Counted from the first letter of the stretch, positions 1 through 64,000 are shown. The stretch: DNA of 64,000 nucleotides from Planctomycetaceae bacterium (GCA_021297795.1 JAJTGL010000003.1:40370-104369), one strand, 5' to 3'. Numbers and translations: made by a program. The notes: generated by a model not told the origin, from the sequence alone.

Positions 1-191
1 TGCGCGTCCTCGCTGAACCGTCCGCGCGCTTCCGCGAGCGCGAGAAGTCCATCCACGCGCTGGCCGTAGGGTTCGAAGCCGAGTTCCTCGCGGAAACGCT
101 TCAACTTGGCGCGCCTCGATGCGACGATTTCGGATTCGGTCTGGGCCGGTGCGGTGGCTTCGGGCGCAGGGTCTGTCTTTGGATCCGTCAT
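1..191 (-). CDS. lysS: lysine--tRNA ligase, N-terminal fragment (gene runs off the left edge)
   Basis: My reverse-complement translation from the ATG at 191 gives MTDPKTDPAPEATAPAQTESEIVASRRAKLKRFREELGFEPYGQRVDGLLALAEARGRF. The RR-KL-x-x-R-E-x-G-x-x-PY pattern is typical of class II LysRS N-termini. It is absent from the ORF track because it is truncated. Confidence 0.5.
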   Translation of the reverse strand, partial: MTDPKTDPAPEATAPAQTESEIVASRRAKLKRFREELGFEPYGQRVDGLLALAEARGRFSEDA

Positions 192-318
192 GGGGCGTGA
201 ATCCTACCGATCCGGCGTGGTCGGCGGGCGTTTTCCGCTACCCTTCCGGACTGCACGCCGCGGAGCACCCTCCGCACGCGGCCGCGAGACGAGTGCACGA
301 AGGACCGACGAGAACCAC

Positions 319-1461
319 ATGTCACCCACGATCCGAAGACTCGGCATCCTGACCGGCGGCGGAGACTGCCCCGGTCTCAACGCGGTCATCCGCGCCGTCG
401 CGAAGACCGCGATCCTGCAGTACGGCATCGAGGTCGTCGGCATCGAGGACGGCTTCCAAGGGCTCATCGAGCACCGCGTCCGACCGCTCGGCATCAAGGA
501 CGTCTCCGGGATCCTGACCCGCGGCGGCACGATCCTCGGCTCGAACAACAAGTGCAATCCAGCGCGGTACTGCACCGGCCGCACGGCGACCGGCGAACCG
601 ATCTGGGAGGACGTCACCGAGAAGTGCCTGACGACGCTCGCGCGCGAGCGGCTCGACACGCTCATCGTGATCGGCGGCGATGGCACCATGGCGTGCGCCG
701 CGCCGATGGCGAAGGCGGGCATCAACGTCATCGGCGTCCCGAAGACGATCGACAACGATCTCGTGGGAACGGAGATCACCTTCGGATTCCTCACCGCCGT
801 CGCGACCGCGACCGAGGCGCTCGACCGACTCCATTCGACCGCCGACAGCCATCACCGCGTGATGGTGTGCGAGGTCATGGGCCGCAACGCCGGCTGGATC
901 GCGCTCACCGCGGGCGTCGCCAGCGGATCCGACGTGATCCTCATGCCCGAGATCCCCTTCGATCTTCGGATGATCGCGAACGACATCGAGAAGCGCATGC
1001 GCGGCCCCGGCTTCGCGATCGTGGTGGTCGCGGAAGGTGCGCGCGTGAAGAACGGCCAGCAGGTCATCGGCCGCTACGACCCGACGAGTCCGGATCCGGT
1101 GCGATTCGGCGGCATCGGAAACCTCGTCGCGACGGAACTCTCCGATCTCACCGGGATCGAGACGCGCACCACGGTGCTCGGTCACACGCAGCGCGGCGGC
1201 GCACCGATCGCCGCCGACCGCATCCTCGCGACCAACTTCGGCTTCCATGCGATGGCCGTCCTGGCGAGCGGCAAGCGGAACCGCATGGTCGTGCGCGAGA
1301 ACAACCTGTTCTCCGACATCGATCTCTTCGAGACGGTCGGGAAGCAGCGACTCGTGCCGATCGACCATCCGCTGATCGCCGCGGCGCGCGCGATCGGCAC
1401 CAGCTTCGGCGACGGGGCGGGCTCGATCGCGGCGAAGCCGATCCCGGCGGCGCTCGTCTGA
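319..1461 (+). CDS. pfkA: ATP-dependent 6-phosphofructokinase
   Basis: RRLGILTGGGDCPGLNAVIRAV, IGGDGT and PKTIDND motifs are present. GGDG rather than GGDD favours an ATP-dependent enzyme. I place the start at the ATG at 319 (MSPTIRRLG), inside track ORF 106..1461. Confidence 0.9.
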   Translation: MSPTIRRLGILTGGGDCPGLNAVIRAVAKTAILQYGIEVVGIEDGFQGLIEHRVRPLGIKDVSGILTRGGTILGSNNKCNPARYCTGRTATGEPIWEDVTEKCLTTLARERLDTLIVIGGDGTMACAAPMAKAGINVIGVPKTIDNDLVGTEITFGFLTAVATATEALDRLHSTADSHHRVMVCEVMGRNAGWIALTAGVASGSDVILMPEIPFDLRMIANDIEKRMRGPGFAIVVVAEGARVKNGQQVIGRYDPTSPDPVRFGGIGNLVATELSDLTGIETRTTVLGHTQRGGAPIAADRILATNFGFHAMAVLASGKRNRMVVRENNLFSDIDLFETVGKQRLVPIDHPLIAAARAIGTSFGDGAGSIAAKPIPAALV

Positions 1462-1567
1462 GCGACGTCAACTCGCCGCCTCTGGCGTGACAACGACCGC
1501 CTCTGCCCGCCCTCGTACTGGCGCGAGCCCTGTCGCCTCCGGTGCCGGCACGCCCGCGCTCCCATCG

Positions 1568-1620
1568 GTGCCGCGCAGCGACCCGCTTGTACCCGCTCGT
1601 ACCCGCGAGCCACCCGGCAC
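1568..1620. repeat. REP-like about 53-bp element (GTGCCG...acccgctcgtacccgc...CCCGGCAC), copy 1
   Basis: The termini GTGCCG / CGGCAC are inverted repeats around an acccgctcgt-type internal repeat. Closely related copies lie at 1678..1730 and four more at 47736..48101. Confidence 0.6.
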
Positions 1621-1677
1621 CCGAATCGACTCGACGCAATCCGAGGTCGTCTCAACCGTCTCGGTGAGCTCGACACC

Positions 1678-1730
1678 GTGCCGGGAGCGCACCCGCTCGC
1701 ACCGCCTCGTACCCGCGAGCTACCCGGCAC
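1678..1730. repeat. REP-like about 53-bp element, copy 2
   Basis: gtgccgggagcgcacccgctcgcaccgcctcgtacccgcgagctacccggcac has the same architecture as 1568..1620. It lies in the intergenic gap between pfkA and the HAD phosphatase. Confidence 0.6.
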
Positions 1731-1808
1731 CGCCTCGCGGCCCCCCGCACCCGCCCCCTGTACACTGTCGCACCCGCACGCGGATCCTGGCGACCGCTGA
1801 GAGCACGC

Positions 1809-2744
1809 ATGGAACCAGCGATCTTCCTCGACCGAGACGGCACACTCGTTCCCGACGACGAGCACGCCGGCAATCCCGCACACGTGCGCATCATCGACGG
1901 CGTCCCTGCCGCGCTTCGCCGCCTCCGCGACGCCGGCTTCCGACTTGTCGTCGCCACCAACCAGGGCGGCGTCGCCCGTGGCCGATTCACCGAGGCCGAT
2001 GTCGACGCCGTCCACTCGAAGGTCGGTGAACTGATCGACGGCGCCACCGGGCTCAAGCGAACCATCGAGCGCTTCTACTACTGTCCGTTCCATCCCAAGG
2101 GCACCGTCCCGAGCTACACGCGCGAGCATCCCTGGCGCAAGCCGAAGCCCGGCATGCTCCAGCAGGCCGCGCAGGACATGGAGCTCGACATCGAGCACTC
2201 GTGGCTCGTCGGCGACAGCCCCCGCGACATCGCCGCCGGTCGAGCAGCCGGCCTCCGCACGATCCTCGTGAGCCGCGACCAGACTCGCATCGCGGAAGCC
2301 GCGCCCGACTTCTCCGCCGCGTCGCTCGGCGAGGCCGTCGAGACGATCCTCCGACACCGCGATCGCCCCGTCGCCGCAGCGGCAGTGCAGACCCGACCGA
2401 AGCGCAAGCGTCGCGCGAACGCCGCCGCCGCGGCGACGGCCTCCGTGCCACACGCGAGCGGCGTCGCTAGCACCGGCGCCTTCGCGAACAAGGGCAATGG
2501 CGGCGGTGAACGCCTGCGCCGCGCCATCGCCGACCTCACCGAGGAAGTCCGCGCGCTGCGTCTCCGTCGAAGCGAGACCGGCGCGATCCGCCTCGCCGCG
2601 ATGGGCGTGCAGCTCCTCGCGATCATGGTCGCGACGATCGCATTCCTGAACCTCGCGGACTTCGAGAACTTCGTGCGTTGGTCGGCGGGCGCGGCGCTGC
2701 TCCAGCTGGTCACGATCACGATCCTCCTGTTCGACCGAGGCTGA
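1809..2744 (+). CDS. gmhB: HAD-IIIA phosphatase (D,D-heptose 1,7-bisphosphate phosphatase / histidinol-phosphatase-like) with a C-terminal hydrophobic extension
   Basis: FLDRDGTL (DxDxT nucleophile motif), VVATNQGGVARG, CPFHP, RKPKPGM and VGDSPRDIAAGRAAG are present. The last about 130 aa are not part of the usual GmhB fold and contain hydrophobic helices (IRLAAMGVQLLAIMVATIAFL, AALLQLVTITILLF). Confidence 0.7.
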   Translation: MEPAIFLDRDGTLVPDDEHAGNPAHVRIIDGVPAALRRLRDAGFRLVVATNQGGVARGRFTEADVDAVHSKVGELIDGATGLKRTIERFYYCPFHPKGTVPSYTREHPWRKPKPGMLQQAAQDMELDIEHSWLVGDSPRDIAAGRAAGLRTILVSRDQTRIAEAAPDFSAASLGEAVETILRHRDRPVAAAAVQTRPKRKRRANAAAAATASVPHASGVASTGAFANKGNGGGERLRRAIADLTEEVRALRLRRSETGAIRLAAMGVQLLAIMVATIAFLNLADFENFVRWSAGAALLQLVTITILLFDRG

Positions 2745-2746
2745 CG

Positions 2747-2830
2747 CGCGAAGTTCAACGCGAAGTTCAACGCGAAGTTCAACGCGAAGTTCAACGCGAA
2801 GTTCAACGCGAAGTTCAACGCGAAGTCCGA
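2747..2830. repeat. 12-bp tandem repeat (cgcgaagttcaa x6 perfect plus 1 degenerate)
   Basis: Read directly from the sequence. It starts 3 nt after the stop codon of the HAD phosphatase gene. Confidence 0.9.
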
Positions 2831-2890
2831 CGCGACGAGCGCCGCATCGGACTCGGAGCCTGAGGCGGCGGACGACTCGACGCAACGAAC

Positions 2891-3157
2891 ATGCAGCCCA
2901 TCCGCATCATCCTGCGCGCCGCCTATCCGGCTTCGCTCGAGAGCGCGGTGCTGCAGGATCTCGTGCGCGCGAGCGTCGCCGAGACCGCCGAGCATCAAGG
3001 CCTGCCGACCCCGACCACCGAGATCCACGCCGATCGGATCGAGATCCTCGTCGCCGCGCCGGGTCCGGTGGCGATCGCGCTCGCCACCGAGGTTCGCCGC
3101 GCCACGGGGCTCTGGCACCGCAGGAAGTACGGCACGCCGCTCTGGCTCGGCGAGTGA
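2891..3157 (+). CDS. hypothetical small protein (88 aa)
   Basis: The frame is open with almost exclusively G/C in third positions and lies directly upstream of plsY on the same strand. I recognise no family. Confidence 0.5.
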   Translation: MQPIRIILRAAYPASLESAVLQDLVRASVAETAEHQGLPTPTTEIHADRIEILVAAPGPVAIALATEVRRATGLWHRRKYGTPLWLGE

Positions 3158-3216
3158 CTCCGGCCATCCGAACTCCCGGACGACCGAGCGGATGCGCTTT
3201 CCGTATCATCGACCCC

Positions 3217-4005
3217 ATGTCCGCCCCTCTCGCCGAATCCGCTCAGGTCGCCGCCGACGCGCCGCTCGCGTGGGCGGCCGCGCTGGTGGGCGCCTACCTC
3301 GTCGGCAGCATCCCGACCGCGCATCTCCTCGCCCGGCGACGCGGGATCGATCTCGGCCAGGTCGGCTCGAGGAGCTATGGCGCAACGAATCTCGGCCGCA
3401 CGCTCGGCCGCACGTGGGGAATCGCCTGCTTCCTCCTCGACGCGCTGAAGGGCGCGATCCCGGTGCTCGTCCTCGGCTGGCTGATCGGCGCGCTCGGCGC
3501 CGCGCCCGGCTCGACCCCGCCCGAGACCGCATGGCTCTGGCTCGCGACCGCAACCGCCGCCATCGTGGGCCACACGCTCTCTCCGTGGATCGGCTTCAAG
3601 GGCGGCAAGGGTGTCGCCACCGGGTTCGGCGCGTTGGCCGCGATGTGGCCGGTCCTCACGATCCCCGCGGGACTCGCCCTTCTCCTCTGGTGCGTCCTCG
3701 TCCTCATCTTCCGCATGGTGAGCCTCGCCTCCATGGTCGCGGCGGTCAGCGTCCCCTGCTCCGTCGCCGTCGCCGCGATCTCGTCGAACGGCCTTGGCGG
3801 CGTGCGCGATGCGGTGCCCTACCTCGCGATCAGCGCGCTCATCGCCTTCTTCGTCGTGTGGAAGCACCGGGCCAACATCGCACGCATCCGTGCGGGCACC
3901 GAGAGCAAGGTCCTGCAGAAGAAGCCGGCCGATCCGGCGCCGGGCGGCGGTGGCGGCGTGAAGGACGCGAAGGACGCGAAGCCGACGACGGGAACGAAGC
4001 CATGA
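3217..4005 (+). CDS. plsY: glycerol-3-phosphate acyltransferase PlsY
   Basis: YLVGSIPTAHLLARRRGIDL..GS.SYGATNLGRTLG...FLLDALKG matches the PlsY signature. The protein is multi-pass hydrophobic. I place the start at the ATG at 3217, inside ORF 3154..4005. Confidence 0.85.
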   Translation: MSAPLAESAQVAADAPLAWAAALVGAYLVGSIPTAHLLARRRGIDLGQVGSRSYGATNLGRTLGRTWGIACFLLDALKGAIPVLVLGWLIGALGAAPGSTPPETAWLWLATATAAIVGHTLSPWIGFKGGKGVATGFGALAAMWPVLTIPAGLALLLWCVLVLIFRMVSLASMVAAVSVPCSVAVAAISSNGLGGVRDAVPYLAISALIAFFVVWKHRANIARIRAGTESKVLQKKPADPAPGGGGGVKDAKDAKPTTGTKP

Positions 4006-5444
4006 CCGACACCCAGCACACGGGATACCGCTCCCCGCTCGAGACCCGCAACGCAAGCCGCGAGATGCGCGAACTCTGGAGCGAGCAGCGCAAGTTCTCG
4101 ACGTGGCGGCGCATCTGGCTCGCGCTCGCCGAGAGCCAGCACGAACTCGGCCTCCCCGTCGCGCGCACGCAGGTCGACGCGATCCGTGCGCATCTCGACG
4201 ACATCGACTTCGCCGCGGCCGCCGAGCACGAGCGCCGTCTGCGCCACGACGTGATGGCGCATGTCCACACGCTCGGAGACGCGGCGCCCGAGGCACGCGC
4301 GATCATCCACTTCGGCGCGACCAGCCAGGACGTGGTCTGCAACGCCGACATCCTTGTCCTCCGCGACGCGCTCGCGATCACCGCCGGGAAGATCGCGCGC
4401 GTCGTCGATCGTCTGAGCACCTTCGCGACGAAGTGGCGCGCGCTCCCGACCCTTGGCTTCACCCACTTCCAGCCCGCGCAGCCGACGACCGTCGGCAAGC
4501 GTGCCACGCTTTGGGCGCAGGACTTCGCGATCGCCCTGGAGCAGGTCGAGTTCGCGCAGTCGTCGCTGCGCCTCCGCGGCCTGCGCGGCGCGACGGGCAC
4601 GCAGGCGTCCTACCTCGGCCTCCTCGACGGCGATGCCTCGAAGGTCGATCTCCTCGAGCGGAAGTTCGCGGAGAAGCTCGGCTGGCCCGTCGACCGCATG
4701 CTCGCCGTCTGCGGCCAGACCTATCCACGCCTCGTCGATGCGCAGGTCGTCGCCGCGCTCGCGGTCGCGGCGAGCGCCGTCCACAAGTGCGCCACCGACA
4801 TCCGTCTCCTCGCCAACCGCAAGGAGATCGAGGAGCCCTTCGAGAAGGACCAGATCGGCTCCTCCGCGATGGCCTACAAGCGCAATCCCATGCGCTGCGA
4901 ACGCGCCTGCGGCCTCGCGCGCTTCGTGATGGGCCTCGTCAACGATCCGCTCCAGACCCACGCGACGCAGTGGCTCGAGCGCACGCTCGACGACTCGTCG
5001 AATCGCCGGCTCGTGCTGCCAGAGGCGTTCCTCGCGCTCGATGGCACGCTCGACATCCTGTCGAACGTCGCCGAGGGACTCGTGGTCTGGGAAGCGACCG
5101 TCGCGGCCAACCTCGCCGCCGAGCTTCCGTTCATGGCGAGCGAGAACATCATGCTCGCGGCGACCCGCGCTGGCGCCGACCGCCAGGAGGCGCACGAGGT
5201 GATCCGCGTCCACTCGATGGCCGCCGCCGAGGAGGTGAAGCGCTTCGGCAAGCCGAACGACCTGATGGAGCGGCTCAAGCGCGATCCCTTCTTCGCGAAG
5301 GTCGACCTCGACGGCGCCCTCGACCCGGCGAAGTTCGTGGGCCGCGCACCCGAGCAGGTCGACCGCTTCGTCACGACCGTGGTCGACCCCGTGCGCCGTC
5401 GCCATGCGGCGGCACTCGGCGCGAAGGCGGAACTCCGCGTCTGA
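4002..5444 (+). CDS. purB: adenylosuccinate lyase
   Basis: YRSPLETRNASREMRELWS, HFGATSQDV, FTHFQPAQPTT and GSSAMAYKRNP (fumarate-lyase signature) are present. The ATG at 4002 overlaps the plsY stop (ATGA). The upstream part of track ORF 3192..5444 is an out-of-frame artefact. Confidence 0.95.
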   Translation: MTDTQHTGYRSPLETRNASREMRELWSEQRKFSTWRRIWLALAESQHELGLPVARTQVDAIRAHLDDIDFAAAAEHERRLRHDVMAHVHTLGDAAPEARAIIHFGATSQDVVCNADILVLRDALAITAGKIARVVDRLSTFATKWRALPTLGFTHFQPAQPTTVGKRATLWAQDFAIALEQVEFAQSSLRLRGLRGATGTQASYLGLLDGDASKVDLLERKFAEKLGWPVDRMLAVCGQTYPRLVDAQVVAALAVAASAVHKCATDIRLLANRKEIEEPFEKDQIGSSAMAYKRNPMRCERACGLARFVMGLVNDPLQTHATQWLERTLDDSSNRRLVLPEAFLALDGTLDILSNVAEGLVVWEATVAANLAAELPFMASENIMLAATRAGADRQEAHEVIRVHSMAAAEEVKRFGKPNDLMERLKRDPFFAKVDLDGALDPAKFVGRAPEQVDRFVTTVVDPVRRRHAAALGAKAELRV

Positions 5445-5500
5445 ATCGCAACGCGACGCAGCGACCGGAATCGATCCAACCGGAACCACGGGACCCACCC

Positions 5501-6079
5501 ATGCCAATCCCCCGACTCTCGCTCGAACGGACCGCGCTCCTCGTCATCGACGTGCAGGAGCGGCTTCTCCCGACGATCTTCGATGCGGACCGGGTGGTCG
5601 CCAACTGCGCCGCCGCGCTCGACGCCGCACGCACCCTCGGGCTGCCGGCGGTCGTGACCGAGCAGTACGTCAAGGGCCTCGGCCACAGCGCAGGCGTGAT
5701 CGCCACCGCCGCGGCCGGCCACGCGGCCACCGTCGAAAAGACCCGATTCAGCGCGCTTGTCCCGGAGGTCGAGGCCTTCCTCGCGGCCGAGCGCTGCGAC
5801 GACGTGCTCGTCTGCGGGGTCGAGGCCCACGTCTGCGTGCAGCAGACCGTCCTCGACCTGCTCGCGTCCGGGCGACAGCCGTACCTGCTCACCGACGCCA
5901 TCTCCGCCGGTCGACCCGACCAGATCGCCCCGGCATTCCGGCGCATGGAACGCGCCGGCGCCGTCCCATCGGGTGTCCTCGGAGCCTGCTACGAGATCCT
6001 TGGGGATGCCGCCCACCCGCAATTCAAGGCGGTCCTGGGGGTGGTGAAGACACTTCGCGCCCCTTTGCCGCTACCTTGA
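5501..6079 (+). CDS. isochorismatase-family hydrolase
   Basis: ALLVIDVQERL, VVTEQ, KTRFSA and VLVCGVEAHVCVQQTVLDLL give a cysteine-hydrolase fold pattern. The start is the ATG at 5501, inside ORF 4103..6079. Confidence 0.8.
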   Translation: MPIPRLSLERTALLVIDVQERLLPTIFDADRVVANCAAALDAARTLGLPAVVTEQYVKGLGHSAGVIATAAAGHAATVEKTRFSALVPEVEAFLAAERCDDVLVCGVEAHVCVQQTVLDLLASGRQPYLLTDAISAGRPDQIAPAFRRMERAGAVPSGVLGACYEILGDAAHPQFKAVLGVVKTLRAPLPLP

Positions 6080-6142
6080 CAGGCTGAATCCGGCCCTCAG
6101 GACGGTGTCGGGGCCGACACCACCCGCTACAGGAGACCACTG

Positions 6143-6328
6143 ATGGAACTCTACGAACAGCTCTGCGCCAAGGTCCGCGAGGTCGAGGAGGACATGAAGA
6201 AGGCCGTCGGTGGCAACAAGGCCGCCGGCACCCGTGTCCGCAAGTCGATGCAGGAGATCAAGGATCTCGCCCAGCAGATCCGCACGAAGGTGCTCGAGAT
6301 GCGCGGCTCCGAGGACGGCGCGGAGTAA
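6143..6328 (+). CDS. histone H1-like DNA-binding protein (Hc1 N-terminal-domain family)
   Basis: The 61-aa sequence MELYEQLCAKVREVEEDMKKAVGGNKAAGTRVRKSMQEIKDLAQQIRTKVLE resembles, from memory, the chlamydial Hc1 N-terminus (...KAEKGNKAAAQRVRT.S..L.K.AK..R). Confidence 0.65.
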   Translation: MELYEQLCAKVREVEEDMKKAVGGNKAAGTRVRKSMQEIKDLAQQIRTKVLEMRGSEDGAE

Positions 6329-6344
6329 CTCCGCGCACCACGCC

Positions 6345-6818
6345 GTGGCAAGCAAGCATCTGATCGACCTCACCGCGATCGACCTCTCGAGGACGATCTG
6401 CGACAGTCGCGGGCTCGACGAGTATCTGCCTCAGACCGGGCCGATGCGGCAATGCGACCGCATCGTCTGGGTGAGCGAGGATCTCCGGAAGTGCATCGGC
6501 ATGAAGTACGTCCGGCCAGATGAGTTCTGGTGCGAGCACCACATCAAGGGGCGCCCGCTCTATCCGGGCGTGCTGATGATCGAGTCGACCGCGCAATGCG
6601 CGAGCTGGCTCTTCCGCACGCGCTTTCCGGCGCTTGGATTCCTCGGCTTCCTGCGCTGCGACGAAGCCTCGTTCCGAGGGCAGGTCGTTCCCGGCGATGA
6701 GTTCGTGATCCTCGTCGAGGAGATCGAGGCAACGCCCCGCCGCTTCATCTCGAAGACGCAGGGCATCGTGCGCGGCAAGCTCGTCTTCGAGGCGAAGATC
6801 ACCGGCATGGCGATCTGA
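6345..6818 (+). CDS. FabZ/FabA-like 3-hydroxyacyl-ACP dehydratase (hotdog fold)
   Basis: PDEFWCEHHIKGRPLYPGVLMIESTAQ gives the His plus PG.L..E hotdog dehydratase pattern. I chose the GTG at 6345 as start, which gives 157 aa, the usual size. Confidence 0.7.
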   Translation: MASKHLIDLTAIDLSRTICDSRGLDEYLPQTGPMRQCDRIVWVSEDLRKCIGMKYVRPDEFWCEHHIKGRPLYPGVLMIESTAQCASWLFRTRFPALGFLGFLRCDEASFRGQVVPGDEFVILVEEIEATPRRFISKTQGIVRGKLVFEAKITGMAI

Positions 6819-6866
6819 GCGCGCGAGCCAACCGCCATCGATCACGTCGCGCGCGACCCTTCCTTC

Positions 6867-7901
6867 ATGCTGCCTCCACTCCGTTTCCATGCGCTCCCGA
6901 AGGCCCGCGCGTGGGGCCCTCCGTCCGATCGCTCGAACCTGGCGCGGCTGGGCAAGCATGGGCTTTCCGACGCTCGCGTCGGCGAGTCGTGGGAGGTCGC
7001 CGATCTCCCGGAGTCGATCTCCGAGGGGCAATCGCGCGTTCTCGGCGGCAGGTTCGACGGTCAGCAGCTCCGCGATGTGCGCCTCGCGCATCGCGACGAG
7101 TTGCTCGGTGTCGCGACTCCGTCGCCGGACGGAGGCTTCCCGCTGCTCGTGAAGTTCCTCGATGCCGCGGAGAACCTCTCGGTGCAGGTTCATCCGGACG
7201 CGGCGTACGTGCGCGACCACCCGGGCACGCACCTCAAGACCGAAGCCTGGATCGTGCTCGCCGCGAAGCGAGGCGCGCGCGTCTACCGCGGGCTGACGGC
7301 CTCGACGACGCCGGACGCGTTCCGCGCGGCGGTCGAGGAAGGCCGCGCGCTCGAACACCTCGAGTCGATTCCGGTCTCGCGCGGTGACTGCATCTATCTC
7401 CCGAGCGGCATCTGTCACGCGCTCGGCGAGGGAATCCTGGTCGCCGAGGTCCAGACTCCGAGCGATACGACCTTTCGTGTATGGGACTGGGGACGGGATG
7501 ATCCGAATCGACCCCTCCATCTCGCGGAGGCGTTCGCATGCATGCGCTTCGGCGCGGCGCAGTCCGATGGGCGCGCACCAGTCGTCCGCTTCGACGACGT
7601 CGAGCCGCTCGAGGCCGCCGGTCTCTCGACGCGGCTCCTCTGCACATCGAGCTTCTTCCGCGTCGAGTGGATGGATGCGTTGTTCACCTCGAGCGTTCCG
7701 CTCGCCGAGACGGGCGTTCCTGAAGTGTGGATGACGCTCGCCGGTCGCGCCCGCTGGAGGACGACCTCCGGCGTGGTCGAGGCCCCCGCCGGCACCACCG
7801 TCCTCCGACCGGCCCACGTCGAGCCCGGCCAGGTCGATCTCGAGGAAGGATGCACCATCCTTCGCCTCTTCTGCGCCAGCCCGCTCGACCGGGCGCTCTG
7901 A
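6867..7901 (+). CDS. manA: type I mannose-6-phosphate isomerase (cupin)
   Basis: GESWEV, FPLLVKFLDAAENLSVQVHPD and KTEAWIVL are the characteristic PMI-I metal-binding and cupin motifs. Confidence 0.8.
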   Translation: MLPPLRFHALPKARAWGPPSDRSNLARLGKHGLSDARVGESWEVADLPESISEGQSRVLGGRFDGQQLRDVRLAHRDELLGVATPSPDGGFPLLVKFLDAAENLSVQVHPDAAYVRDHPGTHLKTEAWIVLAAKRGARVYRGLTASTTPDAFRAAVEEGRALEHLESIPVSRGDCIYLPSGICHALGEGILVAEVQTPSDTTFRVWDWGRDDPNRPLHLAEAFACMRFGAAQSDGRAPVVRFDDVEPLEAAGLSTRLLCTSSFFRVEWMDALFTSSVPLAETGVPEVWMTLAGRARWRTTSGVVEAPAGTTVLRPAHVEPGQVDLEEGCTILRLFCASPLDRAL

Positions 7902-7919
7902 ACCCGCCACAATCACGGC

Positions 7920-9170
7920 ATGCATCTGCACCGCCTGCTCGCCCGGACAGGAGCCGCCATCGCGCTTGCCGCGGCGTTCGCCGCGACGAAGCCCGCCCTC
8001 GCGGAGCAATACGTCGTCCAGGCCGGCCGGGAGTGGGCCTCGCTCGCGCCGAAGCTCAAGCCCGGCGACGAGGTCGTGCTGGCGCGGGGCACGCATCTTC
8101 CGGCGTCGTTCAACGGCCTGTCGGGTTCGCCGTTCGCGCCGATCGTCATCCGTTCCTCGGCCCCCGATCAACTTGCCGAGATCGCCGCCGATCGCGAGGC
8201 GATCAAACTGGTCGACTGCCGCCACGTGCGCATCGAGCGGATCGCTGTTCGGAACGCCCGGCGCGCCGGCATCCTGATCGAATCGACCAAGCCGGGCGCA
8301 TCCCTCGATCTCGCGATCTCCGACGTCCTCGTCGTCGGCGCGAAGGGCCTTGCCGAGGAGTCAGGGCTCGTCGCGCGCGGCGTGCGCGACATCGGAATCC
8401 GACGATCGCGCTTCGAGAACTGCGTCGGTTGCGGGATCCTCATCGACGACTGCGAGGGCGTGACGATCTCCGAAGTCCAGATCGCCTCGCGCACGGATCT
8501 CTCCCCCGCCTGCGCCATCCGACTCTCGGGGCGAGTCTGGAGCACGTTGATCGAACGCTCGCAGATCGCCGGCCCGATCGGCACCGTCCTCGACATCGGG
8601 CGTTCCGAGAGCACGTTTCACGCGCCTTCCCCCACCGCGCAGCGCGAGGCCGAGCCCCTAGCCCCGAGCGATGCACCATCCGATCCACCCGCGAAGACCG
8701 CGGGCACCGCCGTGAAGCCGATCGAACCCCTGGTGCGATTCCTCGTGGTCGCGAACGTGCGCATCTCGGGAGCGCACCGCCTCTTCTCCGTCGGCAGCGC
8801 AGCCGACTCCACGATCCGCAACGTCACGCACCGCGATGCACACGAGGAGGTGTACCGAATCTCCGCGCCGCCGGGCAAGCGTCCCCCGGTGGGCCTCCGC
8901 CTCAGTGAATGCCTCGTGACGTGGTCGCCGGGCGCACTCCGACAGTTTGGTGGCGTCGACCCCGACGCAGAGTCGCGGGGCCTCCTCCTCGGCCCGAACC
9001 TCTGGTGGAGCAACGAGCTCCCCGCCGCGCTCCCCCTCCTCGGACCAAGTGAAAAGCCGTTCCCAGGAACGATCGAATCGGATCAGATTCTCAACATCGA
9101 GCCTAAGTTCGATGCAAGATCGCGCGTGATCACGCCGGAAGCCAAGAGTTTCGGTGCAGAAGATGCTTGA
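7920..9170 (+). CDS. secreted right-handed beta-helix repeat protein
   Basis: There is a signal peptide (AAAFAATKPALAEQ). The periodic segments IRSS..., VRIERIAVRN..., GILIEST..., ISDVLVVG..., GILIDDCEGVTIS... suggest parallel beta-helix coils. Confidence 0.55.
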   Translation: MHLHRLLARTGAAIALAAAFAATKPALAEQYVVQAGREWASLAPKLKPGDEVVLARGTHLPASFNGLSGSPFAPIVIRSSAPDQLAEIAADREAIKLVDCRHVRIERIAVRNARRAGILIESTKPGASLDLAISDVLVVGAKGLAEESGLVARGVRDIGIRRSRFENCVGCGILIDDCEGVTISEVQIASRTDLSPACAIRLSGRVWSTLIERSQIAGPIGTVLDIGRSESTFHAPSPTAQREAEPLAPSDAPSDPPAKTAGTAVKPIEPLVRFLVVANVRISGAHRLFSVGSAADSTIRNVTHRDAHEEVYRISAPPGKRPPVGLRLSECLVTWSPGALRQFGGVDPDAESRGLLLGPNLWWSNELPAALPLLGPSEKPFPGTIESDQILNIEPKFDARSRVITPEAKSFGAEDA

Positions 9171-9275
9171 TTTCCGCCGCGACAGACTCCATGGCGCGTT
9201 CGGCAAGATGGGGAATCACCAACGTCAGCGACGCGTCATTCGCGTCGCCGCCGGAGGCGGCAGGAGCGAGTTCCA

Positions 9276-9968
9276 ATGACGGAGCTTCCGAAGGACCCCT
9301 CGACCCCGCAGACCGAGCTGCCCGTGGCCCGCATCGTCGGGCCCGGCCGTCCGATCACCGAACGGGCGCTGACCCACTGGATCGAGAGGCTCACGCCGGG
9401 TTTGGTGCGGCTCAGTTTCGGCATCTGCCGCGATCGGCAGCGTGCGGAGGACGTGGTGCAGGAGGCGTTCGTTCGCCTCTGGAAGACTCCGCCGGACGGC
9501 GGCGAGCCCGCGATCTCGAGCTGGATGCGCAGCACGGTGCACAATCTCTCGGTGAGCCTCATCCGTCGGAAGCGGCGCACCTGGACGATCATCGACGACT
9601 CCGGCAGCGCGCGCGACGTGCGCGCGGGGCTTCCGGAGGAGGGCGTCGAACGCCGCGAGGATCTCTCGCGCATCGCCGAGGCGCTCGAGCGACTCGACCC
9701 CGACAAGCGCGCGATGATCATGCTGCGCGTCAATGAGGGGCTCTCCTACGAGGCGATCGCGAACCATCTCGGCGTGCCGATCGGCACGGTGATGTCGCGG
9801 CTCAACCGCGCGCGACTCGCGCTGCTCGATGAACTCGGAGACGAGGAAGGCGCCGATGCAGGTGCCGGAGATGCCGGCCAGTCGCCGGAAGGACGCGGAA
9901 GGAAGGGCCAACGCACCACGCGTCCGAGCGATTTCGACATGCGGAGGTCGCGCGACGCCACGCGCTGA
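9276..9968 (+). CDS. ECF-type RNA polymerase sigma factor
   Basis: Region 2 reads RAEDVVQEAFVRLW...SWMRSTVHNLSVSLIRR. Region 4 reads LDPDKRAMIMLRVNEGLSYEAIANHLGVPIGTVMSRLNRARLAL. Confidence 0.85.
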   Translation: MTELPKDPSTPQTELPVARIVGPGRPITERALTHWIERLTPGLVRLSFGICRDRQRAEDVVQEAFVRLWKTPPDGGEPAISSWMRSTVHNLSVSLIRRKRRTWTIIDDSGSARDVRAGLPEEGVERREDLSRIAEALERLDPDKRAMIMLRVNEGLSYEAIANHLGVPIGTVMSRLNRARLALLDELGDEEGADAGAGDAGQSPEGRGRKGQRTTRPSDFDMRRSRDATR

Positions 9969-10078
9969 TGGATGGTCCGAGCGGTTGTTCTCGCGACACG
10001 ACGCGAGTGAAGTGGCCTGGGAGCGAACGCGTGGGTGAACGCGCGAGTGAACGCAGGGAAGCACAAGAGGTACGAACC

Positions 10079-10903
10079 ATGCAGATCCACCGAGACGAAG
10101 CCGACAACGCACCGCGCTCCCCGTTCGGATGCGCGAACATGCGAGCGTCGCTCTCCGCCTACCTCGATGACGAGCTGGCGCGTTCGGAACGATTCGATGT
10201 CGACGCGCACCTCCTCGGCTGCGGCCGCTGCCGCGACCTCGTCGAGCGCGCCGAGAGCCTCGACCGCACGCTTCGATCGGGACTCGCCGCGGACCTTGCC
10301 GACGCCGATGCGGCGCTTGCGAGCGATCCGGTCGATGTGCCGTCGCTGCGCGCGCGCATCCTCGACTCGATCGGCGCAGAGCACCGTCGCCGATGGATTC
10401 CGCGCGCCGCCCTCATCGCGGCGGCGCTGACCGCCGTCGCGGGCGCGGTGCTGCTTGTGCACGGCGGAGCGGTTCCATCCTCGATCTCGCCGCTCGGCCC
10501 GGGCGAGTTCGCGCGCGCCGGCGCATCCGGCGTCGATCGCCGCATCGCAACCGCGGCGCCGACGCAGCGCGCCTCGCTCCTTGCATCGCTCAGTCCCGAC
10601 GATCGCCAGGCGCTCTACGCGACCAGCATCGTTCTCGAGACCGCACGACGCACCGCCTTCGAGGATCTCGGCCGCCGCAAGGAACTCGTCGAGACCGCGA
10701 GGTACGACGAGCTGGTCGATCGGCTCGAGGATGTGATGCCCAAGCTCCCGCCGGAGGACCGCGCGACGGTGGCACTTGCGCTCGACGTGACCGAACGGCT
10801 CGAGGATGCCGCGGCGAGCCAGGAGGAGTGGACGCGTCTTCAGGAAGATGTCTCCGTGCGCAATCTCGGCGAGTCGGTGGACGAGTTGAGCGACCGAGAG
10901 TGA
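10079..10903 (+). CDS. anti-sigma factor (zf-HC2 type, single-pass membrane)
   Basis: CANMRASLSAYLDDEL...DAHLLGCGRCRDLV is a zf-HC2 motif, followed by a TM helix (AALIAAALTAVAGAVLLV). It lies immediately downstream of the ECF sigma. The ATG at 10079 is preceded by aagagg; an alternative start at 9968 overlaps the sigma stop. Confidence 0.65.
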   Translation: MQIHRDEADNAPRSPFGCANMRASLSAYLDDELARSERFDVDAHLLGCGRCRDLVERAESLDRTLRSGLAADLADADAALASDPVDVPSLRARILDSIGAEHRRRWIPRAALIAAALTAVAGAVLLVHGGAVPSSISPLGPGEFARAGASGVDRRIATAAPTQRASLLASLSPDDRQALYATSIVLETARRTAFEDLGRRKELVETARYDELVDRLEDVMPKLPPEDRATVALALDVTERLEDAAASQEEWTRLQEDVSVRNLGESVDELSDRE

Positions 10904-11051
10904 GTCCCGATATCCGCGCGGATCGAGCCCGAGCGGACCGGGCGATCTCCCCATGCCGCGGGCAAGTTCTGCGCACCACGCGCCGAGTTGGCTGATTCTC
11001 ACGTCGAACGGGCGAACAAGCGGGCCTCGACTGGTATCTTCTCCCTCGCGA

Positions 11052-11519
11052 ATGGACTCGCCCTCACCCATCAACTTCCGCGCCGCCCAAGCGGCCGCAG
11101 CCTACGGCGGCCGCCCGGCGCTCCGTGCGCAGACCGGTCAACTGGGATCGCAGCCCGGTTCCGACTCGAGGTCAAGCGGCCCCACCAAGGCATCCACCAC
11201 CGCCGCGCCGAAGGGTGTAGCCACCCGCGCCGCCGACGGCTCGATCGTGCCCCCGCACGCGAGGGCGACCGAAGCGCAGCCGATGCGCATCGGCAGGCAT
11301 CAGGACGCGCTTTCCCCGTCGCTGGCCGCGATGGTGGCCGGACAGGTCGATTCACCGGTCTCCCGAGGCGAAGGCTTCGAGCAACCGCAGCCGCAGGCCC
11401 GCCCACAGGTGTCACCCGCCGCGGCCCATGGTGCGTACGCGATGTACGGCCGCGCGGCGGATCGAATCGAGGTCGCGACCAGCGTCACGGTCGGCCGAAC
11501 CCTCGACGCGCGCGGCTGA
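11052..11519 (+). CDS. hypothetical protein (low complexity)
   Basis: The frame is open with mostly G/C third positions. I recognise no domain, and coding status is uncertain. Confidence 0.3.
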   Translation: MDSPSPINFRAAQAAAAYGGRPALRAQTGQLGSQPGSDSRSSGPTKASTTAAPKGVATRAADGSIVPPHARATEAQPMRIGRHQDALSPSLAAMVAGQVDSPVSRGEGFEQPQPQARPQVSPAAAHGAYAMYGRAADRIEVATSVTVGRTLDARG

Positions 11520-11784
11520 CCCCGGGCTCACGGCGATCGCAGCCCCCCCGCTCGACTTCCAAGCCTGCCGCCGGACTTCCAGTCCCGGGACCGGAGAGGT
11601 CTGCTCCCCAACCCTTCGCCGAGGTAGGTCCGGAAAGCCGCGCTTCGGACGCTCCAAGCCTTTGCAGGCTCCGACCGGAATCGCTATCTTCTCGACCCTC
11701 CGTGAAATCCGTCACGAACTCCCGAACGGGAGGATGGATCGAGCGGTGGACCGATTCAGATCCCCACGCAGCGCCCGGTCGTGA

Positions 11785-13251
<1,467 letters not shown>

Positions 13252-13297
13252 CGACGCCATCCGCAGGTCCTCGAAACCGCCTCATCCGACACTCACC

Positions 13298-13331
13298 GCA
13301 ACCCCGACCTCGGTCGGGGTTGCGTGTTTTT
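13298..13331 (+). terminator. intrinsic terminator after atpD
   Basis: gcaaccccgac-ctcg-gtcggggttgc forms an 11-bp stem followed by gtgttttt. Confidence 0.7.
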
Positions 13332-13341
13332 CGGAACCACC

Positions 13342-13369
13342 TTGCGCCTTCGGCGAATGGGGGTAGTCT
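13342..13369 (+). promoter_or_regulatory. possible sigma-70-like promoter (TTGCGC-N16-TAGTCT) upstream of the peptidase gene
   Basis: The hexamers are read from the sequence. The layout matches the TTGCGA-N16-TAGGAT at 51082..51109. This is a weak, pattern-only call. Confidence 0.2.
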
Positions 13370-13523
13370 CGTCTATGGTCTCGAAACCAGGTTTCGTGAC
13401 CAGACCAGAGGAGTTCAGCGCCGCGGGAGTCGATTTCGTCCCGAAACCGCGTCCTACGGCAAGTCCAGTCACGCCATCGCCGTTCCTACGGCTCCGTTCC
13501 GACCATCCCTCAGGAGATTTCGA

Positions 13524-15866
13524 ATGCGTCATCTGACGGTCGCCACGACCTTCCTGCTGCTCACCACGTCGATCGCCTACGCGGACGGCACCAAGCCGAC
13601 CGCGTTCTCCAAGATGGCCAACGTCCCCGCGGCACTCGAGGCCAACGGTCACGGCCTGCGTGGAACTCCGTGGGCCGAGCAGGAGGCGCTGCAGCCGCTC
13701 TCCGCCATCTACGGCTTCGACGCGATTCCCGCGGCGATGTACGAACTGCCACCGCAGGACAACGAGTTCTTCCTCGCGGAAGACGAAGTCCTCGGCAACG
13801 GCAACGGACCGAAGCCGCTGCGCTTCGCCGTCCCGGTCTCCGTCGCGCTCGATATCGCCGACGGCGAGTGGATCCCGGTCGATGGCGGCAATGTCTGGCG
13901 CGTGGTGCTGAAGAGCCCCAACGCGACCACGACGCGTCTCCACCTGACGGGCCTGAACGTGCCCGAGGGTCAGGAAGTGCGTCTCTCGTCGCCGGGCTAC
14001 GAAGGCTCGGTGGTCGGACCGATCGAGGGCGTCGGCGAGTTCGGTACGGGCGAGGCATGGAGCATGTCGATGCCGACCGGCGAGGCCATGATCGAATGGT
14101 TCGTGCCGACCGGCGATCGCGTCAAGGGTCTCCCCTTCGCCGGCGTCGACTACTACCACGGCTACCGCGAGATCTGGAAGTTCGGCGAGGACGAGGGCGG
14201 CGTCGCTGTCGGCACCTGCCACCTCGACCCGATCTGCTTCCCGACGTGGGCGAACGAATCGAACGCCACCGTGCGACTCATCTTCAGCGGAGCGCTCTGC
14301 TCGGGCCAGTTGATCGCGACCACGGCGGCGGACGAGACTCCGTACGTCGCCACCGCGAACCACTGCATCTCGACGACGGGTGTCGCCAACTCCTGCCAGT
14401 TCAACTTCTTCTACCGCCGCAACACGTGTGCCTCGTCGGCAACCGCCGCCGCGGGCACGAACATCACGGGCGGCGACCTCTCGGCAACGCAACTTGCGAG
14501 CGACTGCACGCTGCTCATGATCCGTCCGACGGTGCCCGCGACAACCTACTGGGTTGGTTGGCTTGGCAGCTCGGTCGGCACCAGCACCCTCTCGACCTGT
14601 CTGCACCACCCGGACGGCAGCTATCAGCGCATCTCGTTCGGCGTCAAGAACGCGAACTCGTTCAACTGCGGCAGCCCGACGACCAACTGGTCGAGCCTCT
14701 CGTGGAACTCGGCGACCCAGTACGGAGTCACCACCATCGGCGTGACCGAAGGCGGCTCGTCGGGTAGCGCGATCTACCGCGACACCGACAAGAAGCTCTA
14801 CGGCGTGCTCACGTGCGGCGCGAGCTTCTGCAACACCCCGCAGGCGGACGACGGCTACGGCCGATGGGACGTTGCGGTCAACTCGGGTGGCTTCGCAGCG
14901 CTCTTGGCGGCGGGTGCCGATGACAACCTCGAGCAGAACGACACCTGCGCGACGGCCGTCTCGATCACTCCGGGCACGGCCTATGCCGCTCGCGTGGTGA
15001 AGCGCCTCGACGAGGACTGGTACATCATCCCCGCGGGCCCGGGCGCGTCGGCGACGGTCAACATGACGTTCACGCACGCAAACGGCGACATCGATGTCCA
15101 GGTCTTCAGCGCCTGCGGCGGCACGCTGCTTGCCGACCGCAACGCGAACACCAACAACGAGTCGTTCACCGTGTCCAACACGGCGGGCACCGCGTCGATG
15201 CTGATGCGCGTCTACCTCGGCGCGGACACCCGCAACGACTACTCGATGACCGTGACCGTGAACGCCCCGCCGGCGGCGAACGACGAGTGCGCGGGTGCCA
15301 TCGACATCACCAGCGCGTCGGTCGCCTTCAACACCGTAAGCGCGGGCGACAGCACGCCGTCGGTCGCGGCGAGCTGCCTCGATGGCGGTGGCGTCAACTG
15401 CTACAACGACCTCTGGTACCGCTGGACGGCGCCTTGCACGGGAACGGCTACGCTCTCGACCTGCGGCGCTGCGAACTTCGACACCCGCATCGTGATGTAC
15501 GCGGGCTCGGCCTGCCCCACCGCGGCAACGCCGGTCTTCGCGTGCAACGACGACACCTTTACGTGCGCTCCGACCACCACGACCACGCTCATCACGAGCG
15601 TCACCGCGGGTGAGACGTACGTCGTCCGTGTCGGAAGCAAGGTGAACAGCGGCGGAACCGGCACCCTGTCGGTCAGCTGTGAGCCCGACGCGGCGCCGTG
15701 CCCGGCGGACCTCGACGGCAGCGGCTCGGTCGACTCGGCCGACCTCGCGCAGGTCCTCAGCTCGTGGGGAACCTGCGGCGGCTGCGCCTCGGATCTCGAC
15801 GGCAACGGATCGGTCGACTCGGCCGACCTTGCGCAGATCCTCAGCTCGTGGGGTGCATGCCCGTAA
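13524..15866 (+). CDS. secreted trypsin-like (S1, lysyl-endopeptidase-like) serine peptidase with a PPC-like domain and two dockerin-like repeats
   Basis: There is a signal peptide (TTFLLLTTSIAYADG). ATANHC carries the catalytic His context and TEGGSSGSAIY the catalytic Ser context. NDTCATAV...DEDWY...GDIDVQVF resembles a pre-peptidase C-terminal domain. The C-terminus reads DLDGSGSVDSADLAQVLSSWGTC / DLDGNGSVDSADLAQILSSWGAC. The start at ATG 13524 follows caggag; the upstream part of ORF 12924..15866 overlaps atpD and is an artefact. Confidence 0.75.
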   Translation: MRHLTVATTFLLLTTSIAYADGTKPTAFSKMANVPAALEANGHGLRGTPWAEQEALQPLSAIYGFDAIPAAMYELPPQDNEFFLAEDEVLGNGNGPKPLRFAVPVSVALDIADGEWIPVDGGNVWRVVLKSPNATTTRLHLTGLNVPEGQEVRLSSPGYEGSVVGPIEGVGEFGTGEAWSMSMPTGEAMIEWFVPTGDRVKGLPFAGVDYYHGYREIWKFGEDEGGVAVGTCHLDPICFPTWANESNATVRLIFSGALCSGQLIATTAADETPYVATANHCISTTGVANSCQFNFFYRRNTCASSATAAAGTNITGGDLSATQLASDCTLLMIRPTVPATTYWVGWLGSSVGTSTLSTCLHHPDGSYQRISFGVKNANSFNCGSPTTNWSSLSWNSATQYGVTTIGVTEGGSSGSAIYRDTDKKLYGVLTCGASFCNTPQADDGYGRWDVAVNSGGFAALLAAGADDNLEQNDTCATAVSITPGTAYAARVVKRLDEDWYIIPAGPGASATVNMTFTHANGDIDVQVFSACGGTLLADRNANTNNESFTVSNTAGTASMLMRVYLGADTRNDYSMTVTVNAPPAANDECAGAIDITSASVAFNTVSAGDSTPSVAASCLDGGGVNCYNDLWYRWTAPCTGTATLSTCGAANFDTRIVMYAGSACPTAATPVFACNDDTFTCAPTTTTTLITSVTAGETYVVRVGSKVNSGGTGTLSVSCEPDAAPCPADLDGSGSVDSADLAQVLSSWGTCGGCASDLDGNGSVDSADLAQILSSWGACP

Positions 15867-15890
15867 GCCACCTGACGAACCTGCCTGCAT

Positions 15891-15943
15891 GACTCTCGCG
15901 CCCGCGTGCCCGCACGCGGGCGCGAGTCTTTTTCCATCGCGTT
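15891..15943 (+). terminator. intrinsic terminator after the peptidase gene
   Basis: gactc(tc)gcgcccgcgtg-cccg-cacgcgggcgcgagtc forms a long GC stem followed by ttttt. Confidence 0.7.
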
Positions 15944-15962
15944 CCTCTCGTAGGATGCCGCC

Positions 15963-16748
15963 ATGCAGACGACGCACCTCGCTTTCCTCGGACTGACCGC
16001 CACCGCGCTCCTCTTCGCCTTCGGGTTCGCGGCGGAAGGTCTGCGCGGCGGCGCAGCGCCCAAGCCGCCCTCGTCCCTCGAGCCCGCGGCCCGCACCGAC
16101 GAGTGGGCGATCGCACGGGAGAAGGAGTGCATCCGCCGCGCGAAGGAGAGCGCTCCGGCGAAGGTCGTCTTCGTCGGCGACTCGATCACGCAGTCGTGGG
16201 AAGACCCGGGCAAGGCCGCATGGGAGAAGCACCTCGCGCCGCTTGGCGCGCTCAATCTCGGAAACTCTGGCGACCGTACGGAGAACGTGCTGTATCGCCT
16301 CGCGCAGGCACCGCTGACCCGACTCGCGCCGGAGCATGTGTTCCTGCTGATCGGCACCAACAACCTCGGACACGGCACGAGCAACGCGCGCGACACGCTC
16401 GCCGGCGTGCAGGCGGTTGCGGAGCTGCTCGTCGAGCAGTGCCCGGACGCGACCGTCCACATCATCGAGATCTTCCCGCGCGGCGAGAAGTTCAACGCGA
16501 TGCGCGGCGACATCCTGCAGATCAACCAGGCGCTGCGCGCGTGGGTACCGACGGCGAACGCGGCGATCGCCACGAAGGGGCGCAAGAGCGCACGCACGCC
16601 GCTTGCGATCCACGCGATCGGCGACGCCTTCGTTTCGCCGGACGGCACGATCTCGAAGGAGATCATGCCCGACGCGCTGCACCTCTCCCCCGCCGCCTAC
16701 GAGACTTGGGCGAAGGCGGTGGTCGACGCGGTGAAGCCGGGCGGGTAA
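15963..16748 (+). CDS. SGNH/GDSL-family hydrolase (PAF-acetylhydrolase-Ib-like)
   Basis: VVFVGDSITQSW (block I Ser), LNLGNSGDRT (block II), LLIGTNNLG (block III) and PDALHLS (DxxH block V) are present, after an N-terminal signal/anchor. Confidence 0.8.
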   Translation: MQTTHLAFLGLTATALLFAFGFAAEGLRGGAAPKPPSSLEPAARTDEWAIAREKECIRRAKESAPAKVVFVGDSITQSWEDPGKAAWEKHLAPLGALNLGNSGDRTENVLYRLAQAPLTRLAPEHVFLLIGTNNLGHGTSNARDTLAGVQAVAELLVEQCPDATVHIIEIFPRGEKFNAMRGDILQINQALRAWVPTANAAIATKGRKSARTPLAIHAIGDAFVSPDGTISKEIMPDALHLSPAAYETWAKAVVDAVKPGG

Positions 16749-16761
16749 GGCGGTTCGGCGA

Positions 16762-18813
16762 TCATCCGGCGCGCGGCCGTGTCATGAGAATGACGACGAG
16801 CGCAATCGTTGCGACAAGCAGCAAGACTGCGACGATGAGCAGGATGAGGTTTATTCCACCGGAGTCCGTCCCGTCGGACCGCTCCTCGCCGAAAGGCGCT
16901 GGTGACACTGAACTCTCCGACGGATCGGCAGCCGCTCCGTTGCTTGCGAAGGCGCTTGCGAGTCGTCGATGCTTGTCCTCGCCTTCGGCGGGCGACAGGC
17001 CGAAGAGCTGCCATTCGCGCCCGGCTCGGTCGGCGCGTCCGTCCTGCTCGAGCACTACGCGCTCGATTCTTCGGTTCTCCGTCTCGCCCGCCTCGTCGAC
17101 CGCGAACACCGACATCTTCTTCCAGCGGCCGCGTTCATCCCATTCGGTGCATCGCCGACGCTCCGTGAGCACCGACTGCACTCCCTCGTCGAATGGCTCT
17201 ATGACGACGCCGTCTCCGGGAGCGGTCCGGTACTCAAACTCCGGATCATTCGCGATTTTCTGCTCGATGACGCGCAGCGCAAGCTCATCATCCGGCGTGC
17301 CCTTGCTCATGAGTTGAAGCTGCTCCACCTTTCCCAAGGCTCGCGAAACGGCGCGTTTGGTCACTTCGAGAAGTCGCCCTCTGTCGTCATATGTGTAAGT
17401 CCACTCCGCGTACGACTGTTCGGCGAGTTGGATCGAGCGCTCGATCCGCTCACGCCGATCCGAGCCACTCGCCTCGACCATATCGCGCAGGTACTGCATC
17501 TCTGGCGATCGGTCGATAGTCTTCATCCTCAGGCGCGCCACGCGACCAGTCGCGTCGTAAGACCATCGGTAGATAGCAGTCTTTCCATCAGCGTAAGGAC
17601 TGCCACCGAAAGGATGCTGTCCGATACGGTACTGGTGGATTCCGTCCCCGCTCGCGCGCATCTCAACCAACCTTCGGGCGTCGCCAGCGCGCTCGAAGTC
17701 GATCTCGATGCGACCACATTCGGCGCCGTCCTTCTTGTACTGGATGAGGACGTGGGAGTCGCCACGATTCTCAAGGCGCACCACAAGCCCATCGCCCTCC
17801 CGATGCGCGGAACTGATCGTTCGCCTACCGGCGCCATGACCATCCGCGTACTTGATGTCGATGTGCATGCGCTCGAGTAAGACTTGATCATCCTTCGGTC
17901 TCTCCGCGAATAGATCCACCTCATGACTCGCGTCGTCCCGCGCCCCGCCACGCATGTAGTCGACCGATTTACCCTCAATGGCCCGCCGACCACCTTCCGC
18001 ATAGAAGACAGGCTCGACGGAGTAGGCCTCGTCCACGACGGACTTGCCGAACTTACTCTCGACGGAACGCCTCAGTATCTCGGCGGCCAGCGCACCCTTG
18101 CCCCCGACGGGATCGAATGGATCGAAGATCCAGACCAGATCATCGAGCAGTGGACGAAAGGCAAGCTCCTGGCTCGAGTTGGATGGAGGAGTCCGCTGTT
18201 CCATGGAGCCGGGCCTCGGAAGTACGCCTTGGCCCCCGCCGAGGCGTCCACGCGCCGGCGAACTTCCTCCTGGCGTGTCGGCGCGCTCGTCCTGTGCCGA
18301 GGTTTCGCCACTTCGTGATTCTCCCTGCCGTTCGCGCTGTTCCGTCTCTTTGGGGACCGTGCGTGACCGCTCGGCTTCCTTCCGCGCTGCATCGAGCATG
18401 TCCTCGAGTTCCTCCTCGAGAACCACGAGTTGCTCTTTGGCAGCGTCAATCTCGGCCTTGATCTCGCGGGCCTCCGCGTCGAGCCGGGCCACCTTCGCCT
18501 GCCCCGCGCGATTCAGTCGTCCTCCCGAGTTGGCGAGCATCTTCTGATACTCGGCGTACTTGGCATCCCAGGCCGCTTGGCGCTCTGCAATCCGTGACTC
18601 CAGCGCCGAGATCTCACGACGTTTCGCCGCCGCCGCCCCTGGCTCTGCATACTCGGCCCCCGAATCCTGAGTCGTCGAGGCCCAGAAGCCATCCGACCGC
18701 ATGGAGAAGTCCGGGCCTTGCATCCAAACAGCGGGACTGGCCGAGCCCACGACACCGGAAAGCACGGCAGGGATCCAGATCGATGTTCCGAAGAGAGCCA
18801 GCATTGCATTCAA
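16762..18813 (-). CDS. hypothetical secreted coiled-coil protein with YD/RHS-like repeats and a C-terminal TM anchor
   Basis: There is an N-terminal signal-like segment. A long coiled coil follows (ISALESRIAERQAAWDAKYAEYQKML...EIKAEIDAAKEQLVVLEEELEDML). YD-like repeats include YRWSYDATGRVARL and WTYTYDDRGRLLEV. The C-terminal helix is INLILLIVAVLLLVATIALVVILM. GC and GC3 are visibly lower than in flanking genes. Confidence 0.6.
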   Translation of the reverse strand: MNAMLALFGTSIWIPAVLSGVVGSASPAVWMQGPDFSMRSDGFWASTTQDSGAEYAEPGAAAAKRREISALESRIAERQAAWDAKYAEYQKMLANSGGRLNRAGQAKVARLDAEAREIKAEIDAAKEQLVVLEEELEDMLDAARKEAERSRTVPKETEQRERQGESRSGETSAQDERADTPGGSSPARGRLGGGQGVLPRPGSMEQRTPPSNSSQELAFRPLLDDLVWIFDPFDPVGGKGALAAEILRRSVESKFGKSVVDEAYSVEPVFYAEGGRRAIEGKSVDYMRGGARDDASHEVDLFAERPKDDQVLLERMHIDIKYADGHGAGRRTISSAHREGDGLVVRLENRGDSHVLIQYKKDGAECGRIEIDFERAGDARRLVEMRASGDGIHQYRIGQHPFGGSPYADGKTAIYRWSYDATGRVARLRMKTIDRSPEMQYLRDMVEASGSDRRERIERSIQLAEQSYAEWTYTYDDRGRLLEVTKRAVSRALGKVEQLQLMSKGTPDDELALRVIEQKIANDPEFEYRTAPGDGVVIEPFDEGVQSVLTERRRCTEWDERGRWKKMSVFAVDEAGETENRRIERVVLEQDGRADRAGREWQLFGLSPAEGEDKHRRLASAFASNGAAADPSESSVSPAPFGEERSDGTDSGGINLILLIVAVLLLVATIALVVILMTRPRAG

Positions 18814-18846
18814 CTCCGTGGATCACTTGATCATGTAGTTCGACGG

Positions 18847-20178
18847 TCACGCCTCAAACAGCCCGGAAACCTCGCGGGCAAGTCGTACGCTTCCGTCCGG
18901 AGAAATCAGGCGGTCATTTCCGTCCAACCGCCCATCCGCCGCGAGTTCACGCAACTCCGCGATCGTGAAGGGCCCGAAGCGTGATCCATCCTCGAGTTCG
19001 ATGTGAAGGGTGCGAACGACGCGATCGACGATGCGCGGGGGCAGCATCCGAGACGGTGGGCTCTGCTGCGTGGATGTCTCCGAACGCGAGTGGCCCGCAC
19101 CGGCAGCCTCTCGGTCAACTCCCTGCTTTGGATTCTCCACCGCCGGAACCTCGGCCATCAAGCTCGGACTTGGCGTCGTGCTTTCGCTCGAGGGCATGGA
19201 GGCACTCGGATCATCGTGAGTGTTTGACGGGGCCACACGCACGCTGGGGACAAGCGGCTTCTCCGTGGCATCGCCATCCGTGCGTATGACCACACGACGT
19301 GCGGACTCGTGGACCTTGTGCACTCCGATCTTGGTCATGGGCTTCCGGTCCGCAGCCGACGGCGCGCTCGCGTCGAAAGGAGCGGGACTCGCTGAAACGC
19401 GCGCGTCGCCGCGGGAGGCGGAGTCCGCGAGCGGGATCGGAGAGTCGCTGCCATCGTTCAGTGGGTCCCCTGAGACCGTTGCAGTCGGTTCGCCCGAAGC
19501 AACGGCCCCGAGCGTCGTCGCTCCCTGTGGAGCACGCTTCGCAAGCACACGCTCCCCGTTCACCAGCGCGTATGCGAGCCAGCCGGTTGTCGCGATCGTC
19601 ACACCCGCTTGGATGCGGTCACCGGTGGTCGACTCCTTCGCCGTCAGCTTCTTCCAGTTCTCAATCAGTACCAGCACAATGAGGAGACCGGCGACGATCT
19701 TGAAGACGCCCACAGCCACGCCGAATCCGCCTCGGCCGTTGTGCTCGAATGCCCGCTCGAAGCTCGACCAACCGAGCAGCAGGCCGAAGCCCCCGACGCA
19801 GAGACCGGCGATCAGCATGACGAGCGAGAGGCCGTGCTCGACGGCTCCGCCGATCAGGCCGCCTCCGATGAAGATCACGACCACACTGCCGAAGGAGAGG
19901 AAAAAGTCCCCCCAGTCCTCAAAAATGACCACTTCATCCCTCGCTCCTTTGAAGGTGAGCCAGATCGCCCCTCCGAGGAGAGTGAGCACGACCGCAAAGA
20001 CGACCAACATGAGCAGGGCGAGCAACTCCTGTCCGATCCAACCGCCGAGTCCTTGGGCCTCCGCGAGGACGCTCACGATTGCGCCAGGCGTCGGGGACAG
20101 TCGAGCCACGGGGCCAACGTCGATGTCTCCGGTGGAAGTGCCTACGCGAAAGAAGCTTGCAAGGATGCAGCTGCTCAT
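18847..20178 (-). CDS. multi-pass membrane protein with C-terminal GYF_2-like domain
   Basis: About five hydrophobic helices occupy the N-terminal half, followed by a disordered linker. The C-terminus VRTLHIELEDGSRFGPFTIAELRELAADGRLDGNDRLISPDGSVRLAREV fits the GYF_2 (DUF4339) pattern. The exact start is uncertain. Confidence 0.55.
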   Translation of the reverse strand: MSSCILASFFRVGTSTGDIDVGPVARLSPTPGAIVSVLAEAQGLGGWIGQELLALLMLVVFAVVLTLLGGAIWLTFKGARDEVVIFEDWGDFFLSFGSVVVIFIGGGLIGGAVEHGLSLVMLIAGLCVGGFGLLLGWSSFERAFEHNGRGGFGVAVGVFKIVAGLLIVLVLIENWKKLTAKESTTGDRIQAGVTIATTGWLAYALVNGERVLAKRAPQGATTLGAVASGEPTATVSGDPLNDGSDSPIPLADSASRGDARVSASPAPFDASAPSAADRKPMTKIGVHKVHESARRVVIRTDGDATEKPLVPSVRVAPSNTHDDPSASMPSSESTTPSPSLMAEVPAVENPKQGVDREAAGAGHSRSETSTQQSPPSRMLPPRIVDRVVRTLHIELEDGSRFGPFTIAELRELAADGRLDGNDRLISPDGSVRLAREVSGLFEA

Positions 20179-20306
20179 GCCGCAACGCCCGCGCCGTTGA
20201 TGATCATGACGTCAGTGAGGCGCCCGCCGTGTCTGCAAGCGCTCGGAATCCTTCCCTCAGAAAAAATCCCCGAGACCAACCGTGGTCTGCCGCCTCCGCG
20301 GGCTGT

Positions 20307-22355
20307 TTAGCGAATCTCAGCTTGCCCTGACGGCTCCGACGGCGCCCCGGACGCCTCCCGCCACCGCGCAGGCCGGGGATCGCCGGGAATCTGCTGCTCG
20401 AGTCCATTGGCGAGCGCCGCCAGTTCTGCGCGGTCGGCCTCGGATGCTGTTCCGCGGAGGCAGTCGATCGCAAGGACCTCGCCGCGCCATCCGAGGGCGA
20501 GCAGTTCCTCGAACTCGAGTTGCCGCGCGAACGGCGGCGTCGGTATGGGCCATCCTTGGAGCGACTCGAGATAGGCAGCGCGTGCGTCGTCGGCGCGCCC
20601 CTGCACACGATCGTGGTCGGCGAGGAAGCCCCGCACCTGCCGAGTGAGGAAGTGCGACGGACCGTTCCTCGAGAGCGCCAATGCAAGGCCCTGCTCGAGC
20701 GAGGCTCGGGCTTCCTCATGCCGTTTCAGGAAGTCGAGCAACATCCCACGCTCGATGCGGATCTCGATGGCGCTCGGCATGGTGTCTCCAAGCGCCTCGT
20801 GACGCGCGAGCGCCGCGTCGGCGAGCGCAAGCCCTTCCGACGCACGTGAGGAGCCCTGCCGTCGCAGCGCGCCGACGAGCTGGGTGTTGATCAGCGCCGC
20901 ATCGCCCTGGCGATCAGGCGCGCGCTCGGCCTGCGCCAGCAGGCCTCGGAAGATCGCCTCGCTCTCCGCGTGACGCGAGGCCCGATCGAGCGCGCGGGCG
21001 AGCGTGAGCGCGCTCCGCTGCGATTCAACCGCGTCGGCGCCGAGCAGTTCGACGTTCACCGCATGCATGGAGGACGCGATCGCGACCGCCTGCGATCGGT
21101 CGGCCACGATGTCGCCGCGCGCGCGTCCGGTCAACGGGACGAGGCTCTTGCGGGTCTCCTCGAGGAGTTCGGTGAGCCGCGCGCGTCGGCCCGCCTCCTC
21201 CTCCGCCCGCGTGCGCTCGTGGATCGCAAGCACGGAGAGAAGCGCGACCACCGAGGCGACGGCGATCGCTCCAAGCGCGATCGCGACGCGATGCCTCCGC
21301 AGGACGAACGCGACGGTGTATCCGGAATCGCGTGGTGCCGCGGCGATCGGCTGGCCGAGTCGCTTGCGCGCGAGATCCTCGGCAAGCGCGTCCGCCGTGG
21401 CGTATCGCTCGCGAGGATCGGTCGCGCAGGCCTTCGCGACGATCCAGTCGGTCTCGCCGCGGAGGCGACGATCACCCGCGAGTCTCGAGGGAACAGGTAC
21501 GGCGCGCGTGGCGGCGGCGCGAAGCCGGACGCCCATCGGCGGCTGCTCGGCCGGAGCATGCTCCGCCGCTTCCGCGCCGGCCGCACCCGGCACCCGGCCC
21601 GCAAGCAGCAGACATGCGACCAGGCCAAGCGCGTAGACGTCGCTCGAGGGACCGACGCGCGCGGCGTCGAGGTCGCCCTGCTCGGGGCTCATGAACTCGG
21701 GCGTCCCCACCACCGCGCCCACGCGCGTCGCGGTCGCGTCCGGGGCCGTCGTCGGGCCAGCTCCGTCGTCGCCTCGCAACTTGGCGATCCCGAAGTCGAT
21801 GACGTGCACCTCGGGCCGATCGATCGGCCCCGAGACGAGGATGTTCCCCGGCTTGAGATCGCGATGCACGATGCCGAGCGCATGCGCGGCGCCGACCGCC
21901 TCCGCAGCACGCTCGATCAGGAGGAGGCGCACGCCGACATCGGCGCGGTGCCGCGCACACCAGCGATCGATCGGTTCACCGGCGACGAAGGGCATGGCGA
22001 ACCATGGCCGCGGCCCTCGCGCCGCGGTCGGTTCCGTTTCACCGCACTCAAGAAGCGGCACGACCCCCGGATGCTGGAGCCGCGCGAGGAGTGCCCGCTC
22101 GCGCCTAAAGCGCCCCGCGATGCCTCCACGCGCGTCGCCATCGAAGAGGATCTTCACTGCGACCTCGCGCGCGACCGGAGCCTGCTGCCGCGCGCGATAC
22201 ACAGCACTGTGCGTACCGCGACCGATCTCCTCGAGAAGTTCGAAGGGGCCGATCCGCTCACCGACGCCAGGCGGCTCCGCACGCGCCATCTCCAGCAGGC
22301 GCAACGCGGCATCGATGGGAGTCGCGGCGGCTCCCGACTCTCCACCGGCGTCCAT
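20307..22355 (-). CDS. Ser/Thr protein kinase with TM segment and C-terminal TPR-like domain
   Basis: GRGTHSAVYRA...VAVKIL, HRDLKPGNILV, VIDFGIAK and GTPEFMSPEQ are Hanks kinase subdomains. A TM helix follows (VAIALGAIAVASVVALLSVLAI), then a helical repeat region. I place the start at the ATG at 22355 (MDAGGES), inside ORF 20307..23276. Confidence 0.9.
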   Translation of the reverse strand: MDAGGESGAAATPIDAALRLLEMARAEPPGVGERIGPFELLEEIGRGTHSAVYRARQQAPVAREVAVKILFDGDARGGIAGRFRRERALLARLQHPGVVPLLECGETEPTAARGPRPWFAMPFVAGEPIDRWCARHRADVGVRLLLIERAAEAVGAAHALGIVHRDLKPGNILVSGPIDRPEVHVIDFGIAKLRGDDGAGPTTAPDATATRVGAVVGTPEFMSPEQGDLDAARVGPSSDVYALGLVACLLLAGRVPGAAGAEAAEHAPAEQPPMGVRLRAAATRAVPVPSRLAGDRRLRGETDWIVAKACATDPRERYATADALAEDLARKRLGQPIAAAPRDSGYTVAFVLRRHRVAIALGAIAVASVVALLSVLAIHERTRAEEEAGRRARLTELLEETRKSLVPLTGRARGDIVADRSQAVAIASSMHAVNVELLGADAVESQRSALTLARALDRASRHAESEAIFRGLLAQAERAPDRQGDAALINTQLVGALRRQGSSRASEGLALADAALARHEALGDTMPSAIEIRIERGMLLDFLKRHEEARASLEQGLALALSRNGPSHFLTRQVRGFLADHDRVQGRADDARAAYLESLQGWPIPTPPFARQLEFEELLALGWRGEVLAIDCLRGTASEADRAELAALANGLEQQIPGDPRPARWREASGAPSEPSGQAEIR

Positions 22356-22369
22356 GCCCGAGTCCCCGC

Positions 22370-23059
22370 TCACGGCCTCAACGCCTCCATCAGGCGGACG
22401 ATCTCGCGATCGAGTTCGCCGTCCTCGATCCCCTCCTCGGCGAGCACCTCCGCGACCGCACGGCGGAACTTGGCCGTCACCGTACGCACCTGCCCCCCGC
22501 ACTGCGAAAGCGAAAGCCCGAGCGCAGGGCCGATCGTCTCGTAGGGTTGCCTGTCGATCGTGTGGCGCACAAAGACCTCGTAGTGGCGGCTCTGCCCGAC
22601 CTCGCGGCAGGCCGCCTCGGTGCGCGCGAGTGCCTCGGCGACCACCGCACGGGCGGCCTCGCGTTCGAACGTTCGTTCCGCACCACCCTCCTCGGAGGAA
22701 GTGGCGCCGGTGGTGGGCTCCGGAAGCCTGCGATCGCGCGCAGCCCTCCGAGCCTCCTCCTTCAGATAGAAGTTGAGCGCGTTCAGAAGCCAGCGGCGCA
22801 ACGGAATCTCGCGGGATCGGCATGCATCGCGCCACCCCTGCAGCCAGTCCGATCGAGAGAGACGGTCCGCGAGGAACCCCGCCACGATGTCCTCGGGATC
22901 GCCGAGATTCCGGAAGCTCGTCGCGCCGAAGTAGATGCGGAGCGGTCGTTCGTAGAGCCGGATCAGGTGTGCGGCGACCGCCTGCGGATCGCCCCCGTCG
23001 AGCGCCTCGTGGACGAGCGTACGGGGAGTGGGTGGGAAGTGATCCTGCACCTCGGTCAA
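22370..23059 (-). CDS. ECF-like sigma factor of the Ser/Thr-kinase-associated type
   Basis: The region 2-like segment reads DPEDIVAGFLADRL...PLRRWLLNALNFYLKEEAR. The region 4 HTH reads FVRHTIDRQPYETIGPALGLSLSQCGGQVRTVTAKFRRAV. The proposed TTG start at 23059 is preceded by agggg and overlaps the upstream stop (TTGA). The gene ends 15 nt before the kinase start. A paralogue lies at 25608..26327. Confidence 0.7.
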   Translation of the reverse strand: MTEVQDHFPPTPRTLVHEALDGGDPQAVAAHLIRLYERPLRIYFGATSFRNLGDPEDIVAGFLADRLSRSDWLQGWRDACRSREIPLRRWLLNALNFYLKEEARRAARDRRLPEPTTGATSSEEGGAERTFEREAARAVVAEALARTEAACREVGQSRHYEVFVRHTIDRQPYETIGPALGLSLSQCGGQVRTVTAKFRRAVAEVLAEEGIEDGELDREIVRLMEALRP

Positions 23060-23457
23060 GGTTGCCCCTGTGCGTTGCGCTCGATGCGCCGCTCGCGAAG
23101 GACATCCTCCTCGGCGGCCTCCTCCTCGACCCAGCGAGGCACCGCCTTCGACACGACAAGCCCCTTCTCGTCGAACACGACCGAATAGGCGCGGTCGGGA
23201 TCGCCGCGGAACGCCACGCTCGACGCGAGGCTCGAGATCCCGTCGCCCCACTGGAGGCGCGTGCCCGCCATTCCATCGAGTTTGTGCGAGAGCGGCCAGG
23301 TCGAGCTCGGCGGGCCGAGCAGCGCCACGACGTCGTCCTTCGACATCCCCTGCTCGACGCGCGCGAACCCCTCTTCCACCCGCTGCGAGGCGCACGCGAA
23401 GAGCGTCAGCATTGCGGTCGCCGGAGCGAGCAGTCGAAGTCGGAGGGATGGTCGCAT
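23056..23457 (-). CDS. lipoprotein, SmpA/OmlA (BamE)-like
   Basis: The lipobox is LTLFAC. GMSKDDVVALLGPPS is typical of BamE/SmpA_OmlA domains. This is the first gene of the lipoprotein-sigma-kinase string. Confidence 0.6.
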   Translation of the reverse strand: MRPSLRLRLLAPATAMLTLFACASQRVEEGFARVEQGMSKDDVVALLGPPSSTWPLSHKLDGMAGTRLQWGDGISSLASSVAFRGDPDRAYSVVFDEKGLVVSKAVPRWVEEEAAEEDVLRERRIERNAQGQP

Positions 23458-23567
23458 CGCCGCATCCTCCCGGGAACTCCGCGCGGCGACAAGCCTCCAC
23501 TGCGCGGACAGGCCGCATTTGGGCCGCGACCGGGCGCGCGCGAACCTCGCCTCGGTACGCTAGTGGC

Positions 23568-25448
23568 ATGACTCCCGCGACCGCTGAAACCGCCCCCTCG
23601 AGCACGAAGACCTTCACGCTGGCGGACGCCCCCAGCCGCGCCATCGCAGTGCTCGTGGCCGCGCACGGAGAATCGCAGCGTCGCGCGATCGAGGCCGGTG
23701 TCGGCCGGATCGCCGCGCGGTGGAGCGAGAAGGACGGCGACGCGGCGGCGTTCGAGGCGTTCGCGACCAGGCACTTCGTCTCCGACACCGCCGAGCGGAC
23801 GCGCCTGCTCGCGCGGCTCGAGAAGGCGCTCGAGCAGATCGACGGACACCTCTACGAGATGCGCCGCACCCTGCGCCGACACCACGACCTGCGCGGCGAC
23901 GAGTTCCCCGGCGTCGACGACATCCTCGCGCAATTCGACCCGGCGCCCGACCTCTCCGAGCAGCTCTACAAGCAGAAGATCGCGCACCTCGCGCTTCTCA
24001 ACTTCGAGCGACCGACGCTTGCGACGATGCTCAACCAGGGTCCGGCCTGGACCGACGCCGACTGGGCTTCGGCACGCGTCGCGCACAACTTCGGTCCGCG
24101 CATACCGGTGGAACTCGCCGACCGCGCGCGAAAGGTCGCGTTCGAGAGCGGCAAGTTCGTCAGTCACTTCCACGTGCCCGTCGGCGGAGTCGTCGATGCG
24201 AACGGCAAGCGCTGGTTCGAGGCCGACCGCAAGCTGATCGCCCACTGGCTCGTCCGGGAGGAGATCAAGGCCGGCTACGGCGATCCGGACGGCGTGCTCA
24301 AGCAGCGGGCGCTGTCGTGGGTCATGGCGCGTCACATCGATGGCTCGATCCCGAGGCGCGTGATGTCGGGCGAGGAGAAGCGCGACTGGAACCCCGAGAA
24401 AAACACGGTTTCCGGCAGTGATCCCGGCGAGCTCCTCGGACTCGAGCGCTACGAGCACTGGATCGCGAATTTCCGCATGGCGCGCGAGTTCGACCCGCTC
24501 TACCCGGACGAGCCGACCGCGATCGCACGCAAGTTCGCGCTCGAGCGCGAGATGCCCGAGACCGAGGTCGAGAAGCTGATGACCGATCTTCTCGATGCCC
24601 CGGTGCGTCGCGATCTCGCGGCGTTCATGTCGAGGAAGCTCGGTCGCGCGCTCGAGCCGTTCGACATCTACTTCGAGGACGTGGTCGAGGCGAAGCCCGC
24701 GACCGAGATGAACGCGGCCGTGAAGGCCCGCTTCGCCGACATCAAGGACTTCGAGCGCAAGCTCCCGACCGTGCTCCGTGAACTCGGCTTCGACGCGAAG
24801 GACGCCGACTTCCTCGGGTCGCACGTGCGCGCCGAGGTCTGCAAGGGCGCGGGGCACGCGATGCGGCCGTACCTCGAGGGCTACGGAGCATGGCTGCGCA
24901 CCTCGAGCCTCGAGAAGGAACTCGGCTGGGACGGCTTCGACACCGCGATGCACGAGCTCGGACACAACCTCGAGCAGCTGTGCTCGACCTACTTCGTCTC
25001 GCGGCCGGCGCTGCGCGGCGTCCCGAACACCGCGTGCACCGAGGCGTTCGCGTTCCTCTACCAGTCGCTTGCGAAGCGGTGGCGCTGGCTCTACGCGAAT
25101 CCGACCGCGACGCCGGCAACGCTCCGCGCCGAGGTCCTGCGGATCGCCGAGGATCTGTGGAAGCGCTTCTACGAGCGTGATTTCGGCGCCGATCCCTACC
25201 GGATCCTCGCCGCCTACCAGCACATGATCTCCTACCCGCTCTATCTGCCCGACTACACCCTCGGGCACATGATGAGCCACCAGATCAGGTCCTATATGCG
25301 TGGGAAGGATCTGGCCCACGAGACCAAGCGGATCACGAGCCTCGGTTGCCTGACACCCGACCTCTGGATGCGGAAGGCGGTGGGAAGCCCGGTTTCGGCG
25401 CTCCCGCTCGCCCAGGACGCCGCCGAGGGGCTGCCGCTCCTGCAGTGA
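23568..25448 (+). CDS. HExxH zinc metallopeptidase (M3/oligoendopeptidase-like)
   Basis: It has an MHELGHNLEQ zinc-binding motif, is a largely helical protein of about 626 aa and shows no signal peptide. The start is the ATG at 23568, inside ORF 23070..25448. The family assignment is tentative. Confidence 0.6.
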   Translation: MTPATAETAPSSTKTFTLADAPSRAIAVLVAAHGESQRRAIEAGVGRIAARWSEKDGDAAAFEAFATRHFVSDTAERTRLLARLEKALEQIDGHLYEMRRTLRRHHDLRGDEFPGVDDILAQFDPAPDLSEQLYKQKIAHLALLNFERPTLATMLNQGPAWTDADWASARVAHNFGPRIPVELADRARKVAFESGKFVSHFHVPVGGVVDANGKRWFEADRKLIAHWLVREEIKAGYGDPDGVLKQRALSWVMARHIDGSIPRRVMSGEEKRDWNPEKNTVSGSDPGELLGLERYEHWIANFRMAREFDPLYPDEPTAIARKFALEREMPETEVEKLMTDLLDAPVRRDLAAFMSRKLGRALEPFDIYFEDVVEAKPATEMNAAVKARFADIKDFERKLPTVLRELGFDAKDADFLGSHVRAEVCKGAGHAMRPYLEGYGAWLRTSSLEKELGWDGFDTAMHELGHNLEQLCSTYFVSRPALRGVPNTACTEAFAFLYQSLAKRWRWLYANPTATPATLRAEVLRIAEDLWKRFYERDFGADPYRILAAYQHMISYPLYLPDYTLGHMMSHQIRSYMRGKDLAHETKRITSLGCLTPDLWMRKAVGSPVSALPLAQDAAEGLPLLQ

Positions 25449-25607
25449 GTTGACTCAACTCCCGGAAATGTCGGGAGTTGCCCCGCAGAATCTGAACGTC
25501 CGGCGCTCTTCTCCGATGGAGGATGCGAACCGGGTCCGGTCATGTGCCGATAGTCCGGCGTCCGAGCGCTTGCATGAAGCCCTCGGCGCCAGCGATCGGA
25601 ACACCCC

Positions 25608-26327
25608 ATGAGCGAATCTTCGGCACGAAGCACCCCTCCATCGAGGCGCGACTCCTTCCCGGCAACCCAGCGGGGATGGCTTGTCGCGCAACTGGCTCAG
25701 GGCGCACAGGGACTCGCACGGATCAACGCGTACATCATGGAGACCTACGCAGAACCTCTCGGGAACTACGTCGCCGGATCGAGCTTCCGCTCGCTCGGCA
25801 CGCCCAAGGACCTCGTGTCCGGGTTCTTCGCGTCGCGTCTCGCGCAGCCGGCGTACTTCGACCGCTGGATCGAGAGCAACCTGCCGCTGCGTCGCTGGCT
25901 GATCAACGGGTTCCTCTTCTTCCTCCAGGAGGAGCTGCGACGTCGCAAGAGCGAGCGCGCGGACTCGCTCGCGAGCACCGCGATCGATGAGCCACGCTCG
26001 AATGCCGAGACCGCGGTCGAGGAGTTCGACCGAATCTGGGCCGCCTCGATGGTGCGCTCCGCGGCGAATGCCGCGCGCGAACGATGCGTGCACGAGGGTT
26101 TCGAGAAGCACTGGAGCATGTTCGAGCGCCACTTCGTGCATGGCGTGTCGTATGCCGATCTCGCGGTCGAGTTCGAGGTGACCGGTGGCCAGAGCGCCAG
26201 CATGGTGCGCACCGCGTCGATTCGCTTCAGGCAGGCCGTGGTCGACCTCCTCCTCAAGGATGGTGCGACCGAGGAAGAGCTCGACGACGAGATCGCGAGA
26301 CTGATGAGGGCGCTGAAGCCCGGCTGA
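25608..26327 (+). CDS. ECF-like sigma factor, paralogue of 22370..23059
   Basis: It aligns by eye along its whole length with the kinase-linked sigma. Examples are YAEPLGNYVAGSSFRSLGTPKDLVSGFFASRL vs YERPLRIYFGATSFRNLGDPEDIVAGFLADRL, LPLRRWLINGFLFFLQEE vs IPLRRWLLNALNFYLKEE, and the C-termini DDEIARLMRAL vs DREIVRLMEAL. Confidence 0.7.
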   Translation: MSESSARSTPPSRRDSFPATQRGWLVAQLAQGAQGLARINAYIMETYAEPLGNYVAGSSFRSLGTPKDLVSGFFASRLAQPAYFDRWIESNLPLRRWLINGFLFFLQEELRRRKSERADSLASTAIDEPRSNAETAVEEFDRIWAASMVRSAANAARERCVHEGFEKHWSMFERHFVHGVSYADLAVEFEVTGGQSASMVRTASIRFRQAVVDLLLKDGATEEELDDEIARLMRALKPG

Positions 26328-26416
26328 GAACGGGCGGACCGCACAACACGGGGAAATGAACCGCGCGGGGCGACCTGCGCGGCGGATGGAAACAGGGATC
26401 GGTTCAAGAGCTGTTC

Positions 26417-26890
26417 ATGAACCACGATATGGAACGCTTCAACGACATCCCCGCGAACACCGATTGCCTCGGCATGCTCTCATCCCTTGGCGACGAGACC
26501 GATCCACTGCTTCTTCGAGTGGTGGATCGCGCCCGCCGCCGCGACGGGCTGCTGCCGACCGCGCGGTCGATCGAGTCGGGACCGCTCGCCGCCGCAGGCT
26601 GCGCGACAGGGCTCTTCTTCGATGGCGGCGCGTCGGACGAGGACTTCCTGCTCGCACGCGTTGCCTGCGAGGCGATGCGGGACACGGGCAGTGCAGCCGA
26701 GCGAGAACTCGCTGCCCTCAGTCTTGCGATTCTCGAGGCGAGTTCGATCATCTATCGCCGCCGCCTGGTGGTGTCGGAATCGGCCCGCGAGGCCGATGCC
26801 CGTCTCGCTGCTGCGGCCGCTGGTCTTCCGTCCGCCTGGGCCCGTCTGATCCACGCCGCGATGCGCATGCCGATCCGCGCGAGCGCGTGA
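26417..26890 (+). CDS. hypothetical protein downstream of the paralogous sigma
   Basis: It is an open frame of 157 aa on the same strand, 90 nt after the sigma gene. I recognise no motif and no TM segment. Confidence 0.4.
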   Translation: MNHDMERFNDIPANTDCLGMLSSLGDETDPLLLRVVDRARRRDGLLPTARSIESGPLAAAGCATGLFFDGGASDEDFLLARVACEAMRDTGSAAERELAALSLAILEASSIIYRRRLVVSESAREADARLAAAAAGLPSAWARLIHAAMRMPIRASA

Positions 26891-27004
26891 CGCTCGCGGA
26901 GATGCGGCGCGTACAACGGACTGGCGCCGTGCTCCTGCTGCGGCCGGGATTCATCCCGGGCACCCGGTCCGGCGCGGCTCTCACGACATCGCGATGCGGG
27001 TCAA

Positions 27005-27072
27005 CGCGAAGTGCACGCCAACGTGAAGTGCACGCCAACGTGAAGTGCACGCCAACGTGAAGTGCACGCCAA
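27005..27072. repeat. 17-bp tandem repeat (cg[ct]gaagtgcacgccaa x4)
   Basis: Read directly from the sequence. It lies in the gap between the convergent genes 26417..26890 and iscA. Confidence 0.9.
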
Positions 27073-27090
27073 AGCGAGCGAGTTGCGAAG

Positions 27091-27182
27091 CAGTTCGCGA
27101 GCGCTCCGTCACGCAGTTCGCGAGCGCTCCGTCACGCAGTTCGCGAGCGCTCCGTCACGCAGTTCGCGTGCGCTCTATCACG
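27091..27182. repeat. 23-bp tandem repeat (cagttcgcgagcgctccgtcacg x3 plus 1 degenerate)
   Basis: Read directly from the sequence. It lies immediately next to the 17-bp repeat. Confidence 0.9.
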
Positions 27183-27262
27183 CGCCCTCTCGGCCCGCCG
27201 CGATTCACTCGCGGTGAGGCCGGCCAGGGCGAGCGAAAGCGACGCGAGTCGCGATCGTTCCA

Positions 27263-27697
27263 TCACGCGCTGAAGCTGGAGCCGCAACCGCAGGTCGAGG
27301 TCGAGTTCGGGTTGTTGAAGACGAACCCGGAGCCCATGATCTCGTCCTTGTAGTCGATCGACGTGCCGTTCAGATAGAGATAGCTCTTCGGATCGCACAC
27401 GATCGTGACCGAGAAGGTCTCGTCGGTCGTGGTCGCCGTGGCCGTCGTCGTGCCGCCGGCATCGCCACTCGACTCGCCCAGCGCCGCAGCGGAGACGCGC
27501 GGCGTGCGGCTGTAGGTGAACGTCCAGGCCTCGTCCGACTCCTTCTGGACCTCGGTGAGGTCGAGCGTGTAGTTGAAGCCGGAGCATCCGCCGCCCTTGA
27601 CGCCCACGCGGAGCTTCATGGTGGCGGGATCAAAGCCGTGCTCCGCGATGATCTGGTCGATGCGGCGAGCGGCGGTCTCGGTGACGGTGACGGGCAT
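27263..27697 (-). CDS. iscA: iron-sulfur cluster insertion protein (IscA/ErpA/HesB family) with an internal low-complexity insertion
   Basis: MPVTVTETAARRIDQI, LRVGVKGGGCSGFNY and the C-terminal NPNSTSTCGCGSSFSA are present. The start is the ATG at 27697, inside ORF 27263..28096. Confidence 0.85.
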   Translation of the reverse strand: MPVTVTETAARRIDQIIAEHGFDPATMKLRVGVKGGGCSGFNYTLDLTEVQKESDEAWTFTYSRTPRVSAAALGESSGDAGGTTTATATTTDETFSVTIVCDPKSYLYLNGTSIDYKDEIMGSGFVFNNPNSTSTCGCGSSFSA

Positions 27698-27786
27698 GGT
27701 GCGTGTCCTTGCTGCAGTGGCCTTGCTGCGTGGCCGGGCTGTATGTCCGGGTTGCGTGGATCTCGTGACGACCCAGACAGGATGGT

Positions 27787-28218
27787 TCAGTGCGTGGCGG
27801 CCGCGGCGTCGGTACCGGCGGCGATGCCGTTCTTCTTCTTGTAGTCGGCGATGGCGGAACGGATCGAGTCCTCCGCGAGCACCGAGCAGTGGATCTTCAC
27901 CGGAGGAAGGCTCAGTTCCTCGACGATCTGCGTGTTCTTGATCGAGAGCGCCTCGTCGATCGACTTGCCCTTGATCCACTCGGTGGCGAGCGAACTCGAC
28001 GCGATGGCCGAGCCGCAGCCGAAGCACTTGAACTTGGCGTCCTCGATGACGCCCTGCTCGTTGACCTTGATCTGGAGCTGCATGACGTCGCCGCACTCGG
28101 GCGCGCCGACGATGCCGACGCCGACGTCCTTGCGCGTCGCGACGTCCTTGGACGTGCCGAAGCTGCCGACGTTGCGGGGGTGCTGGTAATGGTCGATGAC
28201 CTTGTCGCTGTAGGCCAT
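27787..28218 (-). CDS. iscU: Fe-S cluster assembly scaffold IscU/NifU-N
   Basis: MAYSDKVIDHYQHPRNVGSF, GAPECGDVMQLQI, FKCFGCGSAIASSS and LPPVKIHCSVLAEDSI are present. The start is the ATG at 28218. Confidence 0.95.
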   Translation of the reverse strand: MAYSDKVIDHYQHPRNVGSFGTSKDVATRKDVGVGIVGAPECGDVMQLQIKVNEQGVIEDAKFKCFGCGSAIASSSLATEWIKGKSIDEALSIKNTQIVEELSLPPVKIHCSVLAEDSIRSAIADYKKKNGIAAGTDAAAATH

Positions 28219-28272
28219 GGTTCTGTGCCTTTCAAAGCGCGCGAGGCGCGCGGTGCTGATGTTTTCCAATCA

Positions 28273-28373
28273 GGATCCGGAGAGTGCTTCTCCGGATCCG
28301 TACATCCCAGGATCCGGAGAGTGCTTCTCCGGATCCGTACATCCCAGGATCCGGAGAGTGCTTCTCCGGATCC
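28273..28373. repeat. three tandem copies (37-bp period) of a perfect hairpin ggatccggaga-gtgct-tctccggatcc
   Basis: The 11-bp perfect stems, 5-nt loops and 10-nt spacers gtacatccca were read directly from the sequence. The array fills the iscS-iscU intergenic gap. Confidence 0.9.
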
Positions 28374-28380
28374 GTGAAAT

Positions 28381-29619
28381 TCAATGCGTCTGCCACTCGA
28401 TCTTGCTGACGTCGATCCCTTCCTTGTAGAGATCCCACAGCGGGCTCATCGTGCGCAGGTGGTTCACCGCCTTCACGATGCCCTCCACCGCGTAGTCGAC
28501 CTCTTCCTCCGTCGACCAGCGGCCGAGGGAGAGTCGGAGGCTCGAGTGCGCGAGTTCGTCGCCGACGCCGAGGCTCTTGAGCACGTAGCTCGGCTCGAGG
28601 CTCGCGCTCGTGCAGGCCGAACCCGACGAGCAGGCGATGTCCTTGATGCCCATGAGGAGCGACTCGCCCTCGACGTAGCCGAAGCTGATGTTGAGGATGT
28701 GGGGGAGACGCCGCTCCGCGTGGCCGTTCACCTGCACGACCTCGAGGCGCGACGAGAGGTCGCGCTCGAGCTTGCGGCGCAGGCCGAGCAGGCGCTCGCG
28801 CTCGGTGTCCATCTCGTGCATCGCGAGCTCGCAGGCCTTGCCGAACCCGACGATTCCCGTGACGTTGAGCGTTCCCGAGCGCATGCCGCGCTCGTGTCCG
28901 CCGCCGTCCTGGATCGCCTCGAGACGCACGCGCGGATTGCGCCGGCGCACGTACAGCGCGCCCACGCCCTTCGGTCCGTACATCTTGTGACCCGACCACG
29001 ACATCAGGTCGATGTTGTCCTTGTCGACGTTCGTCGGCATCTTGCCGACCCACTGCGTGGCGTCGGTGTGGAAGATCGCGCCACGCTCATGGCAGAGGGC
29101 ACCGATCTCGGGCACCTCGTTGATGGTGCCGATCTCGTTGTTCGCCCACATGATCGACACGAGGATCGTGTCGTCGCGCATCGCCTCGGCGACCATCGCG
29201 CGGGTGATCACGCCGTCGGCCGGCGGCTGGAGGAACGTGACGTCGAAGCCTTCGTTCTGGAGGCGCTTGCACGGATCGAGCACGGCCTTGTGCTCGTGGG
29301 CGGCGGCGATGATGTGCCCGCGGTTCTTCGAGCCCTCGGGGCCCTTCGCGTACATGCGCGCGGCGCCCTTGATCGCGAGGTTGTTCGACTCGGTCGATCC
29401 GCTCGTCCAGACGATCTCCTTCGGAGAGGCGCCGATGAGGGCGGCGGCCTGCTCGCGGGCGAGATCGACCGCGTCCTCGCCTTCCCAGCCGAACTTGTGG
29501 TTGCGGCTCGCGGCGTTGCCGAACTTCTCGGTGAAGTACGGCAGCATGGCCTCGACCACGCGCGGATCGGTGCGGGTGGTGGCGGCGTTGTCCATGTAGA
29601 TGGGCAGCTTGACTGCCAT
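28381..29619 (-). CDS. iscS: cysteine desulfurase (IscS/NifS)
   Basis: [42 protein letters not shown] and SSGSACTS (active-site Cys loop) are present. The ATG at 29619 (MAVKLPIY) lies 8 nt after AGGAG; the track start at 29628 is a GTG inside the RBS. Confidence 0.95.
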
Positions 29620-29837
29620 CGGAATCACTCCTGATTTGGCGTTGATTCGGAGCCCGGAGACAACGACGAGGTGTTCCTAAGGCTCCGGAGGCCACGGAAA
29701 AGGATCCGCGGCCAACCCTCGGCCGCTCCGTTGCGACCGAGTCTCATCATAGGGGTTCCCGACGCGGACGAGGACGATCTTGGGCGCGGTTAGAATCGGG
29801 ATTCCCTCGCGGTCCTGCCGCGATCGCACGACCCACC

Positions 29838-30686
29838 ATGCGCATCATCGAAGACCCCGCCGAACTCTCCTCCTCCGCCCTGCAGGGTTGCGGCTTCGTA
29901 CCCACCATGGGAGCGCTTCATGAAGGCCATGGGTCGCTCGTGCGCCGCGCCGCCCAGGACGGTCGCCCCGTCGTGGTGTCCATCTTCGTGAACCCGACCC
30001 AGTTCGGACCGAAGGAGGACTACGCCCGATATCCTCGCACCCTCGACGCCGACTGCGCGCTGCTTGAACCCCTTGGCGTGGCGGGAGTGTTCGTGCCCTC
30101 GGTCGAAGCGATCTACCCATCGGGGCTCGAGGCTTCCCGCGACGAGGCCGCACGCCTGACTTTGCCGCAAGTTGCGACGGAACCGAGACTTGAGGACGCC
30201 TGCCGGCCCACCCACTTTGGTGGGGTCGCACTGGTGGTTGGGCGGCTCTTCGACCTCGTGCGGCCTTCGGCCGCGTACTTCGGGGAGAAGGACTACCAGC
30301 AACTCCGGCTCATCGAGGACATGGTGGACGCGGATCGTGCCCGCTACGGGGCCCTTCGTGTGGTCCCCTGCCCCACGATCCGCGAGCGCGACGGCCTCGC
30401 CATGTCGAGCCGCAACCGATACCTCGGGCCGGAGGAGCGCGAGGCTGCCAGGGCCCTGTCCCGCGCGCTGCAGGTCGCGCATTCGGCCCAACGGGTCGAG
30501 ACCGCCGAGCGGCTGATGCGCGAGACACTCGATTCCTTCGGGCTCGAAACCGAGTACGCGGTGGTGCGCGACGCGAGGACGCTGATGCCCGTCGCGGGTT
30601 TCGAGCGGCCGACCCGCGGCCTGATCGCGGCGCGCCTCGGCGCCACGAGGCTCATCGACAACGCCGCCATGACCATCTGGCGCTGA
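29838..30686 (+). CDS. panC: pantoate--beta-alanine ligase
   Basis: VPTMGALHEGHGSLV, VSIFVNPTQFGP.EDY..YPR and YFGEKDYQQ are present. Confidence 0.9.
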   Translation: MRIIEDPAELSSSALQGCGFVPTMGALHEGHGSLVRRAAQDGRPVVVSIFVNPTQFGPKEDYARYPRTLDADCALLEPLGVAGVFVPSVEAIYPSGLEASRDEAARLTLPQVATEPRLEDACRPTHFGGVALVVGRLFDLVRPSAAYFGEKDYQQLRLIEDMVDADRARYGALRVVPCPTIRERDGLAMSSRNRYLGPEEREAARALSRALQVAHSAQRVETAERLMRETLDSFGLETEYAVVRDARTLMPVAGFERPTRGLIAARLGATRLIDNAAMTIWR

Positions 30687-30791
30687 GCAAGGATCCCCGA
30701 CCGTCGCGTCTTCCCGCAATCCCGCGCGGGTTCGGGCGTATCCAACGGAATGCTCCACCGCTCCCGGTACACTTTTCGCGGAGATCCACGC

Positions 30792-32111
30792 ATGAACCAC
30801 GCCGGAACCACCCTCAAGACCCCGCTCCTTCCCCTCTCGCGCGCCCTCTCGCTTGCCTCGGTGCTTGTGCTCGTGGGCATGGGCGGCCTGGCCTCGGCCG
30901 GCGCCGACGCCGCGCTCACCGCGCAGAAGGAGTCCGCGCAGGATGGCGGCACTGGTTCGGGTGCAACGGACAAGGTCCCTGACAAGGCCGCGCAGAAGGC
31001 CGCCGAGCGTGCCGCCGAGAAGCTCGCGAAGGAGCGCGCGAAGTGGTTCGTCAAGCTCGACCGCGAGGACAAGGCCGCGACCGACGCCGCCATCGGCTAC
31101 GCGATGCCGGAGTTCCCCGCCGACGCCGAGAAGATCGGCATCGCCGCCGCGAACGCCGCCGCGCTCCGCGGCAAGGTCGTGCTGATCCAGACCTTCACCT
31201 CGCGCAACGCCGCGGGACTCGCCGCGATCGCCGAGGCGCGCGCCGCCCTCGAGAAGGCCGGACTGAAGGCCGACGACACCGCGTTCCTCGCCGTCCACAC
31301 GCCGGAAGGCCTCGACAAGGCCGGCATCGAGAAGGCGCGCGCCGCGCTCGAGAAGGCGAAGCTCTCCGCGGACGTCCTGCTCGACATGAGCGGCGCGTAC
31401 TGCGACGAGCTTGGCGCGTACAAGAAGCCCATCGCGTTCCTCGTCGATCGCCAGGGCAACCTGAAGTTCGCCGGACTCTCCGAGACCGGCATCACCGCGG
31501 CAGCCAAGGAACTTGGCGCCGAGCCGTTCGACCCGAACGTCGAGCCGAACAAGCGCGATGGCGCCGCCGTCGAGATGAACTCCGACGTGGCGTTCCCGAC
31601 GTTCTCCGAGCCCGTCGGCAGCGCCGGCGACCTCCGCGGCAAGCAGGCGCCGGCGTTCGCGGTCGAGCGCTGGTGGAACGGCGAGCCGAACATGAACGGC
31701 AAGCTCGTGGTCATCGACTTCTGGGCGACCTGGTGCGGCCCGTGCGTCGCCGCGATCCCGCACATGAACGAGCTCGCCCAGGCCTATCCGAACGACGTCG
31801 CCTGCATGGGCATCACCGACGAGAGCATGCGTCAGCTCGAGGAAGGCGCGCTCAAGCGCCGCCTCAGCAAGAGCGACTTCAAGTACGCGGTCGGTCTCGA
31901 CACGAAGGCCAGCATGAAGAGCGCCTTTGGAATCCGCGGCATTCCGCACGTCGCCGTGATCTCGTCGGACGGCATCGTCCGCTGGCAGGGCCACCCGATG
32001 TCGCTGAACGCGAACGTGATGAACACGCTGGTCGCGGCCAACCGCCAGCTCATGCAGAAGGCCGGCGGCGCGGCGTCGAGCGGCAAGCGTTGGACCAAAG
32101 CGAAGCGCTGA
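30792..32111 (+). CDS. secreted TlpA/ResA-like thiol:disulfide oxidoreductase (two thioredoxin-like halves; only the second keeps CxxC)
   Basis: There is a signal peptide. [26 protein letters not shown] is the active site. The first half ([16 protein letters not shown]) lacks the cysteines. The start at ATG 30792 is preferred over 30750. Confidence 0.8.
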
Positions 32112-32220
32112 TCACCACGGCCAAGCGCTGAGCCGAACGGTGAAGCGCTGAACCACATCGACGAAGAAGCACGATTCCATGCCGCCCGGCCACTGCGCCG
32201 GGCGGTATCTTTCGCGCCCC

Positions 32221-33168
32221 ATGGCGAAGAAACCCACGAAGTCGTCCACGCGCGCATCGAAGGCGAGCGGCGCCCGCAAGGCCCCTCGCGGCCGACGTAC
32301 CGGCGTCTGGCGCACCGCGTCGAACAGCGACCGTCACGAGCTCTACGAGCTCGCCGTGCAGGAGGTCGTCTCCGAGTGCGACTTCATCGACCGGGTGAGC
32401 CGCCGTCATCGCGGCAAGACCACGTCGTCCATCCGCGAGGACTTCTGCGGCACGGCGAAGGCCTGCACCGAGTGGGCTCGCCGGCGCCCGACGAACCGCG
32501 CGATCGGCGTCGATCTCGATCGCTCGGTGATCACCTGGGGCGAGCACCGGCATCGCGCGAACCTTCCCGAGTCGATCGCGCGCCGCATCACGATCCTCGA
32601 GGCGAACGTGCTCGAGGTCGAGACGCCCGGCGTCGAGGCGATCCTCGCGATGAACTTCTCGTACTTCATCTTCAAGGACCGAGCGACGCTGGTGTCGTAC
32701 TTCCGGAACTGCCTGAAGTCGCTCGCTCCGGACGGCATCCTCGTGTGCGACGCCTACGGCGGCAGCGAGGCGCACTCCGAGGTCGAGGAGGAGCGCAGTC
32801 TCGACGGCTTCACCTACGTGTGGGACCAGAACCAGTACAACCCGATCACGGGCGACGTGGTCAACCACATCCACTTCCGCTTCCCGGACGGAAGCGAACT
32901 GAAGCGCGCGTTCACCTACCGATGGCGGCTCTGGAGCCTTCCCGAGATCCAGGATGCGATGCGCGAGGCGGGCTTCACGAAGACGACCGTCTACTGGGAA
33001 GGCACCGACGAGAAGTCAGGAACCGGAAACGGCATCTTCCGACCCTCGACGCGCGGCGAGGCCTGCGCCGGCTGGATCGCCTACATCGTGGCCGAGAAGT
33101 CCCGCTCCCGCGGGCGGTCGGGCGGGGCGAAGCGCGTTCGCAACACCGCCAAAGCGCCAAAGAAGTGA
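32221..33168 (+). CDS. class I SAM-dependent methyltransferase
   Basis: REDFCGTAKACTEWA...RAIGVDLD (motif I / post-I) and LAMNFSYFIF...LAPDGILVCD are present. The N- and C-termini are basic tails. The start is the ATG at 32221 (MAKKPTK). Confidence 0.65.
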   Translation: MAKKPTKSSTRASKASGARKAPRGRRTGVWRTASNSDRHELYELAVQEVVSECDFIDRVSRRHRGKTTSSIREDFCGTAKACTEWARRRPTNRAIGVDLDRSVITWGEHRHRANLPESIARRITILEANVLEVETPGVEAILAMNFSYFIFKDRATLVSYFRNCLKSLAPDGILVCDAYGGSEAHSEVEEERSLDGFTYVWDQNQYNPITGDVVNHIHFRFPDGSELKRAFTYRWRLWSLPEIQDAMREAGFTKTTVYWEGTDEKSGTGNGIFRPSTRGEACAGWIAYIVAEKSRSRGRSGGAKRVRNTAKAPKK

Positions 33169-33226
33169 CCCCGGCCTGACTCCGTCGCGGCGCGGCGGTC
33201 GAAGCACGCACGATCTTCCTTCACGC

Positions 33227-34210
33227 ATGTCCTCCGCGCTTCCGACAACCCCGCTCGCCCCGAACATCCTCGCCGGACTCGAAAGAGTCGCGTCGATCTT
33301 CGACGCGCAGCTCGCGAGCGACTTCCCGGCGGTCGAGGAGCTCTGCCGCCACGTCGAGCGCTACCGCGGCAAGATGCTGCGGCCGACGCTCGTCATCGTC
33401 TCGGGCCTCTCGTTCACGCGCGACGGAGCCGAGTTGCGCGCCGAGCACGACATCGTCGCCGCCACGATCGAGATGATCCACATGGCGACGCTCGTCCATG
33501 ACGACATCCTCGACGATGCCACCGTGCGGCGGCGCGGCGAGACGGTGAACTTCCTCCGCGGGAACGAGACCGCCGTGATGCTCGGCGACTACCTCATCTC
33601 GAACGCCTTCCACCTCTGCTCGCGTGCGGGCGATCCGTCGCTCAACCTTCGCCTCGGCGAGGTGACCAACACGCTCTGCGAGGGCGAGCTGGTGCAGCTC
33701 TCGCGACGGCACGACCTGACGCTCGATGAAGCGACCTACTTCGAGATCGTGCGCCGGAAGACCGCGGTCCTCGTGGGCGCGGCGTGCGAACTCGGCGCAC
33801 GGCTTGCCGGAGCGCCGGATGCCGACGTGCGCGCGATGCTGCGCTTCGGCGAGCGCCTCGGCACGGCGTTCCAGATCCAGGACGACCTGCTCGACCTCCT
33901 CGGCGACGAGGCGACGGTCGGCAAGTCGATCGGCCGCGATCTCGAGAAGGGCAAGCTCACGCTGCCGATGATCCTGCACATCGCGTCGACCCGCGGAAAC
34001 GCCCGCATCGCCGCGCTGGACGCGATCGACGCGAAGGACGGCGCCGCGTTGCGGCGCGCGCTCGAGGCATCGGGGTCGATCGAGGCCGCCCGTGCACGCG
34101 CCGTGAGCATCGTCGAGGAGGCGAAGCGCGGTCTTCCCCGGACGACGCGCACCGGTGCGCAGGAACTGCTGCTCGAGCTTGCCGACCGCGTGGTCGCGCG
34201 AGATCACTGA
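33227..34210 (+). CDS. long-chain polyprenyl diphosphate synthase (IspB-like)
   Basis: LVHDDILDD (first DDxxD), GNETAVMLGDYL and FQIQDDLLDL (second DDxxD) are present, followed by GKSIGRDLEKGKLTLP. The start is the ATG at 33227, inside ORF 32954..34210. Confidence 0.9.
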   Translation: MSSALPTTPLAPNILAGLERVASIFDAQLASDFPAVEELCRHVERYRGKMLRPTLVIVSGLSFTRDGAELRAEHDIVAATIEMIHMATLVHDDILDDATVRRRGETVNFLRGNETAVMLGDYLISNAFHLCSRAGDPSLNLRLGEVTNTLCEGELVQLSRRHDLTLDEATYFEIVRRKTAVLVGAACELGARLAGAPDADVRAMLRFGERLGTAFQIQDDLLDLLGDEATVGKSIGRDLEKGKLTLPMILHIASTRGNARIAALDAIDAKDGAALRRALEASGSIEAARARAVSIVEEAKRGLPRTTRTGAQELLLELADRVVARDH

Positions 34211-34236
34211 GCGTCGATCGCGCTGCGCGTCGTTCC

Positions 34237-35922
34237 TCAGCTCGTCCAAGCCGAGAGCACCGCGGCGAGATCGGTCGCGCCGACCGCACCGTCGCCGTCG
34301 AGATCCGCCGGCGGGTGGGGTTCGCCCCAGTGGTTGAGAACGATCGCGAGATCGATGGCGCCGACGACGCCGTCGCCGTCGATGTCGGGCGAGCGCGCGC
34401 AGGCGGTTCCGGCGGTCGTCACGCATGCCGCATCCCACGCCGTCTCGCAGCAGTACGGATCAAGCTCGCAGACGGCGAGGCAGCACTCGGCGTCGGCGCA
34501 GGCGGGAGTCGGATGAGCGGAGGTGCACTCGCCCGCGGTCGGTGAGCCGCACACCGGGAGATCCGGGCAGGCCGCACCGCAGTAGGCGGTCGCGATCGCC
34601 GCGCACAGGACGTCCCACGCCGTTTCGCAGCAGTACGCATCCAGCGCGCACGCGCACTTGCTCGTGTCGGGGTCGTCGCAGCCGGGGCCGCCCTCCTCGC
34701 AGCAACCGTGCGCGACGGGCGGCGTTTCGACGATCGCGATGTCGTCGAACGCGGCCAGGTTCGACGTGCTCGCGCCGCTCGAGAAGCGGAACTGAACGCT
34801 CGTCTCGCCGATCAACGGCGAGAGATCGAGAAGAAGCGCCTGGCAGGTCCCTTCGAACGCGACCGGCGCCGTCCACGCCGTCGCCCACGTCGTGCCGTCG
34901 AGCGAGACATCGATGCGCGGACCGAGGGTTCCGCTCTGCTTCGAGTAGCTGAAGGCGAGCGCAGGCGCACTGAACGACGCGAGCGAGACGCACTTCGTCA
35001 CGGCCGCCGAGTACGGAAACCCCTGCGAGAATCGCATCGCCATGTCGGTCGACGTGGCGCAGCCGAGGCTCGATGTGAGGAAGGGCGCCGTGCCCTCGCA
35101 GCGCTCGAAGATCTCCGGGAACTTGGTGCAGATCGAGCCGCCGGAGTAGAGCGTTCCGAATCCGATCGAGAGCGACGAGAGGCATGCGCCCCCACCGCCT
35201 CCGCCGCCACCACTGCCGCACGAGCCGCAGCCGAACTGAGCGACCTCCGCCACGCACTGCGCGTCCCACTCGGTGGTGCAGCAGTACGGATCCTGCGCGC
35301 AGACGCAGGTCGAGATCGAGGCGTCCGCGCAGCCAGCGGCGCCGATCTCGCAGCAGGAGTGTCCGCCCGAACCACAGCAGCCGACACGTCGGATCACGAG
35401 ATCGTCGATCGTGATCGCGTTCGCATTGGCTCCATGATCGAAGCGCAGATACACGCCCTTCGAGCTTCCGAGCTGGATCGTGGCCGAGAAGGCCGTGCAC
35501 GCGCCGCCGGTCGCGGTCAGTGCACCCAGCGTGAGCGTCGTCGAGGCGGTGCAGCTCGCGGTGATCGCGTTCGTGAGTCCGTACTTCACGATCGTGCCGC
35601 TCGACGAGAACTGCGCGTACTTGAAGGAGACCTCGATCGCGGTGCAGCCGAGCGCACCCGTCGAGATCAGGATGACCGGATCCTCGCTGCCGGAATCGAA
35701 GCGCAGGGCGTTGCCCGTCGCGCAGAAGTTCGAGGAAGTGATGCTCGCGCCGTTCACGCACCAGAGGACGCGCATCTCGCCGTCGGCGAGATCGGGCGGA
35801 CCGCCGAAACTCCCGAAGTCGGTTGCGTAGAGGTCGCACGATTGCGCGACGGCACGCGACGCGCCGGAGAACGCGACGAAGGCGAGGAGAAGTGCGAGGA
35901 GTGGCCGCATCGCGCGCAACAT
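34237..35922 (-). CDS. secreted cysteine-rich repeat protein with dockerin-like C-terminus
   Basis: There is a signal peptide (LLALLLAFVAFSGASRAVAQ). Two beta-rich domains of about 170 aa are each followed by a Cys-rich module. A module of the form C..C..D.YCC.T.WD..C occurs three times. The C-terminus reads DIDGDGVVGAIDLAIVLNHWG / DLDGDGAVGATDLAAVLSAW. Confidence 0.7.
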   Translation of the reverse strand: MLRAMRPLLALLLAFVAFSGASRAVAQSCDLYATDFGSFGGPPDLADGEMRVLWCVNGASITSSNFCATGNALRFDSGSEDPVILISTGALGCTAIEVSFKYAQFSSSGTIVKYGLTNAITASCTASTTLTLGALTATGGACTAFSATIQLGSSKGVYLRFDHGANANAITIDDLVIRRVGCCGSGGHSCCEIGAAGCADASISTCVCAQDPYCCTTEWDAQCVAEVAQFGCGSCGSGGGGGGGGACLSSLSIGFGTLYSGGSICTKFPEIFERCEGTAPFLTSSLGCATSTDMAMRFSQGFPYSAAVTKCVSLASFSAPALAFSYSKQSGTLGPRIDVSLDGTTWATAWTAPVAFEGTCQALLLDLSPLIGETSVQFRFSSGASTSNLAAFDDIAIVETPPVAHGCCEEGGPGCDDPDTSKCACALDAYCCETAWDVLCAAIATAYCGAACPDLPVCGSPTAGECTSAHPTPACADAECCLAVCELDPYCCETAWDAACVTTAGTACARSPDIDGDGVVGAIDLAIVLNHWGEPHPPADLDGDGAVGATDLAAVLSAWTS

Positions 35923-36085
35923 GCAGGTCGAGGGAGTCTGACCGCAATCCGCCGGAATCCAAGCCGAGCCTGCGTCGGGCGTCGAGGGAATGCCGCGCGA
36001 ACGACCGAATGGCCCTCACAGGCCACCGAGACCGCACAGTTGAAACGCCGTCGAGTCCGACCGGACCACGACCGCTCCTCTCGAT

Positions 36086-38413
36086 TCAGCCCCAGTTGCC
36101 CAGCTGGATCGCGAGATCGCTCGCCCCGGTGGTGCCGTCGCCGTCGAGATCGGTGGCGCCCGCGCTGCCCCAACCGGCAAGCAGCGTGGCGAGGTCTGCG
36201 GCATCGACGTCGCCGTCGCCATCGAGATCCCCCGGCTGCGAGGGGCATGCGGTCGAACTCACGCGCACGAAGTCGACACCGGCCTCGACGAGCGACCCCG
36301 TGGCGAGGTCGCGCGCCTGGAACCGCACGCGCACCGAGGGCCCCGGCGTCACGTAGTCGGCGACGCGGAAACTGCGATCGACCCACGTCCCCGCGTTCTG
36401 CGCGACATCCTCGAGCAGCACCCAGTTGATGCCGTCCGAGGAGATCGCCACGGGCATCGAGTCCGCGTTCGGCGCGCCACCGAGGTTGTTCGAGTACCAG
36501 CGGCGGTAGCTGAGCACCGCGGACGCATCGCTCGCATCGAGCGCGGGCGAGACGAGGGTTGTCGTCCCGCCGTCGACATCGGCGGACCCCGCCGCGCCAC
36601 CGACCGCGCCCTGCCCCGTGATGAAGCAGAGCACGCCGGCGTCGCTCGAGTCGTTCTCCGGCTGCGCGGTCGTTCCGATCGGGTCGACGCGCGTCCAGAG
36701 GCCGGCCGTCGCGTTGTCTCCCGCCGCGCCGACGACCCAACCGAGACTGTTCTCGAAGGTGTCCTCGAACGCGATGCTGCTGTCGACGAGTTCGGTCGTG
36801 AAGACGGCAGGCGAAGCCTCGGGGAGTCGTGCGGTACCGACGGTGGTTGCGGCGGTGAGGTACCACTCGATCGTCGCGCCGCAGGCGGCGGTCGGAAGCG
36901 TCGCCGTGAAGAGACCCGCCGCGCCGGCCGTCATCGGAATCTCGCTGAAGGAGCCCGTCGAGCCGACACGCGCGCGCAGCGACACGCCGTTCGCGGCGAG
37001 GTTGCCGCGCATGGCGCGTACTTCGGCCGTGACGGTCGCGGGGACGTCGTACTCGACCGATGCCGGAGCGCCGCCCGGCAGCCGGATAACGGCGCCATCG
37101 ACCGTCGCATCGGCGAGCTCGAGCGCCGCCGCGAAGTTCTCGCTCGCGTTCGGCACGATCTCGCCAGCAGGCATGACGAAGCCGTACGAACCGGTGTCGC
37201 GCACCTCGATGGTGTAGCTCGGCACGCCATGCTGCCCCCACGCGTGGTCCACCGAACTGCCGCTTGCGATGTAGAGCGTGGATGCGATCGGACCGACGGT
37301 GTACGAGAGGCCCGACGTGCGCGCGATGGCATCCTTCATGTCGTTGCCGAGCGCGATGAACGCGGCGTTGTTCGCGGGAAGCTCGGTGGTGTATCCCCAC
37401 GGCGAGAGGATGAGCTGGCTGTACGCGTGGAAGTCGATGTGACCGGCGAGGGTGGTCTGCGCGATGAAGTAGTCGCGCAGCGCCGCACTCTCGGGCTCGC
37501 TGAACGGCGAGGGACCGCGGTAGGTGGGATCGTTGGGAACGGTGCTCGCGCCCCCGCCACCCCACTGGAACGCCCAGTTCCGGTTGAGATCGACGCCGGA
37601 TGTTCCGTCCGAGTTGAGGCGACGGTTCTTGCGCCAGAGCCGGTCGACGGTCCACGACCAGACGTAGCCGTCGGGATTGCACACGGGAATCACGTCGATC
37701 CACGCGCGATCGAGCAGCGCGGTCACGCGCGGATCCGTCCCGTAGCGCTCGATCAGCTGGTCGGCGATGTACATCGACGTCGTCTGCGCGCCCCATTCGC
37801 GCGCATGCTGCGTGGCGTTGAAGAGGACGCCGGGGCTTCCCGCGGGGGCCTTCGAGATGCGAATGCCGCGGATCGGCCGACCCTCGAGCGAAGTGCCGAT
37901 GACGAAGGGCGTCACGAGATCCGGCCGTGCGGCGATCCACGCATCGAGCTGCGCGTAGGTCTCGGCGAGCGTGCGGAAGTCGGTGAAGTAGGTGCCGCCT
38001 GCGACGCCACCCTCGCCCTCGCCCGCACCTGCACGGAACTCCACGCGGTTCGCGCGCCCGGCGTACTCGGCGCGCAGGAGCGGACCGAGGTCCTCGATCA
38101 GAACCTCGTGCGGGATACCGGTGGACGCGAACGCCGCCCGTGCCTTCGCGTCGACGATGAAGTCGACCGGTCCGACATCGATGCGATGATTGAGGACGTC
38201 GGCCGCGAGGGTGAGCACCGTTCGGACGTCGCGCGCGGTGCGGACGGTCGCGCGCAGCACGGAGCGTCCGTCGTGGAACTCGGGCGTCGACGTCGCTCCC
38301 GCCCCGACCGCCCGTGCGGCAGTGTGGCCGTTCGCGAGGATCGGCGCCGGCGAAGGCGGCACGGCGCCGGCGGACTGGAGCTGAAGGATCGCGAGCGCGA
38401 GGGTTGCGAGCAT
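36086..38413 (-). CDS. secreted M14 zinc carboxypeptidase with extra beta-rich domains and dockerin-like C-terminus
   Basis: HAREWGAQ (HxxE zinc ligands), VDLNRNW and IDFHAYSQLILSPWGY are present. There is a signal peptide (MLATLALAILQLQSAGA). The C-terminus reads DLDGDGDVDAADLATLLAGWG / DLDGDGTTGASDLAIQLGNWG. The start is the ATG at 38413, inside ORF 36086..38668. Confidence 0.85.
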   Translation of the reverse strand: MLATLALAILQLQSAGAVPPSPAPILANGHTAARAVGAGATSTPEFHDGRSVLRATVRTARDVRTVLTLAADVLNHRIDVGPVDFIVDAKARAAFASTGIPHEVLIEDLGPLLRAEYAGRANRVEFRAGAGEGEGGVAGGTYFTDFRTLAETYAQLDAWIAARPDLVTPFVIGTSLEGRPIRGIRISKAPAGSPGVLFNATQHAREWGAQTTSMYIADQLIERYGTDPRVTALLDRAWIDVIPVCNPDGYVWSWTVDRLWRKNRRLNSDGTSGVDLNRNWAFQWGGGGASTVPNDPTYRGPSPFSEPESAALRDYFIAQTTLAGHIDFHAYSQLILSPWGYTTELPANNAAFIALGNDMKDAIARTSGLSYTVGPIASTLYIASGSSVDHAWGQHGVPSYTIEVRDTGSYGFVMPAGEIVPNASENFAAALELADATVDGAVIRLPGGAPASVEYDVPATVTAEVRAMRGNLAANGVSLRARVGSTGSFSEIPMTAGAAGLFTATLPTAACGATIEWYLTAATTVGTARLPEASPAVFTTELVDSSIAFEDTFENSLGWVVGAAGDNATAGLWTRVDPIGTTAQPENDSSDAGVLCFITGQGAVGGAAGSADVDGGTTTLVSPALDASDASAVLSYRRWYSNNLGGAPNADSMPVAISSDGINWVLLEDVAQNAGTWVDRSFRVADYVTPGPSVRVRFQARDLATGSLVEAGVDFVRVSSTACPSQPGDLDGDGDVDAADLATLLAGWGSAGATDLDGDGTTGASDLAIQLGNWG

Positions 38414-38553
38414 CGTCCGAGTGTGGACCGGACCACCCCCCGTCGCAAGCGGGTACCGTCCGTTTCGCGGAGATTCGCCCGCGCCAGCGCGAGATCCGGA
38501 CGCGCCGCGGCGGCGGCCGGACGGCACGCGGCACGCGCTACACTCGCCATTCC

Positions 38554-39771
38554 ATGCCGATCCGCGCCCGCAGCACGACATTCCTCGCGATCGCCACGAT
38601 GCTGGCAGCGCCGCTCCTCTCCGGATGCACGCGCTACTTCGCGAGCGCGCCCGATCTCTCCGAGCCATCCGGCGGGATCGTGACGCGCAGTCCCGCGTCG
38701 CCGCGCAGCCTCGTCATGTTCGAGGGCTCGACCGGCCGATCGCTCGGGTGGGCCGATGTGATGGCCGCCGCGTCGTGGGCCGACTGCACCTTCATCGGCG
38801 AGCGCCACGACGACCCCGTGGCGCATGCGGTGCAACTGGCGATCTTCGAGGATCTGGCGGCGGGCTATCCGGGCACGGCGATCGCGCTCGAACACCTTGA
38901 GCGCGATGAGCAGGCGACGGTCGACCGCTACCTCGCGGGCGAGATCACGCGCGATGAGTTCATCGATTCCACCGAGAGCCGCGACTGGGCCGGCAAGGAC
39001 ACCTGGGTGGTGTTCTTCCAGCCGCTCGTCGACGCGGCGCGCGAGGTGGGCTCGCCGGTCGTGGCCGCGAATGCACCGCGCGAGGCGGTGCGCGAGGCGC
39101 GCGCGATCGGTCACGACGCGATGCGCGCGAAGCCGACCGCCGAGCAGGCCGACTTCGATCTCCCCATCACCACGCGCGACGGGCTCTTCACCGACGACTG
39201 GAACGGCCGTTGGAACGCCTACTTCGACCGCTTCGTCGACATCATGTCGCCATCGGACGACGACGACCCCTCGTCGACCCGCGAACGGCTTGCGAACGTC
39301 TTTCTCTCGCAATCGGTGTGGGACGGCACGATGGGCGCGTCGGCGGCGCGCGCGCGCGAACAGGGTGCGCCGAAGGTCGTCCTCTGCGCCGGCTGCTTCC
39401 ACGTCGAGCGCGACGGCGGCACGGTGCTCCAGTTCGAGGCACGGCGGCCGATGGACCGCGTGCTCACCGTCACCGTGATCGACGACTCGAGCGCCGTGCT
39501 CCGTGAACAGGATCGCGGCGCCGCGGACATCGTCATCTACGGCTTCCGTCCCGCACGGCCGGCGAAGACCGAACCCACCCCGGATGCGTCGCCCGACCAC
39601 GCGCCTGGCGATCCGGCGCCGCCGGAGCCTCCGACGCAAACCCAGAGCCGCGCGTCGATTCCGCAGGATCCGGCTGCGAAACGCCCGACCGGCGTGGCGA
39701 CGGGAACCACGTCACGGGAGCCACGTCACGGGAAGCACGACACGGGAACCACGATTTCGCGCACCCGCTAG
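38554..39771 (+). CDS. ChaN-family lipoprotein (haem-binding uptake / Tiki superfamily)
   Basis: The lipobox is LLSGC. FIGERHDDPVAHAVQLAIFEDL and IALEHLERD match the ChaN/Cofac_haem_bdg pattern. The C-terminal tail is P-rich. Confidence 0.7.
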   Translation: MPIRARSTTFLAIATMLAAPLLSGCTRYFASAPDLSEPSGGIVTRSPASPRSLVMFEGSTGRSLGWADVMAAASWADCTFIGERHDDPVAHAVQLAIFEDLAAGYPGTAIALEHLERDEQATVDRYLAGEITRDEFIDSTESRDWAGKDTWVVFFQPLVDAAREVGSPVVAANAPREAVREARAIGHDAMRAKPTAEQADFDLPITTRDGLFTDDWNGRWNAYFDRFVDIMSPSDDDDPSSTRERLANVFLSQSVWDGTMGASAARAREQGAPKVVLCAGCFHVERDGGTVLQFEARRPMDRVLTVTVIDDSSAVLREQDRGAADIVIYGFRPARPAKTEPTPDASPDHAPGDPAPPEPPTQTQSRASIPQDPAAKRPTGVATGTTSREPRHGKHDTGTTISRTR

Positions 39772-39783
39772 GATGACCGCCCC

Positions 39784-40161
39784 ATGAGTTCGCTCCCCGC
39801 TTCGAAGAAGACGACCCTCGTCGAGATCAACACCCACCCCGGGGTGCTTCATGTGAAGCTGCTCGGGCCTCAGGTCGGTCAGCGCGAGTCGCCGCTCATC
39901 AGCCAGGATGTCGAGCCCTACATCCGCGACGCAGGCAAGACGATGAAGTTCTTCGTCGTCGACCTCCAGTCGGTGACCTTCATGAGCTCGATGGGTCTCG
40001 GCATCTGCATCGCCCTGCGTCACAAGGCGCACGCCGCGGGCGCGAAGTCGATCCTCTACGGCACCCCGAAGGAACTGATGCAGCTCTTCACGATGATGAA
40101 GATCGACAAGCTGTACACCTTCGCGAAGGACCAGCGCGAGCTCGACGCGGCCATGCGCTGA
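39784..40161 (+). CDS. STAS-domain anti-sigma-factor antagonist (SpoIIAA-like)
   Basis: VVDLQSVTFMSSMGLGICIAL carries the conserved phosphorylatable Ser context (F.SS.GLG). The 125-aa size also fits. Confidence 0.8.
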   Translation: MSSLPASKKTTLVEINTHPGVLHVKLLGPQVGQRESPLISQDVEPYIRDAGKTMKFFVVDLQSVTFMSSMGLGICIALRHKAHAAGAKSILYGTPKELMQLFTMMKIDKLYTFAKDQRELDAAMR

Positions 40162-40186
40162 TCCGCGCCGCACGTCCAGGTCCGCT

Positions 40187-40783
40187 TCACTTCGCGAGCC
40201 TACGGACGACCCCCGGCGTGAGGAACCACTTGATCTGCGCGCGGAGCACGGTGCCGCCCGATGCACCGTTGGATGCGGTGCGCGGCGCCACGGCATCGGT
40301 GTCGATGTCGACTTGCAGCGAAAGCGCCGCGCCTTTCCGAAAGTCGATCGCCATGCCGCCGGAAGAGCCCGTGAGGAGGAGCGAGGCGAGGCGCGACAGC
40401 ATGGGCTCGTGACCGACCCATGCGACGACCGGGACCGCCGCGAGCGCCGCGAGGGTGCGCATGAGCGACTCCTCCTGCACCCGCTCGGCCTGGCGACGAA
40501 CGACGGGGTCCGGCGACTCGGTGTCGGCGTGGATCTCGAGACGCTCGAGTCTGGCGGCCTTCGGCCACCGCGCGTGCTCCTCGAGGAGCATCGCCGTCTG
40601 CCACGCGCGTACGAACCCGCTTGATTCCACCAGCTCAACCTCGGACGCCACGTGGCGCAGGCGCTTCGCGAACCGGGCGAACTGATCGCGTCCATCCTCG
40701 GTCAATGGACGCCGGCTGTCGTCGGGCCAGGCTGCCGCATCGCGCTCGAAGGCCTTCGCATGCCGGATGAGGATGAGTTCCAT
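40187..40783 (-). CDS. sixA: histidine phosphatase superfamily protein (SixA-like)
   Basis: MELILIRHAKA (RHG-type motif), PLTEDGRDQ and WVGHEP are present. The start is the ATG at 40783, inside ORF 40187..40861. Confidence 0.65.
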   Translation of the reverse strand: MELILIRHAKAFERDAAAWPDDSRRPLTEDGRDQFARFAKRLRHVASEVELVESSGFVRAWQTAMLLEEHARWPKAARLERLEIHADTESPDPVVRRQAERVQEESLMRTLAALAAVPVVAWVGHEPMLSRLASLLLTGSSGGMAIDFRKGAALSLQVDIDTDAVAPRTASNGASGGTVLRAQIKWFLTPGVVRRLAK

Positions 40784-40863
40784 CGGAAACCTCGCGGAAC
40801 AAGTGCGGGAGATCGACCTCCGCGCAAGGTAGCCAAATCGCCGGGATCTGCGAGAATCCACGC

Positions 40864-42132
40864 ATGGCTTCCGAGGTCCTCTTCACGAACGTGCGCATCC
40901 TCACGCTGGCGCAGCCGTCCGTGGCCGGCGCGGGTTCGCGGGGCCCGCGACGCGGACACGCCATGCGCGATCTCGGCGTCATCGAACGCGGGTACGTGCA
41001 CGCGGTCGACGGTCGGATCGCCGCAGTCGGATCCGGAGACCCACCGGCGGAGATCAAGGCCGCGCGCTGCGACTACGACGGCTGCGTGCTGATGCCGGCG
41101 TTCGTCGACTGCCACACGCATGCGTGCTGGGGCGGCAACCGCTACGACGAGGTCGCCGAGCGGCTCGCGGGCGTCCCCTACCTCGACATCCTGGCCCGCG
41201 GGGGCGGCATCATGTCGACCGTGCGCGCCACACGCGACGCGTTTGCGGGTGACCCTCTCGGAGAAGGCCTGCTCCGCATCCTCAGCAGGCGCGCGGAGGC
41301 GATGCGCCGCCACGGGAGCCTCGCCATCGAGGTCAAGTCGGGCTACGGCCTCGATCGCGTGACGGAGCTCGAGATGCTTCGCGCCGTGCGCGCCCACGGG
41401 ATCAACGCCGAACACGATGGCGACGGCTTCTTCGTGCCGACCTTCCTCGCGGCGCATGCGATCGACGGCGATGAGACCGCCTACTGCACGCGCGTGATCG
41501 ACGAGCTGCTGCCTGAAGTCGTCGCCGAGTTCGGGCCGATCGCCTGCGATGCGTACTGCGAGAAGGGCGCGTGGAGTCCGGCGTGGACGCGCAAGCTGTT
41601 CGAGCGCGCGCAGGCGCTTGGTTGCCCGCTCCGCGTCCATGTCGACCAGTTCAACGAACTCGGGTTCCTCGAGACGGCGCTCGAGATGGGCGCGCGCAGC
41701 GTGGATCACCTCGAGGCGACCTCGCGCGATGGACTCGTGCGTGTCGCGCGGTCGCAGTCGACGGCGGTGCTCCTGCCCGGATGCGGCCTCACGCTCGACG
41801 GGCGGTACGCGAACGGCCGATTTCTGATCGACGAGGGTGCGGCGGTCGCGATCGCGACCAACTGCAATCCCGGCTCGAGTCCGATCGTGTCGATGCCGTT
41901 CATCATCGCGCTCGCCGCGCGATTCTGCGGGCTCACGCCGGCGGAGGCGATCACCGCCGCGACCTACAACGCGGCGTGCGTGCTGGGAATCGAGCACGAG
42001 ACCGGCTCGATCGAGGTCGGGAAGCGCGCGCATCTCGTGCTGCTCCCGACACACGACGAGCGCGCACTCGCCTGCGAATGGGCGATGTCGGAGCCGTGCG
42101 AGGTGTTCGCGGGGCACACGACGCTCTGGTAG
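40864..42132 (+). CDS. hutI: imidazolonepropionase-like amidohydrolase
   Basis: PAFVDCHTH, GGGIMSTVRATR, VKSGYGL, CDAYCE, VHVDQF, SVDHLE and ATNCNPGSSP are present. Confidence 0.8.
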   Translation: MASEVLFTNVRILTLAQPSVAGAGSRGPRRGHAMRDLGVIERGYVHAVDGRIAAVGSGDPPAEIKAARCDYDGCVLMPAFVDCHTHACWGGNRYDEVAERLAGVPYLDILARGGGIMSTVRATRDAFAGDPLGEGLLRILSRRAEAMRRHGSLAIEVKSGYGLDRVTELEMLRAVRAHGINAEHDGDGFFVPTFLAAHAIDGDETAYCTRVIDELLPEVVAEFGPIACDAYCEKGAWSPAWTRKLFERAQALGCPLRVHVDQFNELGFLETALEMGARSVDHLEATSRDGLVRVARSQSTAVLLPGCGLTLDGRYANGRFLIDEGAAVAIATNCNPGSSPIVSMPFIIALAARFCGLTPAEAITAATYNAACVLGIEHETGSIEVGKRAHLVLLPTHDERALACEWAMSEPCEVFAGHTTLW

Positions 42133-42308
42133 GAGCGGCGTACGTCGCTGTTCCGGGCCGATGTCTGCGCAATTCCTGCGCAAACCCTGACCCTACAACC
42201 GGAATTTCCGGCGCTTTCCCACCCCGGACCAAAGTCGCCGCTGCGCTCGCCCGATCCCTGCGCCACGCATGTGCGCGGATCGGTCCGCGTGTGCGCGCAG
42301 AGTCCCCC

Positions 42309-43002
42309 ATGGAGTCACACATGTACAACACGATGCCGAACGGCTGGTCGCCCTCGAATACGCCCTGGAACAACTGCAACAACTGCCCGGGCTTCGACAG
42401 CAGCGACTGCTGCGGTGGCAACGGCTTCCAGAACAACGGCTTCCAGAACAACGGCTTCCAGAACAACGGCTTCCAGAACAACGGCTTCCAGAACAACGGC
42501 TTCCAGAACAACTGGAACGGCTTCGTGGAACGGCTGGAACTGGAACCGCACGAACACGTTCGGCTGGAATCCGAACTCGACGTGGAACTGGAACGGCTTC
42601 AGCGGCTGGAACAACACGACGCCGTGGAACGGCTGGAACACGCCGTGGACCAACACGTGGTTCAACACGAATCCGTGGCCGTCGAACCAGTGGACCGGCA
42701 ACTGGGGCTACAACGGCTTCCCGGGCTACAACGGCTTCCAGAACTTCAACGGCTTCCAGAACTTCAACGGCTTCCAGGGCTGGAACAACTTCCCGAGCTT
42801 CAACGGTTGGAACAACACCACGCCGTGGAACGGCTCGAACAACAACTGGAACACGAACGGCAACACGAACTGGAACGGCGGCAACTGGAACGGCACGACC
42901 GGAACGAACCCGTTCGCGAATCCGACCAACGGCGAGCAGGCCGGCACCTGCGGCACCACGACGAACTGCGCCCCGACCATGAAGGTCCGCACCGTCGCCT
43001 GA
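42309..43002 (+). pseudogene. Asn/Trp/Gly/Phe-rich low-complexity protein gene interrupted by a +1 frameshift at about 42525
   Basis: Frame 0 (42309 or 42321 to 42524) reads M(ESHM)YNTMPNGWSPSNTPWNNCNNCPGFDSSDCCGGN(GFQNN)x6 WNGF with G/C-rich third positions. From 42526 the same composition and GC3 bias continue only in the +1 frame (WNGWNWNRTNTFGWNPNSTWNWNGFSGWNN...), up to the stop at 43002. In the original frame the continuation is GAA-rich with poor GC3 and has no stop until 44012. Confidence 0.5.
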
Positions 43003-43164
43003 GCCGCACAGCACAGAGCATCCACCACGCGACGCCGCCCGGATCCTTCCGAGGCGGTGTCATTTTTGGATGTCCTCCCGAGGCTCCGGCGGCGGATACG
43101 GCTCGATCCCGGGGCGACGGCGCCCCACCGAGATGGCTGGCCGAACGGCTACCATGTCCGCCCC

Positions 43165-43977
43165 ATGCTCGTCACCAAGCCCGAGGACATCGAGGGAGCA
43201 ACGAACGCCGCCGCGTGCGTCGTGAAGACGCACGAGCGCCTCGTCGAGTTCCTCCGCGTGGGTCAGACGCTCGCCGAGATCGACGCCTTCGTCGGTCGCA
43301 CGCTCGCCGAACTCGACGCCCCGAGCTGCTTCGTCGGCTACAAGATTCGCGGGCATCCGCCCTTCCCGTCGCACGCGTGCCTCAGCGTCAACAGCTGCGT
43401 CGTGCACGGCACGCACGACATGGATGCGTCGCCGCTCCGGCCGGGCGACCTCCTCTCGATCGATATCGGCGTCCGGCACCGCGGCTGGATCGGCGACGCC
43501 GCGTGGACCTACGCGATCCGCGAGCGCGACCGGCTCGGCGAGGCGCTGATGAAGTGCGGCGTCGAGAGCCTGCGCCGCGGCGTGGCCGCGCTGAAGCCGG
43601 GGCGGCCGCTCATCGACTTCGCGAAGGCGGTGCAGGGGCACGTCGAGCGCGAGTGCAAGTTCGCGCTCGTGCGCGGCCTCGGCGGTCATGGCTACGGCCG
43701 CGAGCTGCACGGACCGCCGTTCGTCTCGAACGTGGTTCCCTCCTACCCCGGCGAATGGCCGGAGGCGTGGAAGGAGATCAAGCCGGGCCTGCTCGTCGCG
43801 GTCGAGCCCATGATCGCGGTCTCGACCTCGGAGACGCGCTCGCGCGGACGCGAGTGGCCCGTGTACACCGCCGACGGCTCGATGAGCGTGCACTACGAGG
43901 CCGATGTCCTCGTCACCGCGCAGGGCCCCGTCAATCTCACGCAAGGACTCTTCGATCTGCCCGAAATCGTCGGCTGA
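43165..43977 (+). CDS. map: type I methionine aminopeptidase
   Basis: ACLSVNSCVVHG, DLLSIDIG, GHGYGRELH and VAVEPM provide the metal-ligand contexts. The start is the ATG at 43165. Confidence 0.9.
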   Translation: MLVTKPEDIEGATNAAACVVKTHERLVEFLRVGQTLAEIDAFVGRTLAELDAPSCFVGYKIRGHPPFPSHACLSVNSCVVHGTHDMDASPLRPGDLLSIDIGVRHRGWIGDAAWTYAIRERDRLGEALMKCGVESLRRGVAALKPGRPLIDFAKAVQGHVERECKFALVRGLGGHGYGRELHGPPFVSNVVPSYPGEWPEAWKEIKPGLLVAVEPMIAVSTSETRSRGREWPVYTADGSMSVHYEADVLVTAQGPVNLTQGLFDLPEIVG

Positions 43978-44026
43978 ACGCCGCCGTCCGCGGCGTGCCT
44001 CCGAACCCCTGACCACACCGATCCAC

Positions 44027-46153
<2,127 letters not shown>

Positions 46154-46317
46154 GGGATTTGCGGGCGATTGCCCGTACGCCGTGGCCCGGCACCCAGTGA
46201 TTGCATGCGCCCCGCGGTGGCCCCGCGGGGCGCGGTTTTTGCCCCATCCGGCCCTGCCGGGGCCGGGAATCAGTGCTCCGGCTGAAGTCGCGCGCAGGCC
46301 CTGCCGATGGCCGAAGC

Positions 46318-47730
46318 GTGCCGTCGTACGACCTCATTTCGATCGGATCGGGGCCCGCGGGCGAGAAGGCCGCGCTGGTCGCCGCCAAGTTCGGCCGCCG
46401 CGCGGCGATCGTCGAGCTGGCGGCGCGTCCAGGCGGCGCGATGGTGAACACCGGCACGGTCGCCTCGAAGGCGTTGCGCGAGACCGCGCTCGTCGCGAGC
46501 GCGATGCGCCGCCGACCGATCCCGGGCTACGACGCGGTCGTTCCGCAGGGGCTCTCGATGCAGCGCTTCATGGCGCGTCGCACGTTGGTCCAGATGGAGG
46601 AGCACGACCGCATCGAAGGATCGCTCGAGACCGCGGGCGTCGACATCATTCGCGGGCGCGGCGAGATCGTCGACGCGCACACCGTCGCGGTCGTGCGCGA
46701 GGACGGCACGCGCGAGCTCATCACCACCGAGTACATCCTCGTCGCGACGGGCTCCTCGCCCGCGCGCGCGAAGCACGTGGACTTCCTGCATCCGGCCGTC
46801 GTCGATGCGGACGGCATCCTCGAACTCGAGACCATGCCACGGTCGCTTGTGATCGTCGGCGCCGGCGTGATCGGCAGCGAGTACGCGAGCATCTTCGGCG
46901 AGCTCGGCGTCGACGTGACGCTCGTCGAGCCGCGCAGCACGCTCATGCGATTCCTCGATGGCGAGATCCGCGAGATCCTGCAGCGCGGCATGGAGGACGT
47001 GGGCATCCGCCTCCTCTTCGGCCGCGGAGTCGCGCGCGTCGAGGGACTTGCCGATGGACGCGCACGCACGACGCTCGCGGACGGCGAGACGCTCGAATCG
47101 GACTGCGTGCTGTGGTCGCTCGGCCGCAACGGAAACTCGCGCGGGCTCGGGCTCGAAGCCGTCGGCGTCGTGCCCGACGAGCGCGGCAACATCAAGGTCG
47201 ATGCGCACTACCGCACGACGTGCCACAGCGTCTTCGCCGCGGGCGACGTCATCGGCTTCCCGGCGCTCGCGTCGACCAGCATGGAGCAGGGCCGCATCGC
47301 GGCGTGCCACATGTTCGGGATCCCCTTCCTCACGCGGCTCGCGGACACGGTGCCGATGGGGATCTACACGATCCCGGCCATCGGCTCGGTGGGCCTGACC
47401 GAGGAGGAGGCGCTAGCGGGCGGTCGGGAGATCGTCGTCGGACGCGGCCACTACCGGGGGAACGCGCGCGGGCGGATGCTCGGCGACGACCGGGGCTTGC
47501 TCAAGGCGGTGTTCGACCGTCGTACGCGGGCGCTGCTCGGCGTGTCGGTCGTCGGCGAGGACGCGACGGAACTCGTGCACTTCGGTCAGCTGGCGATCGC
47601 GAGTGGCCACGGGATCCAGCATCTCGTCGAGACGTGCTTCAACTATCCGTCGCTGACGGAGCTCTACAAGGCGGCGGCATTCGACGCGCTGGCGGAACTG
47701 GCGGCGCCGGCGGCGCAGCGCGCGGCGTGA
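46318..47730 (+). CDS. sthA: soluble pyridine-nucleotide transhydrogenase-like flavoprotein
   Basis: YDLISIGSGPAGEKAA (FAD GxGxxG) and VIVGAGVIGSEYASIF (NAD(P) site) are present. TGTVASKALRE lacks the redox-active CxxxxC of Lpd-type enzymes. There is a dimerisation domain with HPT/SLTE-type ending. The GTG start at 46318 is a guess. Confidence 0.75.
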   Translation: MPSYDLISIGSGPAGEKAALVAAKFGRRAAIVELAARPGGAMVNTGTVASKALRETALVASAMRRRPIPGYDAVVPQGLSMQRFMARRTLVQMEEHDRIEGSLETAGVDIIRGRGEIVDAHTVAVVREDGTRELITTEYILVATGSSPARAKHVDFLHPAVVDADGILELETMPRSLVIVGAGVIGSEYASIFGELGVDVTLVEPRSTLMRFLDGEIREILQRGMEDVGIRLLFGRGVARVEGLADGRARTTLADGETLESDCVLWSLGRNGNSRGLGLEAVGVVPDERGNIKVDAHYRTTCHSVFAAGDVIGFPALASTSMEQGRIAACHMFGIPFLTRLADTVPMGIYTIPAIGSVGLTEEEALAGGREIVVGRGHYRGNARGRMLGDDRGLLKAVFDRRTRALLGVSVVGEDATELVHFGQLAIASGHGIQHLVETCFNYPSLTELYKAAAFDALAELAAPAAQRAA

Positions 47731-48140
47731 GAACCGTGCCGCGCAGCGACCCGCTCGTACACGCTCGTACACGCGACGCTCCCGGCACCGAGCTGTGAGG
47801 ACAGAAGTCGCGAAGGCAGAGCCGGTTCCGTCGTCGGCCCTCGGTGCCGGGCGAGTACCCGCTCGCACCCGCTCGCACCCGCCAACTACCCGGCACGGTT
47901 TGGATCAGCGCGCGGATGACATCCGTGGCCGCTATGAACCGTGCCGCGCAGCGACCCGCTTGTACACGCTCGTACCCGCGACGCTCCCGGCACCGAGCGG
48001 TGAGAACAGAAGTCGCGAAGGCAGTGCCGGTTCAGTCGTCTGCCCTTGGTGCCGGGCGAGTACCCGCTCGCACCCGCTCGTACCCGCCAACTACCCGGCA
48101 CGGTTTGGATCAGCGCGCGGATGACATCCGCGTCCGCAGC
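47731..48140. repeat. two tandem units of about 205 bp, each carrying two REP-like 53-bp elements
   Basis: The units starting at 47731 and 47936 are near-identical by eye. The embedded elements lie at 47736..47788, 47844..47896, 47941..47993 and 48049..48101, with the same GTGCCG...CCCGGCAC architecture as 1568..1730. Confidence 0.9.
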
Positions 48141-48180
48141 CACTCCCCCCGCGATCCAATCCCCCCACTTCCGAATCCCC

Positions 48181-50511
48181 CTACGCCCTGCTCAGCTTCG
48201 CGTGCTCGACGATCAGCGTCTTCAGGCCGACCGATCGGAACGCGATCCGCGCCCGCGTTCCACCGAAGCCACGCGCGAGAAACTCGACCTTGCCGACACC
48301 GAAGATCGGATGCCGCACCATCGAGCCGATCGGGAACATCTCCGTCACATCCGCATCGCCGAACGCATCCGGATCGTCGTACTCGACCCGCGGTCCCGAC
48401 ATCCGCTCCACGAGATCCGTCCGATCCACATGCTGCGTCGGGATCTCTCGCACGAACTCGCTCTCGATCGACGCCTGTCGCACGCCGCGCACCGTGCGCA
48501 CCGCCGCGGAACTCACCAGCAGCGCCCGCTCGGCACGCGTCATGCCCACGAAGAGCAGCCTCCGCTCCTCCTCGATCGCGTCCTCGCCCTCGCTTGCCCG
48601 GCTGTGCGGCAGGATGCCGTTCTCGACGCCGATCACCGCCACCGAGTCAAACTCCAGTCCCTTCGCGGCATGCAGCGTCATCAGCGTCACGCTCCCCTGC
48701 TCGGGGTCGACCGCGTCGGCATCCGCGACCAGCGACACGCTCTCGAGCCACAGCCGCAGCGCATCGCCAAGCGTGGGCTGCGCCGGCAGCGGCGAGGTGG
48801 CGTCGTACCCCGCCTCGACCGGAACATCGGCGGCCGGGTCGCTCTCGGGCAGACGGAAGTCCGCGGCAGCCGACACGAGTTCCTCGAGGTTCGCCACGCG
48901 CTCGCGTTCCTCGATCGTCGAATGGTCGTCGAGCCGATCGAGTCCGCTCTGCTCGAGCACCTCGCTCACGAACGACGCAAGGTCGCCGGGCACGCGCTCG
49001 TCGAGGCTCTTCGCGAAGTCGCGCACGAGCACGACGAATCCCTCGACGGCCTTCGCCGTCTTTCCGGTTACCACGCCGGCCGATGGCGCCTTCGCGAACG
49101 CCGCGATCAACGGCAACCCGTTCGACACCGCGTAGGCCTCGATCTTGCGCACGGTCACGTCGCCGATTCCGCGCGCGGGAAAGTTCACGATCCGCTTGAG
49201 CGACACCTCGTCGCGCGGATTCGCGCAGACGCGCAGGTACGCGATCGCATCCTTGATCTCCTTGCGGTCGTAGAACGCCGTGCCGCGCGCGATCGTCGCG
49301 GGGATCATCCGACGCCGCAGCGCGTCCTCCACCACGCGCGACAGGGCGTTCATCCGGTAGAGCACGGCCATCGAGCGCCAGGGCACGCCCGTGCGCGAAC
49401 GCTCCTCGAGGAACTCGGCCACGCGATCGGCCTCCTCGTATTCGTCGTTCGCCTTGAGCAGCCGCACAGGCGCCCCGTCGCCGAGCGACGTGGTGAGGTC
49501 CTTGTGCTTGCGACGCCGGTTGTGCGCGATCAGACCCGCGGACGCCGACACGATGTGACGCGTCGATCGGAAGTTCTCGCCGAGCGGAATCACGGCCGCG
49601 CCCGGGAACTGCTCCTCGAACTCGAGGATGTTCGAGATGTCGGCGCCGCGCCACCCGTAGATCGACTGGTCGGGATCACCCACGACGAAGAGATTGCGCG
49701 ACCGCTCCGCAAGCGCATGCGCGATCACGAACTGCGCATGGTTCGTGTCCTGGTACTCGTCGACGAGGATCCACTCGTGCCTTCGCTGCAGGAGCTCGCG
49801 CACCTCGCCATCCTGGCGGAGCAGCAGCGCGACCTTGAGCAGGAGGTCGTCGAAGTCGACGGCGTTCGATCGCATCAGCACGGATTCGTAGGCCGCGTAC
49901 GCCTTCGCCACCGAGCGCGACCAGAAGTCGTTCGCGTCGGCGAGGTAGGCCTTCGCATCGAGCAGCCGGTTCTTCGCGTCGCTGATCTCCGAGAGAACGC
50001 TCGCGGGCGTCCATTGCGTGCTCGAGAGACCCGTTTCCTCGATCGCCGTCTTGATCGCGTCCTTCTGGTCGCCCGAGTCGTAGATCGAGAATCCCGCCTG
50101 CAGGCCCACGCGGTCGCCGAAGCGGCGCAGGATCGCGGCGCAGTGCGAGTGAAACGTCGAGACGACGAGCCCGGTCCGCGTGCCATCCTCCCGCGCGACG
50201 AGCTGGGAGACGCGCTCGCGCATCTCGCCGGCGGCCTTGTTCGTGAAGGTGAGCGCGAGGATCTTCCAGGGCGGCACGCCGCGCGCGATCAGCGCCGCGA
50301 TGCGCCGCGTGATGACGCGCGTCTTGCCCGATCCCGGGCCCGCGAGTACGAGCGCCGGCCCCGCCGCGTGGGACGCTGCCTTCCGCTGGGCCTCGGTCAG
50401 GTCGCGGAAGAGCGGGTCGTCGGCGAACACATCGGCGGGCTCGACGTGCGCCGCGGTACGCGGAGCGGCGCGAGCATCGGCATCGGGGATGGAATCGGAT
50501 TCGTGCTGCAT
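48181..50511 (-). CDS. UvrD/PcrA/Rep-family ATP-dependent DNA helicase
   Basis: VLAGPGSGKTRVIT (Walker A), LALTFTNKAAGEMRER, ILVDEYQDTN, VGDPDQSIYGWRGA and TLHAAKGLEFD are SF1 helicase motifs. Confidence 0.9.
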   Translation of the reverse strand: MQHESDSIPDADARAAPRTAAHVEPADVFADDPLFRDLTEAQRKAASHAAGPALVLAGPGSGKTRVITRRIAALIARGVPPWKILALTFTNKAAGEMRERVSQLVAREDGTRTGLVVSTFHSHCAAILRRFGDRVGLQAGFSIYDSGDQKDAIKTAIEETGLSSTQWTPASVLSEISDAKNRLLDAKAYLADANDFWSRSVAKAYAAYESVLMRSNAVDFDDLLLKVALLLRQDGEVRELLQRRHEWILVDEYQDTNHAQFVIAHALAERSRNLFVVGDPDQSIYGWRGADISNILEFEEQFPGAAVIPLGENFRSTRHIVSASAGLIAHNRRRKHKDLTTSLGDGAPVRLLKANDEYEEADRVAEFLEERSRTGVPWRSMAVLYRMNALSRVVEDALRRRMIPATIARGTAFYDRKEIKDAIAYLRVCANPRDEVSLKRIVNFPARGIGDVTVRKIEAYAVSNGLPLIAAFAKAPSAGVVTGKTAKAVEGFVVLVRDFAKSLDERVPGDLASFVSEVLEQSGLDRLDDHSTIEERERVANLEELVSAAADFRLPESDPAADVPVEAGYDATSPLPAQPTLGDALRLWLESVSLVADADAVDPEQGSVTLMTLHAAKGLEFDSVAVIGVENGILPHSRASEGEDAIEEERRLLFVGMTRAERALLVSSAAVRTVRGVRQASIESEFVREIPTQHVDRTDLVERMSGPRVEYDDPDAFGDADVTEMFPIGSMVRHPIFGVGKVEFLARGFGGTRARIAFRSVGLKTLIVEHAKLSRA

Positions 50512-51081
50512 CGCGGGTTCGCGTCCTCACTCCACGCACGGACAGGCAGACTGCGGCGCGCGCGCACCGATCCGCGATGCTACGGACTCCGCGCCCTGCG
50601 TTGCGAAACTTCATCCCCGATCACGCGATCGGCGCCAACCGCCCACGCACTCGGCACCTGCAACGCACGTCGAGATCCGCCGGCCCGCGATCCGTACCCA
50701 CGGTCCACCGGACCGACACTTCGCGCACAGATCCGACTTGATGTTCGGTCTCTGTTTGGTACTGTAGCGATCGGCCCCCGCAGCGGAAGCGTGTTGCGGA
50801 CAGCCCGCGAACCGCGACCGACAGATGACCCGAGCCTTCCAGCACGCGAGGCACAACTTGTCCACGCAGATCGTGCTTGCTTCTGTCGTTTGGGGATCAG
50901 CGGTAGCGTGCGCCGCAGACCGGGCCAGGACGGCCAGTTCCGTGCCTTCGAACCGCCCGCGTTTCAACCCCTCAGATTCGGCCGACCGGCATTTCGTGCG
51001 ACCGCCACACACAACTTCCTCCGGTTCCTTACCTATTCCCAAAAAACTTCGAAAAGAACGATTGGTTGTGGTACTTCTCAC

Positions 51082-51109
51082 TTGCGACCCCAACATGTTG
51101 GGGTAGGAT
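51082..51109 (+). promoter_or_regulatory. possible promoter TTGCGA-N16-TAGGAT whose spacer is a perfect 16-bp palindrome (ccccaacatgttgggg)
   Basis: Read from the sequence. It lies at the 3' edge of the most AT-rich patch of the 940-nt gap and points toward dcd. This is a pattern-only call. Confidence 0.25.
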
Positions 51110-51455
51110 CCGGTCGCGCCGGAGCCTTGGAGTTCTCGGGCGTTCCAGCCAACATCTGAACGAACGGGAAGCGCGCGGGACCCGCGCGCTTCGCAAGGTC
51201 GGGGGGGCTGACTGCCCGGACGCACTGATGCGCCTGGGCACTCAGCCGACTGTGACACCCCCTTCTCCCGGGAAAGTGTCGGAAGTCCGCTGGAGATGCG
51301 ATCAGCGCTGGCCGGGGCCGGCTCGAAGCAACAGTGTGCGCACCGTCAGGATGACGGTCGCGCGAACAACCACGAGTGAACACTCTGGTCCTGCGCATGG
51401 TGGCGCGCGGACCGGGGACCGTGCAGGCCGGTGGGGTCTGCGTCCGGTGCGTTCT

Positions 51456-52118
51456 ATGCCTGTGTTGAGTGATTCCCAGATCCGCGAGTTGGTTCACATC
51501 GAGCCATTCGCGTCCAACGAGAAACGGCCGGGCACCGTCAGTTTCGGTGTTTCCAGCTATGGCTACGACGTTCGCGTCGGAACCCGTTTCAAGATCTTCA
51601 CCAACGCCACCTCCGGCGGCACCGCCGTCGTCGATCCCAAGAACTTCACGAACGACCTCTTCGTGACGATCGACACCGCCGAGACCGGTCGCGACCACAT
51701 CATCATCCCGCCGAACTCCTTCGCGCTCGCGGAAACCGTCGAGACGATCCACGTCCCGCGCGACGTCCTCGCGATCTGCGTCGGCAAGTCGACCTATGCC
51801 CGCTGCGGCATCATCGTGAACGTCACTCCGCTCGAGCCCGAGTGGCGCGGCAAGGTCACGATCGAGATCTCGAACACCACGCCGCTGCCGGCCAAGATCT
51901 ACGCCAACGAAGGCATCGCCCAGATGGTCTTCCTGAAGGCCGATCGCGTGTGCGCCACCAGCTACGCCGACAAGAAGGGCAAGTACCAGGATCAGGCGGG
52001 GCTCACGCTCCCGATGGTCGACGGCATTCCCGCCGCACATGCTTCGCCGGGAAGTAGCGAACACACCTCAACCGCCGGCAAGCACGTCTCGCAACGCACG
52101 CCGGTCGGATCCGCCTGA
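51456..52118 (+). CDS. dcd: dCTP deaminase
   Basis: [55 protein letters not shown] and GIAQMVF are present. The start is the ATG at 51456, inside ORF 51066..52118. Confidence 0.9.
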
Positions 52119-52291
52119 CGCCGCCACGCGGCCCGCGCCCCGACCGGCCCCCCGCCGCGACGACGTTTGTCTGTTTCCGCACACGTCCGGCCCCGCTTCC
52201 CAGAAGCACGACCCCGAAAAACTCAGTTCTTACTCCGACTCCCTCTCCGACACCCTTTCAGCCCGTTCGATCGCGCAGGAAGTACCAGACA

Positions 52292-55200
52292 ATGAAGATC
52301 TCGCGACGCTTCACCAAGGCCGGCCAAAACGTCTACGACACCGTCGAGTGGACCAAGCGTTCCAGCCGCATCGGCAACTCCGACGGCTCGACCGTCTTCG
52401 AGATGAAGGACGCCGAAATCCCGGCGTCCTGGAGCCAGTTGGCGACGGACATCGTCGTCAGCAAGTACTTCCGCAAGGCCGGCGTGCCGCAGATCCACGC
52501 CGACGGAACGCCGATCGTCGATGACGCCGGCAAGCCCGTCCTCGGGCCCGAGCGCTCGGTGCGCCAGGTCGTCCACCGCCTCGCCGGCTGCTGGACGCAC
52601 TGGGGCGAGAAGTACGGCTACTTCTCGACGAAGCGCGACGCCGAGGCGTTCTACGACGAGCTCGCGTACATGCTGCTCACGCAGATGGCGGCGCCGAACA
52701 GCCCGCAGTGGTTCAACACGGGCCTCAACTGGGCCTACGGCATCCAGGGTCCGGCGCAGGGCCACTGGCTCGCCGATCACCGCACCGGCGCGACCAAGCT
52801 CGCCACCGATGCGTACACCCACCCGCAGCCACACGCGTGCTTCATCCAGGCGGTGAAGGACGACCTCGTCGGCGAGGGCGGCATCATGGACCTCTGGACG
52901 CGCGAGGCGCGTCTCTTCAAGTACGGCTCCGGCACCGGCACGAACTTCTCCCAGTGCCGCGGTGAGAACGAGCCCCTCTCGGGCGGTGGCAAGAGCTCAG
53001 GACTCATGAGCTTCCTCAAGATCGGCGACCGCGCCGCGGGCGCGATCAAGTCGGGCGGCACCACCCGCCGCGCGGCCAAGATGGTCTGCCTCGACCTCGA
53101 TCACCCCGACATCGTCTCCTTCGTCCGCTGGAAGGCGCGCGAGGAGATCAAGGTCGCCGCGCTCGTCGAGGGCCTCAAGGTCCTGAGCGAGGATCAGAAG
53201 GAGCTCGCGAAGAAGTACGACCTCAAGCTCGACTACGACTTCAACGGCGAGGCCTACTACACCGTCAGCGGCCAGAACTCGAACAACTCGGTCCGCATTC
53301 CCGACGCCTTCTTCGACGCGCTCGACGCAGACGAGGATTGGAAGCTCACCCGTCGCACCGACGGCAAGGTCGCGAAGTCGGTGAAGGCGAAGGAACTCTG
53401 GACCGAGATCAACTTCGCCGCGTGGCGCTGCGCCGATCCCGGCGTCCAGTACGACTCGACGATCAACGCGTGGCACACCTGCCCCGCCGGCGGCCGCATC
53501 AACGCCAGCAATCCGTGCTCCGAGTACATGTTCCTCGACAACACGGCCTGCAACCTCGCGTCGATCAACCTCATGAAGTTCTACGACGCGCAGTCGCGTC
53601 GCTTCGACATCGAGGGCTACGAGCACGCGATCAGCCTCTGGACGATCGTGCTCGAGGTCTCGGTGCTCATGGCTGCGTTCCCGTCGAAGGAGATCGCCGA
53701 TCTCTCGTGGCGCTACCGCACGCTCGGCCTCGGCTACGCCAACCTCGGCGCCATGCTCATGCAGGCCGGCATCCCGTACGACAGCGAGGAAGGACGCGCG
53801 GTGTGCGGCATGCTCACCTCGATCCTCACCGGCCGCTCGTACGCGCAGAGCGCGCTGCTCGCCGCCGAGCACGGACCCTTCGCCGGCTACGCCGAGAACC
53901 GCGACAACATGCTGCGCGTCGTCCGCAACCACCGCCGCGCGGCGATGGGTGTCGCACGGACGAGCGACGAGTACGAAGACCTCCGCATTCGCCCGGTGCC
54001 GATCGACCACTCGCTGGTCGCCGGAAACCGCATCAATCTGACGAACGCCGCCGATCTCCTCGATCGCTCGGTCGCCTGCTGGGATGACGCGCTCGGCTAC
54101 GGCGAGAAGTTCGGCTACCGCAACGCACAGACGACCGTCATCGCGCCGACTGGCACGATCGGACTCCTCATGGACTGCGACACGACGGGCGTCGAGCCTG
54201 ATTTCGCGCTCGTCAAGTTCAAGAAGCTCGCCGGTGGCGGCTACTTCAAGATCGCCAACCAGTCGCTGCGTCCGGCGATCCGTGCGCTCGGCTACTCCTC
54301 GGAGCAGGCCGACGACATGGTGACCTACGTGATGGGCACCCTCAGCCTCGACGTCGCGGTGCCCGCGGTTGACGGCACGGCCATCACGGGCGCCGGCAAC
54401 ACCGGAGCATTCAAGGCACAGACCTTCCGCGATTTCCTCCTCGCGAAGGGCTTCACCCACGAGCAGCTCCTCTCGGTCGAGAACAACCTCCCGACCGTGT
54501 TCGAGCTGGCCTTCGCCTTCTCGGCGTGGTCGATGCCGGAGAACGTCCTCGCGAACTGCGGCGTCGATGCCGCGGCCGCGAAGAACGACATGTCGTTCAA
54601 CGGTCTCCGTGCGCTCGGCCTCACCCGCAAGCAGATCGATGTCCTCAACCGCACCATCTGCGGCACGCAGACGATCGAGGGCGCCCCGCACCTCAAGGAC
54701 GAGCACCTGCCCGTCTTCGACTGCGCCAACCGCTGCGGCCCGCTCAGCGAGCGCTTCATCAAGCCCGAGGGGCACATCCGCATGATGGCGGCGTCGCAGC
54801 CGTTCATCACCGGCGCGATCTCGAAGACGATCAACCTCCCCTCCGATGCCTCGGTCGAGGACATCGGCGCGTGCTACCGGCTCAGCTGGGAGCTCGGCCT
54901 CAAGGCGAACGCGCTCTACCGCGACGGCTGCAAGCTCTCGCAGCCGCTCTCGACGAAGAGCGACAAGAGTGAGGAAGACGACAAGAAGGACGACAGCAAG
55001 GTCGACAGCAAGGTCGACGGAAAGGTCGACGGAAAGGTCGACGGAAAGGTTGCCGCAACGGTCTCCGCCGTCGCGGCGGCAGAGACGCCCGTGACCACCG
55101 TCGCCGAACAGGCGGAGCTGGTGGCCGAGGCCGCCACCGCGACGCTCACCGACATGGCCCTCGCGGGCGAGCCGGTGGTCGCGGATGTCCGCGAGATCGT

Positions 55201-56083
55201 CGTCGAACGCGTCGTGGAGCGGATCATCGAGCGTCCGATGCGCCGCCGCCTCGCCGACACGCGCGACTCGGTCACGCACAAGTTCAACGTCGCGGGCCAC
55301 GAGGGCTACCTCATCGTCGGCCTCTACGAGGACGGTCGTCCGGGCGAGCTCTTCATCACCATGGCGAAGGAAGGCTCGACGATCGGCGGCCTGATGGATT
55401 CGCTCGGCACCGCGATCTCGGTGGCGCTCCAGTACGGCGTGCCCGTCGAGAGCCTCGTCACCAAGTTCGCGCACCAGCGGTTCGAGCCGATGGGCATGAC
55501 CACGAACGCCGATATTCCGTTCGCGAAGAGCCTCGTCGACTACATCTTCCGCTGGCTCGGCATGCAGTTCATCTCCGGCTACCGCGAGCTCAACTCGCCG
55601 CGTCGTTCGACGCCGGAAATCGCGAAGGAAGCCGTGAAGGATTCCGCGCGGGACTCCAGCAGGGACACCTATTCCACCACCGCCTCGATCCGCGACGCAA
55701 GCCGCGATTCGAGCCGGGACTCCCACAACGATTCGAAGGAGGATGCTTCATGTGCCACCGGATCCGGCACGACGGTGAGCGGCTGGGCCGCCCGTCGAGA
55801 AGCGGCCATCGCTGCGGCAGAGACTCGCACGTCGGTCACAAGCGTGGTCACGGATCGCGCCGCGGTGACCGAGAAGATCACCACGGAGACGCGCACCATC
55901 GAGGCGGTCGCCTCGGTCGAGCGCATCTCGAAGTCCGCGGTGGTCGCCGCGAACGCATTGGATGCCTCGAACGCTGCGCTCATGGGCGACGCGCCGGCAT
56001 GCGATGTCTGCGGGTCGATCACGGTTCGCAACGGCACCTGCTACCGGTGCCTGAACTGCGGGAACAGCATGGGTTGCAGCTGA
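52292..56083 (+). CDS. nrdJ: class II (adenosylcobalamin-dependent) ribonucleoside-diphosphate reductase
   Basis: VVSKYFRKAG, ACFI, GSGTGTNFS, NPCSEYMFLDNTACNLASINL and ISKTINLP are present. The C-terminal Cys cluster is CDVCGSITVRNGTCYRCLNCG. The protein includes low-complexity inserts. Confidence 0.95.
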   Translation: MKISRRFTKAGQNVYDTVEWTKRSSRIGNSDGSTVFEMKDAEIPASWSQLATDIVVSKYFRKAGVPQIHADGTPIVDDAGKPVLGPERSVRQVVHRLAGCWTHWGEKYGYFSTKRDAEAFYDELAYMLLTQMAAPNSPQWFNTGLNWAYGIQGPAQGHWLADHRTGATKLATDAYTHPQPHACFIQAVKDDLVGEGGIMDLWTREARLFKYGSGTGTNFSQCRGENEPLSGGGKSSGLMSFLKIGDRAAGAIKSGGTTRRAAKMVCLDLDHPDIVSFVRWKAREEIKVAALVEGLKVLSEDQKELAKKYDLKLDYDFNGEAYYTVSGQNSNNSVRIPDAFFDALDADEDWKLTRRTDGKVAKSVKAKELWTEINFAAWRCADPGVQYDSTINAWHTCPAGGRINASNPCSEYMFLDNTACNLASINLMKFYDAQSRRFDIEGYEHAISLWTIVLEVSVLMAAFPSKEIADLSWRYRTLGLGYANLGAMLMQAGIPYDSEEGRAVCGMLTSILTGRSYAQSALLAAEHGPFAGYAENRDNMLRVVRNHRRAAMGVARTSDEYEDLRIRPVPIDHSLVAGNRINLTNAADLLDRSVACWDDALGYGEKFGYRNAQTTVIAPTGTIGLLMDCDTTGVEPDFALVKFKKLAGGGYFKIANQSLRPAIRALGYSSEQADDMVTYVMGTLSLDVAVPAVDGTAITGAGNTGAFKAQTFRDFLLAKGFTHEQLLSVENNLPTVFELAFAFSAWSMPENVLANCGVDAAAAKNDMSFNGLRALGLTRKQIDVLNRTICGTQTIEGAPHLKDEHLPVFDCANRCGPLSERFIKPEGHIRMMAASQPFITGAISKTINLPSDASVEDIGACYRLSWELGLKANALYRDGCKLSQPLSTKSDKSEEDDKKDDSKVDSKVDGKVDGKVDGKVAATVSAVAAAETPVTTVAEQAELVAEAATATLTDMALAGEPVVADVREIVVERVVERIIERPMRRRLADTRDSVTHKFNVAGHEGYLIVGLYEDGRPGELFITMAKEGSTIGGLMDSLGTAISVALQYGVPVESLVTKFAHQRFEPMGMTTNADIPFAKSLVDYIFRWLGMQFISGYRELNSPRRSTPEIAKEAVKDSARDSSRDTYSTTASIRDASRDSSRDSHNDSKEDASCATGSGTTVSGWAARREAAIAAAETRTSVTSVVTDRAAVTEKITTETRTIEAVASVERISKSAVVAANALDASNAALMGDAPACDVCGSITVRNGTCYRCLNCGNSMGCS

Positions 56084-56748
56084 AGCACGCACGGCCGACG
56101 GGCCGCGCGGGTCGGGATGACACGAGTTGCGAACTGCTCGCGTCGCCCTCCTCACGGTCCGCATCGGTCGGCAACCGCCGGCGTTGGCTTCTCACCATGT
56201 GAGATGCATGCCGGATGAACGAAGAACGGGCGTATGCCCACGCAGGGATTGCACCGCACGCACTCCCCGCGTCACCAGACGTGTGCGGGCAAGGAACTTG
56301 AGGTGGCAGGAGCGCAACTCCTGCCGCGCGACGGGCGACACGCCACAGGAAGTGGCCAGATCACCGGTGCTCCCACCGGACAGATGATCGGTGCTTGCAT
56401 CGATTCGATGAGGAATGGAAGCCGAACAATGTGTCTCCCTTCGATCGGGTGTCTGCTGAGGACTCCGACACACCCGACCGAGATGTAGGAAGAGTGGTGC
56501 AACCAGGTTTCCGCGTGCTTTCCGCGCGCGGAGACCCGCAGAGGCCAAGGCTTCGGTCCTGGCTTCGGTTCGAGAAGGCTGGCGAGTGGATGGATCCTTC
56601 TTGCACCGAGAGGGCGCGCATGGAGTTCGCACACCCCTCTCCCCGCGACACGCGGCCTCACGCGTGAACCGGGTAGCTGACCTGAACGCACCACATCTCC
56701 GACCTTGCCCACCACGACGGGGCCTCCCACGCGAAGGTCCCGCTTACG

Positions 56749-56789
56749 CCCCCCCGCGGATCCCACCTCCGCGGGGGGGCAGTCTTTTT
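56749..56789 (+). terminator. strong intrinsic terminator
   Basis: cccccccgcgga-tcccacc-tccgcggggggg forms a 12-bp perfect GC-rich stem followed by cagtcttttt. There is no U-tract on the opposite strand. Confidence 0.75.
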
Positions 56790-56849
56790 CAGTCATGCGT
56801 GACGAGCCTCCCTCGCGCCTCCGAAGGTCGGTGCGGGTAGGTTGCCGAT

Positions 56850-57803
56850 ATGGCCGCGAGCATGAGCCTCCACACGGGCATCGACATCACGACCGCGCTC
56901 TCCCTGCTGATCGCCCTCCTCGTCGCGCTTGGCTCGCCGCTGGTCGGATGCGCCGCAACGGGCGATCGAAAGGCCCATGCGCCAGGCCCGGACAGCGAGG
57001 CAGCCGCCGAACGAGCGAACTGGCACGCAAGGCGACTCGCCAGCCTTTCCGCCGAGGATGGCTGGCTGACACTTGTGGGCCTCGACTTCCTCACCGATGG
57101 AACCCACCGCATCGGTCACGGCGACTCGTGCGAGTTCCGCTACGCGAACCTCACGGCGCCAATGATTGGCACTTTCCTGGTGGAAGGAACACAGGTGCGG
57201 TTCCGCGCCGAGTCGGCCGATGTGCTGCTCGATGGCTCACCAGTCACCGGCGAGTTCGCGCTTGTCGCCGACGATGCGGGTGCGCCGTCGGTCCTCCGCA
57301 ACGGTTCGCTCTCGATCACGCTGGTGCGTCGCAACGGCGCCCTCGCCCTCCGCGTGCGTGACAACGCCAGTCCCGTACGAACCGCATTCCGCGGAATCGA
57401 GCTCTTCCCGCACGACCCCGCCCTCGCGGTCGAGGGTCGCGTGCTCCCCGCTGCCAGCGGCGAGACCGTGGCCATCGCGAACGTGACCGGTTTCGTCGAG
57501 GAGACGCCGATCGCCGCACGGGTTCGATTCGCACTCGCCGGGACCACACACGAATTCGTCGCGACGGCGGGTGCGAATGGACGGCTCTTCGTCGTCTTCG
57601 GCGATTCGACCAATGGGCGCGACACCTACGGCGGCGGGCGGTTCCTCGATCTCCCGGCGCCGGTCGACGGCTGCACGACCGTCGACTTCAACCGCGCCAC
57701 CAACCCTCCCTGCGCCTTCACCGCCTTCGCGACCTGCCCGACCCCGCCCGCAGGGAACCGGCTCCCCGTTGCCGTTCGCGGCGGCGAGCGCGCGCCGAAG
57801 TGA
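56850..57803 (+). CDS. DUF1684-family lipoprotein
   Basis: The lipobox is LVGC. The C-terminal NPPCAFTAFATCPTPPAGNRLPVAVRGGE matches the DUF1684 NP.CA....CP.PP..N.L signature. Confidence 0.8.
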   Translation: MAASMSLHTGIDITTALSLLIALLVALGSPLVGCAATGDRKAHAPGPDSEAAAERANWHARRLASLSAEDGWLTLVGLDFLTDGTHRIGHGDSCEFRYANLTAPMIGTFLVEGTQVRFRAESADVLLDGSPVTGEFALVADDAGAPSVLRNGSLSITLVRRNGALALRVRDNASPVRTAFRGIELFPHDPALAVEGRVLPAASGETVAIANVTGFVEETPIAARVRFALAGTTHEFVATAGANGRLFVVFGDSTNGRDTYGGGRFLDLPAPVDGCTTVDFNRATNPPCAFTAFATCPTPPAGNRLPVAVRGGERAPK

Positions 57804-58000
57804 GCGTCACCGCACATGCGCGGAAGGCCATGGCGGCCCGGTGGGTCGATGGCGTCGCCGGATTTTTCCTCCACATGCTGAGAGATCGCCTCGCCTCCTC
57901 CGGATGACCCGGGGGTGCGTCCTCGTCCGGATGCCCCGCCGCCCCGTCAGGTTCCCGGAGGTCGTTCCACCGGAGCCTGCGGACCCAAGAGGAGCTCAAG

Positions 58001-59104
58001 ATGCGATCGATCATCGTCGGAGGCGGCGTCGCCGGCTGCGCCATGGCAGCGGCCCTCGGCAGGACCACGATGTCCTCCTCAGCCACGATCGTCGAGCGTC
58101 GCCTTCCGGGCGCATCCGCGGGGATGGGGTTCATCCTGCTCCCGAACGGGCTCGCAGCGCTCGACGAACTTGCACCTGGGATCGACTGGAGCGATGCCGG
58201 CCACTGGATCACCCGGGCCTCGCTGCGCTCCGCCGATGGCGCCGTGCTCTCCGAGCACGCGCTCGAGCCCTCCCTCTGCGTCTCGCGCCATCGATTCCTC
58301 CGCACGCTGCATGAGCTGGCCAGCGCGGATGGGCGCACGCGGTTCGTCGATGGCGCCTCGGTCGAAGGCTACGAGCGCGACACCGAAGGGCTGGGCCGCG
58401 CCGTGCATCTCGCCGATGGCGCGCGGCTCGAAGGCGAGGTCTTCTTTGGTTGCGACGGTGCGCGCTCCCGCTTCCGCAGCATGCTCTTCCCCGATGCGGA
58501 GCTTTCCGACGCGGCGGTGCACGAGCTCGTGTCCGTCGCGGAGGCCCCCGAGCTTGCGCGCGCACTCGGGTCGACCTTTCGGAAGTTCCACGACCCGCGC
58601 GGAGGCCTCGCCGTCGGGATGATCGCGGAGGGTGCGGGTCGCGTCGTGTGGTTCATCCAGATGGACGCGCGGATGTACCGCGTACGCGGCACGTCTGCGG
58701 ACGCCTTCGCATCCTTCGCAGATGCCGTGCTGACCGACTGGCCGGCGGAGGTGCTCGAGGCGATCGCGTGCACCGACTTCAGCCGCTCGCATCTCTGGCA
58801 AACGCGCGACCTCCCGCCACTTGCGCAACTGGCGTCGTCGAACGCCGTCCTCCTCGGCGACGCCGCGCATGCGTGTCTGCCGTTCACAAGCCAAGGCGCG
58901 AACGGCGCGCTTGTCGACGCGGCGTTGCTTGGAAGGCTGCTTCGCGATACGCGAACGCAGGAAGAGGTGATGCGCGCCTTCGACGAGTACACGCGTCTTC
59001 GCGGACCCCACCACCGAAGGCTGTTTCTGGAGGGACGACGACTTCGCGATGCGTTTCTCGCACCCGTCGATGCGCAAGGTCCGTTGCTGCCGTTGGTTGC
59101 ATGA
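58001..59104 (+). CDS. FAD-dependent aromatic-ring monooxygenase (UbiH/salicylate-hydroxylase-like)
   Basis: IIVGGGVAGCAMAAAL (GxGxxG), FGCDGARS (DG motif) and LLGDAAHACLPFTSQGANGALVDA (GD motif) are present. aagaggag lies upstream of the ATG. Confidence 0.8.
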   Translation: MRSIIVGGGVAGCAMAAALGRTTMSSSATIVERRLPGASAGMGFILLPNGLAALDELAPGIDWSDAGHWITRASLRSADGAVLSEHALEPSLCVSRHRFLRTLHELASADGRTRFVDGASVEGYERDTEGLGRAVHLADGARLEGEVFFGCDGARSRFRSMLFPDAELSDAAVHELVSVAEAPELARALGSTFRKFHDPRGGLAVGMIAEGAGRVVWFIQMDARMYRVRGTSADAFASFADAVLTDWPAEVLEAIACTDFSRSHLWQTRDLPPLAQLASSNAVLLGDAAHACLPFTSQGANGALVDAALLGRLLRDTRTQEEVMRAFDEYTRLRGPHHRRLFLEGRRLRDAFLAPVDAQGPLLPLVA

Positions 59105-59396
59105 GCCTCATCCCCCGCGCAGGAACGGCCTGCAATCTTCCGGTCGATCGACCGATTTCGAATCTTCCCTGAACCGCTCCGCAACCGGCCGCGAAAGGCT
59201 CCTCGCTGGCGGGCCACGACTGAGAAGACGCAGGAACTCGATGCAGACTCCGACGACCACGCCGACGCCGACGACGACGACCACGCCGACGACCACGCCA
59301 GCGCACACGTCCCCGCTCGCGTCGACGCCACCGACAACCCATGGACTCAGGCCAACCGGACCTGTGCATGTGCGGGCCGCGCTTGCCAGCCAGTCG

Positions 59397-60587
59397 ATGC
59401 CCGACTTCGATGCTCTTCGAAAGCGCGCGTTCAATCTGCGCTGGGCCGAATGTCCGCCGGACGTGATTCCGCTCACCGCGGCCGATCCCGACCTGCCGGT
59501 CTCTCCGGCGATCACGAACGCGATCGCGCGCTACGTCGCGACTCCGCATCTCCCGTACGGCCCGCCCGCGGGCCTTCCCGACTTTCGCAACGCGCTCGCC
59601 GCACACTTCGCACGGACGAAGTCGGCCGACGTCGACCCGTCGCGCGTGATCGCGACCAACTCGGCCGCGAGCGCGATCGCACTCGTTGCGCGCGCACTCC
59701 TTCGCCCGGGTGACGAGGTCATCGTGCAGGATCCCGTCGATTTCCTTGTCGCGGAAAGCGTGCGGCGAGCGGGCGCCACCGCGCGCTTCTGGACGGCGTG
59801 CGACGGACGCTTCACCGCGGAGGGCCTCGAGAAGGCCCTGCAGGCTCCCGGCGCGGGAGCCTCGACGAGCATGAACTCGCGCGTCCGCGCGATCTTCGTC
59901 TGCCATCCGCACAACCCGATGGGAACGCTCTGGTCGGCCGCCGAGGTGCGCGCGATCGCCAACATCGCCTCCGAGCGCGGCATCGCGATCGTCTCCGACG
60001 AAGTGTGGTCCGACGTCGTTCTCGACGGACGCCAGTTCCGCTCGTTCGCGGCGCACGGATCGGATGATTGCCACGCATGGGTCGTGCACGGCATGTCGAA
60101 GGGCTTCGCGATGGCCGGGCTGCGCATGGGTGCGGTGATCGCGCCCGATCGCGCGGCCGCCGACGCATTCGTTTCCTCGCAGGGCTTTGCGCACACGATC
60201 GAGGGGGCCTCGACGCTCTCGCAGATCGCGGCGATCGCGGCACTGCGAGAGTGCGAAGCATGGCGCGCCGGCTTCCTCACCCACTGCGCACGCATGCGCG
60301 ACGTCGTTTCGCGACGGATCTCGAAGCTGAAGGGCGTCGCCGTGCGCCGCGCACCCGAGGCGACGTTCGTCCTCTTCGCCGATGTGTCGGCGACGGGAAT
60401 CGCGGAGGAAGAACTCGCGCGGCGGATCGAACGGATCGCACGCGTCCGCGTGGTGCCTGGAAGCCCGCGCTGGTTCGGATCGGCCGCAGCCGGCCACGTG
60501 CGCCTCAGCCTCGCGACCACCCATGAGGTGCTCGACGAGGCGCTCACGCGCATCGAGGTGTCCTGGCGCGAGATCCTCGCGGGTTGA
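59397..60587 (+). CDS. PLP-dependent aminotransferase class I/II (MalY/PatB-like C-S lyase)
   Basis: MPDFDALRKRAFNLRW, PLTAADPDLP, HNPMGT and GMSKGFAMAGLRMG (PLP Lys context) are present. I prefer the ATG at 59397. An upstream in-frame ATG at 59241 would add a Thr/Pro-rich 52-aa extension. Confidence 0.8.
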   Translation: MPDFDALRKRAFNLRWAECPPDVIPLTAADPDLPVSPAITNAIARYVATPHLPYGPPAGLPDFRNALAAHFARTKSADVDPSRVIATNSAASAIALVARALLRPGDEVIVQDPVDFLVAESVRRAGATARFWTACDGRFTAEGLEKALQAPGAGASTSMNSRVRAIFVCHPHNPMGTLWSAAEVRAIANIASERGIAIVSDEVWSDVVLDGRQFRSFAAHGSDDCHAWVVHGMSKGFAMAGLRMGAVIAPDRAAADAFVSSQGFAHTIEGASTLSQIAAIAALRECEAWRAGFLTHCARMRDVVSRRISKLKGVAVRRAPEATFVLFADVSATGIAEEELARRIERIARVRVVPGSPRWFGSAAAGHVRLSLATTHEVLDEALTRIEVSWREILAG

Positions 60588-60629
60588 ACAAGCCCGGCCT
60601 TCCTCGGGCCGCACACACGGCCCCCGTGC

Positions 60630-61127
60630 TCACGGCGCGAAGTCGACGATGTACGACTTCCGCCACTTCGGTCGCCACTCGCGCACGAGATCCTGATGGA
60701 TCGGATGCTCGAGATAGGCCTTGTAGTCCTCGATCGAATCGAACTGCACGATGATGCCGAGGTCGTAGTCGCGGCTCACGTTCGCACGACCGATGTCGAC
60801 CGGCGTGCCGCAGACGTAGCCCTTCACCATTGGAATGCGCGGAAGCATCGCATCGCTCGCCGCCCGCATCGCGGGGATGTCGGCGTCGTCGGCCAGATCG
60901 ACCAGCACCACATGCTGCAGCTTCGCGGGCATGGCGGGGAGCGTCGGAGCCGATTGCACGCCGCCGGAGGAGCCCGACGGCCCCATCGGCGAAGGCGTGC
61001 TCCCGCAGGATGCGGGGATGATGGCGACGACACCGGCGATCGCCAACGCCCGCAGGCCGTGAGCGGCGCGGACGGCGGAAACGACGGAAACGACGGAATG
61101 CACGGCGTGATCGGATGCGCTCGACAT
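60630..61127 (-). CDS. Dabb (stress-responsive alpha/beta-barrel) domain lipoprotein
   Basis: There is a signal/lipobox-like IIPASCGS. LQHVVLVDL...KGYVCG...DYDLGIIVQFDSIEDYKAYLEHPIHQ is the Dabb pattern. Confidence 0.7.
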   Translation of the reverse strand: MSSASDHAVHSVVSVVSAVRAAHGLRALAIAGVVAIIPASCGSTPSPMGPSGSSGGVQSAPTLPAMPAKLQHVVLVDLADDADIPAMRAASDAMLPRIPMVKGYVCGTPVDIGRANVSRDYDLGIIVQFDSIEDYKAYLEHPIHQDLVREWRPKWRKSYIVDFAP

Positions 61128-61175
61128 GACGTCAGCGTAGCGACGGACGCCGATCGCGTGGCACTCCGGCCTCGG

Positions 61176-61895
61176 TCACTCGGTGGCGCGCAGCGCCTCG
61201 ATGCGATCGGATTCCTGCGGTGCGTGGCGCTCGACGACATCCGCGAGCACACGGCCGAGCGCATCGCGATCGGCGAGGTTGACGCGCTTCGCCGCGGCGA
61301 ATGCCGCTGCGCGCGGAGCCTGTGCGACGACGCCCGCAGCGGCGGCCTTCGTGGCCTCCGCCTCGATCCACGCCGCATCCACGCGCTCCGGGAGTTCCGG
61401 TGTGGCGAACCAGATGCGCGCGGTGGCGGGGTCGCCGGCGCGCTTCGTGCCATCCTCGGCGCGTTCGATCCACTCGGGCACCACCACGACGAGCACGCCG
61501 GTACCGATGCCGGTGTTGATGCGCTCCGCGGTCTGCCCTCCGACGAGGAGCACGGGCTCCGCGACCTGGCGCGGAATGAGGTACGCCTCGGGCGCGCGGA
61601 TCACGAGGATGTGACCGCGCGTGTACTCGGCGCGGTCCTTCCGCATGTTGTGCTCGAAGGGCGTCGTCAGTTCGAAGGGAATGACCTCCACGAGCTCGGT
61701 GACCGAGGCGGGCGTCGCGGGCATCGCCGGCATGCCGCGCTCCTGTGCGGGCGGCTTCGGCGGAGGCGCGACCTCCTGCGTCTGGGCGCTGGCGGCGGTG
61801 GCCGCGATCGCCGCGAGGGCGATGCACGCGACGCTGCGCGCACGGGACGTCGATCGCGGAGTGTTCCTGATGGTCGATTCGGTGTGGTCGTTCAT
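61176..61895 (-). CDS. hypothetical secreted protein
   Basis: There is a signal peptide (CIALAAIAATAASAQ). GC3 bias is good. The start is the ATG at 61895, inside the composite track ORF 61176..63533. I recognise no family. Confidence 0.5.
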   Translation of the reverse strand: MNDHTESTIRNTPRSTSRARSVACIALAAIAATAASAQTQEVAPPPKPPAQERGMPAMPATPASVTELVEVIPFELTTPFEHNMRKDRAEYTRGHILVIRAPEAYLIPRQVAEPVLLVGGQTAERINTGIGTGVLVVVVPEWIERAEDGTKRAGDPATARIWFATPELPERVDAAWIEAEATKAAAAGVVAQAPRAAAFAAAKRVNLADRDALGRVLADVVERHAPQESDRIEALRATE

Positions 61896-62002
61896 GGCGT
61901 TCGTCTCTCGTGCATCTCTGTCGGATGCACTCCTCATCGCGCACGATGGGGATGCAGGATGTTTCGTGGTGGACTGACTTCGTGAGGCGATCCGGTCCGA
62001 TG

Positions 62003-64000
62003 TCACTCGCGCTCGATCTGCAGATCGTCGATCACGAGCCGGCCCTGGGCGGAGCCGCTGCTCGAACCGAAGAGGAGCTGCACCGACGCGATGCGTGAGA
62101 GATCCACGTTGCTCGCGCCGGCACGGAAGGCCGAGAGCGGGATGCGGATCGCCTCCATCGCGTTCTGCCAGCCGGTGCCGGTGCCGTAGCCGGTGCGCTG
62201 GTACGGCTCCTCGACGCCGCCCGAGAGACCCGCGATCGACAGGGCCTGCTCGTTGCCGTCGAGATCGATGAGCCGAACGCTGAAGACGACATCGCCGAGG
62301 AGCGCGATCGTCTGCGGGTGGCGGGTCCCCTGCGCGGCGCGCAGCGCGAGGAACCGTCCCTGCGTGAAGTCGCTCTGCGCGGCCGGGACGGTCCACGTGA
62401 TCGACGAGTCGATCGTCCAGTTGAAGACGAACGTGCGTCCCGTGTCGCTGGTCCGGCCGCGGGTGGCGCCGTTCATCGGATCGGTCGTCGCCCACGTGAA
62501 GGCGGTGTTGTTGTCGTTGTGCAGCGCTTCGGCCTCGTTCGCGACGCCGGCCAGCGCGACCGAGCCACCAGAGCTCGAGGTGCTCGTCGTGGTGTTCGTC
62601 TGGAAGTTGTCGAGCACGATGCGGTTCGCGACCGCGGGGTTCCACTCGTTGATCACGACCGTCGTCGCGGCGATCGATGGCGCTCGGATGCTCTCGTACT
62701 GACGCCAGAGGTACTCCTCGGCGCAGCGGTCGTCCTCCACCACGCGACGGATCATCGCGAGCGACACCGCCTTCGCCACATCCTGCGCCTCGGCGTTGCT
62801 GATCGCCGTGCCCGCCGGACCAGCGAAATCGTTGAAACCACAGCAGTTGAAGTCGTTGTGATCGGCGCCGTGCACGTAGGTCGACTGGCGCAGTCCCTCG
62901 GCGCGCTCGAAGATGTTGAAGCTGTCGGGGATGTCGGAGTCGGGGCAGCCGCAGACATCGCCGTCGGCGGCGCCGTAGAGCAGCATGAACGGGACTCCGT
63001 GCGGGTTCGCACTGGCCGTACCGAGGAAGTCGGTCGGTGCGATCGAGATGAGCAGACGGACGTCGGCGATCTGGTAGTTCGGCGAGGTGAAGGTGCCATC
63101 GAACAGACGGTCGTATCCGCGCGCGATGCCCTCGCCGCCGCGCGAGTGGCCGATCCACACGATGCGGTCGCCGTCGACCCGTCCGTTGAGGACGCCCGCG
63201 CCGATGGTCGCGAGCTGCGCGAGGAAGCTCTCCGTGTGCTCGAGGGTCGTGGTCGACGCGGTCTCGATGCCGGGCACCGTGTCGTTCTGGTGGCTCATCA
63301 CCACATAGCCCCAGCTCGCGAGATGGTTGCCGAGGTAGTCGTACCACGCGTAGTTGTGACCGTTTCCGTGCGAGATGACGACGAGCGGCCGCACACCGAG
63401 CGCGGCGATCGCGGTCGGGTAGTAGATGCGCTCGAGCTCCATCGAATCGATGATGTCGGCATCGTTGACGTCGTAGCTGGCGATCTGGGTCACGGCGTAC
63501 GGGCCGGCCGCGGCGAGGTCCTTCACCAGCCACATGCCGGGCGCATCGCCACCACCGTCGACCAGATCGCCGCCATCGAGCACGCCGTCGCGATCGGCGT
63601 CGATCACGACGTCGAGCCCGCGTCCCGGGCTCAGGTCAGCGCTCCCGGCGACCGCCGAAACGGTCAGGCTGAACGCCTGCGTCGCGAGGGTGCTCGGAAG
63701 GGTGACCGTCTGCGGTGTGCCTCGGACGTCGGTGAGGCTCGGGTTGGCCGCCCATTGCGCGGCGGTGCGGTTCTCGACGAGGTAGACGTCGGCCACCTGC
63801 CCCGCAAGGTCCGGGAACCGAATCGGATCGACCGCCGCGAAGGCCGGTCCTCCGACGTTGAAGCTGTCGAAGTGGAACGCGAACGGCGCGCTGGCGGCCG
63901 ACACGCAGGAGAGCGGGGTCTCGATCGGCGTCGACGGCGCGCAGGTCCCCCATGCTCCAAGGAGGATGGTCAGGTCCTCGGCGTCGACCGTACCGGAGGC
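62003..64000 (-). CDS. secreted alpha/beta hydrolase with C-terminal beta-rich module; the 5' end runs off the window
   Basis: VVISHGNGHNY and WIGHSRGGEG (GxSxG nucleophile elbow) are present. The frame stays open upstream of the listed GTG at 63904 to the window edge. There it encodes a dockerin-like ...VDAEDLTILLGAWGTC segment, so the true start lies beyond 64000. Confidence 0.65.
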   Translation of the reverse strand, partial: ASGTVDAEDLTILLGAWGTCAPSTPIETPLSCVSAASAPFAFHFDSFNVGGPAFAAVDPIRFPDLAGQVADVYLVENRTAAQWAANPSLTDVRGTPQTVTLPSTLATQAFSLTVSAVAGSADLSPGRGLDVVIDADRDGVLDGGDLVDGGGDAPGMWLVKDLAAAGPYAVTQIASYDVNDADIIDSMELERIYYPTAIAALGVRPLVVISHGNGHNYAWYDYLGNHLASWGYVVMSHQNDTVPGIETASTTTLEHTESFLAQLATIGAGVLNGRVDGDRIVWIGHSRGGEGIARGYDRLFDGTFTSPNYQIADVRLLISIAPTDFLGTASANPHGVPFMLLYGAADGDVCGCPDSDIPDSFNIFERAEGLRQSTYVHGADHNDFNCCGFNDFAGPAGTAISNAEAQDVAKAVSLAMIRRVVEDDRCAEEYLWRQYESIRAPSIAATTVVINEWNPAVANRIVLDNFQTNTTTSTSSSGGSVALAGVANEAEALHNDNNTAFTWATTDPMNGATRGRTSDTGRTFVFNWTIDSSITWTVPAAQSDFTQGRFLALRAAQGTRHPQTIALLGDVVFSVRLIDLDGNEQALSIAGLSGGVEEPYQRTGYGTGTGWQNAMEAIRIPLSAFRAGASNVDLSRIASVQLLFGSSSGSAQGRLVIDDLQIERE

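Follow-up and report, generated by a model that had tools for sequence, protein, structure and literature searches.

An asparagine- and tryptophan-rich gene family of freshwater Phycisphaerales and a probably recent frame break in one of its members

Two adjacent reading frames in the DNA studied here encode the same, almost charge-free polypeptide. Do they belong to one gene, and if they do, what has split it? The locus lies in a window of 64,000 nt, by which we mean the whole stretch of DNA that was analysed, with a G+C content of 68%. A preliminary description of the locus had left four explanations for the change of frame: a sequencing or assembly error, a recent inactivation, phase variation through repeat slippage, and programmed +1 frameshifting. 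The first two survive our analysis, and the latter two are excluded by the orthologues and by the triplet length of the repeat units. It is very probable that a real gene carries a non-programmed break. Judged from the assembled sequence, we assign a probability of about 0.55 to the reading that this break is a genuine and recent null allele.

Coding signal and boundaries of the gene

Three-frame forward translation of positions 41900-43400 confirmed that the same odd composition is present in both frames. Frame 0 reads MESHMYNTMPNGWSPSNTPWNNCNNCPGFDSSDCCGGN(GFQNN)x6WNGF, with ...CCGGN immediately before the array, and then passes into Glu/Arg/Leu-rich nonsense. The +1 frame gives WNGWNWNRTNTFGWNPNS... 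from 42526, which can also be written as WNGWNWNRTNTFGWNPNSTWNWNGF...TCGTTTNCAPTMKVRTVA, and ends in ..GEQAGTCGTTTNCAPT followed by the invariant tail MKVRTVA and a TGA stop codon at 43000-43002. When the third-position G+C content (GC3) is calculated over 90 nt at a time, frame 0 scores 0.87-1.00 as far as ∼42510, and from there on frame +1 scores 0.83-1.00. A codon-usage log-odds scan trained on the long genes of the window likewise scores 42300-42527 as coding in frame 0 and 42526-42999 as coding in frame +1. Both results agree with the earlier observation that the GC3 bias follows the frame switch. The codons used are the preferred ones of the genome, and the GC3 of the Asn/Trp-rich gene reaches 0.97 vs 0.91 in the other genes of the window. 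The perfect 15-nt repeat, described earlier as six copies, was recovered by TRF at 42419-42512 (6.3 copies, 100% matches, score 188). Units of 9, 12, 18 and 27 nt occur further 3', and all TRF units in the gene, the 15-nt unit included, are multiples of 3. The features of the locus are as follows:

42133..42320, + strand: conserved leader (promoter and/or 5' UTR), defined by alignments of 14 to 16 orthologous loci
42167-42181, + strand: leader block GCGCA-N5-TGCGC, invariant in the locus alignments
42229-42236, + strand: leader block CCAAAGTC, invariant in the locus alignments
42250-42268, + strand: leader block CCCGATCCCTGCGCCACGC (19 nt), invariant in the locus alignments
to 42320, + strand: 3' end of the leader, ...GCGCGCAGAGTCCCCC, then the GGAG Shine-Dalgarno sequence at 42311-42314
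42321..42524, + strand: 5' part of the gene in frame 0, with ATG 42321, the Cys-rich head MYNTMPNGWSPSNTPWNNCNNCPGFDSSDCCGG, (GFQNN)x6 and WNGF, from translation and GC3
42419..42512, + strand: 15-nt array CAACGGCTTCCAGAA x6.3, encoding GFQNN x6, from TRF; one copy in the nearest intact alleles
42519..42526, + strand: out-of-frame junction, where ..NNWNGF of frame 0 meets (S)WNGWNWN.. of frame +1, marked by the switch in GC3 and codon score
42526..43002, + strand: 3' part of the gene in frame +1, with W/N/G/F-rich repeats (units of 9, 18 and 27 nt), from translation and TRF
43031..43069, + strand: probable intrinsic terminator, a GC-rich hairpin followed by UCAUUUUUGG (U-run)

The local DNA across the join reads AACTGGAACGGCTTCGTGGAACGGCTGG, and the stretch within 42505-42545 reads GGCTTCGTGGAACGG.

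The start of the gene had been placed at 42309. We move it to ATG 42321: in the orthologues MYNT is preceded by no other Met, and a GGAG precedes this codon by 6-8 nt, in the orthologues too. Conserved leader sequence extends over 42250-42320, and its 19-nt block occurs once per locus and is confined to loci carrying the Asn/Trp-rich gene. RNAalifold predicts weak structure for the leader (-11 kcal/mol) with almost no covariation, and we therefore treat the leader as conserved at the level of sequence. Rfam returned no match for the whole window, nor for the leader at a permissive threshold. At the other end of the gene, the RNA of 43020-43075 folds with -29.3 kcal/mol (z = -5.6), a stability equalled by 0 of 200 shuffles. 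The terminator hairpin emerged only on this folding, a consensus promoter/terminator scan having returned no match. The gene has its own conserved leader with a Shine-Dalgarno sequence and, probably, its own terminator.

Orthologues and extent of the family

The first search, covering 5.8 billion protein clusters, recovered one relative, a 262-residue protein from a MAG (P0001). It is encoded in a single frame, has the N-terminus and C-terminus (..GMKVRSVA) of the joined product, and lies in the same neighbourhood as in the window: His_Phos_1, Amidohydro_1, the gene, Peptidase_M24 and Peptidase_S9. A word-indexed protein search found 11 relatives, all unnamed or labelled 'hypothetical protein', and HMMER returned 8 matches among 1.84 billion representative proteins, 5 of them with E<=1e-10. 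The joined protein has no match in Pfam or NCBIfam at E<=10, consistent with the earlier statement that it belongs to no recognised family, and none among PDB sequences at E<=1. Literature searches for Asn/Trp-rich bacterial or planctomycete proteins yielded nothing relevant. The locus also holds a lesson for annotation: gene callers and assemblers often fail here, contigs break, and the relatives number 8-11 among billions of predicted proteins.

Loci collected via the flanking amidohydrolase placed the window with the freshwater Phycisphaerales (Planctomycetota), and nine further loci came from scanning metagenomes with the family alignment. The gene lies between the amidohydrolase and methionine aminopeptidase (MetAP) genes in 16 complete syntenic loci. 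All 16 copies are single-frame and encode 256-430 residues, and 7 further full-length database proteins that match are single-frame as well. Across these 16 loci and 7 proteins both ends of the protein are invariant, the head being M(Y/N)NTxPNGWSP..C-x2-C-P-G-F-x-S-S-D-C-C-G-G and the tail (M/V)(K/R)VR(S/T)VA. All orthologues hold head, W/N-rich body and tail in one frame. The comparison upholds the proposal that a single gene has been split by a change of frame. It also disposes of the possibility, raised at the same time, that only one of the two segments is conserved: both halves are conserved coding sequence in the orthologues.

An Asn/Trp-rich ORF stands directly 3' of the amidohydrolase throughout the close clade. 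In most Phycisphaerales the gene is lost or absent and the flanking genes are 31-213 nt apart, mostly ∼60-170 nt, so that the gene is dispensable over evolutionary time. More distant Phycisphaerales (L019, L035, L044, L049, L052 and L077) have the intergenic slot occupied by uncharged repeat ORFs rich in N/G/W/F/T/P. The repeats themselves are not related to those of the window, and none of the six has a signal peptide. Their tails follow the pattern R/K-x-(V/A)-A (..NKTNVA, ..NKRNVA, ..ARNAA, ..ARHAA, ..ARSAA), and some share a C-P-x-F/Y-x4-C-C motif. The composition is thus kept across unrelated repeat units and distant lineages. Three otherwise identical alleles (L001, L090 and L087) differ by 3, 4 and 11 copies of a 63-nt unit, all in frame. 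The body of the protein is hypervariable and built of tandem repeats, with rapid in-frame turnover.

Codon comparisons with one of the nearest intact alleles, L083, revealed 5 synonymous and 0 non-synonymous differences in the head. The post-shift part has 158 codons, of which 132 are unchanged; 16 of the differences are synonymous and 10 non-synonymous, and there is no internal stop. The corresponding synonymous and non-synonymous counts in the flanking genes are 82 and 18 for the amidohydrolase and 58 and 1 for MetAP. This pattern of divergence supports selection on the protein.

The same data bear on the possibility that the locus encodes no protein and is a repeat region in which the open frames simply result from high G+C content. 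Such content does yield long spurious ORFs: frame 0 is stop-free over 41517-44012, and ORFs are also found on the antisense strand. However, GC3 is ∼1.0 in one frame only, the start, Shine-Dalgarno sequence, head and tail are conserved, changes in the head are synonymous only, and the composition is maintained in distant lineages with unrelated repeat units. We consider the non-coding explanation practically negligible. Positions 42321-43002 form one real gene, which belongs to a small family, undescribed so far, that is confined to freshwater Phycisphaerales (Planctomycetota).

Nature of the frame break

The nearest intact alleles, L083 and L084, have ∼95% nucleotide identity to the window in the alignable flanks. 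In a single frame they read GFQNNWNGF-[20-33 codons]-WNGWNWNRTNTF, or, written out, GNGFQNN-WNGF, then NGANTPWTNNSNWNNNWNWNGFGGFNGWNNTTP or a similar segment, then WNGWNWNRTNTFGWNPNSTWNWNGF... The segment that is extra in these alleles at the site of the join is NGANTPW...GWNNTTP. Compared with them, the window has six perfect copies of GFQNN where they have one, and lacks 20-33 codons at the out-of-frame join. After the array, which ends 13 nt upstream of the join, WNGF directly abuts (g)TGGAACGGCTGG....

On the simplest reading of the alignment, G42525 is what is left of a lost codon, either the final base of Pro (CCG) or the initial base of Gly (GGT). It would follow that 3n+2 nt were lost: 32 or 98 nt, according to the choice of the homologous WNGF. 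The preliminary description had identified G42525 as a single extra base. This assignment is too specific, because any gain of 3n+1 nt or loss of 3n+2 nt within 42519-42526 fits. The +1 frame gives a plausible Ser-Trp already from 42523. If the true allele reads ..NNWNGSWNGW.., one extra T in GGCT(T)CG explains the shift equally well.

We propose that a non-programmed deletion or rearrangement in this region of fast repeat turnover made the join. Among the alleles compared, the out-of-frame join is lineage-specific. The inactivating event appears to be recent, because the 158 post-shift codons, 18 of which are TGG, contain no stop. Translation begun at 42321 would stay in the native frame for ∼68 residues and then continue into Arg/Glu/Leu-rich nonsense. 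There are no stop codons in frame 0 over 42525-43075, hence none before the terminator at 43031-43069; translation would therefore run off the end of the transcript and is not expected to yield a stable product. Most likely, this strain carries a genuine and very recent null allele.

Alternatively, the cell might use the change of frame. Programmed +1 ribosomal frameshifting would fuse the two frames into one protein of 226 residues, and both the native composition of the two frames and the lack of a stop between them are as expected under such recoding. However, the shift is missing from 16/16 complete syntenic loci and from the 7 further database proteins, and comparison with the nearest alleles identifies the site as the scar of a deletion and not a conserved motif. 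The codon context itself (AAC UGG AAC GGC UUC GUG GAA CGG) contains no stop, +1 re-pairing or GGAGG-like element. At GGC-UUC-GUG-GAA, tRNA-Phe cannot re-pair on UCG, and the site lacks an in-frame stop, a rare codon and, upstream, a Shine-Dalgarno-like element. Programmed frameshifting is accordingly hardly credible.

A phase-variable contingency gene, switched ON and OFF by slippage of repeats, would be expected to combine a repeat array with a frame break, and the locus does have a perfect tandem array 13 nt from the join and a copy number that differs greatly among otherwise identical alleles. But all units (9, 12, 15, 18, 27 and 63 nt) are multiples of a triplet, so slippage can neither alter nor restore the frame, and no homopolymer or short non-triplet tract is present in the gene or the leader near the join. 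Every other allele is ON, and the copy-number variants L001, L090 and L087 are in frame. We regard phase variation as very improbable. The rejection of both mechanisms is founded on the absence of a slippery site, stop or homopolymer at the join and on repeat units that are multiples of 3. The locus resembles known prfB-type +1 sites and SSR contingency loci in its two adjacent frames with native coding signal and in the tandem repeat beside the break. Unlike them, the break in the window is unconserved, has no slippery or stop context, and lies beside units of triplet multiples.

A far more serious competitor to a genuine null allele is an artefact: the gene of the organism would be intact, and the join would have arisen during assembly, consensus calling or polishing of a repeat-rich, multi-allelic region. 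Possible routes are a 1-nt indel left by long-read consensus beyond short-read polishing, or a chimera of coexisting alleles. We give the artefact appreciable weight, at somewhat less than even odds. The gene is hard to assemble: five contigs (L006, L012, L084, L089 and L082) break off within it, and in L002 it contains an N-run across which the frame changes. The independent Logan contig L082, which is from essentially the same strain and has 1 mismatch to the window in 4896 nt, terminates at window position 42354, 33 nt past the start of the gene. This is the exact site of a 12-nt indel in L084. The sample thus probably contains several alleles, from which a chimeric or poorly polished sequence could have resulted here. 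Moreover, removing the single extra T in GGCT(T)CG restores ..NWNGSWNGWNWN.., and the 3' part shows no decay.

Several observations speak against the artefact. The codon-score scan detected no other frame break in the 64 kb, so the assembly is not generally indel-prone; a noisy assembly was rejected as a general cause on this ground. (A candidate second break at 18.8-20.2 kb was rejected as well, being two ordinary complete ORFs.) There is no homopolymer of at least 4 nt within 170 nt of the join, the only ones in the gene being at 42704 and 42971, and we found no exact repeat of at least 17 nt bridging the join so as to permit an out-of-phase mis-join in a k-mer graph. A de Bruijn assembler outputs only k-mers found in reads. 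The orthologues are in frame in 16 independent assemblies, and where other assemblies of the gene fail, they break or gap it instead of shifting its frame. The dispensability of the gene and the recent date of the event are also in keeping with a genuine null allele. In exact-sequence look-ups for independent assemblies across the join, the amidohydrolase yielded only the Logan contig that ends in the gene, and no record was found of the +1 ORF product, of two MetAP start variants or of the S9 peptidase.

Composition of the protein and its putative function

As a single break in a gene full of repeats, the frameshift is unremarkable. More interesting is the gene behind it, which is lineage-restricted, never annotated and compositionally extreme, with conserved end motifs and a conserved leader. 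The joined product (230 residues) contains 64 N, 34 G, 26 T, 23 W and 20 F. This amounts to 28% Asn, 5% Gln, 15% Gly and 10% Trp, with N+Q at 33% in the body, compared with 2.9% Asn and 1.6% Trp in the products of the neighbouring genes. The composition is among the most extreme seen in bacteria.

The protein is laid out as a 33-residue invariant head with four Cys (C-x2-C-x7-CC), a body, and the tail MKVR(S/T)VA. The body is almost charge-free, very rich in Asn, Trp, Gly, Phe, Thr and Pro, and predicted to be disordered. Counted from M42321, charged residues number 6 of 226 (D26, D29, R76, E205, K221 and R223). Between residues 30 and 220, R76 and E205 are the only charges, so that the roughly one Arg and one Glu noted earlier over ∼170 residues in fact hold across ∼190. 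The six Cys lie where they had been described: the head contains four, and the other two are close to the C-terminus. Over 19 residues the Kyte-Doolittle mean never exceeds 0.02, from which we conclude, as the preliminary description had, that there is no signal peptide, nor a membrane segment; no family member has a hydrophobic N-terminus. AlphaFold2, run with an 11-sequence alignment, gave a mean pLDDT of 43.8 and no secondary structure.

Aromatic residues make up 46 of the 226, with a mean spacing of 4.4 residues, and are more evenly distributed than in shuffled sequences (z = -3.4; 2 adjacent pairs vs 10.1 expected). The z values of 12 other members, distant ones included, range from -1.4 to -4.2. 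Tandem repetition by itself partly produces even spacing of aromatics. Asn follows 73% of the Trp, and the residue before Trp is Pro, Gly or Asn, giving the prevailing motif [P/G/N]-W-N, and Phe mostly has Gly before it. Dipeptide counts in the joined protein are 13 GF, 1 FG, 7 GW and 1 WG, and GLFG does not occur.

Several functions suggested by the composition were set aside. The N-x-S/T sequons, previously described as many, are indeed present in 8 copies but are not enriched over shuffles of the same composition (9.2 ± 2.4), and an N-glycoprotein was dropped on this ground and on the lack of a signal peptide. Nitrogen storage was dropped with 1.46 N atoms per residue, judged unremarkable. 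No member has the Sec signal peptide of a secreted functional amyloid of the curli CsgA type.

Our best guess from sequence is that the protein belongs with the low-complexity proteins built of aromatic stickers and polar spacers, its function being putative. The intact protein would be a cytoplasmic, self-associating polypeptide, in which Trp or Phe at every 4-5 residues would act as stickers and uncharged Asn, Gly, Thr and Pro as spacers. The Cys head would serve as a metal or redox site, and the conserved tail as a site of partner recognition. This functional reading is built on composition, patterning and predicted disorder, the neighbouring genes being uninformative. It is a guess, and self-association, a metal or redox role of the head and partner recognition by the tail are together rather unlikely to prove correct. 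If the protein does self-associate, it would offer a simple bacterial model for Trp-driven condensation and a handle on the cell biology of the freshwater Phycisphaerales, an uncultured and little-understood group.

Evenly dispersed and rarely adjacent aromatics are the pattern described for prion-like sticker-spacer domains (PMC8638251). Like the prion-like domains of yeast Sup35 (N domain), FUS and hnRNPA1, the body encoded in the window is polar, rich in Gly/Ser/Thr/Pro, low in charge, made of short oligopeptide repeats and predicted to be disordered, with evenly spaced aromatics in a disordered polar stretch of at least 60 residues. Unlike them, it uses Trp (10%) and Phe as the main stickers instead of Tyr, at the much higher aromatic density of ∼1 in 4.4. 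The low-complexity region takes up nearly the whole protein and is not appended to a folded domain, and the Cys4 head and conserved C-terminal heptapeptide are further differences; there is no sequence homology. Among bacteria, Cb-Rho is an example of a protein with a prion-like domain.

Charge depletion is essential for the FG phase of Nup98 FG domains, which span 500-700 residues with approximately one FG in every 12, mainly as GLFG, and show selection against Trp, Cys and Tyr (PMC9918544). The protein studied here is similarly charge-depleted, with uncharged Asn/Gln/Thr/Gly spacers and 13 GF. In contrast to Nup98, the family has 10% Trp, conserved Cys, 226-430 residues, 1 FG and no anchor domain. 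Membership in the Nup98-type cohesive FG class was rejected, since that class avoids Trp and Cys and has one FG per 12 residues. By analogy, one may still picture a bacterial counterpart of cohesive low-complexity domains (FG-nucleoporin-like or prion-like). It would form a gel or droplets in the planctomycete cytoplasm, cross-linked by Cys4 in a metal- or redox-dependent manner, with the R-x-(V/A)-A tail docking a partner or protease and repeat turnover tuning the material; the window would then be a natural knockout. We consider this picture improbable.

In GW182 and the 'Ago-hook', many Trp have Gly or small polar neighbours within disordered sequence rich in Asn, Ser and Thr, and Trp-binding pockets are a feature of eukaryotic Argonautes. 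The protein studied here, predicted to be disordered, has 7 GW and 1 WG among its 23 Trp, and its dominant Trp context is [P/G/N]-W-N.

A screen of degrons in E. coli yielded the consensus [LFYW]-[LAR]-L-A-A, with short polar residues depleted at the third-last position (PMC10862746). An ssrA-like ClpXP degron was rejected for the present family, whose tails, R-(S/T)-V-A, have a short polar third-last residue. In the distant members, the tails end in R/T-N-V-A or R-(N/H/S)-A-A.

Position and flanking sequences of the low-complexity gene

The neighbourhood of the amidohydrolase and methionine aminopeptidase (MetAP) genes is a general feature of Phycisphaerales, as surveyed in loci L013-L081 from other assemblies. 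In most of these genomes the two genes are spaced by 31-213 nt; in the clade of the window the gap measures 0.7-1.5 kb and is occupied by the Asn/Trp/Gly/Phe-rich gene. Outside this clade, a low-complexity gene is found in the gap only patchily (L019, L044, L049, L052 and L077), and no low-complexity ORF was seen in the 673-nt gap of L017. The patchy occupancy points either to repeated loss or to an old gene that diverged very fast.

Both sides of the gene carry distinct sequence elements:

42167-42181, 42229-42236, 42250-42268 and 42290-42314, within intergenic 42133-42320: leader blocks conserved across orthologous loci
43031-43069, directly 3' of the stop codon: GC-rich hairpin followed by UCAUUUUUGG

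The leader blocks show no variation in 14-16 orthologous loci, and most of the coding body is less well conserved than they are. One of them, the 19-nt sequence CCCGATnnCTGCGCCACGC, is present in one copy per locus and is confined to loci that carry the gene. It shows neither covariation nor a match in Rfam; it could act as a promoter/operator, or in the 5' UTR as a sequence-specific element. The downstream hairpin is strong (-29.3 kcal/mol, z = -5.6); a simple terminator scan made no call there. The placement of the hairpin and UCAUUUUUGG after the stop codon suggests that the gene is a monocistronic unit, and that the shifted frame would give a non-stop mRNA.

Repeat number and assembly of the gene

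Three alleles differ in their repeats:

L001, 2658-3446: 3 copies of a 21-residue (63-nt) unit containing NGNPWNNAWNGSTPWNTFPAT
L090, 28-879: 4 copies
L087, 2501-3793: 11 copies

The three alleles are otherwise identical, over 60/60 residues at the N-terminus and 140/140 at the C-terminus. The difference in copy number reflects either very fast in-frame change or the collapse of repeats during assembly.

The gene is a frequent failure point of assemblies. The L002 scaffold has a run of Ns inside it (about 6660-6820), with different frames on either side, and five contigs (L006, L012, L084, L089 and L082) stop within it. L082, a Logan contig (SRR7182479) with a single mismatch to window positions 37459-42354, ends at the position of a 12-nt indel in L084, one of the nearest intact alleles.

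Other reading frames and Trp-Asn repeats

Two further regions of the window contain long open frames:

41517-44012, + strand, frame 0: stop-free stretch of ~830 codons
16762-20178, - strand: two neighbouring genes of 683 aa and 443 aa

The former, an artefact of high GC content, runs from the 3' end of the amidohydrolase gene through the entire low-complexity gene and across the MetAP gene, and could misguide gene callers after the native frame breaks. Antisense ORFs of 128-273 aa also overlap the gene. The 683-aa and 443-aa genes have weak codon bias and encode long Ser/Pro/Ala/Glu-rich low-complexity linkers and membrane segments; a second frameshift was ruled out here, both ORFs being complete.

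The 137-aa database protein P0011 is a weak match (E = 6e-3 and 1.3e-5), in which a clear signal peptide precedes PWNN/GWNN repeats and the C-terminal half is charged and helical. It is an unrelated protein, the likeness probably being compositional only; its layout indicates that another organism has Trp-Asn repeats too, there in a secreted context.
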